From: a virus | Lineage: Duplodnaviria; Heunggongvirae; Uroviricota; Caudoviricetes | Strand: one strand, 5' to 3' | IMG/VR virus record: IMGVR_UViG_3300045988_156427 | DNA: 64,000 bases | Shown: one piece after another, positions 1 through 64,000 of the stretch | How positions within the stretch are numbered: the first letter of the stretch is position 1 | Layout: each line of letters starts with the position of its first letter | Notes under the pieces: generated by a model | What the model saw: the letters and a program-made list of their open reading frames with translations, nothing else | Told to the model about the DNA's origin: nothing | Database searches by the model: none | Made by a program: the position numbers and the translations under genes

Positions 1-937
1 ATGAAATGGAGGAAATGATATGATAAAAAGAATCCTCTAACTTCAAGAACTCTATTTTATACTCTCTTCCGTTTTTTATTACCGATTTGATTGAGTGCCT
101 CAATTTGTCTTTTATTTTTTTTGCTTCTGGAATTTTCTTGTTAAGTTTTCTAAAGAAATCAGACACCTCTGTTTTATCTATAACCCTAATCCCAAAGCAG
201 GAAAAATAGTAATCTTTAATAGGTTGCAATAGTTTTCCTCGGGAAATAAGGAAAATATTGGAGGACATTACGTTGTCCCGTGAAAATACCTTATATTCAT
301 TTATAATCGCCTTGAGGTTCGCGTCACTTAGAGAATAGCCAAGAATAACAATAGTGTTTTCATGTAGAACTGTGCTTAGTTTATTTGAAAAGTAAGAATT
401 ACCATTTATAAATCTGAAATAATCCTCGCTAGTAACAACCATATCTGATGGGGAGTCTATAGAGCCGTGAACATGGTAGACTTTAACCTCACAATTATAT
501 TTTGGAATTGGCAGGCCGGGGGTGATTGTACACGTTCGATTCTCTCCAGCCAGTTTTTCTGCTAACTTGTCATAATTTGTCGTAATTACTTTAAATGTGT
601 TTTCTTTGAAAAAGTCTTGAATATATTCAATTGATGGATCAAGTTCGATTGAGGCTATGATTTTCTCAATCTCCTGGTAAATATTTTTCCCCGAAAGTAT
701 AAATTTTAGTGCAATAACCTGAGCAGCCTCTTCAAGGCTAAGGTCTTTTGCTTTTCCATCAGGAAATAATTCCTCTTTGAGTGAGTCACCATCCTTCAAT
801 AAACCGCACAGTTGCTCCAATAAAGATTGCCAACTTGGGGCTTTATCATCAGAAACAGCCTTTGAAAATCCAGTGCCTGTAAGAAAGCACAGCCTATGTG
901 TAGCTGCTGCATAGGCAATTTCTATATACTCGCTCAT
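1..937 (-). CDS. SIR2-like (sirtuin-type NAD-binding/NADase) domain protein, N-terminal 312 codons only; gene continues past the window start
   Basis: Hand translation from ATG at 937-935 (GGAG 7 nt upstream) is open to nt 2. Motifs FLTGTGFS (aa 18-25), VITTNYD (aa 117-123), VYHVHGS (aa 153-159), ILGYSLSD (aa 197-204). AT-rich versus neighbours. Confidence 0.6.
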   Translation of the reverse strand, partial: MSEYIEIAYAAATHRLCFLTGTGFSKAVSDDKAPSWQSLLEQLCGLLKDGDSLKEELFPDGKAKDLSLEEAAQVIALKFILSGKNIYQEIEKIIASIELDPSIEYIQDFFKENTFKVITTNYDKLAEKLAGENRTCTITPGLPIPKYNCEVKVYHVHGSIDSPSDMVVTSEDYFRFINGNSYFSNKLSTVLHENTIVILGYSLSDANLKAIINEYKVFSRDNVMSSNIFLISRGKLLQPIKDYYFSCFGIRVIDKTEVSDFFRKLNKKIPEAKKIKDKLRHSIKSVIKNGREYKIEFLKLEDSFYHIISSIS

Positions 938-993
938 TACTTACTCCATTTACTTATAGTTCTACGGAGAAGTATACCCTAATGCATTGACGT

Positions 994-1662
994 TTATAGA
1001 TAATTTCCTTTTCCTGTTAATACTCCCTTAGGCACCTGTTTTTGTGCCAGCGTTTGGGTTCCGCGAATTATGTTAATCAGAGGGCTTAGTAACGATGGTT
1101 CCTGGCGTGCCTCAACTTCTCCAGCCATTGCCCTGATGTAGTCTGCGCTGGCAACGTTGTTGTATTCCGTCGCAAAGCAACATAGTAACGTCAGAACATG
1201 CTCTGTCGTTATTTCGCTCCAGTTGATGTTGAAAAATTCATCGCCTTTTTTATCGTGTTCGGAATCGAAGATGCTTTGGTGGAGGATGTATTTGCCGGAT
1301 TCCTTGCGCGGTAACTTGATCGCTTTCTGGCGTTCCAGCTCCTTGTAAATCTGCATTGCTTCAATCAGTACCGGCCTGCCGTTCATGAAGGGATCGCGCA
1401 ACCTTACACGCTGGCCAACTCGACCAGTAATAAAGCTGTTTTCCTCTTCCACCAGCACGATAAAACCCTTTTCCTCTTTTTCTCGCAATTCGCGCAGCAG
1501 CTGGAGTTCCATGTCGCGGCGGCGTTCAGGGTAGCTGGTCCGCTCAGCCATTATCAGCTCGTTGTTGATCCATGCAGCAGTCATTGACGCCGGTTTGCCG
1601 ACGCTCATCGAAACAACGCATATTTTCTTATCCATAGCGCCCCTACAAAAAAGAAAAGCCAC
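994..1662 (-). CDS. hypothetical protein in the position P1 gives to mat; GTG start in track, possible internal ATG
   Basis: ORF track; backbone-like GC; co-directional with ref and the SIR2-like gene. No motif recognised. Confidence 0.5.
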   Translation of the reverse strand: MAFLFCRGAMDKKICVVSMSVGKPASMTAAWINNELIMAERTSYPERRRDMELQLLRELREKEEKGFIVLVEEENSFITGRVGQRVRLRDPFMNGRPVLIEAMQIYKELERQKAIKLPRKESGKYILHQSIFDSEHDKKGDEFFNINWSEITTEHVLTLLCCFATEYNNVASADYIRAMAGEVEARQEPSLLSPLINIIRGTQTLAQKQVPKGVLTGKGNYL

Positions 1663-1823
1663 CAGCGGCGGCTTAGCAATACAACTGAAGGTAGCGCCCG
1701 GTACTCAGACTGTGCCGTCCATGGAATATTTGAAAAGGGATCCATCCGTACCGGGCGTGTGATGATTCTGACTCAAGTCACTTGTCAGTTGTCAATCATT
1801 TAAGATTAAAAATAATATATTTA

Positions 1824-2384
1824 TTAGTGCATTATGTTTGCCATTTCATAGGCGTCAGCCAGCAACTCCATCTCTGACTTGTTCAACAAGGTGAATTCTT
1901 TCTTGCCTCCTACCACGCCATCGGCATGAACAGGGACCAGCCAGGGGTATTTTTCTCTTACTTCAGCCGGTGCTGCATGCTGGTGGTGCCATCTGCAAAG
2001 GGGCAATTGCTTTTTGTGACAACCCGGCGCGGTACGACCGGAGATATGGTGCAGAGACACCTCTTCAGATATTACTCCATGCATGTAGCAGGCAATGCAG
2101 GGGAGAGTGCCAAGAGCATTGGCGATAGTCTGTTCCTCCTCCGTCGGTGTTCGCCCCTTCAAGCCACGAGATTTTATTTTTACCGCACTTTTCCGCGTTT
2201 TGCTGGCTGGTGGGCGCTCTTTCTGTTTAGCGATACGGCGGTCGATAGAATCCCGCATTTTCTGATATTGCGATTCTCGCCAGGCGGGGTCAGCCAACTT
2301 TTCCCGTTGCCGAGCGATCGCTCGTTCTCTGGCTGCCTTCTGCCACTCGCGGCGCTGTTCAAGTTTTTGTTCGATTGTTTTCAT
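1824..2384 (-). CDS. ref: Ref recombination enhancement function, HNH-type endonuclease
   Basis: Track ORF 1824..2489 trimmed to internal ATG at 2384 (MKTIEQKLEQRREW...), 186 aa; His/Cys HNH-like C-terminus; matches P1 Ref as I recall it. Confidence 0.85.
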   Translation of the reverse strand: MKTIEQKLEQRREWQKAARERAIARQREKLADPAWRESQYQKMRDSIDRRIAKQKERPPASKTRKSAVKIKSRGLKGRTPTEEEQTIANALGTLPCIACYMHGVISEEVSLHHISGRTAPGCHKKQLPLCRWHHQHAAPAEVREKYPWLVPVHADGVVGGKKEFTLLNKSEMELLADAYEMANIMH

Positions 2385-2482
2385 ATGGCAAAAAAAAGGC
2401 GGCCTAATGGCCGCCAATGATGTCAAGGAGTGAAGTAATGGCAACGTCTTCGTAGTTGACAAAAACTGCGGCCAAATTATAG

Positions 2483-2499
2483 CAATCAATTAGAGCAAT
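2483..2499 (-). promoter_or_regulatory. C1 operator-like site upstream of ref
   Basis: Reverse complement ATTGCTCTAATTGATTG, 14/17 to the C1 operator consensus ATTGCTCTAATAAATTT. Confidence 0.55.
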
Positions 2500-2631
2500 G
2501 GTATATATTTTGTTTCTCGCGAATCACATTTTTTCACTTCAGTACCTGTGTGCTATACTCCTTCTTGATTGATTGGATGCGGAATACAAACCCGCTCTTT
2601 TGTGCAGCCTGGCTCCTTGCCAGGCTTTTTT

Positions 2632-2943
2632 TTATTTCATCATGGAAGCGGTTAACGCTTTGGACCTTGCTGAACTGATTGAAAGGGCATTGTTTACCTT
2701 ACCCAGGAGTTCGCCAAATTCCCCCATCACTCTAGTAAGCCCGCGCCGCGCTTCCTCCTCCGTTGCATTCATCACAAAATGTTCAGCACTCCGCATGCTT
2801 TTAACGGGGAACGCAACAGATATCGAGTCGATATCAGGCATCCTATCGCTCAACTTTACGGTGACAATGACAGATGGCGACAGAATATTAGTGCTTACAG
2901 ACAGCACTACATATTTTCCGTCGATGTTGAAATCCTTTCTCAT
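2632..2943 (-). CDS. hypothetical protein between cre and ref (c8 position)
   Basis: ORF track, 103 aa; positional only. Confidence 0.4.
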   Translation of the reverse strand: MRKDFNIDGKYVVLSVSTNILSPSVIVTVKLSDRMPDIDSISVAFPVKSMRSAEHFVMNATEEEARRGLTRVMGEFGELLGKVNNALSISSARSKALTASMMK

Positions 2944-2959
2944 ATGCCACCATAAATAT

Positions 2960-2976
2960 CAAAGAATTAGAGCAAT
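2960..2976 (-). promoter_or_regulatory. C1 operator-like site, core match
   Basis: Reverse complement ATTGCTCTAATTCTTTG, 13/17. Confidence 0.4.
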
Positions 2977-2993
2977 CATTTACGCGTTAATGG

Positions 2994-4025
2994 CTAATTG
3001 CCATCTTCCAGCAGGCGCACCATTGCCCCTGTTTCACTATCCAGGTTACGGATATAGTTCATGACAATATTTACATTGGTCCAGCCACCAGCTTGCATGA
3101 TCTCCGGTATTGAAACTCCAGCGCGGGCCATATCTCGCGCTGCTCCGACACGGGCACTGTGTCCAGACCAGGCCAGGTATCTCTGACCAGAGTCATCCTT
3201 AGCGCCGTAAATCAATCGATGAGTTGCTTCAAAAATCCCTTCCAGGGCGCGAGTTGATAGCTGGCTGGTGGCAGATGGCGCGGCAACACCATTTTTTCTG
3301 ACCCGGCAAAACAGGTAGTTATTCGGATCATCAGCTACACCAGAGACAGAAATCCATCGCTCGACCAGTTTAGTTACCCCCAGGCTAAGTGCCTTCTCTA
3401 CACCTGCGGTGCTAACCAGCGTTTTCGTTCTGCCAATATGGATTAACATTCTCCCACCGTCAGTACGTGAGATATCTTTAACCCTGATCCTGGCAATTTC
3501 TGCTATACGTAGCAGGGTATTATAAGCAATCCCAAGAAATGCCAGATTACGTATATCCTGGCAGCGATCGCTATTTTCCATGAGTGAACGAACCTGGTCG
3601 AAATCAGTGCGTTCGAACGCCAATGCCTGTTTTGCACGTTCACCGGCATCAACGTTTTCTTTTCGAATCCGCCGCATGACCAGTGAAACAGCATTGCTGT
3701 CACTTGGTCGTGGCAGCCCGGACCGACGATGAAGCATGTTTAGCTGGCCCAAATGTTGCTGGATAGTTTTTACTGCCAGACCGCGCGCCTGAAGATATAG
3801 AAGATAATCGCGAACATCTTCAGGTTCTGCGGGAAACCATTTCCGGTTATTCAACTTGCACCATGCCGCCCACGACCGGCAAACGGACAGAAGCATTTTC
3901 CAGGTATGCTCAGAAAACGCCTGGCGATCCCTGAACATGTCCATCAGGTTCTTGCGAACCTCATCACTCGTTGCATCGACCGGTAATGCAGGCAAATTTT
4001 GGTGTACGGTCAGTAAATTGGACAT
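2994..4025 (-). CDS. cre: Cre tyrosine site-specific recombinase
   Basis: 343 aa starting MSNLLTVHQNLPALPVDATSDEVRKNLMDMFRDRQAFSEHTWK, ending ...MVRLLEDGN; matches Cre as I recall it; loxP 420 bp away. Confidence 0.97.
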   Translation of the reverse strand: MSNLLTVHQNLPALPVDATSDEVRKNLMDMFRDRQAFSEHTWKMLLSVCRSWAAWCKLNNRKWFPAEPEDVRDYLLYLQARGLAVKTIQQHLGQLNMLHRRSGLPRPSDSNAVSLVMRRIRKENVDAGERAKQALAFERTDFDQVRSLMENSDRCQDIRNLAFLGIAYNTLLRIAEIARIRVKDISRTDGGRMLIHIGRTKTLVSTAGVEKALSLGVTKLVERWISVSGVADDPNNYLFCRVRKNGVAAPSATSQLSTRALEGIFEATHRLIYGAKDDSGQRYLAWSGHSARVGAARDMARAGVSIPEIMQAGGWTNVNIVMNYIRNLDSETGAMVRLLEDGN

Positions 4026-4032
4026 TTAACAC

Positions 4033-4254
4033 TCAGATAATGGTTTTAAGTAAAGTGTACAGGATCGGCTCTGCCTTTACCTGTTTATGGTTCTCGTCAT
4101 AGAAACGCCAGCGACCGCGCGTGCGTTCTATTTTCTCTTCACCGCGCGATAATGACAGTTGGCAACTATCACGATCAAACCCTTTTGCCCGCCAGTAACC
4201 ACGGTTTTTCTCAAGCTCAAGATGAGTGGACACTTTAGCAGTTGAATATCCCAT
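4033..4254 (-). CDS. small protein immediately upstream of cre (cra position)
   Basis: ORF track, 73 aa; GAGGTG 7 nt before ATG; preceded by CCAATCAATCA motif. Confidence 0.45.
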   Translation of the reverse strand: MGYSTAKVSTHLELEKNRGYWRAKGFDRDSCQLSLSRGEEKIERTRGRWRFYDENHKQVKAEPILYTLLKTII

Positions 4255-4443
4255 TTTTCACCTCTGATTGATTGGTGGTGCTAAGTGCGCTACGCGAAAT
4301 CTGTAGGACTAACACCGCCAATTTTTCACAGATTTTACGTAGCGCAACCTTGATCAAATGATCAAGTGGTCACTATTTGACCTGCTAAGGTATTGAACTG
4401 TATGGATTTACAGGTAAATTGATCATATTCAATAACCCTTAAT

Positions 4444-4477
4444 ATAACTTCGTATAATGTATGCTATACGAAGTTAT
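4444..4477. other. loxP: loxP recombination site
   Basis: Exact ATAACTTCGTATA-ATGTATGC-TATACGAAGTTAT. Confidence 0.97.
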
Positions 4478-4520
4478 TAGGTCCGAAGAGGAGTTTACGT
4501 CCAGCTGCGCATAAAAATCA

Positions 4521-4537
4521 AGAATTATTAGAGCAAT
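4521..4537 (-). promoter_or_regulatory. C1 operator (Op99 cluster)
   Basis: Reverse complement ATTGCTCTAATAATTCT, 15/17. Confidence 0.6.
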
Positions 4538-4587
4538 AAATTTTGAGAGAAAAACCCCACTCCACCAGCCAAAAACTGGATTGTTTT

Positions 4588-4616
4588 TCATAGTTGTTTG
4601 ACAATTGCTCTAATAA
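4588..4616 (+). promoter_or_regulatory. sigma70-like promoter (TTGACA -35) overlapped by a C1 operator, reading toward coi-c1
   Basis: TTGACA at 4588-4593; operator ATTGCTCTAATAAATTA at 4594-4610 (16/17); TAGTTT or TATAGT -10 follows. Confidence 0.6.
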
Positions 4617-4858
4617 ATTATAGTTTTGCCGCCGTTTCGTAATACGACTTTGGATTCACTATTTAATGTGTCTTCAGCGTTGTAGAGCGGCTCAGAAGGA
4701 AATGAGCAAACAGGGAAACCTTATACAACGGCATTACAGCTATGCATTGCTCATCTTACACACAGCGCAATGTTGTTAGATTACCCCAGCATGGATCATG
4801 GGTGAAACAGTAGGTCAGAGCTTCAGGCTCTGTGTTGTCAATACAGTGAGGCATAATT

Positions 4859-5068
4859 ATGGCTTTCATTCCACCAACCATCGACGACGTTAGACATTGC
4901 TCTAACGCTTTATCTGTAGACCCCGCCGAAACCGACGCTGCCCGCGCCATTGCTGAACACTACTCAAAGATATCCAATCAGGAGTACCGCATCACCCAAG
5001 ACGACCTGGATGATCTCACTGACACAATCGAATATCTCATGGCCACTAACCAGCCAGACTCACAATAA
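4859..5068 (+). CDS. coi: Coi, C1 inactivator
   Basis: 69 aa directly upstream of c1; size and position as in P1. Confidence 0.8.
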   Translation: MAFIPPTIDDVRHCSNALSVDPAETDAARAIAEHYSKISNQEYRITQDDLDDLTDTIEYLMATNQPDSQ

Positions 5069-5084
5069 ATGCACTAATAAATCT
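5068..5084 (+). promoter_or_regulatory. C1 operator-like site between coi and c1
   Basis: AATGCACTAATAAATCT, 14/17. Confidence 0.45.
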
Positions 5085-5178
5085 ATTATTTTCGTTGGAT
5101 CCTTCTATAATGGTGGCCAACAACTCCCAGTGTAATCCGCTGTGAGTTGTTGGCCATGTCAATTCTGGAGGAGGATCA

Positions 5179-6030
5179 ATGATAAATTATGTCTACGGCG
5201 AACAACTGTACCAGGAGTTCGTCAGCTTCAGGGATCTCTTTCTAAAAAAAGCTGTTGCACGCGCCCAACACGTTGATGCCGCCAGCGACGGTCGTCCTGT
5301 TCGCCCGGTTGTCGTTCTGCCGTTCAAAGAAACGGACAGCATTCAGGCTGAAATTGATAAATGGACTTTAATGGCGCGGGAACTGGAACAGTACCCAGAC
5401 CTCAATATCCCAAAGACTATTTTATATCCAGTGCCTAACATCCTTCGCGGTGTGCGTAAGGTTACTACTTATCAGACAGAAGCTGTGAACAGCGTCAACA
5501 TGACCGCTGGCCGCATTATTCATCTGATTGATAAGGACATTCGCATCCAGAAAAGCGCGGGGATCAATGAGCACAGTGCGAAATACATAGAGAACCTGGA
5601 AGCAACAAAAGAGCTAATGAAGCAGTACCCGGAGGATGAAAAATTCCGTATGCGTGTACACGGCTTTAGCGAAACAATGCTGCGCGTCCATTACATTTCC
5701 AGTAGCCCTAACTACAATGATGGTAAATCAGTTAGTTACCATGTGCCGCTGTGTGGTGTGTTTATCTGCGATGAAACTCTCCGTGATGGAATCATCATCA
5801 ACGGTGAATTCGAGAAAGCAAAATTTAGCCTTTATGACTCTATAGAACCGATCATCTGCGACCGCTGGCCGCAGGCAAAAATATATCGCCTGGCAGATAT
5901 TGAAAATGTAAAAAAACAAATTGCCATCACTCGCGAAGAGAAAAAGGTCAAATCAGCCGCATCAGTTACGCGCAGCCGTAAAACTAAGAAGGGGCAGCCA
6001 GTAAACAGCAACCCCGAAAGCGCGCAATAG
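5179..6030 (+). CDS. c1: C1 repressor of lysis
   Basis: 283 aa starting MINYVYGEQLYQEF; matches P1 C1 as I recall it; cognate operators throughout the window. Confidence 0.95.
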   Translation: MINYVYGEQLYQEFVSFRDLFLKKAVARAQHVDAASDGRPVRPVVVLPFKETDSIQAEIDKWTLMARELEQYPDLNIPKTILYPVPNILRGVRKVTTYQTEAVNSVNMTAGRIIHLIDKDIRIQKSAGINEHSAKYIENLEATKELMKQYPEDEKFRMRVHGFSETMLRVHYISSSPNYNDGKSVSYHVPLCGVFICDETLRDGIIINGEFEKAKFSLYDSIEPIICDRWPQAKIYRLADIENVKKQIAITREEKKVKSAASVTRSRKTKKGQPVNSNPESAQ

Positions 6031-6055
6031 TTTTCCATCCGGCATGGTCAAATTG

Positions 6056-7540
6056 TTATTCATTAAGCCATGCCAGAGCTTCATCAACCTGCGCTTCGTC
6101 TTCGACGCTAAGCACTTCATCTTGGGGAACATAGTTCGCCAACATAGCGAAACAATATGTATCCCAATGGTCCGGTGAGTGCAGGTTGAGTTTTTTCTTC
6201 ATATCTTCCTTTGACATCACCTTCCATTGACCTGCGGAATTTATCCCTACCGGTATCTTTGATGCTTCCTCTATAGTCGCAGCCCCCTTATCAAGCCTCA
6301 TACGCCCTGATTTTACAGCTTCTGCCGCCTGAATATTCGCGAAAGCGCGCATATCGAAATAAAGGCTTTTATCTTCACGGCTGTGCATCTTTTTACCCCA
6401 GCGGATACGCTGGACGGTAATGCCATAGCGTTCGTACATTAGATCAGCCGTCGATTTCCCCAAGCCATCGCCATCAATAGCTATGGTTATGTTCGGGAAC
6501 CGTTCTGGGTTACATTCTGCGAAAATCTTGGCGGCTAACTGCGTTTCTGTAACGTCTGTGTATTCCAGCATACGATAGTTGATTACACGGCGTTTATTTC
6601 GCTGGCCGGACACCATCATGATATTAATAACGGACTTATCTCGTCCTGTGCCACCAGCAACGTCAACACATGCAACCCAGCCCCATCCTTTGGCAATCTT
6701 GACCTTTCGCCGCGTCGCCCGCTCAACCTCATCACGACCAAGAAGAAAGCCATCTTGAGATTTGGGAAATTCACCACGTACTTTGATCATGTACATGGGG
6801 TTATCACGACCGCCATACTCCGCAAGTTTTGCTCGTATAAATTTTGCATCTACAAGCGGAGATTCTTCACTATTCAGTATTATCGCAGTAAACAATCCAT
6901 CAGGATTTCCCGGGCGAATAGCTAGTCTGTGGTGTGAATCGTAGAAATAGCCTGAAGGTCGCGTAGGCTGGGAAAGAAGCAGAATACGGTTATCCTTACC
7001 GGTCAGCGCACCTGTTATCACACTGAATGCTTTATCACTTACACCCGACGCTTCGTCGATGATATACAAGAGATGATCGGCGTGTTCACCAGCCAACGCC
7101 TCCTCATTTCCGGGGCGACAGGACTTTATCAATATTGTCCAAACACCCTTGCCAGTCACCTCAAAAAAAGACGTTTCTGTAAGAATGAAATACTTCGACA
7201 ACCACGGGAATCTGCTAACAGCAGTAGCCCAATTGCTCTTTATGTATTTGAAAATACCATCAAGGACTTGCTGTCTTTTGTTAGCGACCAGAATGACGCG
7301 AGCGCCGGGGAAAAACATGATGAAGAGTATTGCAATGATACTCGTCATATCCGATTTACCAGTACCATGGCCGGAGGTCACACTTGTCCAACTGCCGTCC
7401 TGCTGCGTGGACTCAATGATCTCATCCTGCTGCCAGGTTGGTGTCTTCCCAAACAACACATCAGCGGCCGCAATCCAGTCATAACGATATAGCGCCACCA
7501 GCTCGCGCCAACGTGGGTCCGTTACGCAACTTCTGGCCAT
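6056..7540 (-). CDS. pacB: PacB terminase large subunit
   Basis: 494 aa with Walker A-like GHGTGKSD; translationally coupled to pacA; P1 synteny. Confidence 0.85.
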
Positions 7541-8733
7541 TAATCATCATCCCCGTACAGTTTGCGGGTAACTTCTTCGTCTTCCTCCTCGTCTTCGTCC
7601 AGATCCTGTTCAAGCCATGCTTCGTTTGATATGCCTTCCGCATCGACATCACCATAACCACCTGTATCGACGATATCGGCAATTTCTTCTCTACGATGCT
7701 CAATCCACAATGCCGCATCAGCGCGGCGGCTGGCGGCCCGTTCTCGCGCGATTTTATCCAGATCTTCAAGTGATGGAGCGCCAGATGCTGTTTGGTTTTC
7801 CTCATCATCGGTATTGGTCTTAGGAGCACGCAGATCGGCTTTGATTTGCTCCAGCATCAGGGGCGGCACTTTTCCTCCATGCGCCTCGATGAATTCAGCC
7901 GCTTCCAGCACTGACCAGTTATTTTCACGCTTTCGTTCGTATGCCAGCTTAACAATGCCAGCTTGCCCCATAGATAAAGCGTGCTTTTCCGCCTCCCGGC
8001 TTTCTTTTCGATAGTTATTCCGGATGCTGTAAATGGTGTTGATCAGGCTGCTTATCTGCGCGGAACAGCTGTTTAGCATGCTCGCGATACGGTATTCAGG
8101 CGGAGTACCTTCATCATCGTCTTTTTGCTGATCGCGCATTTCCTGCACCAGGCGAATACACGTATCCCTGGCGTTCTCCAGCATAAGGAGATGAGAAAGA
8201 GACTTTTCCAGAAGAGTGGTTTCCAGAACATCGGCCCCGGACCGACGCAACATAGCGCGCGCGGCCTTCCGCGCTTCAACGTTATCTATCAGGTAATCGC
8301 CAGCTTCGAATTCAAAGCGTTCACCATCATCATCCAGGGTGTCGCGTTCCAGGCGATCACGTAAGGTCCGGTGGGCGCGGGTGATCACGTCATGATCATC
8401 TGAACGATCATTTATGCGCTTATTTTGGCGCTTCGCATTCTCGACTGCGGCACTGACAACGGCATTAACTCTTTGTTTTCCCGCTATTTCAGCCGAAACG
8501 TGATCACCTGCATGTTGATCATTAGAGTGATCAATGATCATGCTTTTTAGTGGCTTCCTGACTGGCTTATTTGGCTTGCGGCTGTCCGTAGTCCTGGTGT
8601 CTTCTTTGAAGGCACGGAGATAACGACGTGCGGTATTAGGGTTAAGATTAAACTCGGCGGCATACTGTGCGATGGTGTAACCACCATCTCGCGCCAGGCG
8701 AGCAAAATTCTTCTTGTGATCGTCCCAGGTCAC
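7540..8733 (-). CDS. pacA: PacA terminase pac-recognition subunit
   Basis: 397 aa starting [28 protein letters not shown]; contains the pac site. Confidence 0.85.
8380..8541. other. pac: pac packaging site (GATC-containing hexamer clusters)
   Basis: TGATCA-type hexamers at about 8382, 8393, 8405 and again at 8501, 8516, 8528, 8535, flanking a central spacer inside pacA. Confidence 0.75.
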
Positions 8734-8818
8734 TTATGCTTCCTTTCGTAAAAACTCTTTTTGACGCGAGGGTAACGAAAGTCACATGTCAAAAGGCCCG
8801 GAACGGGCAAGCAATCAA

Positions 8819-9271
8819 TCAGATACGTGCGGATGTGGCATTACAGTAATGACGGTGCTGACGGGCCACCTTATTGAAAAGTTGACGCGCCATTACCCAA
8901 GGCTGGTGCTCCCGGCGTTCCTTTTCGTCCTGCGTCATATAGAGTTCGTTCTGGAGTTTTTCATCAAACCGGCGCGGAGCGCGGCTACGGCGAAAGAATT
9001 CAGGATTCAGAGAGTGGATCTGAAATCTACGTGGGCGTGTACTGTCATCTATCAAAACAGACGAATACTTAGACACAGCGATAGCCTTTAAGCGCAGATA
9101 AACATCGCGCTTATCGACATCCAGATGCGGGTATTCCTTTTCAAGAATTGCTGCGAGTTCTTTCGCTGATAGAAGAGATTTAGTGCGGATCATGTAATCC
9201 GCAATCTCGTACGATGTTATTCGTGAGTGATTTATTTCCATGAAGTGGCGTCCCTGCCAGTTAAGTAACAT
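8819..9271 (-). CDS. lpa: Lpa late promoter activator (gene 10) candidate
   Basis: 150-aa ORF adjacent to pacA with a C1 operator upstream; position as in P1. Confidence 0.55.
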   Translation of the reverse strand: MLLNWQGRHFMEINHSRITSYEIADYMIRTKSLLSAKELAAILEKEYPHLDVDKRDVYLRLKAIAVSKYSSVLIDDSTRPRRFQIHSLNPEFFRRSRAPRRFDEKLQNELYMTQDEKERREHQPWVMARQLFNKVARQHRHYCNATSARI

Positions 9272-9341
9272 CCTGTCACCTACTGATTAGCCCATGTCAA
9301 CTAATCAACGTGGAATATAATACCCTCGATTAAAGAAATAG

Positions 9342-9358
9342 CAATACATTAGAGCAAT
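9342..9358 (-). promoter_or_regulatory. C1 operator upstream of lpa
   Basis: Reverse complement ATTGCTCTAATGTATTG, 14/17. Confidence 0.5.
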
Positions 9359-9359
9359 T

Positions 9360-10403
9360 TTATCTAACACTCGACGAATGACTTGTGATAACGCCCACTC
9401 CAAGCGCGTAATCAAAGAACAATCGTTGATGCATCGCCAACCTACCGTGCGTCTTCTCCCAATTATCGCGGTCACGCTCAATATCACGCTGGCATGACTG
9501 GCACAGAGGAATTGCGTAAATGTCATGCGCGCATAATCGACTATGACGAACGATATAAGGCGTAATGTGAGCGCCAGCTCCCGCAGCTCCACACCCACAG
9601 CATGGACGGGAAGCAACAAAGTCCATGTACTCAGGTAATTTTAGCGATTGCAGTTTTGGTATTTTGAAATGCGCCATGCCAGGGTCGGAGTCAACATCCA
9701 CAGGGCATACTTTTGCACGCATCGGCGCGGCGCGTTCTTCCATCATCTGAACATATGCTGTAGCGCGATCGTCATACGGGCGAATATCCGCCTCTTTCAG
9801 AGGTCCGCTATCCTGCGGAGTAGCCTTCATCTTATTTATTGATATGCGGCAGACTTCTTCCGGCATCAGGTGCATCATGTTGCGCATGAAAGCCCACCAG
9901 CACAGCTCCTGAATACTTAAATCATGGCTATTTGAAAGGCCCATTTCCTGACGGGCGACATCCAGTATCCAGTTAACGCGATTATTGTGCAGCGTTTCTT
10001 TCAGCTCATTAAAACCACGCATCCGGTAATGGTTATCGTGATGCCAGCACAACAACACCGCGCTATTGTCTCGTTCAGCGTGGACAATATGGTTGTCACA
10101 CCAACTACGATCTGCGGCCTGGCATTGACCCTCTTTCCTACGCAACCACGCCACCAGCGCGTCAATTCCACCAATACGGCGAAACAGTTCATCGCTGTTA
10201 AAAAACGGCTGCAACGCCTCATTTGTTGCCATGGTTTGCTCGGTAACAACGAGGCCGTCTTCCATGTGCTCGATTAACTCACGCGGCACCGGCTCCATAA
10301 TAAATTTACGGCCAGCCTCCACCAGCTTTCTGACCTCCTGATCCACTTTGAACGTGGCGAGGCCAAGCTCTTTCTGTACAAAGGGAGTAATTACGGCTTT
10401 CAC
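9360..10403 (-). CDS. Cys/His-rich hypothetical protein
   Basis: 347-aa ORF; C-terminal Cys cluster CCGCG...CAHD...CQSCQ. Confidence 0.5.
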
Positions 10404-10430
10404 ATCACACCTTTAATCACTGATTGGGCT

Positions 10431-10631
10431 TTATCTGCTGCCCGGCATTCTCTGTTTAAGCACAACCATTTCCTGACGGCATAACACAGCAATAGCGGTC
10501 CTGACTCCAATTTGCTTACCAACCAGGTATTGCTTTACCTTGCGGCGACTCACGCCATCAAGAAGCATCTTTAACGCTTCACGGGACAATTTGTTGTATT
10601 TGCGTGCCATTAATCTACTCCGCAGAACCAT
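10431..10631 (-). CDS. small basic protein, possible DNA-binding
   Basis: ORF track; likely starts at internal [14 protein letters not shown]. Confidence 0.3.
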
Positions 10632-10995
10632 ACAATCTACGTAACGTGTCGGCGACAGAAGATACAGATATCTCGCCAGTCGCAGCGCCTACAGTAAGGT
10701 CTGCCAGTTCAGGTGAATCAAATACCTGCACCCCGTTACGGCGTAGAAATAACAGCGCACTGTTTAGCGCGGTACGCTTATTGGCATCATTGAATATATG
10801 CCCTCTCGCTGTAGCCACCAGGTAGGTGGCGGAGACTTCGAAAAGGTCGGTGATCTCTTCGTAGGCAACTCTGGCCTGAACTCTCCCGATAATGGCCTCT
10901 GCCCTACCCGGATCAGACATTCCCGGCAGGCCGCCGTAGCGGCTTATATTCGCATCATGAAGCGCAATAAGTTCTTCCGGTGATATATGCCTCAT
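10615..10995 (-). CDS. doc: Doc toxin (Fic fold)
   Basis: 126 aa starting [22 protein letters not shown]; matches P1 Doc as I recall it. Confidence 0.95.
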
Positions 10996-11216
10996 TATCG
11001 GTTAACCAGTTCCTTGTTGGTGGAGTCCAGGGTGTCAAACAGGGATGCAAATTCAGCATCCAGCGCCGCTTTTTTGTAGGCTTCGAAAGTAGCCTTGCTG
11101 ACAATTACTGCTGGCTCACGGCCTCTGCGGGTGATTTCAACCTCTTCCCCGGCCTCAACATTGTTGAGCACTTCAGAAAGGTTGCCGCGCGCGGTACGGA
11201 AGTTAATGGATTGCAT
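10995..11216 (-). CDS. phd: Phd antitoxin
   Basis: Internal start [32 protein letters not shown], 73 aa; overlaps doc start. Confidence 0.9.
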
Positions 11217-11288
11217 AAACACCTCGTGTACTCGTTATGTGTACACAATTATAAACTTCACAGGCATAAAGCACCAGCACTTTGCAGC

Positions 11289-11678
11289 TTAAATAACCGG
11301 ACAATCATCAAATTCCCCACTTCGGGCATCATTGATGACATGAGTGATCACACCAAAAACAGCATTACTGCCCGTGTATCCATCGTCATCTACTGGTAAC
11401 GCCTCTTTCTTCCCAGTGCTTAAATCCTCCAGGTGCTGGCGCGGATACTTCCTGTATCTCTTTATGCGATATTCACCCTCCATAGCGCACACAAGCAGAG
11501 AACCATCAACCGGAGTAAGCGAGGAATCAACCACCAGCAAAGCACCCTGCAATATTCCCTCACGGTGATGGCTATCAGCTGCCCGCATGAAGTAGGTCGC
11601 TGAAGGATGTCTAATTATCTGCTGATCAAGAGAAATTCGGCTTTCAACATAATCCGCCGCAGGAGAAGGGAAGCCCAT
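11289..11678 (-). CDS. humD: HumD, UmuD-family protein
   Basis: 129 aa; LexA box directly upstream. Confidence 0.8.
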   Translation of the reverse strand: MGFPSPAADYVESRISLDQQIIRHPSATYFMRAADSHHREGILQGALLVVDSSLTPVDGSLLVCAMEGEYRIKRYRKYPRQHLEDLSTGKKEALPVDDDGYTGSNAVFGVITHVINDARSGEFDDCPVI

Positions 11679-11697
11679 AGCGTTTTACCTCAATGAT

Positions 11698-11717
11698 ACT
11701 GTTTATTCATACAGTAT
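11698..11717. promoter_or_regulatory. LexA (SOS) box upstream of humD
   Basis: TACTGTTTATTCATACAGTA, CTGT-N8-ACAG palindrome. Confidence 0.7.
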
Positions 11718-11801
11718 ACATTGAAAAGGCATAGTTTGTGAAAGCGGGGTTTGTAGGCGAGCCACGCTGGGGGCTAATCACATTTCTCCCCCATCTTGCC
11801 G

Positions 11802-12074
11802 TTATTTTTTTGGTGCATCCTCGTTCTGATACACCGGATCGCTCCCTTTTGGCAACTGGAGGCTTAACTGCCGATAGTGCCGTAACCGTTCCATGAAATA
11901 GGTGCGCAGATTCTCTGGTTGCTCGCGGGCTACCTGTTCAGCTATGACAGGTATGTTCAATCGCTCTTTGTACGCCACACCGCTGGCAGCCAGATCAACG
12001 TTAACCTTATCCCGTTCTTCCTGACTTTTAGCTGCAATATTCCAATCGTGCATATCAAATCCCATCCAGAACAA
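11802..12074 (-). CDS. hot: Hot, homologue of DNA polymerase III theta subunit (HolE)
   Basis: [36 protein letters not shown] resembles HolE; start may be an internal Met. Confidence 0.75.
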
Positions 12075-12502
12075 TTGCGTAACGACTATTATTTAACCAG
12101 CAAAGTAACTTTTAATTTTTTTTCTTTTCCCATTGATTTTTGTGCACAGCTTATCTGCCTTGCCGTGCGCAGAATCAACTTTTTTCTTCCTGATTTATCC
12201 ACAAAGTTATGCACTTGCAAGAGGGCCATTTTCTAAATATTGTGATGTTTCACAAATGAAATGAATTTTGATTAATGAAGATAAGGAGAAAATTTGAGAT
12301 GCAATCATGACGTTAATAGATAGGGTCTGCATTACAGACCCCATCCGCATCAAGGAATTAGCCGTTCCCTGATGTTGTTCCGAAAACATGTGCCGTAAGC
12401 TCACGTTAACGACTTTCTTTCACCGAATCCAACTATATAGGGGTTGGGTTTCTACGTCAACGTGAGCAAGTGCTCCTTTACATTTGACAAGGAACCACCT
12501 TA

Positions 12503-12640
12503 ATGACTGCTTTTTTTCAGTTCCTGAGTGCATTTTTAGATGCGCCTGTTATTAGCCAGATTCTGGCGATCATCCTCATCATCGTTTTGATTTTGCTTTT
12601 AAGGTCAGTAAAAAATGGAATTATGCACTGGCTTACTTAA
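12503..12640 (+). CDS. 45-aa hydrophobic peptide in AT-rich intergenic gap
   Basis: Hand translation MTAFFQFLSAFLDAPVISQILAIILIIVLILLLRSVKNGIMHWLT; TTGACA and AAGGA upstream; below track length cutoff. Confidence 0.3.
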   Translation: MTAFFQFLSAFLDAPVISQILAIILIIVLILLLRSVKNGIMHWLT

Positions 12641-12714
12641 TGTTCAGTGAAACATTAAAATCTCCTTGATGTGGAAACAATCATTTTCTGTATGTGCTGG
12701 TGGGTACCTGTAGT

Positions 12715-13077
12715 TCAGCTTTCGTTGGCATTTAACTTCGTCTTTGCTTTCTCCACCAGCAACTTCCAGATGCCTATTTCATTAGCAGCCGCCTTGATGG
12801 CGGCATAAAAAGCATCTTGCTGATCGTAACGCTGAATCTGTTTTTTCATTTTTGCCTCCACCAATTTAATTTCATTACGTGCTTTCTGAAGCCGCAGCGC
12901 CGCCCGGTTACGTCTGTTCTTGTATAGCGCGTTAATCTCTGATAATTGCTTTAATTTACCAGCCTGACTGCGGATTATCGCCTCTCTGACTTCTGCCGTG
13001 CGTCTCATCTGATCTCTTAAGAGTTCACCGTTTTCGATAATTCTTTCAAGGTGTTTGATGTGATCTGCAACTCTCAT
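12715..13077 (-). CDS. hypothetical coiled-coil protein
   Basis: ORF track. Confidence 0.45.
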   Translation of the reverse strand: MRVADHIKHLERIIENGELLRDQMRRTAEVREAIIRSQAGKLKQLSEINALYKNRRNRAALRLQKARNEIKLVEAKMKKQIQRYDQQDAFYAAIKAAANEIGIWKLLVEKAKTKLNANES

Positions 13078-14006
13078 ACTTCACCCTCGCTTGTATCGCC
13101 AGCATCCACCAGCGGCAATAAAGCCCTGGCCATCTTATGAACCAATAGTGCATCAATAATGCCAAGCGTATGCCCCGGCTTAATGTTTAATGCCGCCTCA
13201 AGGTGACACCTTTCCAGGCCACTTTTCTCGGCTTGTTTATGATGATCTGGTGTAATAACGTCGCCCAAAACACGGCTAATTCTTTCTCGTAATTGCTGGG
13301 TGCCAGCACACTTGATCGCTGTATCGTGGAGACGGTTAACCAGTTCGCGATAAACATGCGGCTTAATTCGGATACGTTCACCGGTGACGCCCTTTCCTGG
13401 TGCTGGCACCGAACTATCCGGAATATCCGGATAGTTGCCAGCCTCGTAAGCTACCCGCAGCCAGTGCATGAATGTTTCAGTGGACACACAACCACAGTCC
13501 ACATCGATTTTCCCGCGTTGCTGTTCCAGCCATTGCCCAAAATCCAACCTGTAAGTCTTACTTTCAAGTTCATCACCATTGAACTCGACTTTCTGCGACG
13601 CTATGAGAGCTGATTCGTATTGTTCGCGAGTGACAACTGACTGGTATTCATCGCTATCAAGGTCACCAATTGGAAGCTCAATCTCACAACAAAAATTGCG
13701 CCCAAAGAAAGTGTCTTTTTTGTGGTCTGAGCCAAAAGCAAAAGTCGCGCATGGTGCCATTAAATTGACACTGGGTAGGTAACAATAACTCATTCCATCA
13801 GGCCACCCGCCGCACTTAGGCAGTTCCTTCACTAACAAGTCGATAAACTTCATTTTTTTATCATCTTTGCAAGCCGCCAAAGCCATTTGGGCAAGTGCCA
13901 ATACTTCATCTGCCGTATATCCAGCACCGTGACCATACATTTCGATACGGGAAATAATCTCTGATATACGCTCTTCAGTGATTCTGGTCATTTCTTTTTG
14001 CGCCAT
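13074..14006 (-). CDS. hypothetical protein
   Basis: ORF track, 310 aa, overlapping start/stop with neighbours. Confidence 0.5.
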   Translation of the reverse strand: MAQKEMTRITEERISEIISRIEMYGHGAGYTADEVLALAQMALAACKDDKKMKFIDLLVKELPKCGGWPDGMSYCYLPSVNLMAPCATFAFGSDHKKDTFFGRNFCCEIELPIGDLDSDEYQSVVTREQYESALIASQKVEFNGDELESKTYRLDFGQWLEQQRGKIDVDCGCVSTETFMHWLRVAYEAGNYPDIPDSSVPAPGKGVTGERIRIKPHVYRELVNRLHDTAIKCAGTQQLRERISRVLGDVITPDHHKQAEKSGLERCHLEAALNIKPGHTLGIIDALLVHKMARALLPLVDAGDTSEGEV

Positions 14007-14362
14007 TTCTTTTCACATTCCTTAGTCCATTTTTCAATGTTCATTTTGGCAATATCAGTCATTCCATCACCTAAGAAATACTTTCTCCGGTACGTCTTGC
14101 ACTTAAACCACACTACAACAGCCACCAGCCAGAAAATAAAAGGCCATACAGCAATACCAACTCCAGCCGCGATAAAGCCCAATAGCCATAAATGAAGCTC
14201 TCCAACTTCTGTTTGCGGCAATATTCTTAAAGAATTAAGCAGCAGACTGAAGGAATAGTCGTATGCATTGGCGGTATAAGACATGCAATCCATATAATTA
14301 AAGTCATAGCCTGCGGCTGCCGCCCATAATGGGCGGTCAAGAAAATGTTTTAGTGTCATCAT
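13988..14362 (-). CDS. membrane protein
   Basis: ORF track; hydrophobic segment LWLLGFIAAGVGIAVWPFIFWLVAVVVWF. Confidence 0.45.
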   Translation of the reverse strand: MMTLKHFLDRPLWAAAAGYDFNYMDCMSYTANAYDYSFSLLLNSLRILPQTEVGELHLWLLGFIAAGVGIAVWPFIFWLVAVVVWFKCKTYRRKYFLGDGMTDIAKMNIEKWTKECEKKWRKKK

Positions 14363-14368
14363 ATAAAT

Positions 14369-14758
14369 TTAAGGTTCAGACCAGTTATCTTCAATAGCAA
14401 TGCTTAATCTTTGTAGCCATTCTGCTAATTTCAGCATTGCTTCTCTTTCGCTTAAACCACGAGGAAAATCATCAAGCGAAATTGTTGGCTTGAAGCCCCC
14501 GTAACTATCTATTTCAACAGTCAGATTTTGCTCCAGCACGGTATTCCTTACGCGGCTATTGTGCCGAAGCAAATATACTGAACGTGATTTATTGGTTTTA
14601 TGGTCAAACTGATATTCGGTAAGTATCATCTGGCTTTTGCCATGACTATTACCTCTCCACATACTTACCTCACTTAATAAAACAACTCCATGCGTAGTTG
14701 ATGATTTTTTCCCACGTAATATAAATCTGCACTCCGGCAGTAAAACCAAAGCCAACAA
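14369..14758 (-). CDS. hypothetical protein
   Basis: ORF track; start uncertain. Confidence 0.4.
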   Translation of the reverse strand: MLALVLLPECRFILRGKKSSTTHGVVLLSEVSMWRGNSHGKSQMILTEYQFDHKTNKSRSVYLLRHNSRVRNTVLEQNLTVEIDSYGGFKPTISLDDFPRGLSEREAMLKLAEWLQRLSIAIEDNWSEP

Positions 14759-14840
14759 TTGCTGAAAAAATCAAAACATTTACTTTTGACATTATAAATT
14801 TTCTCTCGGTGTCGTAGGTGATAGCACCATAATTGATAAT

Positions 14841-15092
14841 TTAGTGAGTTAGCAGTTCCATTTTTTGGATGATTTCCGCATGAGCATCATCGTTATCAAC
14901 ACTTAACTCGTTTAATGCCTCTCGCACTACATCAACTTCTTCTGGTTGGAAGAAGTCATCTCGGTAGTCACCAAATAGAACCGAAACAAGCCTGCCACCA
15001 GCAACATCAAGATTGGCGCTAACAGGTGGCTCTTTGCCATCCTCAAATTCGACTACAAAAGTTATTTTTCCCATCGTTACCACCAGCGACAA
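14841..15092 (-). CDS. hypothetical acidic protein
   Basis: ORF track. Confidence 0.4.
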   Translation of the reverse strand: MSLVVTMGKITFVVEFEDGKEPPVSANLDVAGGRLVSVLFGDYRDDFFQPEEVDVVREALNELSVDNDDAHAEIIQKMELLTH

Positions 15093-15156
15093 ATTGAATA
15101 CAAACCCAGTGCTGCCGCCATCACAATTCCTACCGTGGTGAATGCTTCAGGCCAGC

Positions 15157-15909
15157 TCATTGATTCACCTCCTGCGGCGGTTCTGGTAGCGGCATCCAGT
15201 GTGATGGAATCCACGACGCACCAGGTATTACCCACCCATCATTAGCGTCAGGATGCCCCGGGATGTAAGTCGCCCATTTCATTCGCCAGTCACCTTTCCT
15301 GTCAAACTCCCTGGCAACAAGAACGGCTGTTTTGGTATCCGGCATTCGCTCACTACAGCTTATCCAACCATCCGGAGTTACCGGAGAGTTGCCAGCCAGT
15401 CTACGCAAAACAGCCTTAATTGCATCAATACGGTCATCATCAACTTTTTCTACAATATTGGAATTTAAATACTTCGAAGCCTTGCTATGCCAATCGCTGG
15501 TTTTAGGGTCTTGTCCATCCATCAAACGCCAAGCTTCAGCGATTAACTCATAGCCAGTAACAGTGGCTTCCTGCGCATCACCAATCAGTTGTGTGATCTC
15601 TCTTTCAAGCATGCTTAGAGCGTTAGGCATTGGTTTTTCTTCCGGTACTACTGGAACGGGGGGAGCGGCGTAGACCTCAATAATTCCATTATCAATAGGC
15701 CATTCTCCATCCTTGAGGTAGTCACTTGTGCCGTCAACTTGCTGTTCTGCAATGTGGAATGCACCTATTGGTTTTGCTTCCAGCGATGCCAGAGCAATCC
15801 GTGCCAGTTCTTCCGCTTCTTCTGCTGGCAGTACAACGTTGCTACCCGGTCCGTATGTTTCGCGCCACTGCTTGATTGTCAGCAGTCGCTCTTTGGTTAT
15901 AGTGGTCAT
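15157..15909 (-). CDS. hypothetical protein, DUF551-like C-terminus
   Basis: ORF track; C-terminal WxxxPxE pattern common in phage DUF551 proteins (memory-based). Confidence 0.45.
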   Translation of the reverse strand: MTTITKERLLTIKQWRETYGPGSNVVLPAEEAEELARIALASLEAKPIGAFHIAEQQVDGTSDYLKDGEWPIDNGIIEVYAAPPVPVVPEEKPMPNALSMLEREITQLIGDAQEATVTGYELIAEAWRLMDGQDPKTSDWHSKASKYLNSNIVEKVDDDRIDAIKAVLRRLAGNSPVTPDGWISCSERMPDTKTAVLVAREFDRKGDWRMKWATYIPGHPDANDGWVIPGASWIPSHWMPLPEPPQEVNQ

Positions 15910-16187
15910 TTGTTAATCCTCAAAACTTTATGCCCGGGCGCAAAAGCACGCGTTTTGTCTTTGCTTATTCGCCAGCCATCCTTGCGCGCCTCTTTTGCAC
16001 AGCCAGCCCATGACGTACCTATATACTCACCGAAGTCTGGCACTGGATATACACCTTCCGTGCACTGACGGCAGTCACAATAGAGATGCATGGTGTAACT
16101 TGCAGCGATAGCCATATCACTCTCCTTTAGTACGCAAGTGGTTTTTCCAGCGGTTTTGCGCCGCGCTGGGCTTTTTGCAAAAACCAC
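15906..16187 (-). CDS. small Cys-rich protein
   Basis: ORF track. Confidence 0.35.
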   Translation of the reverse strand: MVFAKSPARRKTAGKTTCVLKESDMAIAASYTMHLYCDCRQCTEGVYPVPDFGEYIGTSWAGCAKEARKDGWRISKDKTRAFAPGHKVLRINK

Positions 16188-16477
16188 AATCCATCATCCC
16201 GTAATGTTTCATTAACCCCATCCGTCGGTTGCTGAGTCTCACCCACTGCCAGACGCCAGGAGCGTTTCTACGAACTAACAGAATCTTTGCTTTACGGTTT
16301 TTCATCGCTTTGCTCTCCTGCGTCTCTTTGCTGCTCGTCGTGCCGCTGCAATACCGGTATGGCGGCGCTTTGGTGCCGGGATGATGTTGTCAGCCATCAG
16401 GACATGTGGCTTTGCAATTAGCGCAGAAGCCCAAAAACGAGTCGGGTACGGTAACAAGCCGATACATGCCACACGCA

Positions 16478-17125
16478 CTACTCACCTCCGTTGATGCGAA
16501 TGCCAGCGGCACGGGAATCATTCCATCGCTTTACTTCTTCACGAATTACGTCAATGCATTCTTTCGAATCCATTAGGTAATCTTCATCAAAAAGCCTTTC
16601 CTGTTCGTTTTCTATCGCAACAATGATTGCTTCAACTAACTTTTGTGCCTGAGAACCACTTTCTAACTCTGCAATGCGCTTCTCTGCGGCTTCCAGCTTC
16701 TCGCGCATATCGTCAACGTACTCGACCAGAGATCCGCCAGCAGGAATTTCGCACTCCTCGACCAGTTGGAAGTAGATATCAGCTGCGGCCCGTGTGTTGC
16801 TATGCCTAGCGTCGCCCATCTCACCTTCACGAAGAGCATCGCGTTCGGCGGTAAGATTGGCTATTTTGCTGTCTTTGCCTTCCAGCTCAACACGCAGCTT
16901 CCCTACCGTTAGCGCAATTTCCTCGTTCTCCTGGTCGCGGCGTTTGATGTATTGCTGGTTTCTTTCCCGTTCATCCAACAATGCCAGCGCGATATCTGGC
17001 GAAAAGTGCTTCATAAAATCGTTAAGCGCATTAATTCGCTGATCGAAAGGCATTACAGGTGCTTCACCAGCAATTTTTGTTTTTTCAGCGATTTCACGAA
17101 GCTTTTGATAATCAATCTTGCTCAC
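16478..17125 (-). CDS. Ead/Ea22-like coiled-coil protein
   Basis: 215-aa acidic coiled-coil; resembles lambdoid Ea22-type proteins (memory-based). Confidence 0.45.
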   Translation of the reverse strand: MSKIDYQKLREIAEKTKIAGEAPVMPFDQRINALNDFMKHFSPDIALALLDERERNQQYIKRRDQENEEIALTVGKLRVELEGKDSKIANLTAERDALREGEMGDARHSNTRAAADIYFQLVEECEIPAGGSLVEYVDDMREKLEAAEKRIAELESGSQAQKLVEAIIVAIENEQERLFDEDYLMDSKECIDVIREEVKRWNDSRAAGIRINGGE

Positions 17126-17361
17126 TGGTTGCCTCCTTTACGGATCTGCGCTGCGATGCGCGAAAAAAAAGACTCCCGCGTATGACTGTTAAGAGCTGGC
17201 GCGAACGCTGCGTTAAGAACAGCAGCATCACAGCCGTCATCAATATAGAGCGCAATTTTTTTCTCCAGGCGCGCTTTGGCTTCCTGCAACTGCATACCCC
17301 GGCACGCACGCGGGATATAATCAGCAATTTGAGCGATAGCCTTTTCGTTCTGTTTAAACAT
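17122..17361 (-). CDS. hypothetical protein
   Basis: ORF track. Confidence 0.35.
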   Translation of the reverse strand: MFKQNEKAIAQIADYIPRACRGMQLQEAKARLEKKIALYIDDGCDAAVLNAAFAPALNSHTRESFFSRIAAQIRKGGNQ

Positions 17362-17557
17362 GCTTCACCTCGATAGGCTTGATGGTGTCTAACAGCAGTC
17401 GACGGCGCGTATTTTCTGCAAAGTGGCGGCGTCCAGTTTCTTTGTGGTAAAACTCGTTTTTGCCAACGACCCACATCCGCTCTGTTTGGTGCAGTTTTTT
17501 TACCTTCGGGCCATCTTTGGTGATCACGGTACCGGTATGGGTTTTTACGATTGTCAT
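17354..17557 (-). CDS. hypothetical protein
   Basis: ORF track. Confidence 0.35.
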   Translation of the reverse strand: MTIVKTHTGTVITKDGPKVKKLHQTERMWVVGKNEFYHKETGRRHFAENTRRRLLLDTIKPIEVKHV

Positions 17558-18432
17558 TCCACTACCTCTTCGAATTTCAACTCCAATTGGTCACCCCAGA
17601 TTTCACATGATTCGGAACACGAACCAGTATCAAACCGCTTGGCCAGCACCATCGCCTGATACAAATTTCTGTAGTCACTGTCGGCATACATTCTGGCAAT
17701 CCCGTCAAGCGTCAGGTGGCCACGGTACATAACGTCTTTACCTGTTCTGCGATGACCATCCCTGACGTGTTTGCCTGTAACCAGTTCATTAAAAACCCGC
17801 ATCAGACCTGGTTCGTCTTTACATGCAAGCCCCAGCTTTTGCGTTGACTTTTTGATGCAAAAAACACAGTTCCCGAGGTGCTCCGGGATTTGCAAATCAA
17901 AAGGTTGTTTTCGCCACCACCGGATAACATCCGACTTATCAAAATCTGACAGTTCGGCAAGATACCGGACGCCCGGTTTCGGTTTCAGCCTACGGGGTTC
18001 GTCCGCACGAATACCGAGCCATGTGATGTAATTCCCTCGCCCAAAATGGTCATCGCAATATTTCGTGAAAGGGGTGAGTTTTAGCCTGTCGGTACAGAAC
18101 GCGCCGCCGATGTATGGCGTACCGTACTTTTTAACCATGTCCATAAACGGTTTAAGCACCGGCATTCGCGTCTGAATATCCTTTGGTTCCCATTCCGTAT
18201 AACCATTTGGCTGCCCAAGTTCTGGATTTATATCGACCTGCAACACCGTTAGCGGTACGTTCCAGAACTTCACAACCTCACGAATAAAGCGATACGTCAG
18301 AGGATGTTCACAGCCGGTATCCATAAAAATGAAATGGACGCTAGCGCCAGCTTTTCGCTGTGCTTCCATCAGATGAACGAGATAAGCCGATGTTCGTCCA
18401 CCTGAAAAGCTGACGACTTGATGCATACTCAC
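17554..18432 (-). CDS. PAPS reductase-like (PP-loop ATP pyrophosphatase family) protein
   Basis: N-terminal SFSGGRTSAYL PP-loop motif; 292 aa. Confidence 0.65.
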   Translation of the reverse strand: MSMHQVVSFSGGRTSAYLVHLMEAQRKAGASVHFIFMDTGCEHPLTYRFIREVVKFWNVPLTVLQVDINPELGQPNGYTEWEPKDIQTRMPVLKPFMDMVKKYGTPYIGGAFCTDRLKLTPFTKYCDDHFGRGNYITWLGIRADEPRRLKPKPGVRYLAELSDFDKSDVIRWWRKQPFDLQIPEHLGNCVFCIKKSTQKLGLACKDEPGLMRVFNELVTGKHVRDGHRRTGKDVMYRGHLTLDGIARMYADSDYRNLYQAMVLAKRFDTGSCSESCEIWGDQLELKFEEVVE

Positions 18433-18435
18433 GGT

Positions 18436-19164
18436 TTATTCCTGAATGCGCTTAAACTCGATTACCCACACCCAGGGATTAGCGTTCCAGCTTTCTTCAC
18501 CATAGATGGATTCCCACAGGCGCTGGAACGCAACCTTGGCCATTGCGAAATCCCCCTTGGGAGTAAGGAATGTTCCCGGGTGATCAGGAAGCAAACTTCC
18601 AGCAGGCGGAACGCCCTCAGCCCTTGCATCGCATTCGCTGATATCGTTCAACCGTTCAACGCGCACGTTGGTAATTTCCAACAGAATGCGTGATGCCCAT
18701 CGCGGCATGTGAATTGATGGACGCCACCCACCATCAAACTTTTCATTCACAGTGTGAGGTTTCCAGTCGGCATCATCGGGTATCGACCATAAGCCGTAAT
18801 CACCAGGTTTTTGCTCGCAACTGGCCCGATAAATCCTTGCTGCGTTCTTCTCATCGCCACGACAAAGGTTGTCGTTCCAGTCCACACTGCAACCATCCTC
18901 ATTGCCTAATATCGCCCATGTTTCACGAACCCAAATTCGATCGCCGACGATACCAAATGGGCAATTGAAAACACTGCTTACACCATCAGCCCCGTACCAC
19001 TGAAAACCTGCACCAATTTTTCTAACCATCACTGGTGCTTCTGGACCAACTTCCGCAGGCTGATTTTTCATTATCCGCCGCGTCTGCGTTTTCCTTCCTT
19101 CGAGGATGGCCCGGACCATCTCATCGTTGAAAATCATGCCGCGCTCTTTCACTTCGCCTTTCAT
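18436..19164 (-). CDS. conserved phage hypothetical protein
   Basis: N-terminal FNDEMVRAILEGRKTQTRR signature seen in many prophages (memory-based). Confidence 0.45.
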   Translation of the reverse strand: MKGEVKERGMIFNDEMVRAILEGRKTQTRRIMKNQPAEVGPEAPVMVRKIGAGFQWYGADGVSSVFNCPFGIVGDRIWVRETWAILGNEDGCSVDWNDNLCRGDEKNAARIYRASCEQKPGDYGLWSIPDDADWKPHTVNEKFDGGWRPSIHMPRWASRILLEITNVRVERLNDISECDARAEGVPPAGSLLPDHPGTFLTPKGDFAMAKVAFQRLWESIYGEESWNANPWVWVIEFKRIQE

Positions 19165-19173
19165 GCATCCCCC

Positions 19174-19260
19174 TTACCCATGTGCGACGATGCCGCCAAA
19201 AGTGATAGAGAACAGCCAGAAATAGATCGCGGCCATAATGATTTTGAATGCCGTGTTCAT
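19174..19260 (-). CDS. 28-aa hydrophobic peptide, first ORF of a C1-controlled operon
   Basis: Hand translation MNTAFKIIMAAIYFWLFSITFGGIVAHG; AGGAG SD; CCAATCAATCA motif and C1 operator upstream. Confidence 0.35.
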   Translation of the reverse strand: MNTAFKIIMAAIYFWLFSITFGGIVAHG

Positions 19261-19342
19261 ATTTTCAGCTCCTGTGATTGATTGGATACATGCCGCGCCT
19301 TGCGGCATGTTTTTATTTTCACTTTCTCCGTTTTAAAAATCA

Positions 19343-19359
19343 AGATTTATTAGAGCAAT
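19343..19359 (-). promoter_or_regulatory. C1 operator
   Basis: Reverse complement ATTGCTCTAATAAATCT, 16/17. Confidence 0.7.
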
Positions 19360-19865
19360 CATTGTTGATGAAGAAGCGCATTTTCATACTCCCTGACCAT
19401 TAACGTAAGCACGCCGTGCCTCCTGAAAACACGCGCCACTTCAATCTTATCTTCCAGCGCGAACGCGATTTTACTTAGACCAATTTTCTTAAGGAGATCA
19501 ATCTTTGCTGGGCCGTCATTTCTGTCATCGGTGGCAGGACGCATAGATAGCAAAGGCTCAGCCCCGTTTGTTACGTACTTCCGCAGCCAGGCTCGTGTTT
19601 TATCCCTTGCGATCTCACAGCGCCCGGTTACAAACCAGACCGTGTAAACGTTAAATAACTGGCGCACCATATCAATAACTGGAGTGATGGGAGTATCGGT
19701 GTCACAGGCGAGATTAAACTCGTTCCAGTCCTTTGTTAATGCACCTTTACCTGGTGGCGGAAGCAAATGCAGTCTGTCTTCAGTTGCCTCTGATATTGTT
19801 CCATCAATATCAACTATGACGATATACGGACGTTCCTGGTGTGCGTGTTTATTGAAAATACTCAA
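19359..19865 (-). CDS. HAD-superfamily phosphatase-like protein
   Basis: N-terminal IVIVDIDGT (DxDGT) motif. Confidence 0.55.
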   Translation of the reverse strand: MSIFNKHAHQERPYIVIVDIDGTISEATEDRLHLLPPPGKGALTKDWNEFNLACDTDTPITPVIDMVRQLFNVYTVWFVTGRCEIARDKTRAWLRKYVTNGAEPLLSMRPATDDRNDGPAKIDLLKKIGLSKIAFALEDKIEVARVFRRHGVLTLMVREYENALLHQQ

Positions 19866-19936
19866 ATGCCCTCCTCATTGGACGAAAAAATGCTGGTGGG
19901 CGCACTCCACCAGCATTAAAAGTGACACTGTAACTG

Positions 19937-33589: not shown

Positions 33590-34345
33590 GTGGACCTGTA
33601 GATTGGGATATGAACCCGTTACAGGAGAATGCTCTTACCTGTTACGTGCTCCGTTTCGTGGAGCTAACGGCGGGTGATCGGGCCGCACCAGACTGGACTT
33701 ATTTCAGCGTTATGCTCATGCCAGAGAATCAAACTGTGATGGTCGGTGCTGAACTCCGACACAGGGTTGTAGCAAGCCCCGCAAAGCGCGCACTACTGTA
33801 GTTGCGGCACATCAGCCTGTGCATTCACCACAATGTTGAGAACACTGGTTGTCACGCTGCAACGCAACATTTATTCGTAGATTGGGATATGACCCCGTTA
33901 CGCCAGTGTTCTCAACGTTGTAGTGCCGGTTACGGTTCCGGCCAGGCCTCTTCCTCAACGGGGTGTTCTCCATACGGACTACCGTTTATTGGTCGTTCCT
34001 GCGGTTTATGTTGTGAAGCCAGATGCTTATCTTCTGGTTGCTTCAAAGAGCTGCACTTCATCACAACGGTAAGAGCACTCGATGCATTTAAGCCAAGCCC
34101 CATAAGGGAGAATGCCCTTACCTGTTGTGTTGTGATGACCGGTGCTGATCTCCGGCTTGCGGTTATTTCAGACTCTCACGGGCGTTTAATTGCCCCGCCG
34201 AACAGCTCTTTTCCGCAATAGCTGCAATGTCTTTCGCGCATCAGCCTGCGCATTCATCACAACGGTAAGGGTACTTCGTAGGGATTCGAACCCTCTGCCA
34301 AGCTCGGCGATCTCCGACGTCGCAAAATACCCTTACCTGTTGTGC
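33590..34345. repeat. non-coding repeat cluster between the TerB-like gene and the tRNA pair
   Basis: GATTGGGATATGA(A/C)CCCGTTAC at 33601 and 33881; CCTTACCTGTTGTG-like units at about 33631, 34110, 34331 and 34771; inverted repeat GTTGAGAACACTGG / CCAGTGTTCTCAAC. Confidence 0.5.
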
Positions 34346-34421
34346 TGGTGCCGATTAACGGACTCGAACCGCTGACATCCTGCTTACAAGGCAGGCGCTC
34401 TACCAACTGAGCTAAACCGGC
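34346..34421 (-). tRNA. tRNA-Thr (anticodon TGT)
   Basis: Hand-folded GCCGGTT...CTTGTAA...GGTTCGAGTCC...ACCA. Confidence 0.85.
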
Positions 34422-34423
34422 AT

Positions 34424-34499
34424 TGGCGATGGTGGATGGATTTGAACCATCGACCCGTTGATTAACAGTCAACCGCTCTAACCGCTGAGCTACACCATC
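34424..34499 (-). tRNA. tRNA-Asn (anticodon GTT)
   Basis: Hand-folded GATGGTG...CTGTTAA...GGTTCAAATCC...GCCA; 2 nt from tRNA-Thr. Confidence 0.85.
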
Positions 34500-35153
34500 A
34501 CTTGCCGGGTACGTCTCCGGCGAGGGCTTCCACCTCCGTATGCTTTTCGGCGCACCGCGCCCTGGCTGCAATTCGGTAACAGGGGATGCACAACCCTGGC
34601 TTCCAGCGTGATTAGCGCTTTCAGCATGACGGGATATACCCGTAAATTCGTGGAACTGTACCCAAAGTGCTGTTAAGCACCGCTGTTACGCTGAAAAGAA
34701 AACGCAACAGGAAAGGACGCTGACCAACAGATGGCCCCTTCTCGTTCATCTGGTTAATCACACCAGCGCCCTTACCTGTTGTGCCTCCCCGTTCCCTAAT
34801 ACACAGACGGGGACACTCTGCGGTCGATTTTTTGACGGGGGACGACTCATACCCCGTGGCATCTGGCTTCTTAGGCCGCTACCATCATCAGATCATCGTT
34901 TGCATTTACTTTAATGGTCAGTTTCTAAACCGCCGCAAAGTCGCTAACCATGACGAAAACCCTGAAAAAAAACGCCCACCCGAAGATGGGCAAACTGGAA
35001 GCTCGTAACGCACTTCGGAGTTGCCACTTAGGCGCATGGTCAACCTGGCAACTCGGTGGTTTGTCTGGGAGGACTAGGCCCAGCCATGCTTACCGCCGCG
35101 CCTGTCGCGGCTAACAGCTAAATCGCTCTATAAATCACGATTCATTGAGGCGA

Positions 35154-35182
35154 TATTACACTAATAAATTTATTAGAGCAAT
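35154..35182. promoter_or_regulatory. paired overlapping C1 operators forming a palindrome, heading the operon that runs through the tRNAs, TerB-like module and ban
   Basis: 35166..35182 reverse complement is the exact consensus ATTGCTCTAATAAATTT; overlapping plus-oriented ATTACACTAATAAATTT (15/17). Confidence 0.7.
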
Positions 35183-37437
35183 ATACCCAAAACGTCATGA
35201 GCTACACCTCGAGTGTCCCCCTTACAAGACACAGAACGTCTGGCAAAAAGAGGTTCCACTCTGAAGCCACTGTCATGATAAAGCTCTCTGATGTTTGGCG
35301 CGCCACTGTTAGTAATGAGAACCTTTGCACCTCGACGATGAGCATCCGTCAACAGAGACACCAGGCGTTTTTGCTCTTCAAACTTAAAGTCATGACCGGA
35401 ATAGTTCGTGAATCCCTCTGTATTTGGAAGCGGTTCATACGGCGGATCGCAAAAGATGACATCTCCTTCTCCGGCAGCTTCAATCACCGCTGCAAAATCA
35501 CCGCATACAAACTCAGACCGCCCTTCCGCACCGAGGAAGGCTTCCATCTCCTGTAATGGGAAATACGGAGTTTTATACTTCCCATAACCGACATTGAACT
35601 CACCGGCCTGGTTGTAACGCGTCAATCCGTTAAAACAATGTCGGTTCAGGAACAAAAACGCCGCTGCGCGATGTAAATCATCATAGACTTGTTTGTTAAA
35701 CGCATTCCGTACTGCCAGGTATCCTTCCTGTGTGTTGTAGTCCTGGAAGAAACGATGTGCCAGAGTGATAAGTGAATGCGCCTCGCGTTGCAGAGTCTTG
35801 TAAAAGTTAATCAGGTCAGCATTCACATCATTTAGCAGATTTTCCTGGTATCCGGCATTCATGAAGACAGCTCCGCCACCAACGAAAGGTTCAATCAGGC
35901 GCTTCCCTTCTGGCAAATAGCGAAAGATTTGTTCCAGAACACCAAATTTTCCACCAGCCCATTTGAATATGGACCGTTCGAATTCTGCCGCTGGTTTAAC
36001 TTTTCGCTCTTTTGTTTCACTTCCTTCTTTCTGCCGACATACGGACTTAGTAATCCGATCGCCAATCCAGCGCATTACTGGTATTGCCATACTATTGCCG
36101 ATCGCTTTGTAACGCGGTCCGTCAGCTGCAAGCATCGCGGCCTCTTCTTCGCTTAAATCTGGATAGTGATTGCGAAGATATGCCAGTTCATCTGAATTAA
36201 CTTTTTTACGCTTTTCCGTCGGGATCAACGTATGCCCATCAGGAAAACCTTGCAGCCTTTCACATTCGACAGGGGTAAGACGGCGGACAGCTACTTCTGC
36301 GTTTCTTACTTCATAGCAAACAGCTGTTGGATTTTTAGCCATTAGAGATGGTGAAGTATTCTTAGTTGCAGCATGTTGTGTACCGCTCATACGCTCAGGA
36401 AAAGCCAATGTAACAAGATGCTCATGGCTTTCTTGCTCACGTGCCCGCAATGTACCATGCCCTTCTGACCAAAAACCTGCTCCTGTGCTGCTAAAAACGG
36501 CAAGGTCAGTGGCATCTTTAAAATCTCTTGCCTTTACTGTCGATGCGGTTTCATCGTCAATATATTCCCCAAATGCTGCCATCCTGAAAGCGTTTACGGC
36601 TTTCGTCGATTTCATACCGGGTGGCATGTCAGCGTGTAGGCATGGATTTAGGCTTTCGCCACTGATTGCAGCGCCATTTGCAATAATGGCGGAAGCGATT
36701 TCCTTCTTTTTTCGGCTCGGCGCAATATTCCGGCGCACGCCTTTGAACTCAAAAAGTACCGTTGCGGGATCGAGGTCTGTTCGAGCACTTGCGACAACAA
36801 ACACGCGTCGGCGTCGTTGTGCCACTCCGAAGTATTGGGCATCAAGGATTCTCCAGGCCACCTTTCGCTGCGGTCCATAAATACAACCACACTGCGGCCA
36901 CTTTGGAGCATGGCAACCGGTTTTGCCATCCCACCGCCAGAACGCGTTACTTTTTCCTGATTCAGGTCGATCACCTGGTTCAAATGGCGCATCTTCTCCA
37001 GCCAATCCGGCAAGGAAACATCCGAAGGCGTTATCTGCCGATGACAGGACTCCTGGGACATTTTCCCAGACGATAACTGTCGGTTTGAGGAAGGACTCAG
37101 ACCGTTTGTCGTCAATTGCATTTGCAAGCTCCACATACTTCAAAGTTAGCGCGCCGCGTTCATCATCAAGCCCACCACGTAAGCCCGCGATACTGAATGC
37201 CTGACAAGGCGTACCCCCGACGAGCACATCAGGGGATTCGATTTCCCCAGCCAGGACTTTTTTGGCAAGTTTTGTCATGTCGCCAAGGTTGGCGACATGG
37301 GGCCAGCGGTGCGCAAGAACGGCAGATGGAAAAGACTCGATTTCAGCAAACCACACCGGACGCATACCCAACGGTTCCCAGGCAATACTCGCGGCTTCAA
37401 TTCCACTGCAAACAGATCCATAGCACAGCTCTTTCAC
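35173..37437 (-). CDS. dmt: Dmt, fused DNA methyltransferase (C5-cytosine-like N-terminal half, Dam-like DPPY C-terminal half)
   Basis: 754 aa; DPPY motif near C-terminus; matches P1 Dmt length. Confidence 0.8.
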
Positions 37438-38339
37438 TGCTTAGCCTCTCCACCAAGGGCATTTACCAGAGCATCAACCAGGCACGAAATTTCACTGGTC
37501 AACAGGAAGAAATCTGCGTCCAGTCGCTGCGCAACATCTTCACTATCAATATCAGAGTTCTGCTCAAGCAATTCATCCGCAAATTTGACGCTGGTAAGGC
37601 TGAAGTTATGGTCCAGTGTAAATTTAATGCGGTTCTGCCAGTCGAGTGCCAACTTAGTAACGAGCTTGCCAGCTTCCAGGTGTGTGGAAATTTCATCGCT
37701 TCCCAAATCCTGCTTTTTCACCCGGGCAATACCGCCATCCTCAAGCACTGCCTTAAGTTCTGCCGCATCCCCCATTTGAAATCCCTGTGGAGCACTACCA
37801 TCACGTACCCAGTCGGTCAGCGTTAATTCAATGGGATTTTCAACACTCAGGGGAACAACAGGAAGAGAACCCAGAGACTTACGCATAAGCGCGAGCATAT
37901 CCTCTGCCTGCCGCGCGCTGGCATTGATATAGATACGTTTAGTTGAACCGTCGTAGATCGCCTGGATAACAGAAAACTTTGAAAAAGCCCGTGGCAGAAG
38001 AGAATGCAGAACTTCGTCTTTCAGGGAGTCCTTCTCTGTTTTCTTCAGTTTACGCGCTTGTTCTTGCTCAAGTTTTTCAATTTTTTCTTGAATAGCTCGC
38101 TGGATAACCGGCGGGGGAAGAATTTTTGTTTCGCGCTTTGCTTCAACAAGGATAAAACCATTTCCATGCATAGCGATAACTTCGGAATTATCACCAAATG
38201 GAGATACAAAACCGAACTTGGCCATATCCTGACTACCGCATGGCGTGAAAAGGATCATTTTCTTTTTATCTTCTAAGTCGGTCAGATCCGCCTCACGAGA
38301 AAGTTTATAAATAGTAATGTTTTTCCAGTGCTTAAACAT
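37434..38339 (-). CDS. RdgC-family recombination-associated protein
   Basis: Internal start [16 protein letters not shown]; [14 protein letters not shown] and [17 protein letters not shown] closely resemble E. coli RdgC. Confidence 0.8.
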
Positions 38340-38688
38340 GTTGTAACCCTTGAATATCAACCACAGAAAGCTCGTCTTTGTAGAAAAAGGCCAGGTTGTG
38401 GCACCCCCTCGTTTGAGCGTATGAGCTGGGACCAATTTCGTTCTTCCAGACAAATGGCTTCAAATCCGTACGGCGAAGCATAAAAACGCGATTTGTTCCG
38501 CTCTGATTCCCAATGAGGCAAAAGCCTTCTTTCACCTTGATAGCCTGCAAGTTGTCGAGTTCACCGCTGGTTACACGGCTATCGAACTCTTTGCGGCTTA
38601 TTAGCTCCATCTGCATCTGACGACTCCAAACAAATGCCCATTGAAGGGCGATGGCTGAATGGTACCGAAAATACGACATAAAAAACAA
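38332..38688 (-). CDS. hypothetical protein
   Basis: ORF track; first gene after operator at 38688. Confidence 0.4.
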
Positions 38689-38704
38689 TATTTATTAGAG
38701 CAAT
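38688..38704 (-). promoter_or_regulatory. C1 operator
   Basis: Reverse complement ATTGCTCTAATAAATAT, 16/17. Confidence 0.65.
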
Positions 38705-38785
38705 TTTGCAATAGTTGAACTCCGTGTAGACCACAAACAACCTGAGTTAAAATAACGAAAATCAGAGCAAATAATTGGTGATGAC

Positions 38786-39070
38786 GTGGCAAGTATTGCA
38801 ACAAAAGACAGCATTTGTTCGGGGCACGGAGGATTCCCATCCAGGCCTCCTGTAGAGAGTGAACCACTACTTAAAGTCAACGGAGTCGAAGTGTTAGTTG
38901 ATGGTAAGCAATATGCACAGCATACCGATGGAAACAGTACGCACGGTGGGCAAGCTATATCAACCAGGGCATGGTTTACCGTCAATGGTAAAGGGATCGT
39001 ATGCGTTGGTGACCCTGTTTCATGCGGATCTACCGTAGCGTCCGGAGACGGCCTGGTTCAGGTAAGTTAG
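38786..39070 (+). CDS. PAAR-like small protein
   Basis: Two HGG...VNGK...GD...C repeats. Confidence 0.45.
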   Translation: MASIATKDSICSGHGGFPSRPPVESEPLLKVNGVEVLVDGKQYAQHTDGNSTHGGQAISTRAWFTVNGKGIVCVGDPVSCGSTVASGDGLVQVS

Positions 39071-39078
39071 GAGATATC

Positions 39079-39867
39079 ATGCTGGAAAAAGACTACCAGT
39101 TATCCGCATATAAAAAATTGGCCGCCGCCGGTGGGATGAAAACACCTGGTGCCATAACATCGGCACGAAACAGTGCTAACACGGCAAAACAGCTTGCAGA
39201 AGAATTGATCGGATTAATTTTGGATACAATTGTCTATCCCGACACTATTACCAGCTATGTTTCAACGATCAGAACAACCACAACCGGCTTAACGAACATT
39301 GGAGAACTGGCAACTAAGCACGCGGACCTGTTGGCTGGTTATGCAGATCTGTCAATGCTGCTTCAACTCGATATTGGTTGGGATGTTTACTGCCGTGCTA
39401 ATGAGCGAGAAGTATCAGAACTGCCGATCTCTATTGCCATTGGTGATGTGACTATTACTAAATCGCTTGAGGACGCTGTAAACGCGCTTAATACATCAAG
39501 TTTAGTCGCTGCTATGGGGGAGATTAACCAGACCCTTAACACTGGCTCAGGAAGCTCGTCAGGCTCTGGTTCAGGCGGCGGCACTGCCACTCCCCCACCA
39601 GCACTAACAGAAGAGCAAATTGAATCTCTGAAAGTAGCAACTGAACAGTTTGAGGTTGTTTTCAACCAGACAACAGCGCCCACAACTGCGTTACAACAGC
39701 AGTATGAACGAGCGAATGAAAGCGCCAACGTAGCCATAACTGCTTATAACCATGCTATCGGTACCGCGCTTGCGGAAGCATCAGCAAATAAGGCCAGCAC
39801 AGCCAGCGCAGTTGCCGCTTTGGTTCCTGATTCTGTTCTTGATGAATTAAACAAAGCGGCACAGTAA
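39079..39867 (+). CDS. hypothetical protein with Gly/Ser-rich linker
   Basis: Internal start MLEKDYQ after AGGAG. Confidence 0.45.
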   Translation: MLEKDYQLSAYKKLAAAGGMKTPGAITSARNSANTAKQLAEELIGLILDTIVYPDTITSYVSTIRTTTTGLTNIGELATKHADLLAGYADLSMLLQLDIGWDVYCRANEREVSELPISIAIGDVTITKSLEDAVNALNTSSLVAAMGEINQTLNTGSGSSSGSGSGGGTATPPPALTEEQIESLKVATEQFEVVFNQTTAPTTALQQQYERANESANVAITAYNHAIGTALAEASANKASTASAVAALVPDSVLDELNKAAQ

Positions 39868-39906
39868 CAAAGGACTTCATTGATAATTTTTCTTCAGGAG
39901 GAAGAC

Positions 39907-40329
39907 ATGTCATTCTTTTCTACGTTAAAAACAGCTTTGTCTTTGAAGGAGAAACTTGCTGCTACTGGTGTTCTTGTTCTGATTTGCGCACTTGTTGGTG
40001 CTGGGTTTGCATGGGAACGTCATCAGCTAAAGCAAGCCATGGAGAAAATTGGCAGTCTTGATCAGGCTGTTAAGGAACGTGATAAGTCAATAATGGATCT
40101 TAACCAGGCCATTGAGACGATGAACAAAGCAGAGCAACATTTTCACAGCCAGGAAGTGAAAAATGAATCAGAACAAGCCAAGTATGCTGACAGGCAAATG
40201 GAACGAAAAGCTGAAGTTCAGAAACAACTGGTTGCGGCGGGTAATGTTCGCCAGCGTATTCCTGCTGACACTCAGCGGTTGCTCCGGGAGTCGATCAGCG
40301 AATTTAACGCCGACGCCGACAAAGGTTAA
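39907..40329 (+). CDS. membrane-anchored coiled-coil protein
   Basis: Internal start MSFFSTLK after AGGAGG; one TM segment. Confidence 0.45.
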   Translation: MSFFSTLKTALSLKEKLAATGVLVLICALVGAGFAWERHQLKQAMEKIGSLDQAVKERDKSIMDLNQAIETMNKAEQHFHSQEVKNESEQAKYADRQMERKAEVQKQLVAAGNVRQRIPADTQRLLRESISEFNADADKG

Positions 40330-40495
40330 CCACCCTGCCCCCAAAAGTGCATTTATGTGCAGGATGCCAGAATTTAGCAGTGAATATTTTGATGATCTGC
40401 CAGCCTATATCCTTGATACAGAAACGATGCTGAAGGGGATTAACAGGAAGAATCGCAACGTTAATGATTACAACCGCGCTATCAGCGGTAACTAA
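40244..40495 (+). CDS. putative lipoprotein
   Basis: Lipobox LLTLSGC; overlaps previous ORF in another frame, so one of the two may be spurious. Confidence 0.35.
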   Translation: MFASVFLLTLSGCSGSRSANLTPTPTKVNHPAPKSAFMCRMPEFSSEYFDDLPAYILDTETMLKGINRKNRNVNDYNRAISGN

Positions 40496-40506
40496 AAGGG
40501 ATTTTT

Positions 40507-40899
40507 ATGTCTGATAAAGTAACAGTAAAGCAAACTATCAACAAAGCGACTTCAATCTACAAAATTGAGCACATCACTGTTGGCAAGCCAGGATCTGAAC
40601 AATACCGTCATGCTTTCGAGCTTGCCGATCAGCTTGGTTTAAAACACCCGGATTGCATCGAGCATGTATTTCCGACCTATGCTGATGAGCAATGTACTCA
40701 TGTTCTTACCGAAGAGGATTTTTTCAGCACTGAAGAACGAGAAGGCGTTGATCGCTGCATTGGTGTGATTTGTTCTTCGGTAAGTGATGAGTTATTCCCT
40801 AATGTGCCTGAATATGGTGGTATTGGATACCAATTCCTGTACGAGGGCGATGAGCTTAAATGCTATGAACATGGTCTTCTCATCGAAAGCGTAGAATAA
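40507..40899 (+). CDS. hypothetical protein
   Basis: ORF track. Confidence 0.45.
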   Translation: MSDKVTVKQTINKATSIYKIEHITVGKPGSEQYRHAFELADQLGLKHPDCIEHVFPTYADEQCTHVLTEEDFFSTEEREGVDRCIGVICSSVSDELFPNVPEYGGIGYQFLYEGDELKCYEHGLLIESVE

Positions 40900-40915
40900 T
40901 ACGACTGCCTTCCAA

Positions 40916-40938
40916 CCGGCTACGTTGGCCGGTTTTTC
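40916..40938 (+). terminator. rho-independent terminator
   Basis: CCGGCTACGTTGGCCGG hairpin followed by TTTTT. Confidence 0.6.
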
Positions 40939-41210
40939 ACTTATCCACATTATCCACTGGATAGATCCAATAATCAGGTCCATACAGATCCCAATTAGAT
41001 CCATATAGATCCCTGATCGTTGCAGGCCGCGCCACGTCTGGCTTAGAAGTGTATCGCGATGTGTGCTGGAGGGAAAACGATGTGTGCTGGAGGGATAAAA
41101 ATGTGTGCTGACGGGTTGCTAATGTGTGCTGGCGGGATATAGGATGTGTGCTGACGGGAAAGCCTGGGTAGTTATCACCACTTATAAAAACTATCCACAC
41201 AATTCGGAAA
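40939..41210. other. oriR: plasmid origin oriR: tandem DnaA boxes, five GATC-containing heptamers, incC iterons
   Basis: TTATCCACA/TTATCCACT at 40941-40958; AGATCC(A/C) repeats 40964-41013; iterons 41058-41160; DnaA-like box near 41190. Confidence 0.8.
41058..41160. repeat. incC: incC iterons (five direct repeats)
   Basis: GATGTGTGCTGGAGGGA-like 19-bp units, five copies. Confidence 0.85.
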
Positions 41211-41217
41211 AAGTAAT

Positions 41218-42078
41218 ATGAATCAATCATTTATCTCCGATATTCTTTACGCAGACATTGAAAGTAAGGCAAAAGAACTAACAGTTAATTCAAACAACAC
41301 TGTCCAGCCTGTAGCGTTGATGCGCTTGGGGGTATTCGTTCCGAAGCCATCAAAGAGCAAAGGAGAAAGTAAAGAGATTGATGCCACCAAAGCGTTTTCC
41401 CAGCTGGAGATAGCTAAAGCCGAGGGTTACGATGATATTAAAATCACCGGTCCTCGACTCGATATGGATACTGATTTCAAAACGTGGATCGGTGTCATCT
41501 ACGCGTTCAGCAAATACGGCTTGTCCTCAAACACCATCCAGTTATCGTTTCAGGAATTCGCTAAAGCCTGTGGTTTCCCCTCAAAACGTCTGGATGCGAA
41601 ACTGCGTTTAACCATTCATGAATCACTTGGACGCTTACGTAACAAGGGTATCGCTTTTAAGCGCGGAAAAGATGCTAAAGGCGGCTATCAGACTGGTCTG
41701 CTAAAGGTCGGTCGTTTTGATGCTGACCTTGATCTGATAGAGCTGGAGGCTGATTCGAAGCTGTGGGAGCTGTTCCAGCTTGATTATCGCGTTCTGTTGC
41801 AACACCACGCCTTGCGTGCCCTTCCGAAGAAAGAAGCTGCACAAGCCATTTACACTTTCATCGAAAGCCTTCCGCAGAATCCGTTGCCGCTATCTTTCGC
41901 CCGAATCCGTGAGCGCCTGGCTTTGCAGTCAGCTGTTGGCGAGCAAAACCGTATCATTAAGAAAGCGATAGAACAGCTTAAAACAATCGGCTATCTCGAC
42001 TGTTCAATTGAGAAGAAAGGCCGGGAAAGTTTTGTAATCGTCCATTCTCGCAATCCAAAGCTGAAACTCCCAGAATAA
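41218..42078 (+). CDS. repA: RepA plasmid initiator
   Basis: 286 aa between incC and incA iterons. Confidence 0.9.
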   Translation: MNQSFISDILYADIESKAKELTVNSNNTVQPVALMRLGVFVPKPSKSKGESKEIDATKAFSQLEIAKAEGYDDIKITGPRLDMDTDFKTWIGVIYAFSKYGLSSNTIQLSFQEFAKACGFPSKRLDAKLRLTIHESLGRLRNKGIAFKRGKDAKGGYQTGLLKVGRFDADLDLIELEADSKLWELFQLDYRVLLQHHALRALPKKEAAQAIYTFIESLPQNPLPLSFARIRERLALQSAVGEQNRIIKKAIEQLKTIGYLDCSIEKKGRESFVIVHSRNPKLKLPE

Positions 42079-42084
42079 GTGTGT

Positions 42085-42370
42085 GCTGGAGGGAAGCTGC
42101 ATTAAAAAAATGTGTGCTGCCGGGAAGGCTTGTCCAATTTCCTGTTTTTGATGTGCGCTGGAGGGGGACGCCCCGCAGTTTGCCCAGACTTTCCCTCCAG
42201 CACACATCTGTCCATCCGTTTTTCCCTCCAGTGCACATGTAATTCTCTGCCTTTCCCTCCAGCACACATATTTGATACCAGCGATCCCTCCACAGCACAT
42301 AATTTAATGCGACTTCCCTCTATCGCACATTCTGGTCCTGCATCATCCCTCCAGCACACATCTAATAGCC
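42085..42370. repeat. incA: incA iterons (copy-number control), both orientations
   Basis: About nine TGTGCTGGAGGGA / TCCCTCCAGCACA units. Confidence 0.85.
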
Positions 42371-42471
42371 ACATCGCCATTTCTTTACGTGCAATAATTG
42401 ACGCACGAATCAAAAAAAGTTGCACGTAGCAGAATCAAACGTACAATTCACTCATACGAAATGATAAGGAG

Positions 42472-43683
42472 ATGATGATGAAACGCGATTACGGCGGTGT
42501 CGGCACCATAGCTCTTCGTGCAAGCGCATTACTTAAGGCCATGAGTCAGGATATTGAAGATCAGCGCAAAGAGTTCAATCAGACCGAGTATTATCAGACG
42601 TTCACTCGTAACGCTGTGGCAAAGTTGCCGAAGCTGAGCCGCCGTATTGTGGAGCAGGCCATCAAAGAGATGGAAGATGATGGGTACCAGTTCAACAAGA
42701 AACAGGTCGGTAACGTTGAACAGTACGCGCTGACCATCCAGAACGTCATTGATATCTATGCCCACCGTAAGATCCCCAAATATCGCGACATTCACAAATC
42801 GCCTTACGTTATTTTTGTCGTAAACCTGAAGGGTGGCGTATCCAAAACGGTTTCCACAGTCACGTTGGCGCACGCTCTGCGTGTGCATCAGGATTTACTG
42901 CGTCACGATCTACGCATTCTGGTAATTGACCTTGACCCTCAGGCATCCAGCACAATGTTCCTCGACCATACTCACAGTATTGGTTCCATCCTGGAAACCG
43001 CCGCGCAGGCGATGCTGAACGACCTGGACGCGGAGACGCTACGCAAAGAGGTGATTCGTCCGACCATCGTTCCTGGCGTAGACGTGATTCCAGCCTCTAT
43101 CGACGATGGCTTTGTTGCCAGCCAATGGAAAGAGCTGGTTGAAGAGCATCTTCCCGGACAAAATCAGTACGAAATCCTTCGACGCAATATCATTGATCGT
43201 GTTGCGGATGATTATGACTTTATCTTTATTGATACCGGTCCACACCTGGATCCGTTCCTGCTCAACGGTCTGGCGGCCAGCGATTTGCTGCTTACCCCTA
43301 CCCCACCAGCCCAGGTTGACTTCCACTCAACACTGAAATATCTCACCCGTCTGCCAGAAATGCTGGAGCAACTGGAGGAGGAAGGCGTAGAACCGCGTTT
43401 GAGCGCCAGCATTGGTTTTATGTCGAAGATGACCGGCAAGCGCGATCACGAGACATCACACAGCCTTGCGCGTGAGGTTTACGCCAGCAACATTCTGGAC
43501 TCTTCTCTGCCTCGTCTGGATGGCTTTGAGCGATGCGGCGAGTCTTTCGACACCGTAATCAGTGCCAACCCGCAATCGTATCCAGGCAGTGCAGAGGCGC
43601 TGAAGAAGGCACGAACCGAGGCCGAGCGTTTCACTAAGGCTGTGTTTGATCGAATTGAGTTTGTTAGGGGTGAGGCGGCATGA
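42472..43683 (+). CDS. parA: ParA partition ATPase
   Basis: Walker A NLKGGVSKT; 403 aa. Confidence 0.85.
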   Translation: MMMKRDYGGVGTIALRASALLKAMSQDIEDQRKEFNQTEYYQTFTRNAVAKLPKLSRRIVEQAIKEMEDDGYQFNKKQVGNVEQYALTIQNVIDIYAHRKIPKYRDIHKSPYVIFVVNLKGGVSKTVSTVTLAHALRVHQDLLRHDLRILVIDLDPQASSTMFLDHTHSIGSILETAAQAMLNDLDAETLRKEVIRPTIVPGVDVIPASIDDGFVASQWKELVEEHLPGQNQYEILRRNIIDRVADDYDFIFIDTGPHLDPFLLNGLAASDLLLTPTPPAQVDFHSTLKYLTRLPEMLEQLEEEGVEPRLSASIGFMSKMTGKRDHETSHSLAREVYASNILDSSLPRLDGFERCGESFDTVISANPQSYPGSAEALKKARTEAERFTKAVFDRIEFVRGEAA

Positions 43684-44645
43684 AAAAAATAGTTTCCCGT
43701 GGACGAGTGCTGGGCAAGAATAGCTCCGAGTTTGCTCGCATGCTTGAAGGCAGTGAAGGCACCAAAACCTTTACCCTAAAATCTGGCCGCCAGGCTAAAT
43801 TCTTGCTTACCGTCGTGCTGAGTGGTGAGATTGAGTCGCGCACGTTCGTTGACCCGGCAGTTAACGGCCGCGATCAGTCTCTGCTCACCCCTGAGTCGGT
43901 AAGCGATATTTCCCGCACCATTAAATTGCAACAGTTCTTCCCGGCTATCGGTCGTATGGTTGGGGAGCGCATTGAGGTATTGGACGGATCGCGTCGCCGC
44001 GCTGCGTGTATCTTCAATGAAACGAAATTTGAGATTCTGGTGACGAAAGATGAGATCAGCCTGGCGGATGCCCGCCAGCTGGCCATTGATATCCAGACAG
44101 CCCGCGAACACACTCTGCGCGAGCTGGGTAAACGCTTCGAGGTTATGTACGGTAAGAATATGACCAAAGAAGAGATCGCCCGAGCTGAGAACATCTCAAA
44201 GGCAAAAGTGACGCGAGCTTTCCAGGCTGCCGCGGTGCCGGATGAGATGATTGCTGTCTTCCCCGTAGCCAGCGATCTCGCCCTTCCAGATTACCAGTTA
44301 CTGCTCCAGATCGCCGAGGATGCTAACGCTAAAAGCGTGCCGATTGAAGAGCTGGTTGATACGGTGCGCGAACGAATTGCAGAGACTGAGGGCGCGAAAG
44401 AGGATAAAGCGAAGATACTGGCTATCTTCAAAGCGGAAAGCAAAAGCCTGAAGCCCGCGCCGGTTAAATCTGTGGTGGTTGAGAAGCTGCGAGACTTCTC
44501 TGACCGTCGCCAATATGCCCGAAAGAAGTCCGATCCGAAAAAACGGGTTGTCGCCTACGAGTTCTCCAGACTCCCGTCTGAAGTGCAAACTGAAATTGAC
44601 GAAGCAATAAAAAAAATCATTGGGAAAATGTCTGCTGGGGAATAA
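43680..44645 (+). CDS. parB: ParB partition protein
   Basis: Coupled to parA; 321 aa. Confidence 0.75.
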   Translation: MKKIVSRGRVLGKNSSEFARMLEGSEGTKTFTLKSGRQAKFLLTVVLSGEIESRTFVDPAVNGRDQSLLTPESVSDISRTIKLQQFFPAIGRMVGERIEVLDGSRRRAACIFNETKFEILVTKDEISLADARQLAIDIQTAREHTLRELGKRFEVMYGKNMTKEEIARAENISKAKVTRAFQAAAVPDEMIAVFPVASDLALPDYQLLLQIAEDANAKSVPIEELVDTVRERIAETEGAKEDKAKILAIFKAESKSLKPAPVKSVVVEKLRDFSDRRQYARKKSDPKKRVVAYEFSRLPSEVQTEIDEAIKKIIGKMSAGE

Positions 44646-44689
44646 TCCCGCTGGTGGGAGGCGGCTTTAGCCCCCTCCCCTGTCTAAAA

Positions 44690-44800
44690 TGTCCCGCGCC
44701 TATTTCATGTATAAATATATGATATATATAGATATTCATGGAAAATTTCAGACTGAAATTCCCACGATTTCACGCCTGTTTTACTTGCCCCCCTCCCCCG
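44690..44800. other. parS: candidate parS centromere region
   Basis: AT-rich block with ATTTCA(C/T/G) heptamers downstream of parB; boundaries not determined. Confidence 0.35.
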
Positions 44801-44911
44801 CACAAAAAATTTAAAAAATTACTTTTAGCGAGAAAGTCAACAAGTGACTTTCAATAAAATCTCTTCCGAAAAGGGATTCACACAAGTGCCTTGTGTTTAA
44901 GGAAGAGTAAA

Positions 44912-46618
44912 TTGAGTAACTTACGCGAATACCAGAATCGTATTGCAGATATCGCAAAACGCTCTAAAGCTGTGCTTGGCTGGGCAAGCACTGCGCAGTT
45001 CGGTACTGATAACCAATTCATTAAAGATGATGCCGCGCGTGCCGCATCTATCCTTGAAGCTGCACGTAAAGACCCGGTTTTTGCGGGTATCTCTGATAAT
45101 GCCACCGCTCAAATCGCTACAGCGTGGGCAAGTGCACTGGCTGACTACGCCGCAGCACATAAATCTATGCCGCGTCCGGAAATTCTGGCCTCCTGCCACC
45201 AGACGCTGGAAAACTGCCTGATTGAGTCCACCCGCAATAGCATGGATGCCACTAATAAAGCGATGCTGGAATCCGTCGCAGCAGAGATGATGAGCGTTTC
45301 TGACGGTGTTATGCGTCTGCCTTTATTCCTCGCGATGATCCTGCCTGTTCAGTTGGGGGCAGCTACCGCTGATGCGTGTACCTTCATTCCGGTTACGCGT
45401 GACCAGTCCGACATCTATGAAGTCTTTAACGTGGCAGGTTCCTCTTTTGGTTCTTATGCTGCTGGTGATGTTCTGGACATGCAATCCGTCGGTGTGTACA
45501 GCCAGTTACGCCGCCGCTATGTGCTGGTGGCAAGCTCCGATGGCACCAGCAAAACCGCAACCTTCAAGATGGAAGACTTCGAAGGCCAGAATGTACCAAT
45601 CCGAAAAGGTCGCACTAATATCTACGTTAACCGTATTAAGTCTGTTGTTGATAACGGTTCCGGCAGCCTACTTCACTCGTTTACTAATGCTGCTGGTGAG
45701 CAAATCACTGTTACCTGCTCTCTGAACTACAACATTGGTCAGATTGCCCTGTCGTTCTCCAAAGCGCCGGATAAAGGCACTGAGATCGCAATTGAGACGG
45801 AAATCAATATTGAAGCCGCTCCTGAGCTGATCCCGCTGATCAACCACGAAATGAAGAAATACACCCTGTTCCCAAGCCAGTTCGTTATCGCGGCTGAGCA
45901 CACGGTACAGGCGGCGTATGAAGCACAGCGTGAATTTGGTCTGGACCTGGGTTCCCTACAGTTCCGCACCCTGAAGGAATACCTGTCTCATGAACAGGAT
46001 ATGCTGCGTCTTCGCATCATGATCTGGCGTACTCTTGCGACCGACACCTTTGACATCGCTCTGCCGGTTAACCAGTCCTTTGATGTATGGGCAACCATCA
46101 TTCGTGGCAAATTCCAGACTGTATATCGCGACATTATTGAGCGCGTTAAATCTTCTGGTGCGATGGGGATGTTTGCTGGTGCTGATGCAGCATCTTTCTT
46201 CAAACAGTTGCCGAAGGATTTCTTCCAGCCAGCCGAAGACTATATCCAGACTCCGTATGTTCACTACATCGGTACCCTGTTCGGTAACGTGAAAGTGTAC
46301 GAAGTACCTGCTGGTATTTGTAAGAACTTAACGACAGAGAACATTCAGTTCAGCTCGATGGATGTGCTGTGCTACGTCCGTGATGAAAATCCGGGTAAAG
46401 CAGGCTTCGTGACTGGTGATGCTGTCCCGGCCATCCCGTTCCAGCATCCGACCACTCCGGCGCTGGTCAACCGTACCACGCTGTGGGGTTCGGCTATCAA
46501 CGATATGCACCCACGCAACGGCGCTGATTACTTCACTCGTGTAACGCTGACAATGGCCAAAAAAGGCGGGCTTAACTTCATTAGCGGCGACACGATTGAT
46601 GCCGGTGACTCTGAGTAA
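44912..46618 (+). CDS. major head protein candidate (gene 23 position)
   Basis: Track ORF 44891..46618 trimmed to TTG at 44912 preceded by AAGGAAGAG; position next to par as in P1. Confidence 0.6.
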   Translation: MSNLREYQNRIADIAKRSKAVLGWASTAQFGTDNQFIKDDAARAASILEAARKDPVFAGISDNATAQIATAWASALADYAAAHKSMPRPEILASCHQTLENCLIESTRNSMDATNKAMLESVAAEMMSVSDGVMRLPLFLAMILPVQLGAATADACTFIPVTRDQSDIYEVFNVAGSSFGSYAAGDVLDMQSVGVYSQLRRRYVLVASSDGTSKTATFKMEDFEGQNVPIRKGRTNIYVNRIKSVVDNGSGSLLHSFTNAAGEQITVTCSLNYNIGQIALSFSKAPDKGTEIAIETEINIEAAPELIPLINHEMKKYTLFPSQFVIAAEHTVQAAYEAQREFGLDLGSLQFRTLKEYLSHEQDMLRLRIMIWRTLATDTFDIALPVNQSFDVWATIIRGKFQTVYRDIIERVKSSGAMGMFAGADAASFFKQLPKDFFQPAEDYIQTPYVHYIGTLFGNVKVYEVPAGICKNLTTENIQFSSMDVLCYVRDENPGKAGFVTGDAVPAIPFQHPTTPALVNRTTLWGSAINDMHPRNGADYFTRVTLTMAKKGGLNFISGDTIDAGDSE

Positions 46619-46678
46619 TCAGGGGAAGTTCTCCGTTTAACATAGCGCCCCCGTGCGGGGCGCATAACAGGGAAAGTT

Positions 46679-48268
46679 ATGTCTCAATATTCAATTCAAC
46701 AGTCATTAGGTAATGCATCCGGCGTCGCGGTTAGCCCGATCAATGCCGATGCGACGTTATCTACCGGTGTTGCATTAAATAGCAGCTTATGGGCTGGTAT
46801 TGGCGTATTTGCGCGTGGCAAGCCGTTTACTGTTCTTGCGGTTACTGAGTCCAATTACGAAGATGTTCTCGGCGAACCGCTGAAGCCGTCTTCCGGCTCA
46901 CAGTTCGAACCAATTCGCCATGTATACGAAGCTATTCAGCAAACGTCTGGTTATGTTGTTCGCGCTGTTCCGGATGATGCGAAGTTCCCGATTATTATGT
47001 TCGATGAATCAGGCGAACCGGCTTACAGTGCGTTGCCATACGGTTCTGAAATTGAACTTGATAGTGGCGAAGCCTTTGCTATCTACGTTGATGATGGTGA
47101 TCCGTGTATTTCACCTACCCGTGAGTTAACCATCGAAACGGCAACAGCGGACAGCGCGGGTAATGAACGCTTCCTCTTAAAACTGACCCAGACGACTTCG
47201 CTCGGCGTGGTAACGACCCTGGAGACACACACTGTGTCTTTGGCGGAAGAAGCGAAAGATGACATGGGCCGCTTGTGTTATCTGCCTACGGCTCTGGAAG
47301 CCCGTTCTAAATATCTGCGCGCGGTTGTTAATGAAGAGCTGATTTCGACAGCGAAAGTAACAAACAAAAAATCGTTGGCGTTCACTGGCGGTACCAACGG
47401 CGATCAGTCGAAAATCTCAACCGCTGCGTACCTGCGTGCGGTTAAAGTGCTGAATAATGCGCCGTACATGTACACCGCTGTTCTTGGCCTGGGCTGCTAT
47501 GACAATGCGGCTATCACCGCATTAGGTAAAATCTGTGCAGATCGCCTGATTGATGGCTTCTTTGATGTCAAACCGACATTGACGTACACGGAAGCGATCT
47601 CTGCTGTTGAAGATACCGGTTTACTTGGTACCGATTATGTAAGCTGTGCTGTCTATCACTACCCGTTCTCCTGCAAAGACAAATGGACCCAATCCCGTGT
47701 GGTCTTTGGTCTGTCTGGCGTGGCGTATGCGGCGAAAGCTCGTGGCGTCAAGAAAAACTCTGATGTCGGCGGTTGGCATTACTCACCGGCTGGTGAAGAA
47801 CGTGCCGTCATTGCTCGTGCGTCAATTCAACCGCTGTATCCGGAAGATACCCCGGACGAAGAAGCAATGGTCAAGGGCCGTCTCAATAAAGTATCTGTTG
47901 GCACCTCTGGCCAGATGATCATCGACGATGCTTTAACTTGCTGCACGCAGGATAACTATCTGCACTTCCAGCACGTCCCATCCCTGATGAATGCAATCAG
48001 CCGTTTCTTTGTCCAGTTAGCCCGACAGATGAAGCATAGCCCGGACGGTATTACTGCGGCTGGCCTGACTAAAGGGATGACCAAACTTTTAGATCGCTTT
48101 GTCGCCTCCGGCGCTCTGGTGGCTCCTCGTGATCCTGATGCTGACGGTACAGAACCGTATGTGCTGAAAGTTACGCAGGCGGAATTCGATAAATGGGAAG
48201 TAGTCTGGGCCTGCTGCCCGACTGGCGTAGCCCGTCGTATCCAGGGCGTACCGCTGCTTATTAAGTAA
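46679..48268 (+). CDS. virion structural protein, possibly tail sheath
   Basis: ORF track; size and position only. Confidence 0.4.
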   Translation: MSQYSIQQSLGNASGVAVSPINADATLSTGVALNSSLWAGIGVFARGKPFTVLAVTESNYEDVLGEPLKPSSGSQFEPIRHVYEAIQQTSGYVVRAVPDDAKFPIIMFDESGEPAYSALPYGSEIELDSGEAFAIYVDDGDPCISPTRELTIETATADSAGNERFLLKLTQTTSLGVVTTLETHTVSLAEEAKDDMGRLCYLPTALEARSKYLRAVVNEELISTAKVTNKKSLAFTGGTNGDQSKISTAAYLRAVKVLNNAPYMYTAVLGLGCYDNAAITALGKICADRLIDGFFDVKPTLTYTEAISAVEDTGLLGTDYVSCAVYHYPFSCKDKWTQSRVVFGLSGVAYAAKARGVKKNSDVGGWHYSPAGEERAVIARASIQPLYPEDTPDEEAMVKGRLNKVSVGTSGQMIIDDALTCCTQDNYLHFQHVPSLMNAISRFFVQLARQMKHSPDGITAAGLTKGMTKLLDRFVASGALVAPRDPDADGTEPYVLKVTQAEFDKWEVVWACCPTGVARRIQGVPLLIK

Positions 48269-48277
48269 GGGAATACA

Positions 48278-49093
48278 ATGAGCAAAAACTTTTTTCAATC
48301 CGGGGCATTTTTGGGGAATGGACTGTCTCGTTTCGCTTTGAACTCTGATCCTGTGCAGCTGATGGAGTCTGCCCGAGCAAGCGCTGAACCGCCAACAGAT
48401 CCGGTTATTAATAATAATCCGGAACCGGCGGCACAGACTAACGATAACGTTCCATCTGCCCAGGCTCCTGAGCAAATCCTGGAAGGGAAAGACGGTAAAG
48501 AATGGACCGTCGAACAGGCGCACCAGATGATTCTGGAAGCTGCAAATCGAAGTGCTATGCAAAATGCGTTGAGTGATGCGGCCGACGCCGTTTTCGCCTG
48601 GGCTGATAGCGGTGATCTGACTTTCGACTCCCTTGATGGTTTCGTTCAGGCTATCGCTGGTATCTCTGATGACGACGACTCCGAAGTTACAGAAGAACAG
48701 GACGATGCCTATAACGAAGCATGGGCAAATGTTGCTGACTTCCTCGCAGCATGCGGTGTAGATGATGACCTGATCGAAGCACTGGCTGACGATGAAGACG
48801 ACGACGCAGCTGCTGATGTTGGTGCCTCTATCGCTGGTTTAGATAGCGACGACCGCGACGAACTGGAAGCGGCGTTTGTTGTTGCTGGCACTTCTGATGA
48901 AATGCTGACTGAAGCATTTAAGAAGGTTGTTCGTAACGGTGAGATCAAACTCATCCGTAAACGCCTGCGTAAAAAACGTCTGACTGCGGCTCAAAAATCG
49001 GCGCTGAAAAAAGCGCGTCGAAAAGCCCAGACCGGCGCGGCAAAACTTGCCCGCAAAAAGTCAATGAAACTGCGCCGTAAGCGCCTTGGCTAA
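48278..49093 (+). CDS. acidic protein with basic C-terminal tail
   Basis: ORF track; Asp-rich core, Lys/Arg-rich end. Confidence 0.4.
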   Translation: MSKNFFQSGAFLGNGLSRFALNSDPVQLMESARASAEPPTDPVINNNPEPAAQTNDNVPSAQAPEQILEGKDGKEWTVEQAHQMILEAANRSAMQNALSDAADAVFAWADSGDLTFDSLDGFVQAIAGISDDDDSEVTEEQDDAYNEAWANVADFLAACGVDDDLIEALADDEDDDAAADVGASIAGLDSDDRDELEAAFVVAGTSDEMLTEAFKKVVRNGEIKLIRKRLRKKRLTAAQKSALKKARRKAQTGAAKLARKKSMKLRRKRLG

Positions 49094-49128
49094 AGGAGGA
49101 GGCCGGAGAACTCCGGCCTTTAACTTGA

Positions 49129-49710
49129 ATGGCACCTATTCCTTATGGGGTTTACAGCCAGGCTGACGGTGTATCGCCATATCTGAAAGTTACTTTAACG
49201 AACTCTCAGTACCAGGTTACCGGATATATCAGCCAGGGAGCGGCAATGAACATGGCCCAGAATTGGGAAGCGCCGTTTACCGGTATGTCCATGGGATCTG
49301 TTGCTGGTGCCTTCAGTGGTTTTGCGCAGGTTGGTACTGAAACAACGTCGGTTGCCCGTTGGAACAGCTTAATGGTTTGGGAAGGGGGAACACCGCCGAC
49401 TTTCACGCTGCCAGTAACTTTCATCGCTTTGTTTGACCCATTCACGGAGGTTTCAGGAGCTATCGCCGCATTGTCAGCGATGATTAGCCCGGAACTTAAA
49501 GATGCCAGTATTGGTGGTCGAATCCCGGAGCGTGTGACGCTAAACATTGGTCGCCGGATCAACATCATTGATGTCGCTATCCAGGACATAAGTTTCGATC
49601 TCGATGCGCCCAGGGACAGCAATGGACATTTCCTGAAAAACACCGTCAACCTCCAGTTGACCGGTTCTTCGATATATAACAGCTCCGATATTGTTCGGGC
49701 GTTCCAGTAA
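49129..49710 (+). CDS. hypothetical structural protein
   Basis: ORF track. Confidence 0.4.
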   Translation: MAPIPYGVYSQADGVSPYLKVTLTNSQYQVTGYISQGAAMNMAQNWEAPFTGMSMGSVAGAFSGFAQVGTETTSVARWNSLMVWEGGTPPTFTLPVTFIALFDPFTEVSGAIAALSAMISPELKDASIGGRIPERVTLNIGRRINIIDVAIQDISFDLDAPRDSNGHFLKNTVNLQLTGSSIYNSSDIVRAFQ

Positions 49711-49721
49711 AAGGATTTTAT

Positions 49722-50231
49722 ATGGGGCACAATAACACTAAGGGAAACCGTAAATTTATTAAGGGCCGCTATACTGCCAACGCGGCCAAAGGCGAACGAC
49801 TGGTATCTTCTGAATTCCAGCTCACTTTTGCAGGCCATGAAGATATCAGCGTACTGGTTCGCACGTCGCAAATTCCTGAAATGACCCGCGAGGATGTGGA
49901 GGACTATGGTCCGAATGGTGTGAAGTTCAACCAGCACGGTCCAATTCGAAACTCTGGGGAAATCCAGGTCCAGTGCGTGGAGACTATCGAAGGCGATATT
50001 CTTCAGTTCATTAAAGATCGCATTGCGGCGAAGGACTATGTTGATATCACGATGGCTGCTACCCCTGAATCCAAATCTTCCGGGGTTAACGCTGTGACAA
50101 AAGCTGCTACAACAATTGAAATGTTGGACTGCAAAATCTACAGTGATGCAATCGACTTTAGTACCGAAGATGTGACTGCTGCTGTGCGCCCGTCACTTCG
50201 TATCGTCTACAACTGGATTGATTGGAATTAA
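49722..50231 (+). CDS. hypothetical structural protein
   Basis: ORF track. Confidence 0.4.
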   Translation: MGHNNTKGNRKFIKGRYTANAAKGERLVSSEFQLTFAGHEDISVLVRTSQIPEMTREDVEDYGPNGVKFNQHGPIRNSGEIQVQCVETIEGDILQFIKDRIAAKDYVDITMAATPESKSSGVNAVTKAATTIEMLDCKIYSDAIDFSTEDVTAAVRPSLRIVYNWIDWN

Positions 50232-50250
50232 GAGTCATCCCTTGTATTTT

Positions 50251-50277
50251 AAAGCTCCTTCGGGAGCTTTTTTATTT
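50251..50277 (+). terminator. rho-independent terminator, probably bidirectional
   Basis: AAAGCTCCTTCGGGAGCTTTTTTATTT. Confidence 0.8.
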
Positions 50278-50347
50278 GGAGAGGAAAGGGTGCATTGAGG
50301 ATACCTGACACACGAAGAGTGGCAGGGATCTCTCCCCGCCAGGTCTC

Positions 50348-50503
50348 TTACCTTTCAGATTCGTAGGCTGTGAAGACAGTGACCTCCGTCTGGCCGGTTC
50401 GGATTCGTACCTCGCAGAGGTCTTTCCTCGTTACCAGTGCCGTCACAATGACGGTTAAACAGATGACGATCAGAGCGATTAATATCGCTTTTTGCTGCTT
50501 CAT
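50348..50503 (-). CDS. Hok/Gef-family type I toxin
   Basis: Hand translation MKQQKAILIALIVICLTVIVTALVTRKDLCEVRIRTGQTEVTVFTAYESER (51 aa); AAGGAGAAG SD; not in ORF track. Confidence 0.85.
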   Translation of the reverse strand: MKQQKAILIALIVICLTVIVTALVTRKDLCEVRIRTGQTEVTVFTAYESER

Positions 50504-50561
50504 AGCCTGCTTCTCCTTGACCTTTTGGTCGGTAAGAGGCTAATCTACGTATGCTAAGCAT
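50355..50561 (-). CDS. mok-like overlapping reading frame upstream of and across the hok-like gene
   Basis: Track ORF, 68 aa, different frame from the toxin, as in hok/mok/sok loci. Confidence 0.4.
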   Translation of the reverse strand: MLSIRRLASYRPKGQGEAGYEAAKSDINRSDRHLFNRHCDGTGNEERPLRGTNPNRPDGGHCLHSLRI

Positions 50562-50684
50562 AGATATGGCCTCAGATTAATGTTAAGCGTCTTGCAGGAC
50601 GCGTAATGTTATCTGGGGCTTTCTTCTATCTGCTTTTCGGGTAATGCCTGAAGCAGATAGCCTCAAGCACCCGCAACGATTGTA

Positions 50685-50930
50685 TCAATGTCTGGCTTTT
50701 TTTCTATAGAAATCACCTGGAAGGGTGAATATCCACATCAGAAGAAATGTTGCAGCAAACATGATCCCTAATGGCCAGACCGCGCCAAAGAAAATCCATA
50801 CTAAGATCTCCTCTGCTTGTTCTTTGCGGTCGATATCGACAAGCATTTTTCGGCTGATCATGTATACACAGAAGCCAATACAAACATATCCTGCAAAAGC
50901 GATCGCTAACTGTAAAAAATCAGATTGCAT
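50685..50930 (-). CDS. small membrane protein
   Basis: Track ORF 50685..51011 trimmed to internal Met downstream of the operator. Confidence 0.35.
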   Translation of the reverse strand: MQSDFLQLAIAFAGYVCIGFCVYMISRKMLVDIDRKEQAEEILVWIFFGAVWPLGIMFAATFLLMWIFTLPGDFYRKKARH

Positions 50931-50959
50931 CTCCGACCTCAAACTGAAAACGCCAGGTG

Positions 50960-50976
50960 ACTCCAGATTAGAGCAA
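50960..50976 (-). promoter_or_regulatory. C1 operator-like core
   Basis: Reverse complement ATTGCTCTAATCTGGAG; first 11 positions match. Confidence 0.35.
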
Positions 50977-50980
50977 TCTA

Positions 50981-51826
50981 TCACCCTCTGAATCCTGCCG
51001 GTATACCCCATTGTTCGTTATCTTTATTTTTGGCTAAAACCGCATTAAGAGCTTCGTTTACCGTCATGCAATGCGGCAGATTATCGAAGTTTGATATCCC
51101 GCCAATATCAGGAGAACGCTTGTCCTTCAGGTAAGCATATTTCCGCGCTGCCGCCTCTACTTTCTGCTTGAACTCATGTTTTTGAGCGCGTTTTTTGGAT
51201 AACCGCAGATTGTCAGCCTTTGCTTTTGCCTCAGCGATCCATGAAGTCAATTTTTTGAGTCTGGTCGTTCCGGCACCGCCGGAAACTGATCTTTTTATTT
51301 TTTTAACTTGTGACTTCTTATTCTTTATTGCCACGTCATCCTGACAGGGGGAGGGGGTATCATTTTGACATGGGGGTGTGGATAAAAAATTAAATAAAGC
51401 CAATGTCTTAGCGAGAACAGCTTTAACCTTGGTTGCCGCTGAAGAGATCTTTAATTTGCTTTCAATCAGCGCATTTTTGGCTTGTTGTGCGAAGGCCAAA
51501 AAGGATGGTGTAAACCGGTACAGGTTAGCGCGACGTTCACGGTGATCGCCGATAACAATCTCTACAGACAGAATTCCTTTGTTTACAGCTTCACGGAATG
51601 CACGAACGACGGTTGATTGGCTATAACCAGTTTCTGCCGCGATCAGGCGGTGAGGCTTGTGAATGAAGTATTCACTAGTTGTTGCCGCGAGATTTGCACA
51701 TTGCGACAGGATATGCCCGGCGCTACGGGATAGACCGGAGTGTGTTACAAAGCAGGCCAATTCATAGCCAGAAAAAGTAAAATCGCTCATCGTTATACAG
51801 CTCAGGAAAGTGACTTTAGCCAGCAT
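50981..51826 (-). CDS. repL: RepL lytic replicon initiator
   Basis: Contains MSDFTFSGYELACFVTHSGLSRSAGHIL as I recall P1 RepL; downstream of kilA. Confidence 0.8.
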   Translation of the reverse strand: MLAKVTFLSCITMSDFTFSGYELACFVTHSGLSRSAGHILSQCANLAATTSEYFIHKPHRLIAAETGYSQSTVVRAFREAVNKGILSVEIVIGDHRERRANLYRFTPSFLAFAQQAKNALIESKLKISSAATKVKAVLAKTLALFNFLSTPPCQNDTPSPCQDDVAIKNKKSQVKKIKRSVSGGAGTTRLKKLTSWIAEAKAKADNLRLSKKRAQKHEFKQKVEAAARKYAYLKDKRSPDIGGISNFDNLPHCMTVNEALNAVLAKNKDNEQWGIPAGFRG

Positions 51827-51855
51827 TACAATGCTAGTGGTTCTTACTACGTCTG

Positions 51856-52656
51856 TTAGCGCGTTGCCGCGACAGGTACCAGCACACCAGCATCAAGCAA
51901 TCGCTTCATCAGCCACTGCTGACCTTTGCCGGTTATACGAGTCGTGAAAGAAATCCTGCTTCCATTGCTTGTATCGATCACGGTTTCTTTAAGGGTGAAA
52001 TACCCACGGGATATGTATTCTTGTTTGGGGACGTTCCTGCGTTCACCGGTTGCGATCAGAATTCCGTTATCACGCAACCAGGTGAAGAGATAGTTTTGGC
52101 CCAGGCCGAGCACTTTGGCATAGTTGCCGATTAGAACTCCGCTGGCGGTAGCAACGCGTTCGGCGAATTCGACTTTAGGTGCATCCATAAGCATTTTTTG
52201 CTCCAGCCGTTGCTTTTGCTCTGCCAGGTCGGCAGCCAAACGGAGAGCTTCAGGGAGACTCTGCGGAATAGCAGGTTGTAATCTTCCGGCTCGATAGTCG
52301 ATAAATGTCTGGTTTACCTTCAGCCGAAACGCGGGAGAAATCCAGCCTGCGTACTCCACAGCGAGCAATTCATGGGCAAAAGTGCCGCCGCCACGGCCTT
52401 CGAAAGAAACTATGCAATTCTGCATAGTTTCTTTTTCAAGCTCTTCGATGAGCTGTTTGGCTGACAGCGTTCTTAGCCATTGAGCTGGCGCTTTATGGGC
52501 ACCGAGTCCGCTCGCTCTGTGTAGAGCATTAAGGTTGTAACGGCCAGCGCGGTCGGTCGTAATTTCAACACCACAAATAACAGGCAGAGTGGTTGAAGGA
52601 TCGACATTTTGATGAAGGTTTGATATATTCATATCCGCATTGAATGTTTGTTGCAT
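51856..52656 (-). CDS. kilA: KilA
   Basis: 266 aa; C-terminal half paralogous to ant C-terminus (QSLPEALRLAADLAEQK repeated in both). Confidence 0.75.
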   Translation of the reverse strand: MQQTFNADMNISNLHQNVDPSTTLPVICGVEITTDRAGRYNLNALHRASGLGAHKAPAQWLRTLSAKQLIEELEKETMQNCIVSFEGRGGGTFAHELLAVEYAGWISPAFRLKVNQTFIDYRAGRLQPAIPQSLPEALRLAADLAEQKQRLEQKMLMDAPKVEFAERVATASGVLIGNYAKVLGLGQNYLFTWLRDNGILIATGERRNVPKQEYISRGYFTLKETVIDTSNGSRISFTTRITGKGQQWLMKRLLDAGVLVPVAATR

Positions 52657-52724
52657 TTTTTCTCCAAATTTGCATCAACCTTCAATCACCAGCTCGAAAT
52701 GGTGATTCTTTGCACTTAGAAAAC

Positions 52725-52741
52725 GAAATTTATTAGAGCAA
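52725..52741 (-). promoter_or_regulatory. C1 operator upstream of kilA-repL
   Basis: Reverse complement TTTGCTCTAATAAATTT, 16/17. Confidence 0.7.
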
Positions 52742-52819
52742 ATTTTTCTGGCCCGATCCAGATCGGGTTGGTCGATCTGCTCAGAAACCTGCCAGTTTGC
52801 TGGCAGGTTTTTTCTTTTG

Positions 52820-53863
52820 TTAACCTATTGCTACTGGTTTTAACAAACCAGCATCAAGTAGCTTGCGAGTTAACCACTGCTGGCCTTTACCCGTTAATTG
52901 GGGCGTCAGCCGTATCTGGTAGCCATTTTCATCATCCAGCACCACTTCTTTCACCGTGAAATATCCGGCGTTGATGTACTGCTGGCGCGGTACGTTTTTG
53001 CGCGCACCAAAAGCCATGAGAATGCCGTTCTGGCGCAACCATGAGAAAAGGGCGTTTTGCTTAAGTCCAACGACCTTTGCAAAGTTCCCGATCAGGATTC
53101 CATTAGCCGCTGATACCCGGTCGGCAAAATCGACTTTAGGGGCTGCGGCCACCAGCTGTTGTTCCAGCTGCAATTTCTGTTCTGCCAACTCGGCAGCCAG
53201 GCGTAGGGCTTCTGGTAATGTTTGGGGGATCGATGGGGTAGGGGAGTTTGCCTGCTGCAATTCTTCCAGTTTGTCGATCAGCGAACGGCGGACCGCTTTC
53301 GATTCGCGCGCGGCGACTCGCAGGGCTTGTTTGTAGGTCATGGTTATGACAACCATAGGCGTACCGCCACCTGGCGGCACGGTTGCACTTTTTGTGTAAC
53401 CGTCCTCACCTTCTAATTCGTCGAGTATTTTTTCGATGAATTTGTTGTTCCGAACCTCTGGTTCCCCACATAACTTACGCGCTTCATTGACCATCTTTAA
53501 CAGTGTCAGGCTGTCGATTGTGTCTCCGGTGGTGGGGATGACATTCACGGCTGGTGCTGGCGTTGCTGAAGCAACAGGTGCTGGTTTTTTAACATTCAAA
53601 TTATTACTGGTCATTCTATGTGCCTCCTTTCTCATTTCTGCTGCCACCGTTGCGTAACGTAGACGTCCTTGTTCAATCAAATAATCCCTGATCTCGGCTA
53701 TCAGTAGCCTGTTGATCACAGCCTTATCTGTTCGGGTATAAAAACGCCTGGTTATCATGAAATAGTTGGCAATTGCGCCGGGGATCTCCCGTGTCGGCAT
53801 ACAGGCAGTATGCAGGGCGATCGCTTCGGCTATGTCATTACGGGTGACGAGAGGTTTTTTCAT
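52820..53863 (-). CDS. ant: Ant antirepressor
   Basis: 347 aa downstream of icd in immI arrangement. Confidence 0.75.
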   Translation of the reverse strand: MKKPLVTRNDIAEAIALHTACMPTREIPGAIANYFMITRRFYTRTDKAVINRLLIAEIRDYLIEQGRLRYATVAAEMRKEAHRMTSNNLNVKKPAPVASATPAPAVNVIPTTGDTIDSLTLLKMVNEARKLCGEPEVRNNKFIEKILDELEGEDGYTKSATVPPGGGTPMVVITMTYKQALRVAARESKAVRRSLIDKLEELQQANSPTPSIPQTLPEALRLAAELAEQKLQLEQQLVAAAPKVDFADRVSAANGILIGNFAKVVGLKQNALFSWLRQNGILMAFGARKNVPRQQYINAGYFTVKEVVLDDENGYQIRLTPQLTGKGQQWLTRKLLDAGLLKPVAIG

Positions 53864-54081
53864 AAACCCCCCTGAACGTTGGCAGAGAAGGGGAGGCTCC
53901 AGTAACTAAGTGAATTGCGCGAGTTAGTTGAAAAACGGGCAGTAAAAATGCAGGGGCCATCAGGCAATTGAGAGCGTGCTTCGTCTTCTGTTGCTGCGAT
54001 AACGAAGTGATAGTGGTGTTTTTTACAGGAATAGAAACGCCAGATGAATTCTTGGCGTGCGCAAGGATTGGCATTAACCAT
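53860..54081 (-). CDS. icd: Icd-like small protein
   Basis: 73-aa ORF overlapping ant start; positional. Confidence 0.5.
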   Translation of the reverse strand: MVNANPCARQEFIWRFYSCKKHHYHFVIAATEDEARSQLPDGPCIFTARFSTNSRNSLSYWSLPFSANVQGGL

Positions 54082-54084
54082 AGT

Positions 54085-54330
54085 TACGGCCTCGTAAGTT
54101 GATAAACAACCTGCGACCCGCTGCTAAACAGGTGGCAGGACGTGACGGGGTTAGCAGACTGGCACTTACGAAACCAGCAGGCCGAAGCCTCCCCATCACG
54201 CCCCACCATAATTCGGGCGTAACGTGGTTTACGGACACAAAAATACCGCAATATCGGAAATCTGCGGTTGTCCGCGTAAGTATTCAGGCTGCTAAACCCG
54301 GTCGCAGAATTTGCTACGACGGCGGAACTA
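54085..54330 (-). ncRNA. c4: region expected to encode the c4 antisense repressor RNA
   Basis: Non-coding leader between operator and icd with repeated GTTTAGCAGC-like and complementary CTGCTAAC elements; boundaries not determined. Confidence 0.3.
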
Positions 54331-54393
54331 TAAGCCTGAACGATTAAAAGGTCAATATGATGCGAAAAGATAGCATTCGCGACTTAAAAATAC

Positions 54394-54410
54394 AAATTTA
54401 TTAGAGCATT
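54394..54410 (-). promoter_or_regulatory. C1 operator heading the immI operon
   Basis: Reverse complement AATGCTCTAATAAATTT, 16/17. Confidence 0.7.
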
Positions 54411-54506
54411 GCATGCTTAATAAAAACACAATTGGATCTAATAACCTCTTTTTTTTAAAGGCGAAAATATGTACCCTAAATGAGTTATAAGGCAGGTGAG
54501 GTTATA

Positions 54507-55154
54507 ATGAGAAAACTATTACTACCGTTATTATTTATGGCTGGGACTGTTAATGCAGCATCAAGCGTAAAGGAGATTTGTACCGATTATACGAAATACC
54601 TTGGGCACGTTTACGGCTTTGCTGTCAGTCAAGACGAATCCATGCGCAAGAAGTTACTGTCAGATATGAAACGCCTTAAACTTTCTGAAGCGATGGTGCA
54701 GCAAGAACTGTATAAAGTCGCAACCAACGAAAATGCTAAATATCAATATTCTCGCCTGTTAAATCCCGACGCAAACGAGATCAATCGAAGCTCTTTCGAT
54801 TATATGGTAAAGGCATGCGAAACCGCTCCTGATTTTGCTATTCCTAGCTGGGGTGTGCTGGTGGCGAGCAATGCCGTTAATAAAGAAGACGTTGGAAGAA
54901 ATGGCATTGATTCAATCAGAAACTCACCGGGAATGCGCCATCAAAACGTTCAGGGTACGCTTGAAGAACGGGCCAGGGGGCCGGGTACAAACTCCCCAAT
55001 GGGAAACCTCTCCCCGGAGGAATTGCAAGAGTATAACCAACGGATGGAGCAGTATGAGAAAGCTGCACGCGAAAAAATGGAACAACAAAAAAACGGATCT
55101 CTTAATACTTTCCAGCAAGGTTTAAAAGCGCTTAATTTACCCTATGAATGGTGA
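54507..55154 (+). CDS. secreted protein, candidate superinfection-exclusion (Sim-like) factor
   Basis: Track ORF 54480..55154 trimmed to Met after GGTGAGG; signal peptide MRKLLLPLLFMAGTVNA; AT-rich; shares motif with Sit. Confidence 0.45.
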   Translation: MRKLLLPLLFMAGTVNAASSVKEICTDYTKYLGHVYGFAVSQDESMRKKLLSDMKRLKLSEAMVQQELYKVATNENAKYQYSRLLNPDANEINRSSFDYMVKACETAPDFAIPSWGVLVASNAVNKEDVGRNGIDSIRNSPGMRHQNVQGTLEERARGPGTNSPMGNLSPEELQEYNQRMEQYEKAAREKMEQQKNGSLNTFQQGLKALNLPYEW

Positions 55155-55205
55155 ATATATGGTGGTTAACTAATTAAAATATTAATATCCAAAGGAGATA
55201 AATTA

Positions 55206-55682
55206 ATGCGCATCAAACGATTTTTACTAGTTATTGCTTTGCTTACTCCGTTTTCATCAATGGCAAATGTAAGCAAATGGTCAACCGGCGAGACTCATGG
55301 TGTTCGTTCTTATGCTGTTTCCAGCAAAGATAATTATACGCTTACATTTGAGTGCGATGTTGGATTTAATAATACGGATCCCAATCAAGTAGGAACACGA
55401 CTACTCACTCTCATGAAAACAGAACCTGGCGGTGAGTCATTTGATGCTAAAAAAGAACAAATAACGCTGAAAGTTGGTGATGATGAATATCCTATCAGTT
55501 CTATCGGTTCCTCTGTGGGTGATAGTTACTGGTATGGTTTTTGGTCAGATACCCCTGATATGGAAGTTAAAACATTCGATGCATACGTAGACGGAAAAAA
55601 AATCGCAACATTTACGCTACGTAAGGCCGCAGAGCTTTTCAACGCGGCACCTGAAGATGGCTGCCTGAAGCGCGCAAAATGA
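55206..55682 (+). CDS. secreted hypothetical protein
   Basis: Signal peptide MRIKRFLLVIALLTPFSSMA; AT-rich. Confidence 0.45.
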   Translation: MRIKRFLLVIALLTPFSSMANVSKWSTGETHGVRSYAVSSKDNYTLTFECDVGFNNTDPNQVGTRLLTLMKTEPGGESFDAKKEQITLKVGDDEYPISSIGSSVGDSYWYGFWSDTPDMEVKTFDAYVDGKKIATFTLRKAAELFNAAPEDGCLKRAK

Positions 55683-55697
55683 CCTGTCACAAATGAC

Positions 55698-56307
<610 letters not shown>

Positions 56308-56317
56308 GGGGGCTGAT

Positions 56318-56929
56318 ATGGGGCTTAATGTTGCTTCAGTAAAGTCTTATGTATCTTCGGCATTAACGACGACATTATTTGGCTCCGGCGTTGGTGAGCG
56401 GGAAGTTGGTAAGCTGACGTCAATCATCATGAACAAAATGCTGTTCGCGCAAGGATGGCAGTTCTCTGTCGAAGTTGATGGTCTGGAGGGGGCAGACTTC
56501 TTTGCTAAAGACATTACCTACCACGATTACAGCATCGAATATGAAACGATTAAAATCGGCGGAGGGAATATCCTTCAGCCAACGGAGCGTTCGCCTGGGC
56601 AGATAACAATGATGGTCAGGGATACCGTTGATGGCCTCGTTTTGGACTGGTTTAAGACGGCAAAAGGTCGGGTGATCAATCCGGACGGTACCGGGAATAT
56701 ACCGTCTAAATATTTGCTCAATGTGCGTATTTATCGGTTGCTGTCCTCCGGTTTAACCAAACTGGAAAATGAGATGACGGTATTCCCGGTCACTACCGGC
56801 GATGTCACCTATGCGCGGGATCAGGTTACGGAATTTAAGTCATTCCCAATGACCTTCGCATTGCACAGCACGTTTAACCAATCCTCAAGTTCTTTAGCTT
56901 CCCTTCTGGGCTTTAGTTTTTCTCTTTGA
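56318..56929 (+). CDS. putative tail tube protein
   Basis: 203 aa, two genes upstream of tape-measure-like Sit; positional inference. Confidence 0.35.
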   Translation: MGLNVASVKSYVSSALTTTLFGSGVGEREVGKLTSIIMNKMLFAQGWQFSVEVDGLEGADFFAKDITYHDYSIEYETIKIGGGNILQPTERSPGQITMMVRDTVDGLVLDWFKTAKGRVINPDGTGNIPSKYLLNVRIYRLLSSGLTKLENEMTVFPVTTGDVTYARDQVTEFKSFPMTFALHSTFNQSSSSLASLLGFSFSL

Positions 56930-56943
56930 ATTAAGGAGCAAGG

Positions 56944-57825
56944 ATGCTTTTACCTCTTTTCCCGCTACCATCGCGGCCAACTGAATTGATCCAGTTCCGT
57001 CAGCCAAATATTGCTGATGCGATGCGTTTCAACTCGATAACACCGGAGGAACAAGAACAACAGACAACGGCGTATTTAAAAGCCTTGCTGGCTGAACCCG
57101 CGAAATATGATCCCCTGACATGGACGGCGCAGGACCGGATTACCGCGTTATGGTGGATATTTACTGGCTCCCGTGAAACACCGGTCGAGACATTCACCTA
57201 CACCTGTAAACATTGCGGTAAAGAGCATTATTACGATTGCGATATGAATGCTCTGGCTGAAGATATCCAGGTCCTGGAAGTGGAACCGTTCATTGACGAT
57301 ATTGAGGTGTCTGTAGAGGGCGTGCCTTATCAATGGCGTATCGTGCCGCTTGATGGTTGGGCAATGGAAATGCTGGAGATGCGCCGTGCAGCATTGCCAC
57401 CTGAAGACGACGCGGAATTCAAAGAAGCGATCGTTGATTTGCGTTTTTGGGAATTCGCTTATCAGTGTGAACTTTATAACGATGTTAGCGGTACTCGTGA
57501 AGAGCAGGCTGAGCGTCGTTATGAAACGATCAAACGGATGGCCATTGATACTGAATTTATGAAGCTGGCGGCACACATCCGGCTGGCTCATGAAAAGCTC
57601 GAACATGGTTTACCGTGCTACATCGATAAAGGCGAAATGCGTCTTCGTCTCCCGCCGCACAAATGCCCAAACCAGGATACAAAGGAGTCCACAGAGGGTG
57701 CGTATACCCGTCTGTGGGTGCCCTTTCGGGCTACCGACTTCATTCCACAGGTGGGGATTGAAAAGCTATCAGACCTTAGTGTCCAACCTGGTTTTGTATG
57801 GGGGTATACCGATTCAGGACGCTGA
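56944..57825 (+). CDS. putative tail assembly chaperone
   Basis: Directly upstream of Sit; long overlapping open frame 57590..57895. Confidence 0.35.
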   Translation: MLLPLFPLPSRPTELIQFRQPNIADAMRFNSITPEEQEQQTTAYLKALLAEPAKYDPLTWTAQDRITALWWIFTGSRETPVETFTYTCKHCGKEHYYDCDMNALAEDIQVLEVEPFIDDIEVSVEGVPYQWRIVPLDGWAMEMLEMRRAALPPEDDAEFKEAIVDLRFWEFAYQCELYNDVSGTREEQAERRYETIKRMAIDTEFMKLAAHIRLAHEKLEHGLPCYIDKGEMRLRLPPHKCPNQDTKESTEGAYTRLWVPFRATDFIPQVGIEKLSDLSVQPGFVWGYTDSGR

Positions 57826-57906
57826 AAGGCTCACTGAATCCTATGCGTTTTTCCTGTTGGAGAAACTGGAAGAAAAACTTAAACCGAAGCGGTAGGCGAT
57901 AAGATC

Positions 57907-60900
57907 ATGGAAAGAAAAAACGCCAACATTGACGATGTGATAAGGACGGTTGAAACCGCCAGCGCAAAAGAGCTGGAAGAGCTTGCAGGTATTCGGGAAG
58001 CCGTTGAAGATTTGAAAGGTGGGCGAGTTGCTACAGTTGATCCTGTCTCTCGCAGTGTGTCGGCATTAAATCGCACAATCGAAAATTCCCGGCCAGACTT
58101 TGTGGCCAATGCGCCATCAGTGGACCCTATTGTTGAGGCAATGAAACGGCTTAATTTAGGGGACGTTTCTCGTGTAGTTCAGGAGGATGTTGCTCTACAG
58201 GAACCGCAGGCCAAATCAACTACGCGAAAGGGTAAAAAACGACGCAAGAAGGCTATAACAGAAGATGTAAAGGCGCAACGGACCGAAGCAGCCGAACACG
58301 CTCGCGAAATGTTCGGTCAAAAAGGCGGTGCGCAAAAAAGCCAAAACCAACGCGATGCGCGTGGTCGTTTTATTGGAAAGTCAGGGAGTAAGGCCGCAGC
58401 GGAAGATGCCCGTGCTGAACGTGCTGAAAAGGCCAGGCGCAAAGAGGATGATGAGCGTCTAAATGCTGAATCAGGTTTATTAAAAAAACTGTCAAAAGTA
58501 GCTGAAGGCATAGGTAACCCTTCAGAGACTCGTGCCGTCGATGCGTTAGGTTATGCCGTTGCTGGTCCATTGTGGGCAGCAGGGAAGGAGCTTGGCGGGA
58601 TATCAAAAGAAGTTGGTGGATCGCTTAATGGTGCCAGAAAGTCTATTGCCGATGTGATTCGTGGCAATGACGATAACAGCCGTAGAAAAGGTTTTTTTAG
58701 GCGTAAATCGCAAAATAGTGCCGATGTCGTTCAGGTTAACACCCAAAAACGGACGGTTCAGGAACTTCAGGAGCAGACCAGCGAAATTAAAGAGGGCAAT
58801 GACAAGATTCTCCGCGCCCTTGATCAGATAGCCAAAAACACCGGGAAAAAGAAGGGCGGCTTGCTGTCCAAACTATTTAGCCTGTTAGGGAAGGGGGCCG
58901 GTGGCGTCGCGTCGTTGTTAATGGGGCGTGGCATGCTGAAAAAAGCTGGAGCACTCGCTTTTGGCGCTCTGGGGGCAAAGAAACTTGTAGGAATGCTACG
59001 CGGTGGTGGCAAGAAGACTCTCGCCCATGAAGGCGGAGATTTGGCTGCCCGGGCAGCAGGTAAACTTGGATTAAAGGCAGTTGGTAAAGGGGCGTTACGC
59101 GCAATTCCCCTAGTCGGCACAGTGGCTGGAGGTATTTATGATGCGGTAACCGGTTGGAATGATACAGAAGCGCAACGTCGAGCGTTTGGGCTTAAATCAG
59201 GACAAGATCCATCATTCCAGCAAAAAGCCGCTTATACGTTAGCTAATGTTCTTGATATGGGGGGACTGGTATCTGGTATTAGCAGCGCCATTGGTGAGGT
59301 TCTCAAATCACTTGGATTTGAGGATATCGGCAATATGTTGCAATCATTTTCGACGGAAAGTATTGCCCAGGCCATTGATAGTGGGATTACCAACTTAGAA
59401 ACATATATTTCTAACCTTGGCGACACCATTTCTACCAAGTTCGATGATTACACAGCAAAGATTGGTGATGCTGTTTCAGCATGGTTTAGCGATACATCTA
59501 ATAAGCTGCTTGAAAAGCTGGATGCCATCAAAGACTTCTTTACTGTCGATAACCTGAAACAGGTTTTCAGTGATGCAATTGATAGTGCAATTGATTTCAT
59601 TAAGAACCCAGGGAAACATATTAAAGAGGCGGCTGGTAATATTTGGGATGGGGTTAAAAATTTCCCCGGTAAAGCATTAGATGCAGCGGTTGATGCCGTT
59701 AAAAATACCCCTGCGGCAATGATTGTATCAAAAATACCCAATCCGATCGGCGAGGCTAATGCGAAAGAAATCACTCCAGAGTTAAAAGCTCCGGTTAATA
59801 GCCACCAGGAGACATCTGATTCTAAAACTGAATCCGATGCCAAACAGACTAATATTGTTACCCGCGTGATAAATGCGGCACTGGACACGGCGAAAGATAG
59901 CAATAAAACAGTTAAAGAAACTGCTAATCAGATTATCAATGCAAATGCCGTAGAAACGGGCAATAGCGCGTTGCAGAAAATTGATAAAGCTATTGGTCAA
60001 AATAGCTCGTCATCATCGTCGCTTAATACCACTGGCACCAGGAATGACATTCAGAAAGCTGCGGATACCTACAACAATGGCAACTTGGATGTAAAAGTCG
60101 GAAGTCTTGGCGCTGAAGGTAAGGCAAATCTCGATAAGTTGGCTCCGTATTTTGCCGAACTAGAGAATAAATACGGTCTTCCAGAAGGCACTCTTTACGC
60201 GATTGCTGCAACTGAATCTGGTGGTAATCCGTATGCAAAATCCCAAACCGGTGCTCTGGGGATGTTTCAGTTCACGGGGATTGCTCGTGAAGAGACTGGC
60301 TTAGCTGAAGGTGAATCGTTTGATCCTGTGAAATCGGCAGAAGCTGCGGCTCTTCTCATGAGCAAATATCTGAAGCAAGCCAATGGAGACTTAAACGAGG
60401 CCATCACTGCATATAATGCTGGGTTTGGCACTATCAATAAGTGGAAAAAAGGCACAGGTGACTTATCGAAAGAAAACCGTGAGTACGCGATCAAGGTCAA
60501 TACTCATCGTGCTCGCTATTTAGGTGGTGAAATCTATACACCTGGAGCAGGAGCACAGGGTGGGGCGCAATATGGAGTGAGGGGACCACTGCCTGATAAC
60601 GCTGTTATCGATCAGTCTACTGGCCTGGCGTTTACCCCTGGTGATAGCCCGTTTGAGAAAGGCGGTCTGGTAGACAAAATTGGCAATGCTGTTGGCGTTA
60701 ACGATCTGGTCAACAAATTCATGAATGGCCGGGGTATGCGTCGGGAAGTCGTTCAGGGAACGCTCGAAGAACGTGCACGAGGGAAGGGGACCGCAACAGC
60801 AGCTGGCAATGTGTATGTTGATACTCCGATGCCAGTTGAAGAGGCGCGTCCTGTGGCCAGCAACTCAAGTTACTTTGACCAACTCGGCGCACAAATGGGG

Positions 60901-61299
60901 ATTGATGGACTATTTGATAAACTCCGCAACTCGCCGGGGATGCGGAAAAATAATGCGCCTGAACCAGCCTCCACGTCCCAGGTGACGACTGCCGCCAACG
61001 ATTTGCAGCAACCAACCGGTCGTATGCAGATAGACGGACAGGTTATTAGTGACCTTGGCGGCTCCGGTGCCAAGCCGACAATGCAGTTGGCTGATAATAC
61101 CGTTTCACTTGATGGTGAAACGAAGCGGCTGTTTGCGCAGATGACCTCATTGCTTGCCAGGATTGAAGAGCACACTAAAGACTCGGCGAAAGGCCAGGGA
61201 ACTGTCGTAAAGGTCAGCACGCCTCAACCGGGCGTTATGCGCACGGTGCCACTGTCAATTGATGATCCGTTGATGAATGACTACGCGAGAGTTGATTGA
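57907..61299 (+). CDS. sit: Sit, tape-measure-like structural injection protein with lytic transglycosylase (SLT) domain
   Basis: 1130 aa; SLT motif AIAATESGGNPYAKSQTGALGMFQFT; long Gly/Lys-rich repeats. Confidence 0.85.
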   Translation: MERKNANIDDVIRTVETASAKELEELAGIREAVEDLKGGRVATVDPVSRSVSALNRTIENSRPDFVANAPSVDPIVEAMKRLNLGDVSRVVQEDVALQEPQAKSTTRKGKKRRKKAITEDVKAQRTEAAEHAREMFGQKGGAQKSQNQRDARGRFIGKSGSKAAAEDARAERAEKARRKEDDERLNAESGLLKKLSKVAEGIGNPSETRAVDALGYAVAGPLWAAGKELGGISKEVGGSLNGARKSIADVIRGNDDNSRRKGFFRRKSQNSADVVQVNTQKRTVQELQEQTSEIKEGNDKILRALDQIAKNTGKKKGGLLSKLFSLLGKGAGGVASLLMGRGMLKKAGALAFGALGAKKLVGMLRGGGKKTLAHEGGDLAARAAGKLGLKAVGKGALRAIPLVGTVAGGIYDAVTGWNDTEAQRRAFGLKSGQDPSFQQKAAYTLANVLDMGGLVSGISSAIGEVLKSLGFEDIGNMLQSFSTESIAQAIDSGITNLETYISNLGDTISTKFDDYTAKIGDAVSAWFSDTSNKLLEKLDAIKDFFTVDNLKQVFSDAIDSAIDFIKNPGKHIKEAAGNIWDGVKNFPGKALDAAVDAVKNTPAAMIVSKIPNPIGEANAKEITPELKAPVNSHQETSDSKTESDAKQTNIVTRVINAALDTAKDSNKTVKETANQIINANAVETGNSALQKIDKAIGQNSSSSSSLNTTGTRNDIQKAADTYNNGNLDVKVGSLGAEGKANLDKLAPYFAELENKYGLPEGTLYAIAATESGGNPYAKSQTGALGMFQFTGIAREETGLAEGESFDPVKSAEAAALLMSKYLKQANGDLNEAITAYNAGFGTINKWKKGTGDLSKENREYAIKVNTHRARYLGGEIYTPGAGAQGGAQYGVRGPLPDNAVIDQSTGLAFTPGDSPFEKGGLVDKIGNAVGVNDLVNKFMNGRGMRREVVQGTLEERARGKGTATAAGNVYVDTPMPVEEARPVASNSSYFDQLGAQMGIDGLFDKLRNSPGMRKNNAPEPASTSQVTTAANDLQQPTGRMQIDGQVISDLGGSGAKPTMQLADNTVSLDGETKRLFAQMTSLLARIEEHTKDSAKGQGTVVKVSTPQPGVMRTVPLSIDDPLMNDYARVD

Positions 61300-61655
61300 T
61301 GGCCAACAATAACGAAATTGATCCTTTGCTGACGCTGGAGTTATCCGGCGTAAAAACGTATGAGTCCCAGGAGGAGGCCTGGGGCGCTCGTTTATATGAG
61401 TGGCTAAACACTTATCAGGGTGAGGTATACGGAGATCCGTCATGGGGCAATGTTTTACCGCAGTTTAAACACGAACCGACCAACTTGTCGCATGTTCAAA
61501 TTGCGGTTGAGGCAATGCTTTTGCAAAAACTGACGGTAGATTTACCCGACATACCGATTTCTGGCTTGTCAGTAGCCGAGGGAGATGCTTTTGATAAGTT
61601 GAAAATATCCATTCGTATCAGGGATATAACTATCACACAGGACGTGGTGCTATGA
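61296..61655 (+). CDS. small baseplate-associated protein
   Basis: 119 aa coupled to Sit stop. Confidence 0.35.
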   Translation: MMANNNEIDPLLTLELSGVKTYESQEEAWGARLYEWLNTYQGEVYGDPSWGNVLPQFKHEPTNLSHVQIAVEAMLLQKLTVDLPDIPISGLSVAEGDAFDKLKISIRIRDITITQDVVL

Positions 61656-63085
61656 GTAAAACAACACCTACTAAAGACAGTATTCGTGCAGAGTTTGAAG
61701 AGCTTGTCGAGAAAGATTCATTCTGGTCGAAGTTTGTCGGCTCTCAATTTGTCTCGATGCTGACATTGTTTATTACCCAGATTGTCTACAGGTGCTTTCA
61801 GTATGCCGATGCGGCGCTGGCTGAAGGCTTTATATCGACCGCGACGCGGCGTTCTTCTATCCTGGCAGCGGCAGAAACGAATAGTTACGTTGGTACCAAG
61901 CCAACACCGTCATCGGGGATGATTGAGATCACCGCCACAAGTGAAGATGCCCCAGCGGTAATCCCCAAAAACATGCCTTTAATATCTGACGACCAGTATC
62001 CTTACATGACTATGGATGTATGCAGGTTGGTTGACGGCACCGGTACGGTAGAAGTGGCACAGTTGGAAATCCAGGAGGTGACATATACCGTTACGGCAGC
62101 CAAAGAATTTCTGGAAGTCGTGTTATCAAAGGCTCTCACTGCTGTCTGCTATAAGCTGGAAGTATTCGTGACGACCGATGGTAAGACCACGCAGTGGTCT
62201 TCCAGCACTATGTTCCGGTTAGCCGGTAGTAAAAGCCAGGTCTACGTTGAGTTTTATAAACCATCCGAGCAGTTGGGGGTTCGATTCGGTGATGGGCTAA
62301 TTGGGCAAATACCGCCAGAAGGCTCGACCATTACGCTTAAGGTATGGTGCACCAACGGCGATATAACCCTGGTTGCTGGCCAAAACCTGACGCCTGTCGA
62401 TTCTGCGGCTAATTTAGCTAATTTGATTTCAGTTAAGACAACGACACCTATAACCGCAGGTACCGATGCCGAAACAACGGAGATCACACGTAACCGTGCA
62501 CAATATTACCTTGCCTATGATGATCAGGTCGTATGGGGCGGGGACTATACGTATTTTCTGGTGCGTAACATCCCGGGACTGTCCTGGGTAAAGGCATGGG
62601 GCGAAGGCCAGCAAGAGAAATTAGATGGTGCTTATAATGTTCGGAATATCAATAAGATATTTATTTCAGGATGGCATCCAAACAAAAGCCAGTCAGAGCT
62701 TGAAGAAATGATCCTGGCTGCCTTTAAGAAGGTGCCGAATGAGTTGAACAAGAAATTCTCGTATAAAGAGGTCAGAAAACTCCCCTTTAAGATCACCATC
62801 ACTGGGCGGATATCGGCAAGCCTGACCATTGAGAACGTGACTGATGAGCTGAAGTCGGCACTGGAAACAAAATTTGGGCGTGACTCAACTTTCTTTGATC
62901 CGAACCGTGTCGGCAAGTACATCCTAATCAAGAAAAAAGACGTTTGGGCATTTATCGAAACGCTGGGTTATTTCCGCGACTTTTATCTGGAATTTGTCGA
63001 GTGGAATGAGTCCAACGGCTTTTACGATTTCGTTTATCTGGATACAGAAAACTCCACCTTTAATATTTCGTATGAGGAGGAGTGA
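61652..63085 (+). CDS. putative baseplate protein
   Basis: ORF track, coupled. Confidence 0.4.
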   Translation: MSKTTPTKDSIRAEFEELVEKDSFWSKFVGSQFVSMLTLFITQIVYRCFQYADAALAEGFISTATRRSSILAAAETNSYVGTKPTPSSGMIEITATSEDAPAVIPKNMPLISDDQYPYMTMDVCRLVDGTGTVEVAQLEIQEVTYTVTAAKEFLEVVLSKALTAVCYKLEVFVTTDGKTTQWSSSTMFRLAGSKSQVYVEFYKPSEQLGVRFGDGLIGQIPPEGSTITLKVWCTNGDITLVAGQNLTPVDSAANLANLISVKTTTPITAGTDAETTEITRNRAQYYLAYDDQVVWGGDYTYFLVRNIPGLSWVKAWGEGQQEKLDGAYNVRNINKIFISGWHPNKSQSELEEMILAAFKKVPNELNKKFSYKEVRKLPFKITITGRISASLTIENVTDELKSALETKFGRDSTFFDPNRVGKYILIKKKDVWAFIETLGYFRDFYLEFVEWNESNGFYDFVYLDTENSTFNISYEEE

Positions 63086-63921
63086 TGCAGCGTTCCTGGT
63101 TTAATAACCGGCTTACATCAGCTAAGCAAAAGTCATTACTTTATAAATCATTGGCTGATTTGGTTCAGTCAATGATGGACACCTTTGTTGACCCATGGTT
63201 GGAGCGAATTACCAACCGGAAGTCTATTTTCTCCATGAGCAAGGAGGATCTGGAGACTAGGACAAATGAACTTGGCCAGTTTTTTACTATCAGAACGTCG
63301 AATTCATCTTCCGTTCCGATGTTGTTACAACAGCGGTTTGATGAGATCCATTTTAAGGGTACTGAACGCCCTATAAACCAGACAATTTATCGCGAATTTA
63401 ACGGTATATCGGTTTTATGGGATCCCATATATGCTCCGGTGGACTTTGAACGTCATCCCTATGGCACGGTCCTGATTCCAGAAAGCACACTGGAAACCAC
63501 CGGCGGCACATTCGGCGAGATGTTTCTGACTTCCAGAGGAATGATCAGTATTCCCATAAACGACCTGGCCCGGACAATGGGTATTACTGGAACGATAGAT
63601 CAGTCCGCAATTACAGAAGAAATTCTCAGAAAGTTTAATCAGTTCGTAAAGCCTCTACTGCCACTGCATATAGTGTTTGATGGGCTTACGCTCTATTTGT
63701 CGGTTGTTGTAAATGAACAGGCCGACATGATCACTTTGAATGAGATTTCTGATACCGAAAAAGCATTCTGCTGGTTTGAAACTTCGGATACAACTTCGCT
63801 TACTGAAGTTACGTCGATTAACGCCCCGATCACTGCAACGCCGGGCGGCACTATTGTGAAAGCAACGCCTACGTTTGATCGCACCCGCGCAGATGATTTG
63901 CTGTTGGATAGCGATGCGTGA
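63082..63921 (+). CDS. putative baseplate/tail protein
   Basis: ORF track, coupled. Confidence 0.4.
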   Translation: MMQRSWFNNRLTSAKQKSLLYKSLADLVQSMMDTFVDPWLERITNRKSIFSMSKEDLETRTNELGQFFTIRTSNSSSVPMLLQQRFDEIHFKGTERPINQTIYREFNGISVLWDPIYAPVDFERHPYGTVLIPESTLETTGGTFGEMFLTSRGMISIPINDLARTMGITGTIDQSAITEEILRKFNQFVKPLLPLHIVFDGLTLYLSVVVNEQADMITLNEISDTEKAFCWFETSDTTSLTEVTSINAPITATPGGTIVKATPTFDRTRADDLLLDSDA

Positions 63922-64000
63922 CAATCACCCCGTCCGCAGGGCGGGGTGAACCGCCCCGGGTTTCCTGGAGAGTGTTTTATCTGTGAACTCAGGCTGCCAG

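Follow-up and report, generated by a model that had tools for sequence, protein, structure and literature searches.

A candidate small RNA gene between c8 and ref of P1-type phage-plasmids and its predicted target sites in phage mRNAs

Among the enterobacterial trans-acting small RNAs (sRNAs), OmrA and OmrB (Rfam family RF00079) as well as RybB and MicC carry their seed at the 5' end. Base-pairing sRNAs are also encoded by temperate phages, such as DicF (Qin), IsrK (Gifsy-1), AgvB and AsxR (EHEC phages), OOP of lambda and sar of P22; the main targets of DicF, AgvB and AsxR are host mRNAs or sRNAs, and OOP and sar each have one target, to which they are cis-antisense. In the phages P1 and P7 it is the RNA repressor c4 (RF01695) that pairs at or near ribosome binding sites (RBSs), thereby adding a post-transcriptional layer to the C1 immunity. 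The c4 RNA is processed from its own target transcript, and its regulation of the icd-ant operon, in which it is encoded, goes via two short elements. P1 is among the most studied phages, and cre/lox comes from exactly the region in which the sRNA gene described here is found.

The window that has been analysed, a stretch of 64,000 nucleotides from the IMG/VR virus record IMGVR_UViG_3300045988_156427, is identified as a P1-type phage-plasmid, its first 25 kb being 96-99% identical to phage P1 and to P1-like phage-plasmids. The plus strand of P1 corresponds to the minus strand of the window, and the positions of genes and operators were transferred from the richly annotated P1 record AF234172. 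A first-pass annotation had drawn attention to an 11-mer, CCAATCAATCA, which recurs in this window close to Shine-Dalgarno (SD) sequences. From the comparisons described here it is concluded, with good confidence, that this recurrence is probably the footprint of an sRNA-target network, in which a candidate sRNA gene between c8 and ref would be matched by complementary sites in mRNAs. The copies of the word are at the following positions:

2566-2576, minus strand: exact copy, in the gap between the c8 stop codon and the ref promoters
4265-4275, minus strand: exact copy, before the SD of cra
19275-19285, minus strand: exact copy, in the pmgT leader
21169-21179, minus strand: 10/11 copy (CCAATCAATCg), within codons 7-10 of pmgS
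8811 (plus strand), 14585 (minus strand), 30123 (plus strand) and 50215 (minus strand): further 10/11 copies

A recount confirms the three exact copies, their coordinates and their common strand as given in the first-pass annotation. The copy at 4265-4275 is indeed directly followed by GAGGTG-N5-ATG of cra, and the copy at 19275-19285 is one base ahead of AGGAG-N8-ATG of a 28-aa ORF; the 10/11 copy at 21169-21179 lies, as had been observed, early in a 420-aa ORF, which is pmgS. The copy at 2566-2576 had been placed in the ref leader, before an AAGGAG taken as an SD. According to the P1 annotation this copy is located between the c8 stop codon and the ref promoters; there is no start codon downstream of the AAGGAG, which is the complement of a CTCCTT just downstream of a -10 box on the plus strand. 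The word is non-random and strand-consistent, and two of its copies abut SDs, but the view that all copies are elements of mRNA leaders does not extend to the copy at 2566-2576, where the other strand carries a separate promoter-to-terminator unit whose 5' end is complementary to the word. That the word matches no known P1 element, as also stated previously, is in agreement with the P1 annotation, where nothing explains it.

The recurrence had been described as far above chance. This is not the case for triple 11-mers in general: there are 48 11-mers with at least three same-strand copies in the window, which form 19 families, some of them being C1 operators and iterons and about 13 of them being orphans like CCAATCAATCA, and dinucleotide shuffles of the window yield 4.8 +/- 1.9 such 11-mers. 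A triple 11-mer is by itself unremarkable in this window, and the claim fails in this general form because the word was chosen post hoc. For the word CCAATCAATCA specifically the enrichment is real. With at most one mismatch there are 8 matches in the window when 2.05 are expected, and the 9-mer core of the word, CAATCAATC, occurs 7 times when 1.04 occurrences are expected; these numbers, 8 and 7, respectively, are each reached in 0/100 shuffles. It is the placement of the copies, not their number, that sets CCAATCAATCA apart from the other repeated 11-mers. Exact CCAATCAATC 10-mers are also seen at 30123-30133 (plus strand) and at 50215-50225 (minus strand), antisense to coding genes, the coding strand encoding Ile-Asp-Trp (I-D-W) both times; these two copies fit none of the target models. 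Two other orphan words of the window are GGCCATTGATA, with four same-strand copies (29535, 44081, 57540 and 59370), and CGGTTAACCAGT, with three copies (10999, 13333 and 46065).

The plus strand at the first of the exact copies has the following features:

2531-2559, plus strand: predicted sRNA promoter, with a -35-like TTTTCA (2531-2536), a 17-nt spacer and the extended -10 TGcTATACT (2551-2559)
2567-2634, plus strand: candidate trans-acting sRNA of ~68 nt, equivalent to complement(1827..1894) of P1 AF234172
2567-2576, plus strand: seed GAUUGAUUGG, at the extreme 5' end of the candidate sRNA, complement of the minus-strand word copy at 2566-2576
2575-2598, plus strand: stem-loop 1
2606-2634, plus strand: intrinsic terminator (terminator scan), with the stem 2606-2613/2619-2626 followed by T8 (2627-2634)

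The candidate sRNA gene lies between c8 and ref, in antisense orientation to both, and with its 3' end it reaches into the stop codon of c8. In the promoter scan of the plus strand the promoter has a consensus score of 9/12 plus the TG. Because the -35 is weak, the promoter call rests on the extended -10 and on the conservation of the latter. The extended -10 ends at 2559, 7 nt before G2567, and the start would therefore be at about 2566/2567, with the first bases of TGATTGATTGG; it is placed at approximately G2567 because the preceding base (T2566) varies between T and C. The predicted fold (z = -3.2 to -3.4) consists of a free 5' end, stem-loop 1, a U-rich linker (UCUUUUGUGC) and the terminator with its U8 tail, the linker and the tail being suggestive of Hfq-type features. 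In the direction of c8 transcription the hairpin 2606-2626 is not followed by a U-run. The C1 operator Oref is 32 bp upstream of the -35 of the sRNA promoter in P1, and no C1 operator is found at the equivalent promoter position in the arizonae type of this element.

Searches with Cre identified elements in which Cre is 64-80% identical to that of P1, each having the sRNA unit downstream of cre on the opposite strand. The lineages that have been compared with P1 are:

L005/CP053320: Salmonella enterica arizonae plasmid, with a near-identical Newport plasmid (L222)
L009: Candidatus Pantoea alvi, found via Cre
L098: IMG/VR contig 3300048927_000308, found via Cre
L321: fifth sRNA variant, on the same contig as L346, among the matches listed in the pattern scans

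The matches listed in the IMG/VR scan with the -10-plus-seed pattern are mostly P1-type contigs and chance hits, and a scan anchored on the non-P1 terminator added one further L098-type sRNA copy in a metagenome as its sole true homologue. The sRNA locus is present in 615 of the 5,426 complete E. coli genomes (~11%). In the D6-like relatives, having a recombinase that is ~41% identical to Cre, the word is absent near the recombinase.

The layout that is shared by these lineages is TGnTATA[C/G]T, 6-7 nt, GATTGATTG, a variable body and a terminator with a T-run. The TGnTATA[C/G]T is found 6-7 nt before GATTGATTG in the P1, arizonae, L098 and Pantoea lineages, and GATTGATTG is unchanged across all P1-type variants and all five lineages. 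As judged from the sequences, four to five lineages keep the attributes of an independent transcription unit, namely a promoter that belongs to the unit and, on that strand, an intrinsic terminator. Of the 57 unique P1-type variants, none has a change in the -10, the seed or the terminator stem; variation is free in the loops, at the base before G1 and on the ref side, and the sequence further upstream of the -10 is highly variable or replaced. The five lineage variants fold alike (z = -3.2 to -4.2), and of stem-loop 1 the structure is kept between the lineages but not the sequence, which differs in each of them. In a 12-sequence alignment 141/141 pair cells are standard pairs and four pairs are changed on both sides, as compared with 26-56% pairing and 0-1 two-sided changed pairs in slid controls on the same alignment. 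The compensatory changes are G-C to A-U and C-G to U-A in stem-loop 1 and, between lineages, U-A to C-G and C-G to G-C in the terminator stem. The seed is predicted to be accessible: GAUUGAUUG is invariant, and the nucleotides from 1 to 6-8 are unpaired in five out of five folds.

The first-pass annotation had proposed to look for complementarity to small RNAs, and this has been productive with respect to the candidate sRNA at 2567-2634. The predicted target sites, all of which are on the minus strand, and the genes that they precede or are part of are:

4265-4275, minus strand: target site 1, CCAAUCAAUC(A), in the cre-operon leader, abutting the cra SD GAGGUG (4259-4264)
4252-4254, minus strand: cra AUG, downstream of target site 1
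4033-4254, minus strand: cra, first cistron of the cra-cre operon (cre at 2994-4025), predicted to be regulated
19275-19289, minus strand: target site 2, (UGUAU)CCAAUCAAUC(A), in the pmgT leader, one base before the SD AGGAG (19269-19273)
19174-19260, minus strand: unannotated 28-aa hydrophobic ORF MNTAFKIIMAAIYFWLFSITFGGIVAHG with a strong SD, between Op88 and pmgT, predicted to be regulated
21170-21179, minus strand: target site 3, CCAAUCAAUC, in codons 7-10 of pmgS (19937-21199)

The comparison with related genomes, which had also been recommended, finds the core at the three orthologous sites, being invariant in four lineages at each of them. In the cre leader the order of the elements is lox, a GATC-rich promoter, a long inverted repeat and then CAATCAATCA, which is invariant in four lineages in an alignment with a mean column identity of 59%. 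The first gene of the operon differs, being cra in P1 and unrelated ORFs in the other lineages. Among 44 unique P1-type cre leaders there is one core variant only, a C to T change, by which the pair becomes G.U. The start codon of cra is CTG, not ATG, in seven P1-type loci (L023 and six others), and therefore cra itself may be dispensable, with the leader being kept.

The inverted repeat of the cre-operon leader, GCGCTACGTAAAATCTGT...ACAGATTTCGCGTAGCGC (window 4285-4346, minus strand; L004 2501-2573), has arms that are conserved in four lineages and a loop that varies freely. It was considered as a 5' mRNA hairpin beside target site 1, and this assignment was rejected: the annotated P3cre -10 is inside the 5' arm, so that the RNA made from P3cre does not contain the whole hairpin. 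An inverted-repeat element with 78% similarity is found near psiA, in the leading region, in ~320 plasmid records, nearly all of which are from Klebsiella; the psiA-linked example that was inspected (one record) is a conjugative IncFIB plasmid. It is possible that the inverted repeat is an ssDNA-promoter-like (Frpo-type) element.

Target site 2 is located downstream of the C1 operator Op88, its promoters and a 5' hairpin (19288-19310), and the region of the site is single-stranded in the centroid fold. The sequence CAATCAATCA-N1-2-GGAG is invariant in four lineages at this site, and the order of the small-ORF leader is the same in each of them: C1 operator, 5' hairpin, CAATCAATCA, 1-2 nt, GGAG and ATG. 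The arms of the 5' hairpin co-vary. The stop codon of the 28-aa ORF overlaps the SD of pmgT. Homologues of this ORF occur in the arizonae/Newport, L346 and L347 lineages, the peptide being kept in four lineages, and it has neither an entry in the P1 reference annotation nor a PHROG match. On the plus strand the hairpin 19288-19310 is followed by a T-run, and a second, cis-antisense sRNA at the 19275 copy was considered and rejected, as no plus-strand promoter was found. The hairpin is also not retained as a terminator, the equivalent hairpin in the other lineages being without a T-run; a 5' hairpin in the mRNA of the pmgT leader is the preferred reading.

Target site 3 begins 20 nt past the AUG of pmgS, which is at the edge of the region where pairing blocks initiation. 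Here [A/G]CCAATCAATC is unchanged in four lineages, as an island amid an N-terminus that varies elsewhere; the amino acids NQSI, which are encoded at this site, could be partly responsible for its conservation.

The complete arizonae plasmid has 7 CAATCAATC copies, all on one strand, and the analytic expectation (hand arithmetic) is ~0.7 for both strands. These copies are in the sRNA gene, in the three orthologous targets and at the RBS of a 50-aa hydrophobic ORF, the two others being of unassigned context. The 50-aa ORF (CP053320.1, L218/L219, minus strand 35226) is preceded by CCAATCAATCgaaGGAA-N7-ATG, and no homologue of it is found in the window. In the L098 lineage the start codon of ref comes directly after CCAATCAATC, behind a terminator (L098 8264, L247 7287, L425 4728). 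This site is kept in a second contig of the L098 lineage despite synonymous changes in ref, and therefore ref may join the regulon in this lineage. Searches of Pfam and PHROGs with Cra, C8, PmgT, PmgS, the products of the small ORFs and those of the additional genes that other lineages have in the cre operon lead to families of unassigned function only, except for a 'PmgS-like head morphogenesis' family.

The three predicted sites are trans-encoded with respect to the candidate sRNA, each is found in mRNAs of four lineages, and their flanks match the sRNA of the same lineage. In the window, target site 2 forms 15 contiguous pairs with the sRNA (-22.4 kcal/mol). In the duplex scan this site is third among 42,648 windows, the first being the antisense strand of the sRNA gene itself; in P1 two of the three predicted sites pair with the sRNA over 10 nt only. 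In the L098 lineage the sRNA begins with GAUUGAUUGG-CU (C11 and U12), and the core is preceded by AG in the cre leader, the small-ORF leader and pmgS, and by GG at ref, which would give a G-C and a G.U pair. Codon 7 of pmgS is AGC in L347 instead of AAC, and this also fits C11 of the sRNA of that lineage. In the arizonae lineage the sRNA has ...GG-UUU, and there is AAA before the core in the cre leader and in pmgS, and AA in orf50. In Pantoea the G-C pair has become a U.G pair, with a U at position 10 of the sRNA and a G in the target. The mean length of contiguous pairing is 12.0 nt when sRNA and site are from the same lineage and 10.25 nt when they are from different lineages.

These observations bear on several other explanations of the recurring word. 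It is highly improbable that the recurrence of a low-complexity (CAAT)n-like word, having no function, is due to chance. The 19 families of 11-mers with at least three copies and the approximately five such 11-mers in the shuffles would be in line with such a view, as would the copies at 30123 (plus strand) and 50215 (minus strand), which look meaningless; against it are the core, unchanged in four lineages at three orthologous sites whose flanks have diverged, the location of one copy exactly at the start of a conserved promoter-to-terminator unit, the 7 occurrences of the core 9-mer as compared with 1.04 expected (0/100 shuffles), and the flanks that co-vary with the sRNA. A cis-acting translational enhancer, an unstructured C/A-rich stretch upstream of the SD that acts without a trans partner, would agree with the two copies that abut strong SDs, with the predicted single-strandedness of the region and with the lack of G in the word. 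It is nevertheless an unlikely explanation, as it does not account for the copy in the coding region of pmgS, the copy at 2566-2576, which has no start codon, or the antisense unit with its promoter and terminator; moreover, it is the exact sequence and not merely the composition that is invariant across the lineages, and the lineage-specific complementarity beyond the core is left unexplained. A DNA-level site for a phage or host protein, such as an unrecognised operator, is very unlikely. The strict orientation of the word relative to transcription, its not being a palindrome and its positions, which follow RNA features (directly 5' of an SD, inside a coding sequence), all disagree with it, as do the copy that starts exactly at the predicted transcription start of a terminator-bounded unit and the flanking bases that co-vary as Watson-Crick complements of the sRNA, even though two copies are within ~100 bp of C1 operators (Oref and Op88).

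Two known RNAs have to be considered as alternative partners of the mRNA sites. Nucleotides 10-18 of the host sRNA OmrA, the sequence of which was verified in E. coli, are AUUGAUUGG, complementary to CCAAUCAAU, and OmrA has an 11-nt perfect match to the cra leader (CACCAAUCAAU, -19.2 kcal/mol). It could thus be that the mRNA sites are targets of the host OmrA, with the phage unit being incidental or a mimic of OmrA; we regard this as improbable. The core ends in an invariant C, which has G1 as its partner in the phage sRNA but would face U9 in OmrA, the match is broken by A16 in OmrB, OmrA forms weaker duplexes at the small ORF (-14.3) and in pmgS (-12.8), and the co-variation follows the phage sRNA. 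Cross-talk with OmrA in addition to the phage sRNA is possible. The other RNA is c4, to which the first-pass annotation had proposed a search for complementarity. Although the window contains c4 with its a1/b1 elements (54128-54333), the chance that the word marks c4 sites is close to negligible: no stretch of c4 longer than 4 nt is an exact complement of the word, and the duplexes of c4 at the three sites have weaker energies (-18.6 to -21.1) than its background, for which the mean is -27.2. The only match of the C4 family (RF01695) in the window is at 54128-54213, away from the word. The other Rfam matches noted in the window are a sok-like antitoxin RNA with a neighbouring hok-like ORF (50498-50672) and three tRNA genes (32646-34499), in addition to c4 with a1/b1.

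The candidate sRNA of the c8-ref gap, which is the preferred reading of the data, has no counterpart in the annotations that were consulted. No family of Rfam 15 is found at the locus at the gathering threshold, the best sub-threshold match being SorX (22.6 bits, with a gathering threshold of 46.6), and OmrA-B (RF00079) is absent from the matches at 2450-2750, even at E <=10. The P1 reference annotation has nothing between c8 and P2ref, and in RefSeq only the neighbouring c8 CDS, and no ncRNA, is annotated in the 615 E. coli genomes with the locus. In the literature that was searched, whose coverage leaves out most subscription journals, the sRNA sequence is absent and c4 is the sole P1 regulatory RNA that is named. 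The candidate appears to be a new instance of an ordinary kind, the base-pairing sRNA with a 5' seed.

The anatomy of the unit, its structure, complementarity, conservation and co-variation are read directly from the sequences, and from these we infer that the RNA is expressed, that its regulatory effect is repression and that Hfq is involved. The candidate RNA of ~68 nt would be transcribed from its own extended -10 sigma-70 promoter and ended by the intrinsic terminator; its single-stranded 5' end, GAUUGAUUGG, would be the seed and the mRNA-sense CCAAUCAAUC copies would be the binding sites. The pairing, of 10-15 nt, would fall within the 30S footprint or at its edge, block translation initiation and probably also destabilise the mRNA. 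Occlusion of the 30S subunit and translational repression are proposed because the target regions are predicted to be single-stranded and the sites are before the SD or early in the coding sequence. Such an sRNA could be a post-transcriptional brake on the cre-operon, pmgT-operon and pmgS transcripts in lysogens, where it is expected to be present because its promoter is without a consistent C1 operator. It is possible that the repression spreads from the 28-aa ORF into the pmgT operon because of the overlap of the stop codon with the pmgT SD. Transcripts of c8 that read through would carry the full complement of the sRNA, since there is no U-run after the hairpin in that direction, and as a speculation, they could titrate the sRNA.

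On balance, we lean towards the wider view that P1 and its relatives encode a second, undescribed riboregulator, a 5'-seed sRNA that would control, at the post-transcriptional level, the cre operon, the leader peptide of the pmgT operon, pmgS and, in one lineage, ref. Beyond the present evidence, it may be the sRNA that in reality accounts for 'c8', a poorly defined locus of lysogeny establishment, and the sRNA may also reach into host regulons, which is conceivable because 9 nt of the seed are shared with OmrA. If the proposal is correct, it adds a new layer to the control of P1, beside the RBSs of the cre operon and of two C1-controlled operons, which bears on the dosage of Cre, the leakiness of lytic genes in lysogens and possibly the choice between lysis and lysogeny. 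It would also give a concrete function to the non-coding gap between c8 and ref, reveal an unannotated small membrane protein, and offer a tractable case of co-evolution between the sRNA of a phage-plasmid and the targets in its regulon. Resistance genes are found on many P1-like plasmids, and the element itself is widespread.

When compared with the known systems, the candidate sRNA is similar to OmrA and OmrB in its general properties, these being RNAs of ~70-90 nt with their own promoter, a single-stranded 5' seed, a stem-loop, a U-rich linker and a terminator with a U-tail, which pair over short stretches (~10-15 nt) at or near the RBSs of several mRNAs. The similarity includes part of the seed, AUUGAUUGG (window 2568-2576), which is identical to nucleotides 10-18 of E. 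coli omrA (L003 601-688). Outside these 9 nt there is no homology with OmrA or OmrB, and the candidate sRNA differs from them in being encoded by a phage-plasmid and in having the phage's own genes as its conserved predicted targets. With type I toxin-antitoxin systems (hok/sok, zor/orz and tisB/istR) it has in common a small hydrophobic ORF, the RBS region of which is complementary to a small RNA. In contrast with these systems, its gene is 16.7 kb from the 28-aa ORF, neither overlapping nor adjacent to it, no plus-strand promoter was found at this ORF, the pairing extends over 10-15 nt and there are other targets. It differs from DicF, AgvB, AsxR, OOP and sar in that its conserved predicted targets are trans-encoded phage genes. 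The c4 RNA, whose a/b target elements are RF03163, is encoded by the same genome; unlike c4, the candidate sRNA is a separate gene, 51 kb away in the window, with a seed at its 5' terminus, at least three unlinked predicted target transcripts and no sequence in common with c4.

Follow-up and report, generated by a model that had tools for sequence, protein, structure and literature searches.

The window, 64,000 nt of DNA from a P1-like phage, contains a repeat cluster between the TerB-like gene tciA (32993–33418) and a tRNA pair, tRNA-Thr(UGU) (34346–34421) and tRNA-Asn(GUU) (34424–34499). Both flanks lie on the minus strand. An earlier note had placed the cluster between them, at 33590–34345, and every repeat listed there was found in the region. 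The GTAGATTGGGATATGA(A/C)CCCGTTAC unit occurs at 33598–33622 and 33877–33901 with 96% identity (repeat family D6), and copies of the GCCCTTACCTGTTGTG-like motif were located at 33631, 34114, 34329 and 34768, with the copy at 34329 immediately after tRNA-Thr. The longest of several inverted repeats, I1, has arms of 23 nt (33826–33848 and 33903–33925) that are 91% complementary. Furthermore, we detected two direct-repeat families that had escaped the earlier list, TTCAYCACAACGGTAAGRG with four copies and GCRCATCAGCCTGYGCATTCA with two to three. On the minus strand, which is the strand of the ban operon, all listed repeats resolve into hairpins and modules. One cassette consists of a long hairpin (H) followed by a cloverleaf-like multi-branch module (M). 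Four long hairpins, Ha, Hb, Hc and Hd, alternate with the modules M1–M3, a fifth hairpin, H0, is found upstream of the tRNA pair, and both tRNA genes are embedded in the array. The repeats exceed chance, since a covariance model of the module (R1) matches only here and the five hairpins fold with strong z-scores. While the repeats had thus been recognized correctly, their strand, the hairpin-plus-module architecture, the link to STnc100 and the wide distribution described below had been missed, and the limits required extension: the array spans 33453–34345, with related elements reaching to about 34963. The proposed co-transcription with the C1-controlled ban operon is plausible, as the minus strand carries no promoter-like or terminator-like site between 34973 and tciA and the P1 record puts P1ban/Oban upstream. 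The only terminator-like site on the minus strand of 32300–35300 is an intrinsic one at 34965–34992 (stem 34992–34973 followed by a T8 run), at the end of the P1 'dicF-like' region, a label taken from the P1 record and mapped by offset.

In the P1 reference record, the same interval is annotated on the plus strand with two genes, upl and plp, including predicted promoters, and the corresponding frames (33610–33801 and 33802–34221) are open. If this annotation were correct, the region would encode two small proteins, Upl (63 aa) and the putative lipoprotein Plp (125–139 aa), and the repeats would be incidental. The Upl frame is also open in P1, Ro157c2 and CMS-2020a. However, neither frame matched any Pfam family. 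The Plp frame starts with TTG; in Ro157c2 it is interrupted by stops and a frame change, SJ46 and CMS-2020a have truncated versions, and P1 differs at the C-terminus. Since the frame overlaps a palindrome, part of it also matches its own opposite strand. Upl differs from CMS-2020a by 18 substitutions, of which 8 fall on second codon positions; the codon changes comprised 4 synonymous and 11 non-synonymous ones, which is about the expectation without selection on the protein. The annotated Met codon of Upl coincides with a 13-nt stretch deleted in Ro157c2, where the tblastn match starts at residue 4. In a P1-like plasmid that was 100% identical over a 311-nt query (34040–34350), PGAP left the stretch from tRNA-Thr to the following gene unannotated. 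Finally, covariation and G-U asymmetry (see below) indicate an RNA on the strand opposite to upl and plp. A conserved frame with an excess of synonymous changes was thus found for neither of them. These observations do not support upl and plp as genes, they agree with the earlier statement that the region has no convincing coding capacity, and we consider the protein-coding reading very improbable. Knock-down of plp, upl and trnT by CRISPRi was scored nonessential (NE) for P1 in that assay (PMC10695390), and any function is therefore accessory. P1 is a reference phage from which many annotations have taken over upl and plp as 'genes', a record that is corrected by the finding of structured RNAs opposite to them on the minus strand.

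The long hairpins were characterized individually. Ha (34258–34345, minus strand; D3, D4, I8) begins 1 nt past the tRNA-Thr gene, whose called 3' end includes CCA, and is formed by the 5' arm CACAACAGGTAAGGGTA and the 3' arm TACCCTTACCGTTGTG. Its minimum free energy (MFE) was −42.7 kcal/mol (z = −5.05) on the minus strand versus −36.3 kcal/mol on the plus strand. Hb (34062–34130, minus strand; −34.5 kcal/mol, z = −4.65) has the arms CACAACAGGTAAGGGCATTC and GAGTGCTCTTACCGTTGTG and a loop, CTTATGGGGCTTGGCTTAAATGCATC, that Klebsiella phage 5 LV-2017 has conserved and the virulent phage SUSP2 has kept almost unchanged; the SUSP2 copy sits within a tRNA array. In one related contig, the Hb loop is identical and the stem altered with pairing kept. 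Hc (33826–33925, minus strand; −49.2 kcal/mol, z = −5.83) corresponds to I1 and has a 23-bp stem (CACTACAACGTTGAGAACACTGG/CCAGTGTTCTCAACATTGTGGTG), and its loop holds one copy of the GATTGGGATATGA-CCCGTTAC unit (33877–33901, D6). The second GATTGGGATATGA unit copy, GTAGATTGGGATATGAACCCGTTAC at 33598–33622 on the plus strand, reads on the minus strand as the T-arm-like GGGTTCATATCCC and is situated in the loop of Hd (33565–33648, minus strand; D3, D4, D6, I3; −37.4 kcal/mol, z = −3.85), whose arms are CACGTAACAGGTAAGAGCATTCTCC and GGAATGCTCTTTCCGTTGCGGTG. H0 (34697–34789, minus strand) contains the CCTTACCTGTTGTG motif that had been noted 'at 34771' and folded with −45.9 kcal/mol (z = −4.86) versus −32.9 kcal/mol on the plus strand. 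All five hairpins exhibited z-scores between −3.9 and −5.8 on the minus strand, and the plus strand was less stable in five out of five cases. The operon strand was also favoured by the comparison of 65 related hairpins, in which we counted 115 G-U pairs versus 14 A-C mismatches.

Stems of H comprise 16–21 paired bases in related contigs and up to about 23 in the window. Their sequences differ widely and pairing is kept, with covarying examples such as CACAACGGGAAGAACACT/AGTGTTCTTCCCGTTGTG and CACAGGAGGGGCGATTGT/GCAGTCGCTCCTCCTGTG; on average, arms bound their own partner with −22.8 kcal/mol versus −15.7 kcal/mol for swapped arms. A mobile inverted-repeat element (MITE/REP) was rejected as an explanation because the arms differ among copies yet keep pairing, instead of being identical copies. 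The 3' arm of H adjoins either the GUGGUGA of M or the AGUUUUCG of element T (see below). In contigs without H, a −10-like box occupies its position, in some cases accompanied by a TTGACA-like −35 element (as read from the sequences), and these promoter-like boxes would put the transcription start at about the same nucleotide as the H boundary. H thus appears to define the 5' ends of M and of element T. The same GUG serves both the final three pairs of H and the initial three of M, so that the two structures cannot be fully formed at the same time. Polycistronic phage transcripts are known to carry RNase III processing hairpins, e.g., in the early RNA of T7 and in the N leader and sib of lambda. 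H resembles these hairpins in being an imperfect duplex of about two helical turns, in its location between functional units of a long phage transcript, and in its free sequence with conserved pairing. It differs from them in that the base of the stem is conserved (CACA...UGUG) and the loops are large and in some cases tRNA-like. Judged by stem length, free sequence and position at RNA boundaries, the anatomy of H is compatible with an RNase III site.

According to another reading, the cluster would be a graveyard of decayed tRNA duplicates (an origin considered in the earlier note) that has no function of its own. In the tyrT operon of E. coli, tRNA-linked repeats and the rtT RNA are located downstream of tRNA genes, and the present array shares with them the fragments of tRNA 3' halves as well as the position downstream of, and the plausible co-transcription with, tRNA genes. 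For the loop of Ha, this idea holds: a small hairpin is accompanied there by the canonical T-arm AGGGTTCGAATCCCT, which adjoins the 3' arm, and Ha alone has a T-arm with an acceptor 3' strand, i.e., AGGG-TTCGAAT-CCCT followed by the 7-nt acceptor-like ACGAAGT. The same loop type was seen in a related contig, and SUSP2 carries the string GGCAGAGGGTTCGAATCCCT unchanged in the T-arm region of its tRNA-Ile. The GATTGGGATATGA unit represents a degenerate T-arm-like hairpin, with GGG-TTCATAT-CCC in the loops of Hc and Hd (a 3-bp GGG/CCC stem and the loop TTCATAT); in Hd of one relative, Ro157c2, the T-arm-like 13 nt are deleted and the stem is retained. Moreover, real tRNA-Tyr or tRNA-Ser genes occupy neighbouring positions in relatives. 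Yet only 5 of the 65 related hairpins have a T-arm 0–5 nt from the 3' arm, and sequence similarity to tRNAs is absent from M and from the majority of H. A cloverleaf was detected for the two known tRNA genes only (ARAGORN default, Rfam tRNA model), and an Rfam scan up to E = 10 gave neither a tRNA nor an RtT match beyond these. A pseudo-tRNA at Ha (34270–34364) was called by ARAGORN with thresholds of 80%, not by default, and this call has a poor acceptor stem and D-arm. We further rejected a general link between modules and tRNAs, as a same-strand tRNA within about 400–500 nt accompanies M in only 19 of 134 contexts elsewhere; most units are free of tRNA-derived sequence and occur without tRNA genes, unlike rtT. 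The stems are preserved via compensatory changes, which decay would not bring about. Descent from tRNAs may thus account for some loops, and as an explanation of the whole cluster it is rather improbable.

In addition to the hairpins, the array contains three copies of the module. M1 (34132–34260, minus strand) comprises a closing stem (GUGAUG/CAUCAC), hairpin 1 (GCGCA-GGCUGA-UGCGC), a variable centre of 78 nt and hairpin 2 (GCCGG-AGAUCAGCA-CCGGU), and its MFE fold is a four-way junction. M2 (33736–33831, minus strand) exhibits M1-like ends around an unrelated centre of 45 nt, while M3 (33453–33570, minus strand) is a diverged, STnc100-like copy located directly upstream of the ribosome-binding site of tciA, with 34 nt between its end and the start codon. 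In general, members of the family have a closing stem of 6 bp, two conserved hairpins with mutually complementary loops (GCUGA/UCAGC), and a hypervariable centre, of which the sampled contigs yielded 74 unrelated versions between invariant ends. The covariance model R1, built from 43 non-P1 sequences of unrelated phage contigs, gave exactly three matches in the 64-kb window, all on the minus strand, namely M1 (72.1 bits, E = 1.5e-15), M2 (65.6 bits, E = 6e-14) and M3 (25.5 bits, E = 4e-4). Seven pairs were changed on both sides, a value attained by 0 of 500 shuffles; the sequences had been gathered via exact patterns at one end, which limits the visible variation. RNAalifold independently predicted the three helices of M, and single-sequence MFE folds of M1–M3 arrived at the same junction; z-scores were −3.59 for M3 (−46.9 kcal/mol) and unremarkable for M1 and M2 (−0.6 and −0.2, respectively). 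The loop–loop pairing showed one-sided changes and no double changes. We conclude that M is a real RNA family. A short degenerate module ('Mb') proposed at 34013–34067 was dropped since neither R1 nor folding backs it. A search of the 64-kb window for antisense targets of the variable centres and loops yielded a best match of 13 nt, which was equalled by 9 of 200 shuffles and is not significant after multiple tests, so that no complementary target was identified in the window.

A covariance-model scan, as suggested earlier, linked the array to a known family. M3 matched the Rfam model of STnc100 (RF02076) over model positions 31–147 of 206 with 39.2 bits (E = 7e-7), i.e., below the gathering score of 47, while M1 and M2 gave no match to this model up to E = 10. 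Both core helices of STnc100, the closing stem and the terminal CCGGG-loop-CCCGG hairpin, are kept in the alignment of M3, which shares with STnc100 the closing stem GGUGAAU...CACC and the terminal hairpin CCGGGA-GCACCCGG. Conversely, R1 matched an STnc100-like locus in a Salmonella phage with 25.7 bits, and this locus scored 35.1 bits, likewise sub-threshold, with the Rfam model. STnc100 has been described as a structural homologue of PasD (bioRxiv 10.64898/2026.05.13.724894), a group of small RNAs from prophages of pathogenic E. coli whose stability was Hfq-dependent on northern blots (PMC8550237). Like STnc100 and PasD, M occurs in non-coding regions of prophages; unlike them, its copies in the window are arranged in tandem inside an operon, with a long hairpin before each and without the terminator tail typical of Hfq-dependent small RNAs. 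The STnc100/PasD literature consulted contained no description of a hypervariable centre or of complementary loops. Apart from the tRNAs and the sub-threshold STnc100 match, the Rfam scan of the region (E up to 10) returned chance microRNA-like matches on the long hairpins and no RtT, DicF, GOLLD, ROOL or put-like match. YrlA (RF02553, threshold 69 bits), a bacterial Y RNA-like family in which a long stem is combined with a permuted tRNA-like domain, had been considered because of the long stem and T-arm, and was rejected: its sole match (25.6 bits) lies over the real tRNA genes at 34362–34479. GOLLD and ROOL are large structured RNAs located beside tRNA genes in phages. The array is similar in that several hundred bases of structured non-coding RNA adjoin phage tRNA genes, but differs by the lack of an Rfam match and by consisting of independent modules, the number of which varies among close relatives, instead of one large fold.

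The cassette family is wide in temperate phages of Escherichia, Klebsiella, Salmonella and relatives, and is mostly unannotated in these phages of enteric bacteria. M1 is 98% identical to segments of lambdoid phages and was found, unannotated, in 1248 of 5426 complete E. coli genomes (23%); reference P1 lacks it, while M2 is present in P1, Ro157c2 and CMS-2020a. Elsewhere, the module occupies non-coding leaders: in mEp460 it lies downstream of the repressor, in HK620 it stands between the holin gene S and the annotated pR'/qut site, and in Klebsiella phage 5 it follows Q and tRNA-Thr and precedes a TerB gene. Comparison across P1-like genomes, another suggestion of the earlier note, revealed that the cassettes vary in number, with one to three copies of M, and that every indel among the phages P1, P7, D6, SJ46 and Ro157c2 breaks inside a repeated arm with an overlap of 22–25 nt. 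In SJ46, for instance, the missing interval is exactly that between the two GATTGGGATATGA unit copies. The indel ends, the variable number of M and the near identity of M1 between P1-like and lambdoid phages would all be explained if the repeats mattered mainly as DNA, i.e., as short homologies for swapping tRNA and small-RNA cassettes, with the hairpins as a side effect. Recombination, however, needs identity, yet H stems that are unrelated between phages still pair; the G-U excess is confined to one strand, and single modules stand behind their own promoter-like sequences where cassette exchange is not evident. We thus regard it as unlikely that DNA exchange is the main role of the repeats, although it is compatible with an RNA function as a secondary effect. 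The repeats also account for the way in which P1-like and lambdoid phages shuffle RNA cassettes and tRNA genes among each other.

We therefore favour, with moderate confidence, the following interpretation: non-coding RNA cassettes are lined up in tandem along the minus strand of the region and are transcribed as part of the C1-controlled ban operon. The data above establish the architecture, its strand, its conservation through compensatory changes and its wide distribution. As the 5' end of M directly borders on the 3' arm of H, and a promoter-like sequence replaces H where it is absent, H is probably a processing hairpin and M, by inference, the body of a small RNA; both assignments, including cleavage by RNase III and release of M, are drawn from anatomy. 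In a first step, H would serve as a double-strand processing site, most likely for RNase III; cleavage would remove the trailer from the tRNA upstream and liberate the 5' end of M. In a second step, M would persist as the stable core of an STnc100/PasD-like small RNA, i.e., of Hfq-associated prophage small RNAs, in which the variable centre would carry the specificity. As a by-product, the conserved arms may act as recombination points by which cassettes and tRNA genes are added or removed between related phages. Two of the roles that had been envisaged before, processing sites and small RNAs, both come close to this reading of the sequence.

In the window, no terminator follows any copy of M, and these copies could therefore be released only by processing, or else act in cis on the ban/tciA transcript. 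According to the latter alternative, H and M would not be released small RNAs but would, for instance, stabilise the long leader, block Rho or exonucleases, or aid readthrough into tciA and ban in the manner of the HK022 put RNAs. The modules are indeed always part of the long untranslated leader of an early or a late operon, in many cases shortly after a terminator, and the missing terminators of the window copies as well as the short distance from M3 to the tciA start codon fit with this idea. Many modules elsewhere, however, stand behind a promoter-like sequence and some are then followed by a terminator, which suggests free-standing small RNAs. Moreover, comparison with put RNA and with the cis-regulatory families of Rfam revealed no similarity, and a hypervariable centre is hard to explain if the partner is a conserved host machine. 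A purely cis-acting role thus has a small chance of being correct. The modules are no peculiarity of P1; the family spans phages of several enteric genera. The combination of a conserved RNA frame, a hypervariable insert and a preceding hairpin that appears to set the 5' end suggests that temperate phages share a means of producing small RNAs and of diversifying them, and the only named relatives of the family, STnc100 and PasD, were found in pathogens.

Upstream of H0, and outside the region of the earlier note, we observed an additional element (element T, 34790–34963, minus strand) that belongs to the same unit as the cassettes in other phages. It contains a tmRNA-like resume context and a tag frame of 10 codons (34903–34871; GCA AAC GAT GAT CTG ATG ATG GTA GCG GCC TAA) encoding ANDDLMMVAA*, with the resume codon in a conserved context and a hydrophobic/alanine C-terminus. 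Inspection by eye placed the stop codon apparently in a hairpin loop, followed by a pseudoknot-like stretch. The tag is of the same kind as that of E. coli tmRNA (ANDENYALAA), and genuine permuted (two-piece) tmRNAs on phage contigs share the 13-base resume context TAAAT-GCA-AAC-GA with element T. Unlike tmRNA, however, the element T class lacks a detectable tRNA-like domain: element T showed neither an acceptor stem with G3-U70 nor a T-arm or a CCA end, and the 48 occurrences of the tag template that ARAGORN left uncalled (10-codon class) likewise yielded no acceptor stem, T-arm or CCA end. With default settings, ARAGORN detected no tmRNA or tRNA-like domain in the window or in related loci, and the Rfam tmRNA families scored 12–26 bits on element T versus thresholds of 47–50. 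A domain proposed by ARAGORN at 35095–34573 with thresholds of 80% (6-bp stem, G3-C70, no CCA) was rejected; it uses P1-specific sequence that is missing from other T-bearing phages. One might speculate that element T, H and M together constitute a phage-encoded split relative of tmRNA, in which a separate tRNA-shaped RNA delivers the tag template of T, but we consider this improbable. In such a system, the tag template would be under selection in P1-like, P22-like, Felix-O1-like and Ackermannviridae phages, and M, a T-arm hairpin of the Ha type, or host tmRNA or tRNA would bring it to stalled ribosomes; the phage could then redirect or re-label host ribosome rescue during infection. If functional, a tag template without a tRNA-like domain would pose a new question on trans-translation during infection. 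The phage tag templates comprised 16 distinct versions, all of them 10 codons long and conforming to the pattern A-N-[DE]-[DEN]-x-[MYFV]-[LM]-[AVM]-[AV]-A.

The repeats listed in the earlier note were all found in the window sequence: the 25-nt unit GTAGATTGGGATATGA(A/C)CCCGTTAC at 33598 and 33877, and the CCTTACCTGTTGTG-like motif at 33631, 34114, 34329 and 34768. We also detected two further direct-repeat families and several inverted repeats with arms as long as 23 nt. The region showed 99.6% identity to the P1-like phage JL22 and about 99% to P1 itself. In the P1 record it belongs to the operon that begins with the C1-controlled operator/promoter Oban/P1ban and continues through tRNA-Asn, tRNA-Thr, tciA/B/C, a third tRNA and the helicase gene ban. 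In the window the ban operon occupies the minus strand, with tRNA-Asn at 34499-34424, tRNA-Thr at 34421-34346 and tciA, which gave a Pfam TerB family match, at 33418-32993. The operon leader contains a single intrinsic terminator (34992-34973, minus strand; site 34965-34992), and everything downstream, ban included, needs read-through. The "dicF-like" region of the P1 record (about 34955-35056), to which the Rfam DicF model gave no match, ends in this terminator, the only strong one of the leader.

The repeats are real, and the view that the region is non-coding proved right. According to P1 annotation, the plus strand carries two genes, upl and plp, over the array. Pfam matched neither frame, and the Plp frame is interrupted or truncated in four relatives. 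Upl differs from its most distant copy by 18 substitutions, 8 of them at second codon positions, and the codon changes comprise 4 synonymous and 11 non-synonymous ones. In a plasmid 100% identical over a 311-nt query (34040-34350, spanning hairpin Ha, module M1 and hairpin Hb; see below), the stretch from tRNA-Thr to the following gene received no PGAP gene call. The genes plp, upl, trnT and tciA all received a nonessential score in a published CRISPRi screen of P1 (PMC10695390). Plp partly matches its own reverse strand because the frame overlies a palindrome: residues 9-40 match the reverse-strand translation in P7 and D6 (window 33826-33925). This self-match is artefactual, produced by the 23-bp palindrome, and offers a useful caution regarding ORFs called over hairpins.

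The cluster is an array of a widespread, largely unannotated family of structured phage RNAs related to STnc100, and it is composed of two kinds of unit. The first is a long hairpin (H), with CACAACAGGTAAGG, the complement of CCTTACCTGTTGTG, as its 5' arm and CCTTACCGTTGTG as its 3' arm. Five such hairpins are present in the window: H0 upstream of the tRNAs, then Ha, which begins 1 nt past the tRNA-Thr gene (as called, this gene includes CCA at its 3' end), followed by Hb, Hc and Hd. All five gave folding z-scores of -3.9 to -5.8 against shuffled sequence, with the minus strand better than the plus. Directly 3' of each lies GTGRTGAATGC, the start of the second unit, M, which extends to GCCGGAGATCAGCACCGGYCAYCAC. 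Among viral contigs, a stem of 16-21 pairs was found upstream of M in 65 of 87 distinct contexts. Stem sequences are very different among phages and pairing is kept, with a mean binding energy of -22.8 kcal/mol for a hairpin's own arms versus -15.7 for swapped arms. The excess of G-U pairs (115) over A-C mismatches (14) indicates that the M-sense strand is the folding strand. The 3' arm always ends at the start of M, or likewise at the start of element T, a tmRNA-like tag template. Inspection of contigs devoid of H pointed to a -10-like box at the hairpin position, in some accompanied by a TTGACA-like -35, which would put the transcription start at approximately the same nucleotide as the H 3' end. 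We infer that cleavage at H would create the 5' end that a promoter makes elsewhere. Since stem length and lack of sequence constraint fit, the hairpins are candidates for processing by RNase III.

Exact-pattern scans of viral contigs located the 5' end of M at at least 120 loci and its 3' end at at least 120 further loci, many of them shared with the first scan. Between the invariant ends the centre is unrelated from phage to phage, and the 74 different versions counted range from about 12 to 160 nt in length. We aligned 43 of these sequences, all from phages other than P1-like ones, and built the covariance model R1 from the alignment. The alignment supported a closing stem of 6 bp, two hairpins (hairpin 1, GCGCA...UGCGC; hairpin 2, GCCGG...CCGGC) and a possible five-base loop-loop pairing, which remains a proposal because its variation is one-sided only. 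Two-sided changes were observed at seven pairs, equalled in 0 of 500 shuffles, and RNAalifold returned the same three helices unaided. R1 matched the 64-kb window at three sites and nowhere else, each on the minus strand within the repeat region: M1 (34260-34132; 72 bits, E = 1.5e-15), M2 (33831-33736; 66 bits, E = 6e-14) and M3 (33570-33453; 25.5 bits, E = 4e-4). M1 and M2 folded alone were not better than shuffles, so conservation and covariation, rather than stability, make the case for M. Apart from the tRNAs, M3 gave the sole Rfam match of the region, to STnc100 (39 bits, under the threshold of 47), covering the part of the model enclosed by the closing stem that both share. The 200-nt spacer between H0 and tRNA-Asn (34500-34700, minus strand) may represent a degenerate copy of M: its end, GCCGGAGACGTACCCGGC, resembles M hairpin 2, and a perfect hairpin, ACGGG-TATAT-CCCGT, lies within it. 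R1 did not detect this spacer.

The earlier suggestion of decayed tRNA duplicates fits some hairpin loops. That of Ha carries a canonical T-arm adjoining the 3' arm, and ARAGORN called a pseudo-tRNA there only with 80% thresholds. The GATTGGGATATGA unit forms a weak T-arm-like hairpin within the Hc and Hd loops; in Ro157c2 one copy is deleted and the stem retained. Of 65 H loops elsewhere, only 5 contained a T-arm, in each case at a distance of 0-5 nt from the 3' arm, and a tRNA gene lay near M in only 19 of 134 contexts, so the suggestion does not extend to the cluster.

Element T (34963-34790, minus strand; tag frame 34903-34871) carries TAAAT-GCA-AAC-GAT..., which encodes ANDDLMMVAA followed by a stop. 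The tag was found in 16 distinct nucleotide versions, which share a length of ten codons and a tag-like pattern. The scan that detected these versions also returned genuine permuted tmRNAs, whose 13-base context is identical and whose tags include ANDERFLMAA. T shares this resume context but has no recognisable tRNA-like domain, and none was found in the T-bearing enterobacterial phage loci. T is conserved with varied ten-codon tags in P1-like, P22-like (HK620), Felix-O1-like (SUSP2) and Ackermannviridae (T765) phages; besides the window, it lies in the compared loci L010 (1360-1410), L011 (1290-1350) and L012 (1380-1430). T is followed directly by H, and H by M, in many viral contigs as well as in HK620 and T765; in SUSP2, T and an Hb-like hairpin occur without M. 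A literature search found no description of a T-like element.

The RNA array also serves as a set of recombination junctions. M is present in three copies in the window, two in P1, Ro157c2, D6 and P7, and one in SJ46, and among these P1-like relatives the breakpoints of every indel fall inside a repeat. Missing are 34080-34252 in P1, D6 and SJ46 (between the Hb and Ha 3' arms), 34133-34325 in P7 and Ro157c2 (between the two 5' arms) and 33623-33876 in SJ46 (between the two GATTGGGATATGA units). Each of these intervals is bounded by a direct-repeat pair, indicating that cassettes are lost or gained via recombination between hairpin arms. Relatives carry added tRNA genes in the array (L003 and L006, 1638-1724; L008, 2223-2309; L002, 2408-2494), namely tRNA-Ser(UGA) in D6, P7 and CMS-2020a and tRNA-Tyr(GUA) in Ro157c2 and CMS-2020a. 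In D6 and P7, tRNA-Ser follows a few bases 3' of an M module, a spacing like that of neighbouring tRNAs of an array. The gene after the array appears to be itself a variable cassette. The tciA position is occupied by an SPFH-domain gene in a P1-like E. coli plasmid (NZ_CP033848.1; locus 2651-3311), which shares 100% identity with the window across the 311-nt query, and by a putative serine protease gene in Ro157c2.

The anatomy of the array suggests a processing hairpin joined to a small-RNA body. Transcription from P1ban would have to pass the intrinsic terminator, and the transcript would then cover T and H0, both tRNAs and the cassettes before reaching tciA and ban. Cutting of the H stems would release the tRNAs and the M modules, the latter acting as putative STnc100/PasD-type small RNAs that owe their specificity to the variable centre. 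PasD reportedly shows Hfq-dependent stability (PMC8550237), and STnc100 has been described as its structural homologue (bioRxiv 10.64898/2026.05.13.724894). Because the M copies of the window are without terminators, a cis role of the array in operon RNA stability or read-through is a serious alternative to such released small RNAs; a search for targets of M within the window found none.

Parts of the region matched 223 phage records from Escherichia, Klebsiella, Salmonella, Shigella, Citrobacter and Cronobacter. The 311-nt query matched 1248 of 5426 complete E. coli genomes (911 chromosomal and 544 plasmid places), partial matches covering mostly the M1 segment, and no annotation was present under the chromosomal matches listed. 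Every annotated example falls within an untranslated leader: 3' of the repressor gene in mEp460, between the annotated pR'/qut site and holin gene S in HK620, and after the late antiterminator gene and tRNA-Thr, before the TerB gene, in Klebsiella phage 5 LV-2017. The Hb loop of the latter is identical and its stem altered with pairing kept. The virulent phage SUSP2 likewise has an Hb-type fragment, placed inside its tRNA array. In the lambdoid Klebsiella phage 5 LV-2017, the same block (1800-2960), comprising tRNA-Thr(UGU), an Hb-like hairpin, a diverged module, a terminator and a close TciA/TerB homologue, sits between the late antiterminator gene and the lysis genes, indicating that the tRNA-RNA-TerB block moves as a unit between phage types. 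Near the antirepressor gene of the lambdoid phages sharing M1, Rfam matches comprised isrK and the beginning of a C4 antisense RNA (L004, 4980-5137; L005, 5022-5111); these are unrelated to the array and show that M1-sharing lambdoid phages are rich in small RNAs.

Follow-up and report, generated by a model that had tools for sequence, protein, structure and literature searches.

Does the short region between bplB and repL in this 64,000-nucleotide stretch of DNA (the window) hold an intact hok/sok toxin–antitoxin locus, and what would such a locus do in an element that has phd/doc as well? The window is a P1-like phage-plasmid. The presence of phd and doc, of three tRNA genes and of the C4 antisense RNA with its a1/b1 targets confirmed a P1-type immunity and addiction backbone. 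The phd and doc genes of the window are 100% and 99% identical to the P1 probes used; these near-perfect matches validate the probes. All features that we located are listed in Table 1.

Table 1. Features of the bplB–repL region and of the P1-type backbone in the window, with position, strand and the basis of each assignment
Feature	Position	Strand	Basis or remark
doc	10618-10995	-	Match to P1 probe
phd	10998-11216	-	Match to P1 probe
Three tRNA genes	32646-34499	-	Found in the window
bplB	49722-50231	+	Left flank of the locus
Backbone hairpin terminator (bplB terminator), AAAGCTCCTTCGGGAGCTTT	50251-50270	+ only	Terminator scan
Segment of 693 bp in place of P1 pmgF-rlfB-rlfA (1,826 bp)	50274-50966		blastn against NC_005856
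hok mRNA body, ~387 nt (predicted ends)	50286-50672	-	MFE fold and covariation
hok/mok/sok cassette proper, 388 bp	50288-50675	-	Homology to other hok loci confined to this range
fbi-like element at the 3' end, CCUCAAUGCACCC, complement of the 5' end	50288-50300	-	MFE fold and alignment
3'-UTR hairpin, GGCGGGGAGAGAUCCCUGCC	50321-50340	-	Helix 17, covariation
dcb-like box, GGUAAGAG, across the hok stop codon	50345-50352	-	Fold and alignment
hok toxin gene, 51 aa	50348-50503	-	Pfam PF01848, PHROG 251, RefSeq annotation
mok, 68 codons, in the +1 frame with respect to hok	50355-50561	-	ORF list
Candidate Sok promoter, TTGACC, 18-nt spacer, TAATCT	50517-50546	+	Read by eye
ucb-like box, GCCUCUUAC	50532-50540	-	Pairs with 50345-50352 in full-length and 3'-trimmed folds
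Predicted Sok RNA, ~71 nt	50553-50623	+	Coordinates from annotated SokW of 933W, by alignment
Leader hairpin (10-bp inverted repeat)	50625-50660	-	First hairpin of RF01794
tac-like 5' end, GGGUGCUUGAGG	50661-50672	-	Pairs with 50288-50300 in MFE fold
Candidate hok/mok promoter, TAGAAA, 16-nt spacer, TACAAT, upstream TG	50679-50706	-	Consensus scan
81-aa ORF (orf81)	50685-50930	-	PHROG 3772 ('unknown function'), 182 bits full-length
repL	50981-51826	-	Right flank of the locus
C4 antisense RNA with a1/b1 targets	54128-54333	-	Found in the window

The initial annotation had translated a 51-aa protein by hand from the minus strand and likened it to Gef/Hok toxins. We found exactly the quoted sequence. 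It scores 76.3 bits with the Pfam family HOK_GEF (PF01848; cutoff 22, E = 1.3e-21) and covers positions 2 to 42 of the 42 positions of the profile; against PHROG 251 ('MokW-like host killing') it scores 108.8 bits. The Hok/Gef identity is thereby secured, and chance is excluded by these scores as well as by the Rfam match of the leader (E = 4e-27). The protein reads ILIALIVICLTVIVTALV followed by TRKDLCEV, and each of the 31 aligned homologues keeps this core. With its some 50 aa, a predicted N-terminal hydrophobic helix and an RKDLCEV core that includes the Cys, it has the make-up of a Hok/Gef family member. The Shine–Dalgarno sequence, described earlier as strong, is AGGAG at 50513-50517, 9 nt ahead of the hok ATG. 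By the sequence and the ORF list, no frameshift, IS element or truncation is present in the locus.

In an identical plasmid, RefSeq/PGAP names the gene hokD, 'type I toxin-antitoxin system toxin' (WP_001352007.1). This name expresses similarity only (94% to chromosomal HokD), because the protein scores below the cutoffs of the NCBIfam Hok models (NF007279, Hok subfamily, 50.2 vs 73; NF007290, HokA, 37.5 vs 89) and does not qualify by these HMMs as a HokD equivalog.

The codon for Tyr47 is TAC followed by G (50362-50365, minus strand), and all 31 aligned hok loci have UACGAA without variation. A-to-I editing by TadA, whose motif is TACG, turns Tyr into Cys at the corresponding position of hokC, hokD and hokE (PMC5630033, PMC12214031). 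The second Cys of the toxin may depend on RNA editing at Tyr47. It is the motif that suggests this, because the local fold around the TACG (25 nt, 0 kcal/mol) contains no stable loop of the sort that would make a TadA substrate.

The 68-aa mok-like frame that had been reported to overlap hok in another register is present in the ORF list, and it is preceded by a Shine–Dalgarno sequence of its own, GAGG at 50570-50573, 8 nt upstream of the mok ATG at 50559-50561. As judged from the sequence, this is the upstream overlapping mok of R1-type loci, and its translational coupling to hok is putative. None of the 31 aligned loci departs from the mok ATG, but the frame that it opens is variable: in 20 loci it shares the frame of hok and encodes an N-terminally extended Hok of 68 to 70 aa, in 6 (including the window) it is in the +1 frame, and in the other 5 it is a 19-codon ORF. 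This combination agrees with the accepted view that what counts is translation of mok as such and not the Mok protein.

A consensus scan yielded a candidate promoter for hok and mok. The predicted transcription start, around G50672, coincides with position 1 of the Rfam model RF01794, and the position of the −10 hexamer is conserved in 933W. RF01794 matched 50498-50672, the 175 nt that lead up to the hok start codon and take it in, with 114.9 bits (gathering score 59; E = 4e-27), over its full length (model positions 1 to 157 of 157) and on the hok-sense strand. The model is titled 'sok antitoxin' and stops at the hok AUG. Because its hok-sense match ends there, RF01794 is a model of the hok mRNA leader; taken at face value, its annotation would put 'sok' on the wrong strand, since Sok is predicted on the plus strand.

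The 387-nt hok RNA has an MFE of −154.5 kcal/mol (z = −7.6 vs shuffles). In the predicted fold its first 12 nt pair with a complementary element at the 3' end, and this modelled pairing is the tac–fbi lock of the hok family; the homology of the cassette to other loci stops exactly at the fbi-like element. A ucb-like and a dcb-like box pair as well, the latter lying across the hok stop codon. Upon removal of 40 nt from the 3' end, the 5' end folded into a local hairpin and the ucb–dcb helix persisted, so that the trimmed fold did not show the activating tac–ucb switch. By eye, 3 + 5 base pairs can be formed between tac and ucb, the kinetic pathway being a matter that thermodynamic prediction cannot settle. 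When the 52 nt at the start of the mRNA (50621-50672, minus strand) are folded on their own, they favour a hairpin in which nt 1 to 13 pair with nt 19 to 34 (−19.9 kcal/mol, z = −3.4) over the stem of the 10-bp inverted repeat. A metastable 5' hairpin has been described for nascent R1 hok transcripts, and the hairpin of the 52-nt fragment resembles it.

Two flanking structures had been assigned to the locus. One, a perfect 10-bp inverted repeat, does exist (CTATCTGCTT/AAGCAGATAG at 50651-50660 and 50625-50634), but it is no flank: it makes up nt 13 to 48 of the hok mRNA leader, as a hairpin within the transcript. As a recombination or transposon end it was ruled out, for it is intratranscript, forms the first hairpin of RF01794 and covaries. 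The other, a bidirectional terminator, had to be given up. The terminator scan found an intrinsic terminator on the plus strand only, and the hairpin belongs to bplB and was not imported, because P1-backbone homology extends to 50273; being inside that homology, it was also ruled out as a part of the cassette. On the hok strand, the same hairpin AAAGCTCCTTCGGGAGCTTT precedes UUUAAAAU, a poor U tract, and the scan of that strand gave no convincing terminator belonging to the 3' end of the hok mRNA itself. Judging from the sequence, hok transcripts may extend to the backbone hairpin or use it.

The GC-rich hairpin of the 3'-UTR, GGCGGGGAGAGATCCCTGCC (50321-50340, minus strand), contains a 10-bp IS186B target, GGATCTCTCC. 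Insertion of IS186B into the P1-like plasmid pSvP1 duplicated this very target (PMC6906374). The insertion in pSvP1 would part fbi from the hok mRNA. In K-12, too, IS186 presumably lies just downstream of hok genes.

A Sok-like antisense RNA had been guessed on the plus strand around 50530-50620, and both a candidate promoter and a predicted RNA were located close to that range. The promoter was read by eye; both of its hexamer positions are conserved in relatives, and it is absent from the sites reported by the consensus promoter scan. The coordinates of the RNA were transferred from the annotated SokW of 933W. It is predicted to consist of a single-stranded 5' tail, a long hairpin and then CUUUCUUCU (−34.4 kcal/mol, z = −6.0), and it is complementary to both the Shine–Dalgarno sequence and the ATG of mok. 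At the sequence level, the locus has what R1-type systems have, a predicted cis-encoded antisense Sok with its own candidate promoter, directed against the mok initiation region.

Two P1-like phages, RCS47 (FO818745) and SJ46 (KU760857), match only ~50541-50675 and ~50541-50652, respectively. Since they kept the third that encodes the leader and Sok and lost the hok ORF, we regard them as carrying orphan sok remnants. An IS605-family element lies in the cassette region of RCS47.

The predicted structure was then compared with that of relatives. We gathered 46 related loci, one genome per species, and aligned 29 full-length units with 933W and the window; the resulting 31 loci span seven named genera, and the MFE structure of the window served as the reference. 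Standard pairs were retained at 86.8% over the 31 loci vs 38–43% in slid controls, and 38 pairs had changed on both sides vs 9–19 in the controls. No shuffle reached the observed covariation score. The tac–fbi helix (12 pairs) is 89.5% paired in the 31 loci, and its U4-A pair is replaced by C-G, a compensatory change, in 7 of them; the Photorhabdus tac and fbi read GGGCGCUUGAGA...UCUCAAGCGCCC vs GGGUGCUUGAGG...CCUCAAUGCACCC here. The leader hairpin (helix 2) is 90.3% paired and likewise compensated, with CTGCTT/AAGCAG here and CTGCC/GGCAG in 933W. For the 3'-UTR hairpin (helix 17), we counted 87.8% paired positions and 4 compensatory pairs. The ucb–dcb helix (helix 8) is 89.9% paired and mostly invariant; covariation adds little in this case because most of its pairs never vary. 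Fold and alignment thus agree on the long-range tac–fbi pairing and on the ucb–dcb pairing in the inactive mRNA, both of which belong to the R1-type scheme. All sequence and structure elements that define a hok/sok locus are present, intact and evolutionarily constrained.

Two of the loci gathered come from very short contigs that probably represent assembly contamination. One (L013; JQCU01000506, 275 bp, labelled Acinetobacter idrijaensis) carries this enterobacterial hok locus at 98% identity and includes P1 backbone; the other (L024; NZ_JPLE01000323, 431 bp, labelled Xanthomonas pisi) carries it at 88%.

How is the locus placed in the P1-like element? Comparison of the window with NC_005856 by blastn gave homology at 48500-50273 (96.6%) and 50967-52500 (98.6%) and nothing between, where the window has its 693-bp segment in place of pmgF-rlfB-rlfA. 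The limits of the cassette proper within this segment correspond almost exactly to the transcription unit. Two chromosomal loci of E. coli (L006 and L014) share these limits, and 107 phage records match the cassette. The replaced region is one of eight hypervariable regions in P1-like phage-plasmids (PMC9603915), and a CRISPRi screen across the P1 genome scored pmgF, rlfB and rlfA all as non-essential (PMC10695390). Canonical P1, with its phd/doc, had been taken to have no hok locus, and this was correct. At this position the P1 reference NC_005856 has pmgF, rlfB and rlfA and no hok, and the full P1 gene table contains no hok entry and lists phd/doc as the sole toxin–antitoxin system; for the rest of P1, the absence of hok is read from the gene table and from the single matching place in each P1 record. 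As phd/doc is also present in the window (10618-11216), the earlier description of the locus as an extra addiction-type module is apt.

The remainder of the segment is largely taken up by orf81, which came in with hok in the same swap and lies outside the hok cassette. Its stop codon overlaps the −10 region of hok. The ORF can be extended to 51011, since a mechanical ORF call gives 108 aa with a start within the 3' end of repL. Searches of Pfam and NCBIfam gave no matches for orf81, PHROG 3772 being the only one, and the product is annotated as hypothetical protein WP_001369095.1. By eye, it looks hydrophobic.

We also considered C1 repressor control through a retained Orlf (Op55) operator. 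Around the junction (50960-50985) no match was found at up to 3 mismatches, as compared with 16 C1-operator-like sites elsewhere in the window, where 0.3 are expected by chance. In P1, Orlf lies just downstream of repL (L002 3795-3811) and straddles the right breakpoint; it was not retained. Because Orlf is unmatched at up to 3 mismatches, orf81 and hok are without a local C1 operator.

The exact arrangement bplB-hok-orf81-repL, at 80% or more of the query, occurs in 262 PLSDB plasmids, with an identity of at least 99% in most of them; pPE15-92K (NZ_CP041630) is an example of an identical plasmid. Among 5,426 complete genomes of E. coli, 235 have the arrangement. The canonical pmgF-rlfB-rlfA arrangement of P1 is full-length in only 99 PLSDB records. 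A Kluyvera contig is 98.5% identical over the bplB-hok part, its divergence setting in within orf81. Occurrence of the locus in the P1 reference had been named as a finding that would speak against the proposal of an added module. To the letter this did not happen, as the reference is without the locus; in spirit it did, since the variant is the commoner one in databases (262 vs 99 in PLSDB).

The locus had also been called hidden, with an implication of novelty that does not hold. RefSeq has it as hokD, GenBank records titled 'Punavirus P1' and 'Escherichia phage P1' carry the cassette (with the label MokW in one record), and Venturini et al. 2019 recorded the substitution as '2 orfs including antibacterial toxin' (PMC6906374). 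That remark is all that we found in the literature; no paper naming hok/sok in P1-like phage-plasmids turned up. A survey of 2025–26 describes more than 44,000 Hok homologues, enriched in prophages and large plasmids (10.1101/2025.08.07.668861). A hok/sok cassette in a P1-like element is already known and is ordinary, because the same module has been annotated in hundreds of sequenced plasmids.

Among characterised systems, hokW/mokW/sokW of 933W (AF125520) comes close, with 87.3% nucleotide identity over 50288-50675, identical boundaries and an annotated SokW RNA. The 51-aa toxin, tac, fbi, the leader hairpin, the position of Sok and the mok ATG all correspond. Owing to a difference of 1 nt, mokW shares the frame of hokW and yields an extended Hok of 70 aa, whereas mok of the window is in the +1 frame and has 68 aa, which is the classical R1-style overlap. 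The −35 hexamer of Sok is TTGACC here and TTGCC(T) in 933W. The replicons differ as well: 933W is an integrated lambdoid prophage, the window a P1-like plasmid prophage. Other lambdoid phages (Rac, Tritos and the PA series) have the same cassette.

The K-12 gene hokD (relF, Qin prophage) encodes a protein with 47 of 50 aligned residues identical (94%), including Cys30 and Tyr47 in the same TACG context; this near-perfect match, obtained twice, validates the HokD probe. The K-12 hokD locus is reported to be without components of the canonical system (PMC12214031), all of which the window locus has. The likeness to hok/sok (parB) of R1 lies in the anatomy, namely a toxin of the Hok family, a mok that overlaps its gene out of frame, a predicted Sok antisense to the mok start region, the tac–fbi closure and the ucb/dcb boxes (GCCUCUUAC/GUAAGAG). 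The proteins are only ~42% identical, as measured with an R1 Hok probe. The cassette also differs from R1 in lacking a dedicated terminator, its 3' end being predicted to borrow the backbone hairpin. With P1 phd/doc it presumably shares the outcome, in that cells without the plasmid prophage after its loss are killed or arrested. Sequence and mechanism are unrelated, phd/doc being a type II protein–protein system with a Fic-family toxin and a labile protein antitoxin.

On this evidence, the locus is very probably an intact type I hok/mok/sok cassette of the HokD/HokW lineage that sits in the known bplB–repL variable region and acts as R1 hok/sok does. The R1 mechanism is reportedly the work of Gerdes, Franch, Gultyaev and colleagues, and we infer the following steps from that paradigm by way of the conserved anatomy. 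A weak constitutive promoter would produce a stable hok mRNA of ~390 nt. With tac locked onto fbi, this mRNA would be neither translated nor bound by Sok. Slow trimming from the 3' end would strip fbi, and the mRNA would refold so that the mok start region opens. As long as the element is present, abundant and short-lived Sok (~71 nt) would pair with this region and block translation of mok. The coupled translation of hok would then be blocked as well, and the duplex with Sok would be marked for RNase III. Should the plasmid prophage be lost, or host transcription cease, as upon infection by a lytic phage, Sok would decay first; mok and hok would then be translated, and the 51-aa Hok would depolarise the inner membrane and kill the cell. 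In a single-copy plasmid prophage, the cassette would thus be a second module for post-segregational killing beside phd/doc, with exclusion of other phages as a possible side benefit.

Could that side benefit be the main one? The intact cassette might be kept chiefly for anti-phage abortive infection or exclusion, stabilisation being secondary because phd/doc and parAB provide it. A superinfecting lytic phage would stop host transcription, Sok would decay, and Hok would kill the cell before the invader finishes. Pecota and Wood are said to have found in 1996 that R1 hok/sok excludes T4, which counts in favour of such a role, as does the location of the closest relatives of the cassette in integrated lambdoid and Stx prophages, which have no plasmid-like segregation; phd/doc already being in the window points the same way. 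Against this, hok is not enriched near defence systems (preprint 10.1101/2025.08.07.668861). Since the two roles are not mutually exclusive, they differ in emphasis and not in mechanism; that defence should come first is doubtful to us, though well worth keeping in mind.

The cassette might instead be a silent passenger, structurally complete but unable to kill, which is carried along in a recombination hot spot. For HokD, the closest K-12 relative, and for most chromosomal hok loci, inactivity or an inability to mediate post-segregational killing has been reported (10.1101/2025.08.07.668861, PMC5630033, PMC12214031). Position 47 of the encoded toxin is Tyr instead of Cys, and editing of hokD is reported to be low, ~6% (PMC12214031); the region is among the eight that are hypervariable in P1-like phage-plasmids (PMC9603915); and RCS47 and SJ46 have lost the hok ORF, with only the leader left. 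The K-12 loci, however, are inactive through IS insertions or the loss of regulatory parts, none of which is seen here: the predicted promoter, tac, mok, Sok, ucb/dcb and fbi are all in place. In addition, representative Hok homologues were toxic whatever their location (preprint 10.1101/2025.08.07.668861), and in PLSDB the hok variant outnumbers the reference P1 arrangement by 262 to 99. Because the lesions reported for inactive K-12 loci are all absent, we consider a silent passenger unlikely.

We give slightly less credence still to a cassette that is wired into the phage programme, so that host killing or exclusion of competitors would be coupled to the lysis–lysogeny state. The cassette follows directly on the C1-controlled kilA-repL lytic operon, and the swap removed the Orlf operator together with rlfAB. 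Upon induction, read-through transcripts with a 5' extension would bury tac and could shift the timing of Hok. If true, such a coupling could explain why natural isolates have the variant more often than the arrangement of laboratory P1. Finally, a chance ORF with a spurious resemblance to Hok, for which small size only can be cited, is refuted by the matches to Pfam (E = 1.3e-21) and Rfam (E = 4e-27), by the synteny of the regulatory elements and by covariation across genera, and we regard it as practically out of the question.

The preferred reading, an intact hok/sok cassette that works in the R1 manner, has small discovery value, since hok/sok is one of the best-studied toxin–antitoxin systems. 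The locus is a convenient natural case for the role of hok/sok in a phage-plasmid, as the survey of Hok homologues leaves the role in prophages open. Wild P1-like phage-plasmids carry antibiotic-resistance genes, and the combination of hok/sok and phd/doc is commoner in them than the set of genes that laboratory P1 has at this position. Its prevalence bears on the persistence of phage-plasmids and on attempts at curing them.

Follow-up and report, generated by a model that had tools for sequence, protein, structure and literature searches.

Phage-encoded envelope proteins aimed at the injection apparatus are already known, and the exclusion protein gp15 of HK97 is proposed to target the tape measure. 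To our knowledge, it is poorly understood in most phages how an ejected tape measure acts in the periplasm, and the mechanism by which P1 Sim blocks infection after adsorption has had no explanation since its description in the 1980s. P1-like plasmids are common carriers of resistance genes in Enterobacteriaceae. In phage T4, Spackle (gp61.3) is a periplasmic inhibitor of the gp5 tail lysozyme (PMC7677548, PMC7650644) and Imm binds the tape measure gp29 (bioRxiv 10.64898/2026.03.06.709160), while Ltp of TP-J34 is a tape-measure-targeting exclusion protein whose family is described in PMC3952083. The superinfection-exclusion gene of P1 is simC, and SimC is a processed, exported exclusion protein, according to Maillou & Dreiseikelmann 1990 as that work is cited in PMC2409434. 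P1-like plasmids have eight hypervariable regions, among them the sim region (PMC9603915), and closely related D6-like prophages differ both near simB and in sit (PMC6799933). Sit is the P1 tape measure and bears the virion muralytic domain (PMC9024508); it is not resolved in P1 cryo-EM maps (PMC12810830).

The stretch of DNA analysed here (the window, 64,000 nucleotides in full) is a P1-like phage. Its positions 54300..57900 have 99.6% identity to Escherichia phage vB_EcoM-Ro157c2YLVW and 98.5% identity to phage P1 over 71% of their length. The minus strand carries ant, icd and c4, followed on the plus strand by two small open reading frames, pmgC, tub, pmgB, sit, pmgA and bplA, which is the gene order of the P1 map. 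The gene under study, which we call simA-like, lies between the C4/immI region and pmgC, in the slot of simABC in P1 (P1 annotation, Rfam and blastn; Table 1), and the slot between c4/immI and pmgC-tub-pmgB-sit holds simA-like in other P1/D6-like elements too. The C4 RNA gene and simA-like are divergent, and the putative C1 operator between them reads AAATTTATTAGAGCAT. A strong Shine-Dalgarno sequence, AGGTGAGG, stands 7 nt upstream of the ATG at 54507. The promoter prediction for simA-like is a weak one, which counts against the exclusion role discussed below.

Table 1. Positions of the features of the sim locus and of sit within the window
Feature	Position	Strand	Basis or remark
C4 antisense RNA of immI operon	54128..54213	-	Rfam RF01695, 70.8 bits, E=2.4e-13
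a1/b1 targets of C4 RNA (immI leader)	54281..54333	-	Rfam RF03163, 56.2 bits
Putative C1 repressor operator (Op51/Oc4 of P1)	54394..54410	.	position carried over from P1 annotation
simA-like gene, 215 aa, phrog_3933	54507..55154	+	PHROG profile, homolog alignment
Predicted Sec signal peptide, aa 1-17, cleavage between VNA and A	54507..54557	+	read from sequence
Orphan all-helical domain, aa 18-125	54558..54881	+	
Segment swapped for simB-simC in P1	54647..55688	+	blastn vs P1 and P1 annotation
Sit-like short linear motif RNSPGMRHQNVQGTLEERARGPGT, aa 138-161	54918..54989	+	BLASTP, PHROG profile, Smith-Waterman, DNA pattern
C-terminal tail (aa 170-208), variable in the family; a single long helix in the window	55014..55130	+	homolog alignment, structure model
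Downstream secreted 158-aa protein, phrog_3429	55206..55682	+	PHROG profile; usual partner of simA-like
sit, tape-measure and injection protein, 1130 aa	57907..61299	+	Pfam SLT, P1 annotation
Sit motif copy 1, NGRGMRREVVQGTLEERARGKGT	60724..60792	+	BLASTP, Smith-Waterman, Sit alignments
Sit motif copy 2, core only, RNSPGMRKNN	60925..60954	+	67 aa downstream of copy 1

The SimA-like protein starts with a signal peptide of n-h-c layout, which reads MRKLLLPLLFMAGTVNA and is followed after the predicted cleavage site by ASS; the cleavage-site residues N16, A17 and S19 are invariant in 17 homologs. It lacks a lipobox cysteine where cleavage is predicted, and no segment beyond residue 17 is hydrophobic. 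A first, sequence-only reading of this DNA had described the gene as one for a signal-peptide-bearing, periplasmic protein beside immI. The Rfam matches to the C4 RNA and its a1/b1 targets bear out the position, and the Sec-type signal peptide, with neither a lipobox nor a further hydrophobic segment, leads to the same prediction of a soluble, periplasmic product. The helical domain contains two invariant cysteines, C25 and C104. Around the motif, the linker (aa 130-170) has pLDDT values of 44-58 and is predicted to be disordered. The tail differs elsewhere in the family, where it is Cys-containing or, in a common 163-aa variant, cut off directly after the motif. Searches of NCBIfam and PADLOC (known defence families) gave no match to the protein, a profile search of the PDB gave nothing relevant, and Pfam gave no SLT match. 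An assignment to the PTP-like phytases (PF14566) was considered and rejected: the match reaches 26.6 bits against a cutoff of 27 and covers only profile positions 46-132, and the protein has no catalytic C-x5-R loop, with neither the CTDYTKY nor the CETAPDF cysteine preceding x5-R.

The phrog_3933 profile matches the protein over residues 1-215 (213 profile positions, E=9.8e-137), and homologs in NCBI records carry the name 'simA domain protein'. P1 SimA (52 aa) has 88% identity to SimA-like residues 1-48, and in a blastn comparison with P1 the rest of simA-like and the next gene are replaced by simB-simC. Only the first ~47 codons of simA-like remain in P1 (window 54507..54646; 4681..4839 of the P1 locus, L001), which retain the signal peptide and about 30 mature residues, and the right-hand breakpoint of the replacement falls just before the late promoter LPsit. 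The match and the replacement together imply that P1 'SimA', whose annotation is that of a putative superimmunity accessory function, is a stub of the 215-aa gene. On these comparisons, the open reading frame in the window is the intact ancestral form of P1 simA, and the P1 annotation is thereby corrected to that of a truncated remnant of a larger gene. BLASTP of the simA-like product against P1 SimC gave a best E of 26 and the two fall in separate PHROGs, so they are unrelated.

The SimA-like family is a narrow one of 28 clusters at 90% identity, and all members lie on P1/D6-like elements of Escherichia, Salmonella, Klebsiella and Cronobacter. A profile search of 1.84 billion representatives returned only 11 matches (50% identity level), all from the SimA-like family, and no distant relatives that would hint at function. 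In PLSDB, 267 plasmids match, 84 of them with a near full-length copy and many with the stub only. Since many P1-like elements, P1 included, carry only a stub of 43-52 aa, simA-like is dispensable, which counts against an exclusion role. Several homologs of 205 aa (P0002-P0008; Logan and ENA assemblies) shift to the +1 frame just before the motif (…GIDSIRTPRECAIKTF…), a frame that corresponds to the window open reading frame 54835..55125; they are either frameshifted pseudogenes or assembly errors.

The protein encoded downstream of simA-like has 63% identity to the product of the gene after simA-like in a D6-like locus. Its counterparts in D6-like loci carry a precomputed PF27224 (YfjT) hit, and the window protein itself had no match in the copy of Pfam searched. 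These yfjT-like counterparts come after simA-like in D6-like, Klebsiella and Salmonella loci, and the arrangement suggests a conserved two-gene cassette. In two other loci (L004 9628..10662 and L006 9089..10147) the yfjT-like gene is replaced by that of a ~350-aa protein annotated as SH3 domain-containing, and sim-locus variants with the SH3 protein also hold further small open reading frames. The sim locus is a hot spot for envelope-directed cargo.

SimA-like and Sit have a peptide in common. BLASTP of the two proteins gave 23/47 identities at copy 1 of the Sit motif (E=6e-9) and a second high-scoring pair at copy 2 (RNSPGMR, E=0.006). The Smith-Waterman score of 101 compares with 40.1 +/- 5.5 in 1000 shuffles (maximum 69; 0/1000 reach it), and corresponds to a Gumbel p of about 4e-7. 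Positions 929-972 of the Sit-family PHROG profile, phrog_2533, match SimA-like aa 129-171 with E=1.2e-7, and a degenerate DNA pattern of the motif, which has no hit in 100 shuffles, hits the window at exactly these two places. These alignments confirm the two segments as homologous rather than a compositional accident. The sequence-only reading had pointed out the common peptide, with coordinates that hold to within a few bases, and had named as checks pairwise and profile alignment with shuffled controls, which gave the values above, and conservation of the motif across P1-like phages, where the core N-x-x-G-M-R-x-Q is found in all full-length homologs. It had further held that the homology is visible in the DNA. 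The homology stands (BLASTP, PHROG profile, shuffles), but the DNA likeness is weak: DNA identity over the motif is 48/72 (67%), and the 17 identical residues have the same codon in 7 cases and a different one in 10. The resemblance is thus mainly at the protein level and does not reflect recently copied DNA.

In Sit, the motif segment stands just after the SLT transglycosylase domain (aa 748-857, Pfam E=8.9e-27). Copy 1 is kept in all Sit relatives examined, including those of D6-like elements and of Cronobacter phage JK004, and the conserved segment, DLVxKFMNxRGMRxxVVQGTLxxRAxGxG, is kept even with a different SLT-domain class. Copy 2 occurs in the P1-proper clade only, inside a ~60-aa insertion unique to that clade, and has two alleles, RNSPGMRKNN in the window (NSPGMRK) and INARGMRSNN in P1 (NARGMRS). 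The window allele matches its own SimA-like; each of the two is found alongside the 215-aa gene as well as alongside stubs. In an AF2 model of Sit aa 735-1130, built from a shallow alignment of 12 sequences, the motif region is disordered (pLDDT 31-42) and is not docked on the SLT domain. The disordered linkers predicted around the motif in both proteins are what would be expected of a short linear motif that binds a partner.

Across the SimA-like family, conservation is highest in the motif, which has the consensus phi-x-N-x-x-G-M-R-[HQ]-Q-x-V-x-G-[TS]-[LM]-x-x-R-A-x-G-x-G. Residues N139 and R144 are invariant and G142, M143 and Q146 nearly so. All full-length members have the core, and about half of the family has the extended part, V-x-G-[TS]-[LM]-x-x-R-A-x-G-x-G, as well; that half includes the most distant member (P0043), which retains 16/23 motif residues by alignment count and has a far more diverged helical domain. 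The other lineages, also about half, have the core only, with an unrelated Cys-containing tail in place of VQGTLEERARG, which counts against mimicry. Invariant motif residues are encoded by 2-4 synonymous codons across six lineages, and identical residues in cognate SimA-like/Sit pairs mostly have different codons (for example, 4 same codons among 9 residues in L089). This combination points to purifying selection on the peptide in both genes and not to recent DNA transfer. That the likeness arose by recent gene conversion between the two genes is ruled out by the mostly different codons of the identical residues. The G+C content of the motif segment (54891..55010) is 52.5%, compared with 41-42% in the rest of the gene and 48% in sit; the high value would fit an origin from sit and is equally well explained by a Gly/Arg/Ala-rich composition.

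The motif is also specific to the two families. The strict pattern has 130 matches among 2.9 million IMG/VR contigs, every one of them in a Sit-like or SimA-like open reading frame, and word-indexed searches with the Sit C-terminus and the motif profile found only fragments of Sit or SimA-like proteins. Other sim-locus open reading frames gave no match to Sit in about 80 loci, and SimC also has no Sit-like motif.

We propose that SimA-like is a superinfection-exclusion factor of the sim locus that mimics the injection protein, acting as a decoy or as a dominant negative, and give this a probability of roughly 45%. Exclusion is the favoured role because the gene lies in the sim locus, has a predicted export signal and carries a segment homologous to Sit, and because T4 Imm and T4 Spackle offer precedents for exclusion proteins directed at tape-measure or tail-tip proteins; purifying selection on the motif, its disordered linker and its restriction to the Sit and SimA-like families strengthen a functional reading. 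Against an exclusion role, P1 exclusion was mapped to SimC, which is unrelated to SimA-like. In a tape measure, it is the C-terminal end that lies at the tail tip and is the first to leave when the tail contracts. The motif-bearing C-terminal part of Sit would probably enter the periplasm ahead of the rest of the protein, and the SimA-like protein may be waiting there with the Sit peptide displayed on its flexible linker. As a decoy, SimA-like would compete with incoming Sit for whatever the Sit peptide binds; as a dominant negative, it would join the Sit assembly through the common peptide and poison it. By either route, DNA entry would be blocked for phages with a Sit-type tape measure. The decoy model, already raised by the sequence-only reading, may reasonably be inferred, although at least one other mechanism accounts for the data just as well.

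Some co-variation of the two proteins would also favour mimicry. The two x residues of N-x-x-G-M-R equal those of the cognate Sit copy in 7/12 lineages (permutation p=0.009, ignoring phylogeny). The cores that match between SimA-like and Sit are SP in the window, AR in L004, SR in L089 and L084, and AP in L082 and L048; several lineages have mismatched cores (AP vs SR). A test of cognate against non-cognate pairs over the whole motif was not significant (8/120 permutations). For the most distant family member, the contigs are only ~1.2 kb, which puts the cognate Sit beyond reach. Because the lineages are not independent and the whole-motif test is not significant, the tracking of cognate Sit by SimA-like is only suggestive. 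That SimA-like would block entry only by phages with the cognate injection apparatus, by mimicking and tracking their Sit motif, seems doubtful to us.

Sit itself occurs with two SLT-domain classes of ~40% identity on otherwise ~100% identical N-terminal rulers, as judged from window positions 60148..60477 against eight other loci (L006, L029, L034-L039). In the P1-proper clade, the cassette of 215-aa SimA-like and YfjT goes with SLT class alpha in 23/23 loci and that of 163-aa SimA-like and the SH3 protein with class beta in 10/12; the one-tailed hypergeometric p for this link is about 4e-7 (hand-calculated, ignoring relatedness). The association could be one of clonal linkage.

The same association bears on a different mechanism, which we regard as rather unlikely, in which SimA-like inhibits Sit directly in the manner of Spackle or Imm. 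Its helical domain or tail would then bind ejected Sit, at the SLT domain or the pore-forming part as candidate sites, and the common peptide would act either as a pseudo-substrate or as a homotypic interaction element, taking the docking place that the copy in Sit normally has. T4 Spackle sets a precedent as a small helical periplasmic protein that blocks a tail-associated muralytic enzyme (PMC7677548), an activity thought to reside in Sit in P1 (PMC9024508), and T4 Imm binds a tape measure directly (bioRxiv 10.64898/2026.03.06.709160); the tail/cassette type of SimA-like goes with the Sit SLT class, at 23/23 vs 2/12 in the P1-proper clade. However, that link could be clonal, and the same N-domain and motif occur with both SLT classes. 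Moreover, neither Spackle nor any solved structure resembles SimA-like in fold or in sequence, and the AF2 model of the Sit C-terminal part, with its shallow alignment, does not place the motif on the SLT domain.

Also unlikely is a role other than exclusion, with the motif as a common address or anchor that might bind, for instance, peptidoglycan or a host protein of the periplasm or inner membrane. The anchor would serve Sit at entry and the prophage-encoded envelope protein for some other end, such as protecting against lysis from without, remodelling the envelope or promoting host fitness. The position of the motif in disordered linkers is consistent with this, as are the pairing of simA-like with the gene of a second secreted protein (yfjT-like), the SH3-domain proteins in other variants of the locus and the lack of a PADLOC match to known defence families. 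On the other side, this is the classical locus of superimmunity, a general anchoring peptide would hardly be confined to the Sit and SimA-like families, as the motif is in viral contigs, and the partial tracking of cognate Sit is not what a generic anchor would lead one to expect. Very improbable, finally, is a relic, that is, a piece of sit captured once by illegitimate recombination into a neighbouring gene and functionless there, or a chance likeness: the genes share an orientation, with ~3 kb between them, in a mosaic region that is prone to recombination (PMC9603915; blastn vs P1) and the G+C of the motif segment exceeds that of its flanks (52.5% vs 41-42%), but a neutral piece would decay, yet the motif is best conserved across lineages that differ at synonymous sites and is retained in the 163-aa variants that end just after it, chance is ruled out by BLASTP, the PHROG profile, the Smith-Waterman shuffles and the DNA pattern, and the codon analysis already largely refutes the relic.

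If SimA-like does exclude phages by mimicking the Sit motif and tracking it as it evolves, no earlier exclusion system would have been defined by a peptide in common with the injection protein, and a functional docking element of the Sit C-terminus would be identified. Should mimicry hold, sequence mimicry of the injection protein would join the known strategies of exclusion. We found no paper that mentions the similarity between SimA-like and Sit. Tape-measure mimicry by a soluble periplasmic protein would be new, and the view of P1 simA as a remnant is new. The peptide common to the sim-locus protein and Sit marks ~25 residues as a likely functional contact. Mimicry would also help to explain the joint variation of the sim locus and sit among P1-like plasmids.

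Among described systems, P1 simABC is the closest in place: the locus has the same slot between the C1 operator/c4 and pmgC, the SimA-like product is likewise predicted to be exported, and its first 48 residues are homologous to P1 SimA (88% identity), whereas it has no similarity to SimC or SimB. With the Sit family (phrog_2533), SimA-like has in common the ~35-residue segment that follows the SLT domain and the second copy of the core, but it is a protein of 215 aa against 1130 aa, with neither an SLT domain nor a long helical ruler; the likeness is one of local homology and not of family membership. Imm, Ltp and gp15 resemble SimA-like in their proposed action on the tape measure at DNA entry, after adsorption, if the analogy holds. 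They differ in being membrane proteins or lipoproteins, whereas SimA-like has no lipobox or transmembrane segment, and they have no homology to it; we know of none among the three that has a sequence motif in common with the tape measure. T4 Spackle, like SimA-like, is a small, helical, signal-peptide-bearing phage protein of the periplasm, a location that is predicted for SimA-like, and by analogy SimA-like would have as its candidate target a muralytic or injection protein brought in by the virion when a phage of the same kind superinfects. Comparison of the two proteins showed no likeness in sequence or fold. SimA-like bears a copy of a peptide of its presumed target; for Spackle, no sequence in common with its target is reported.
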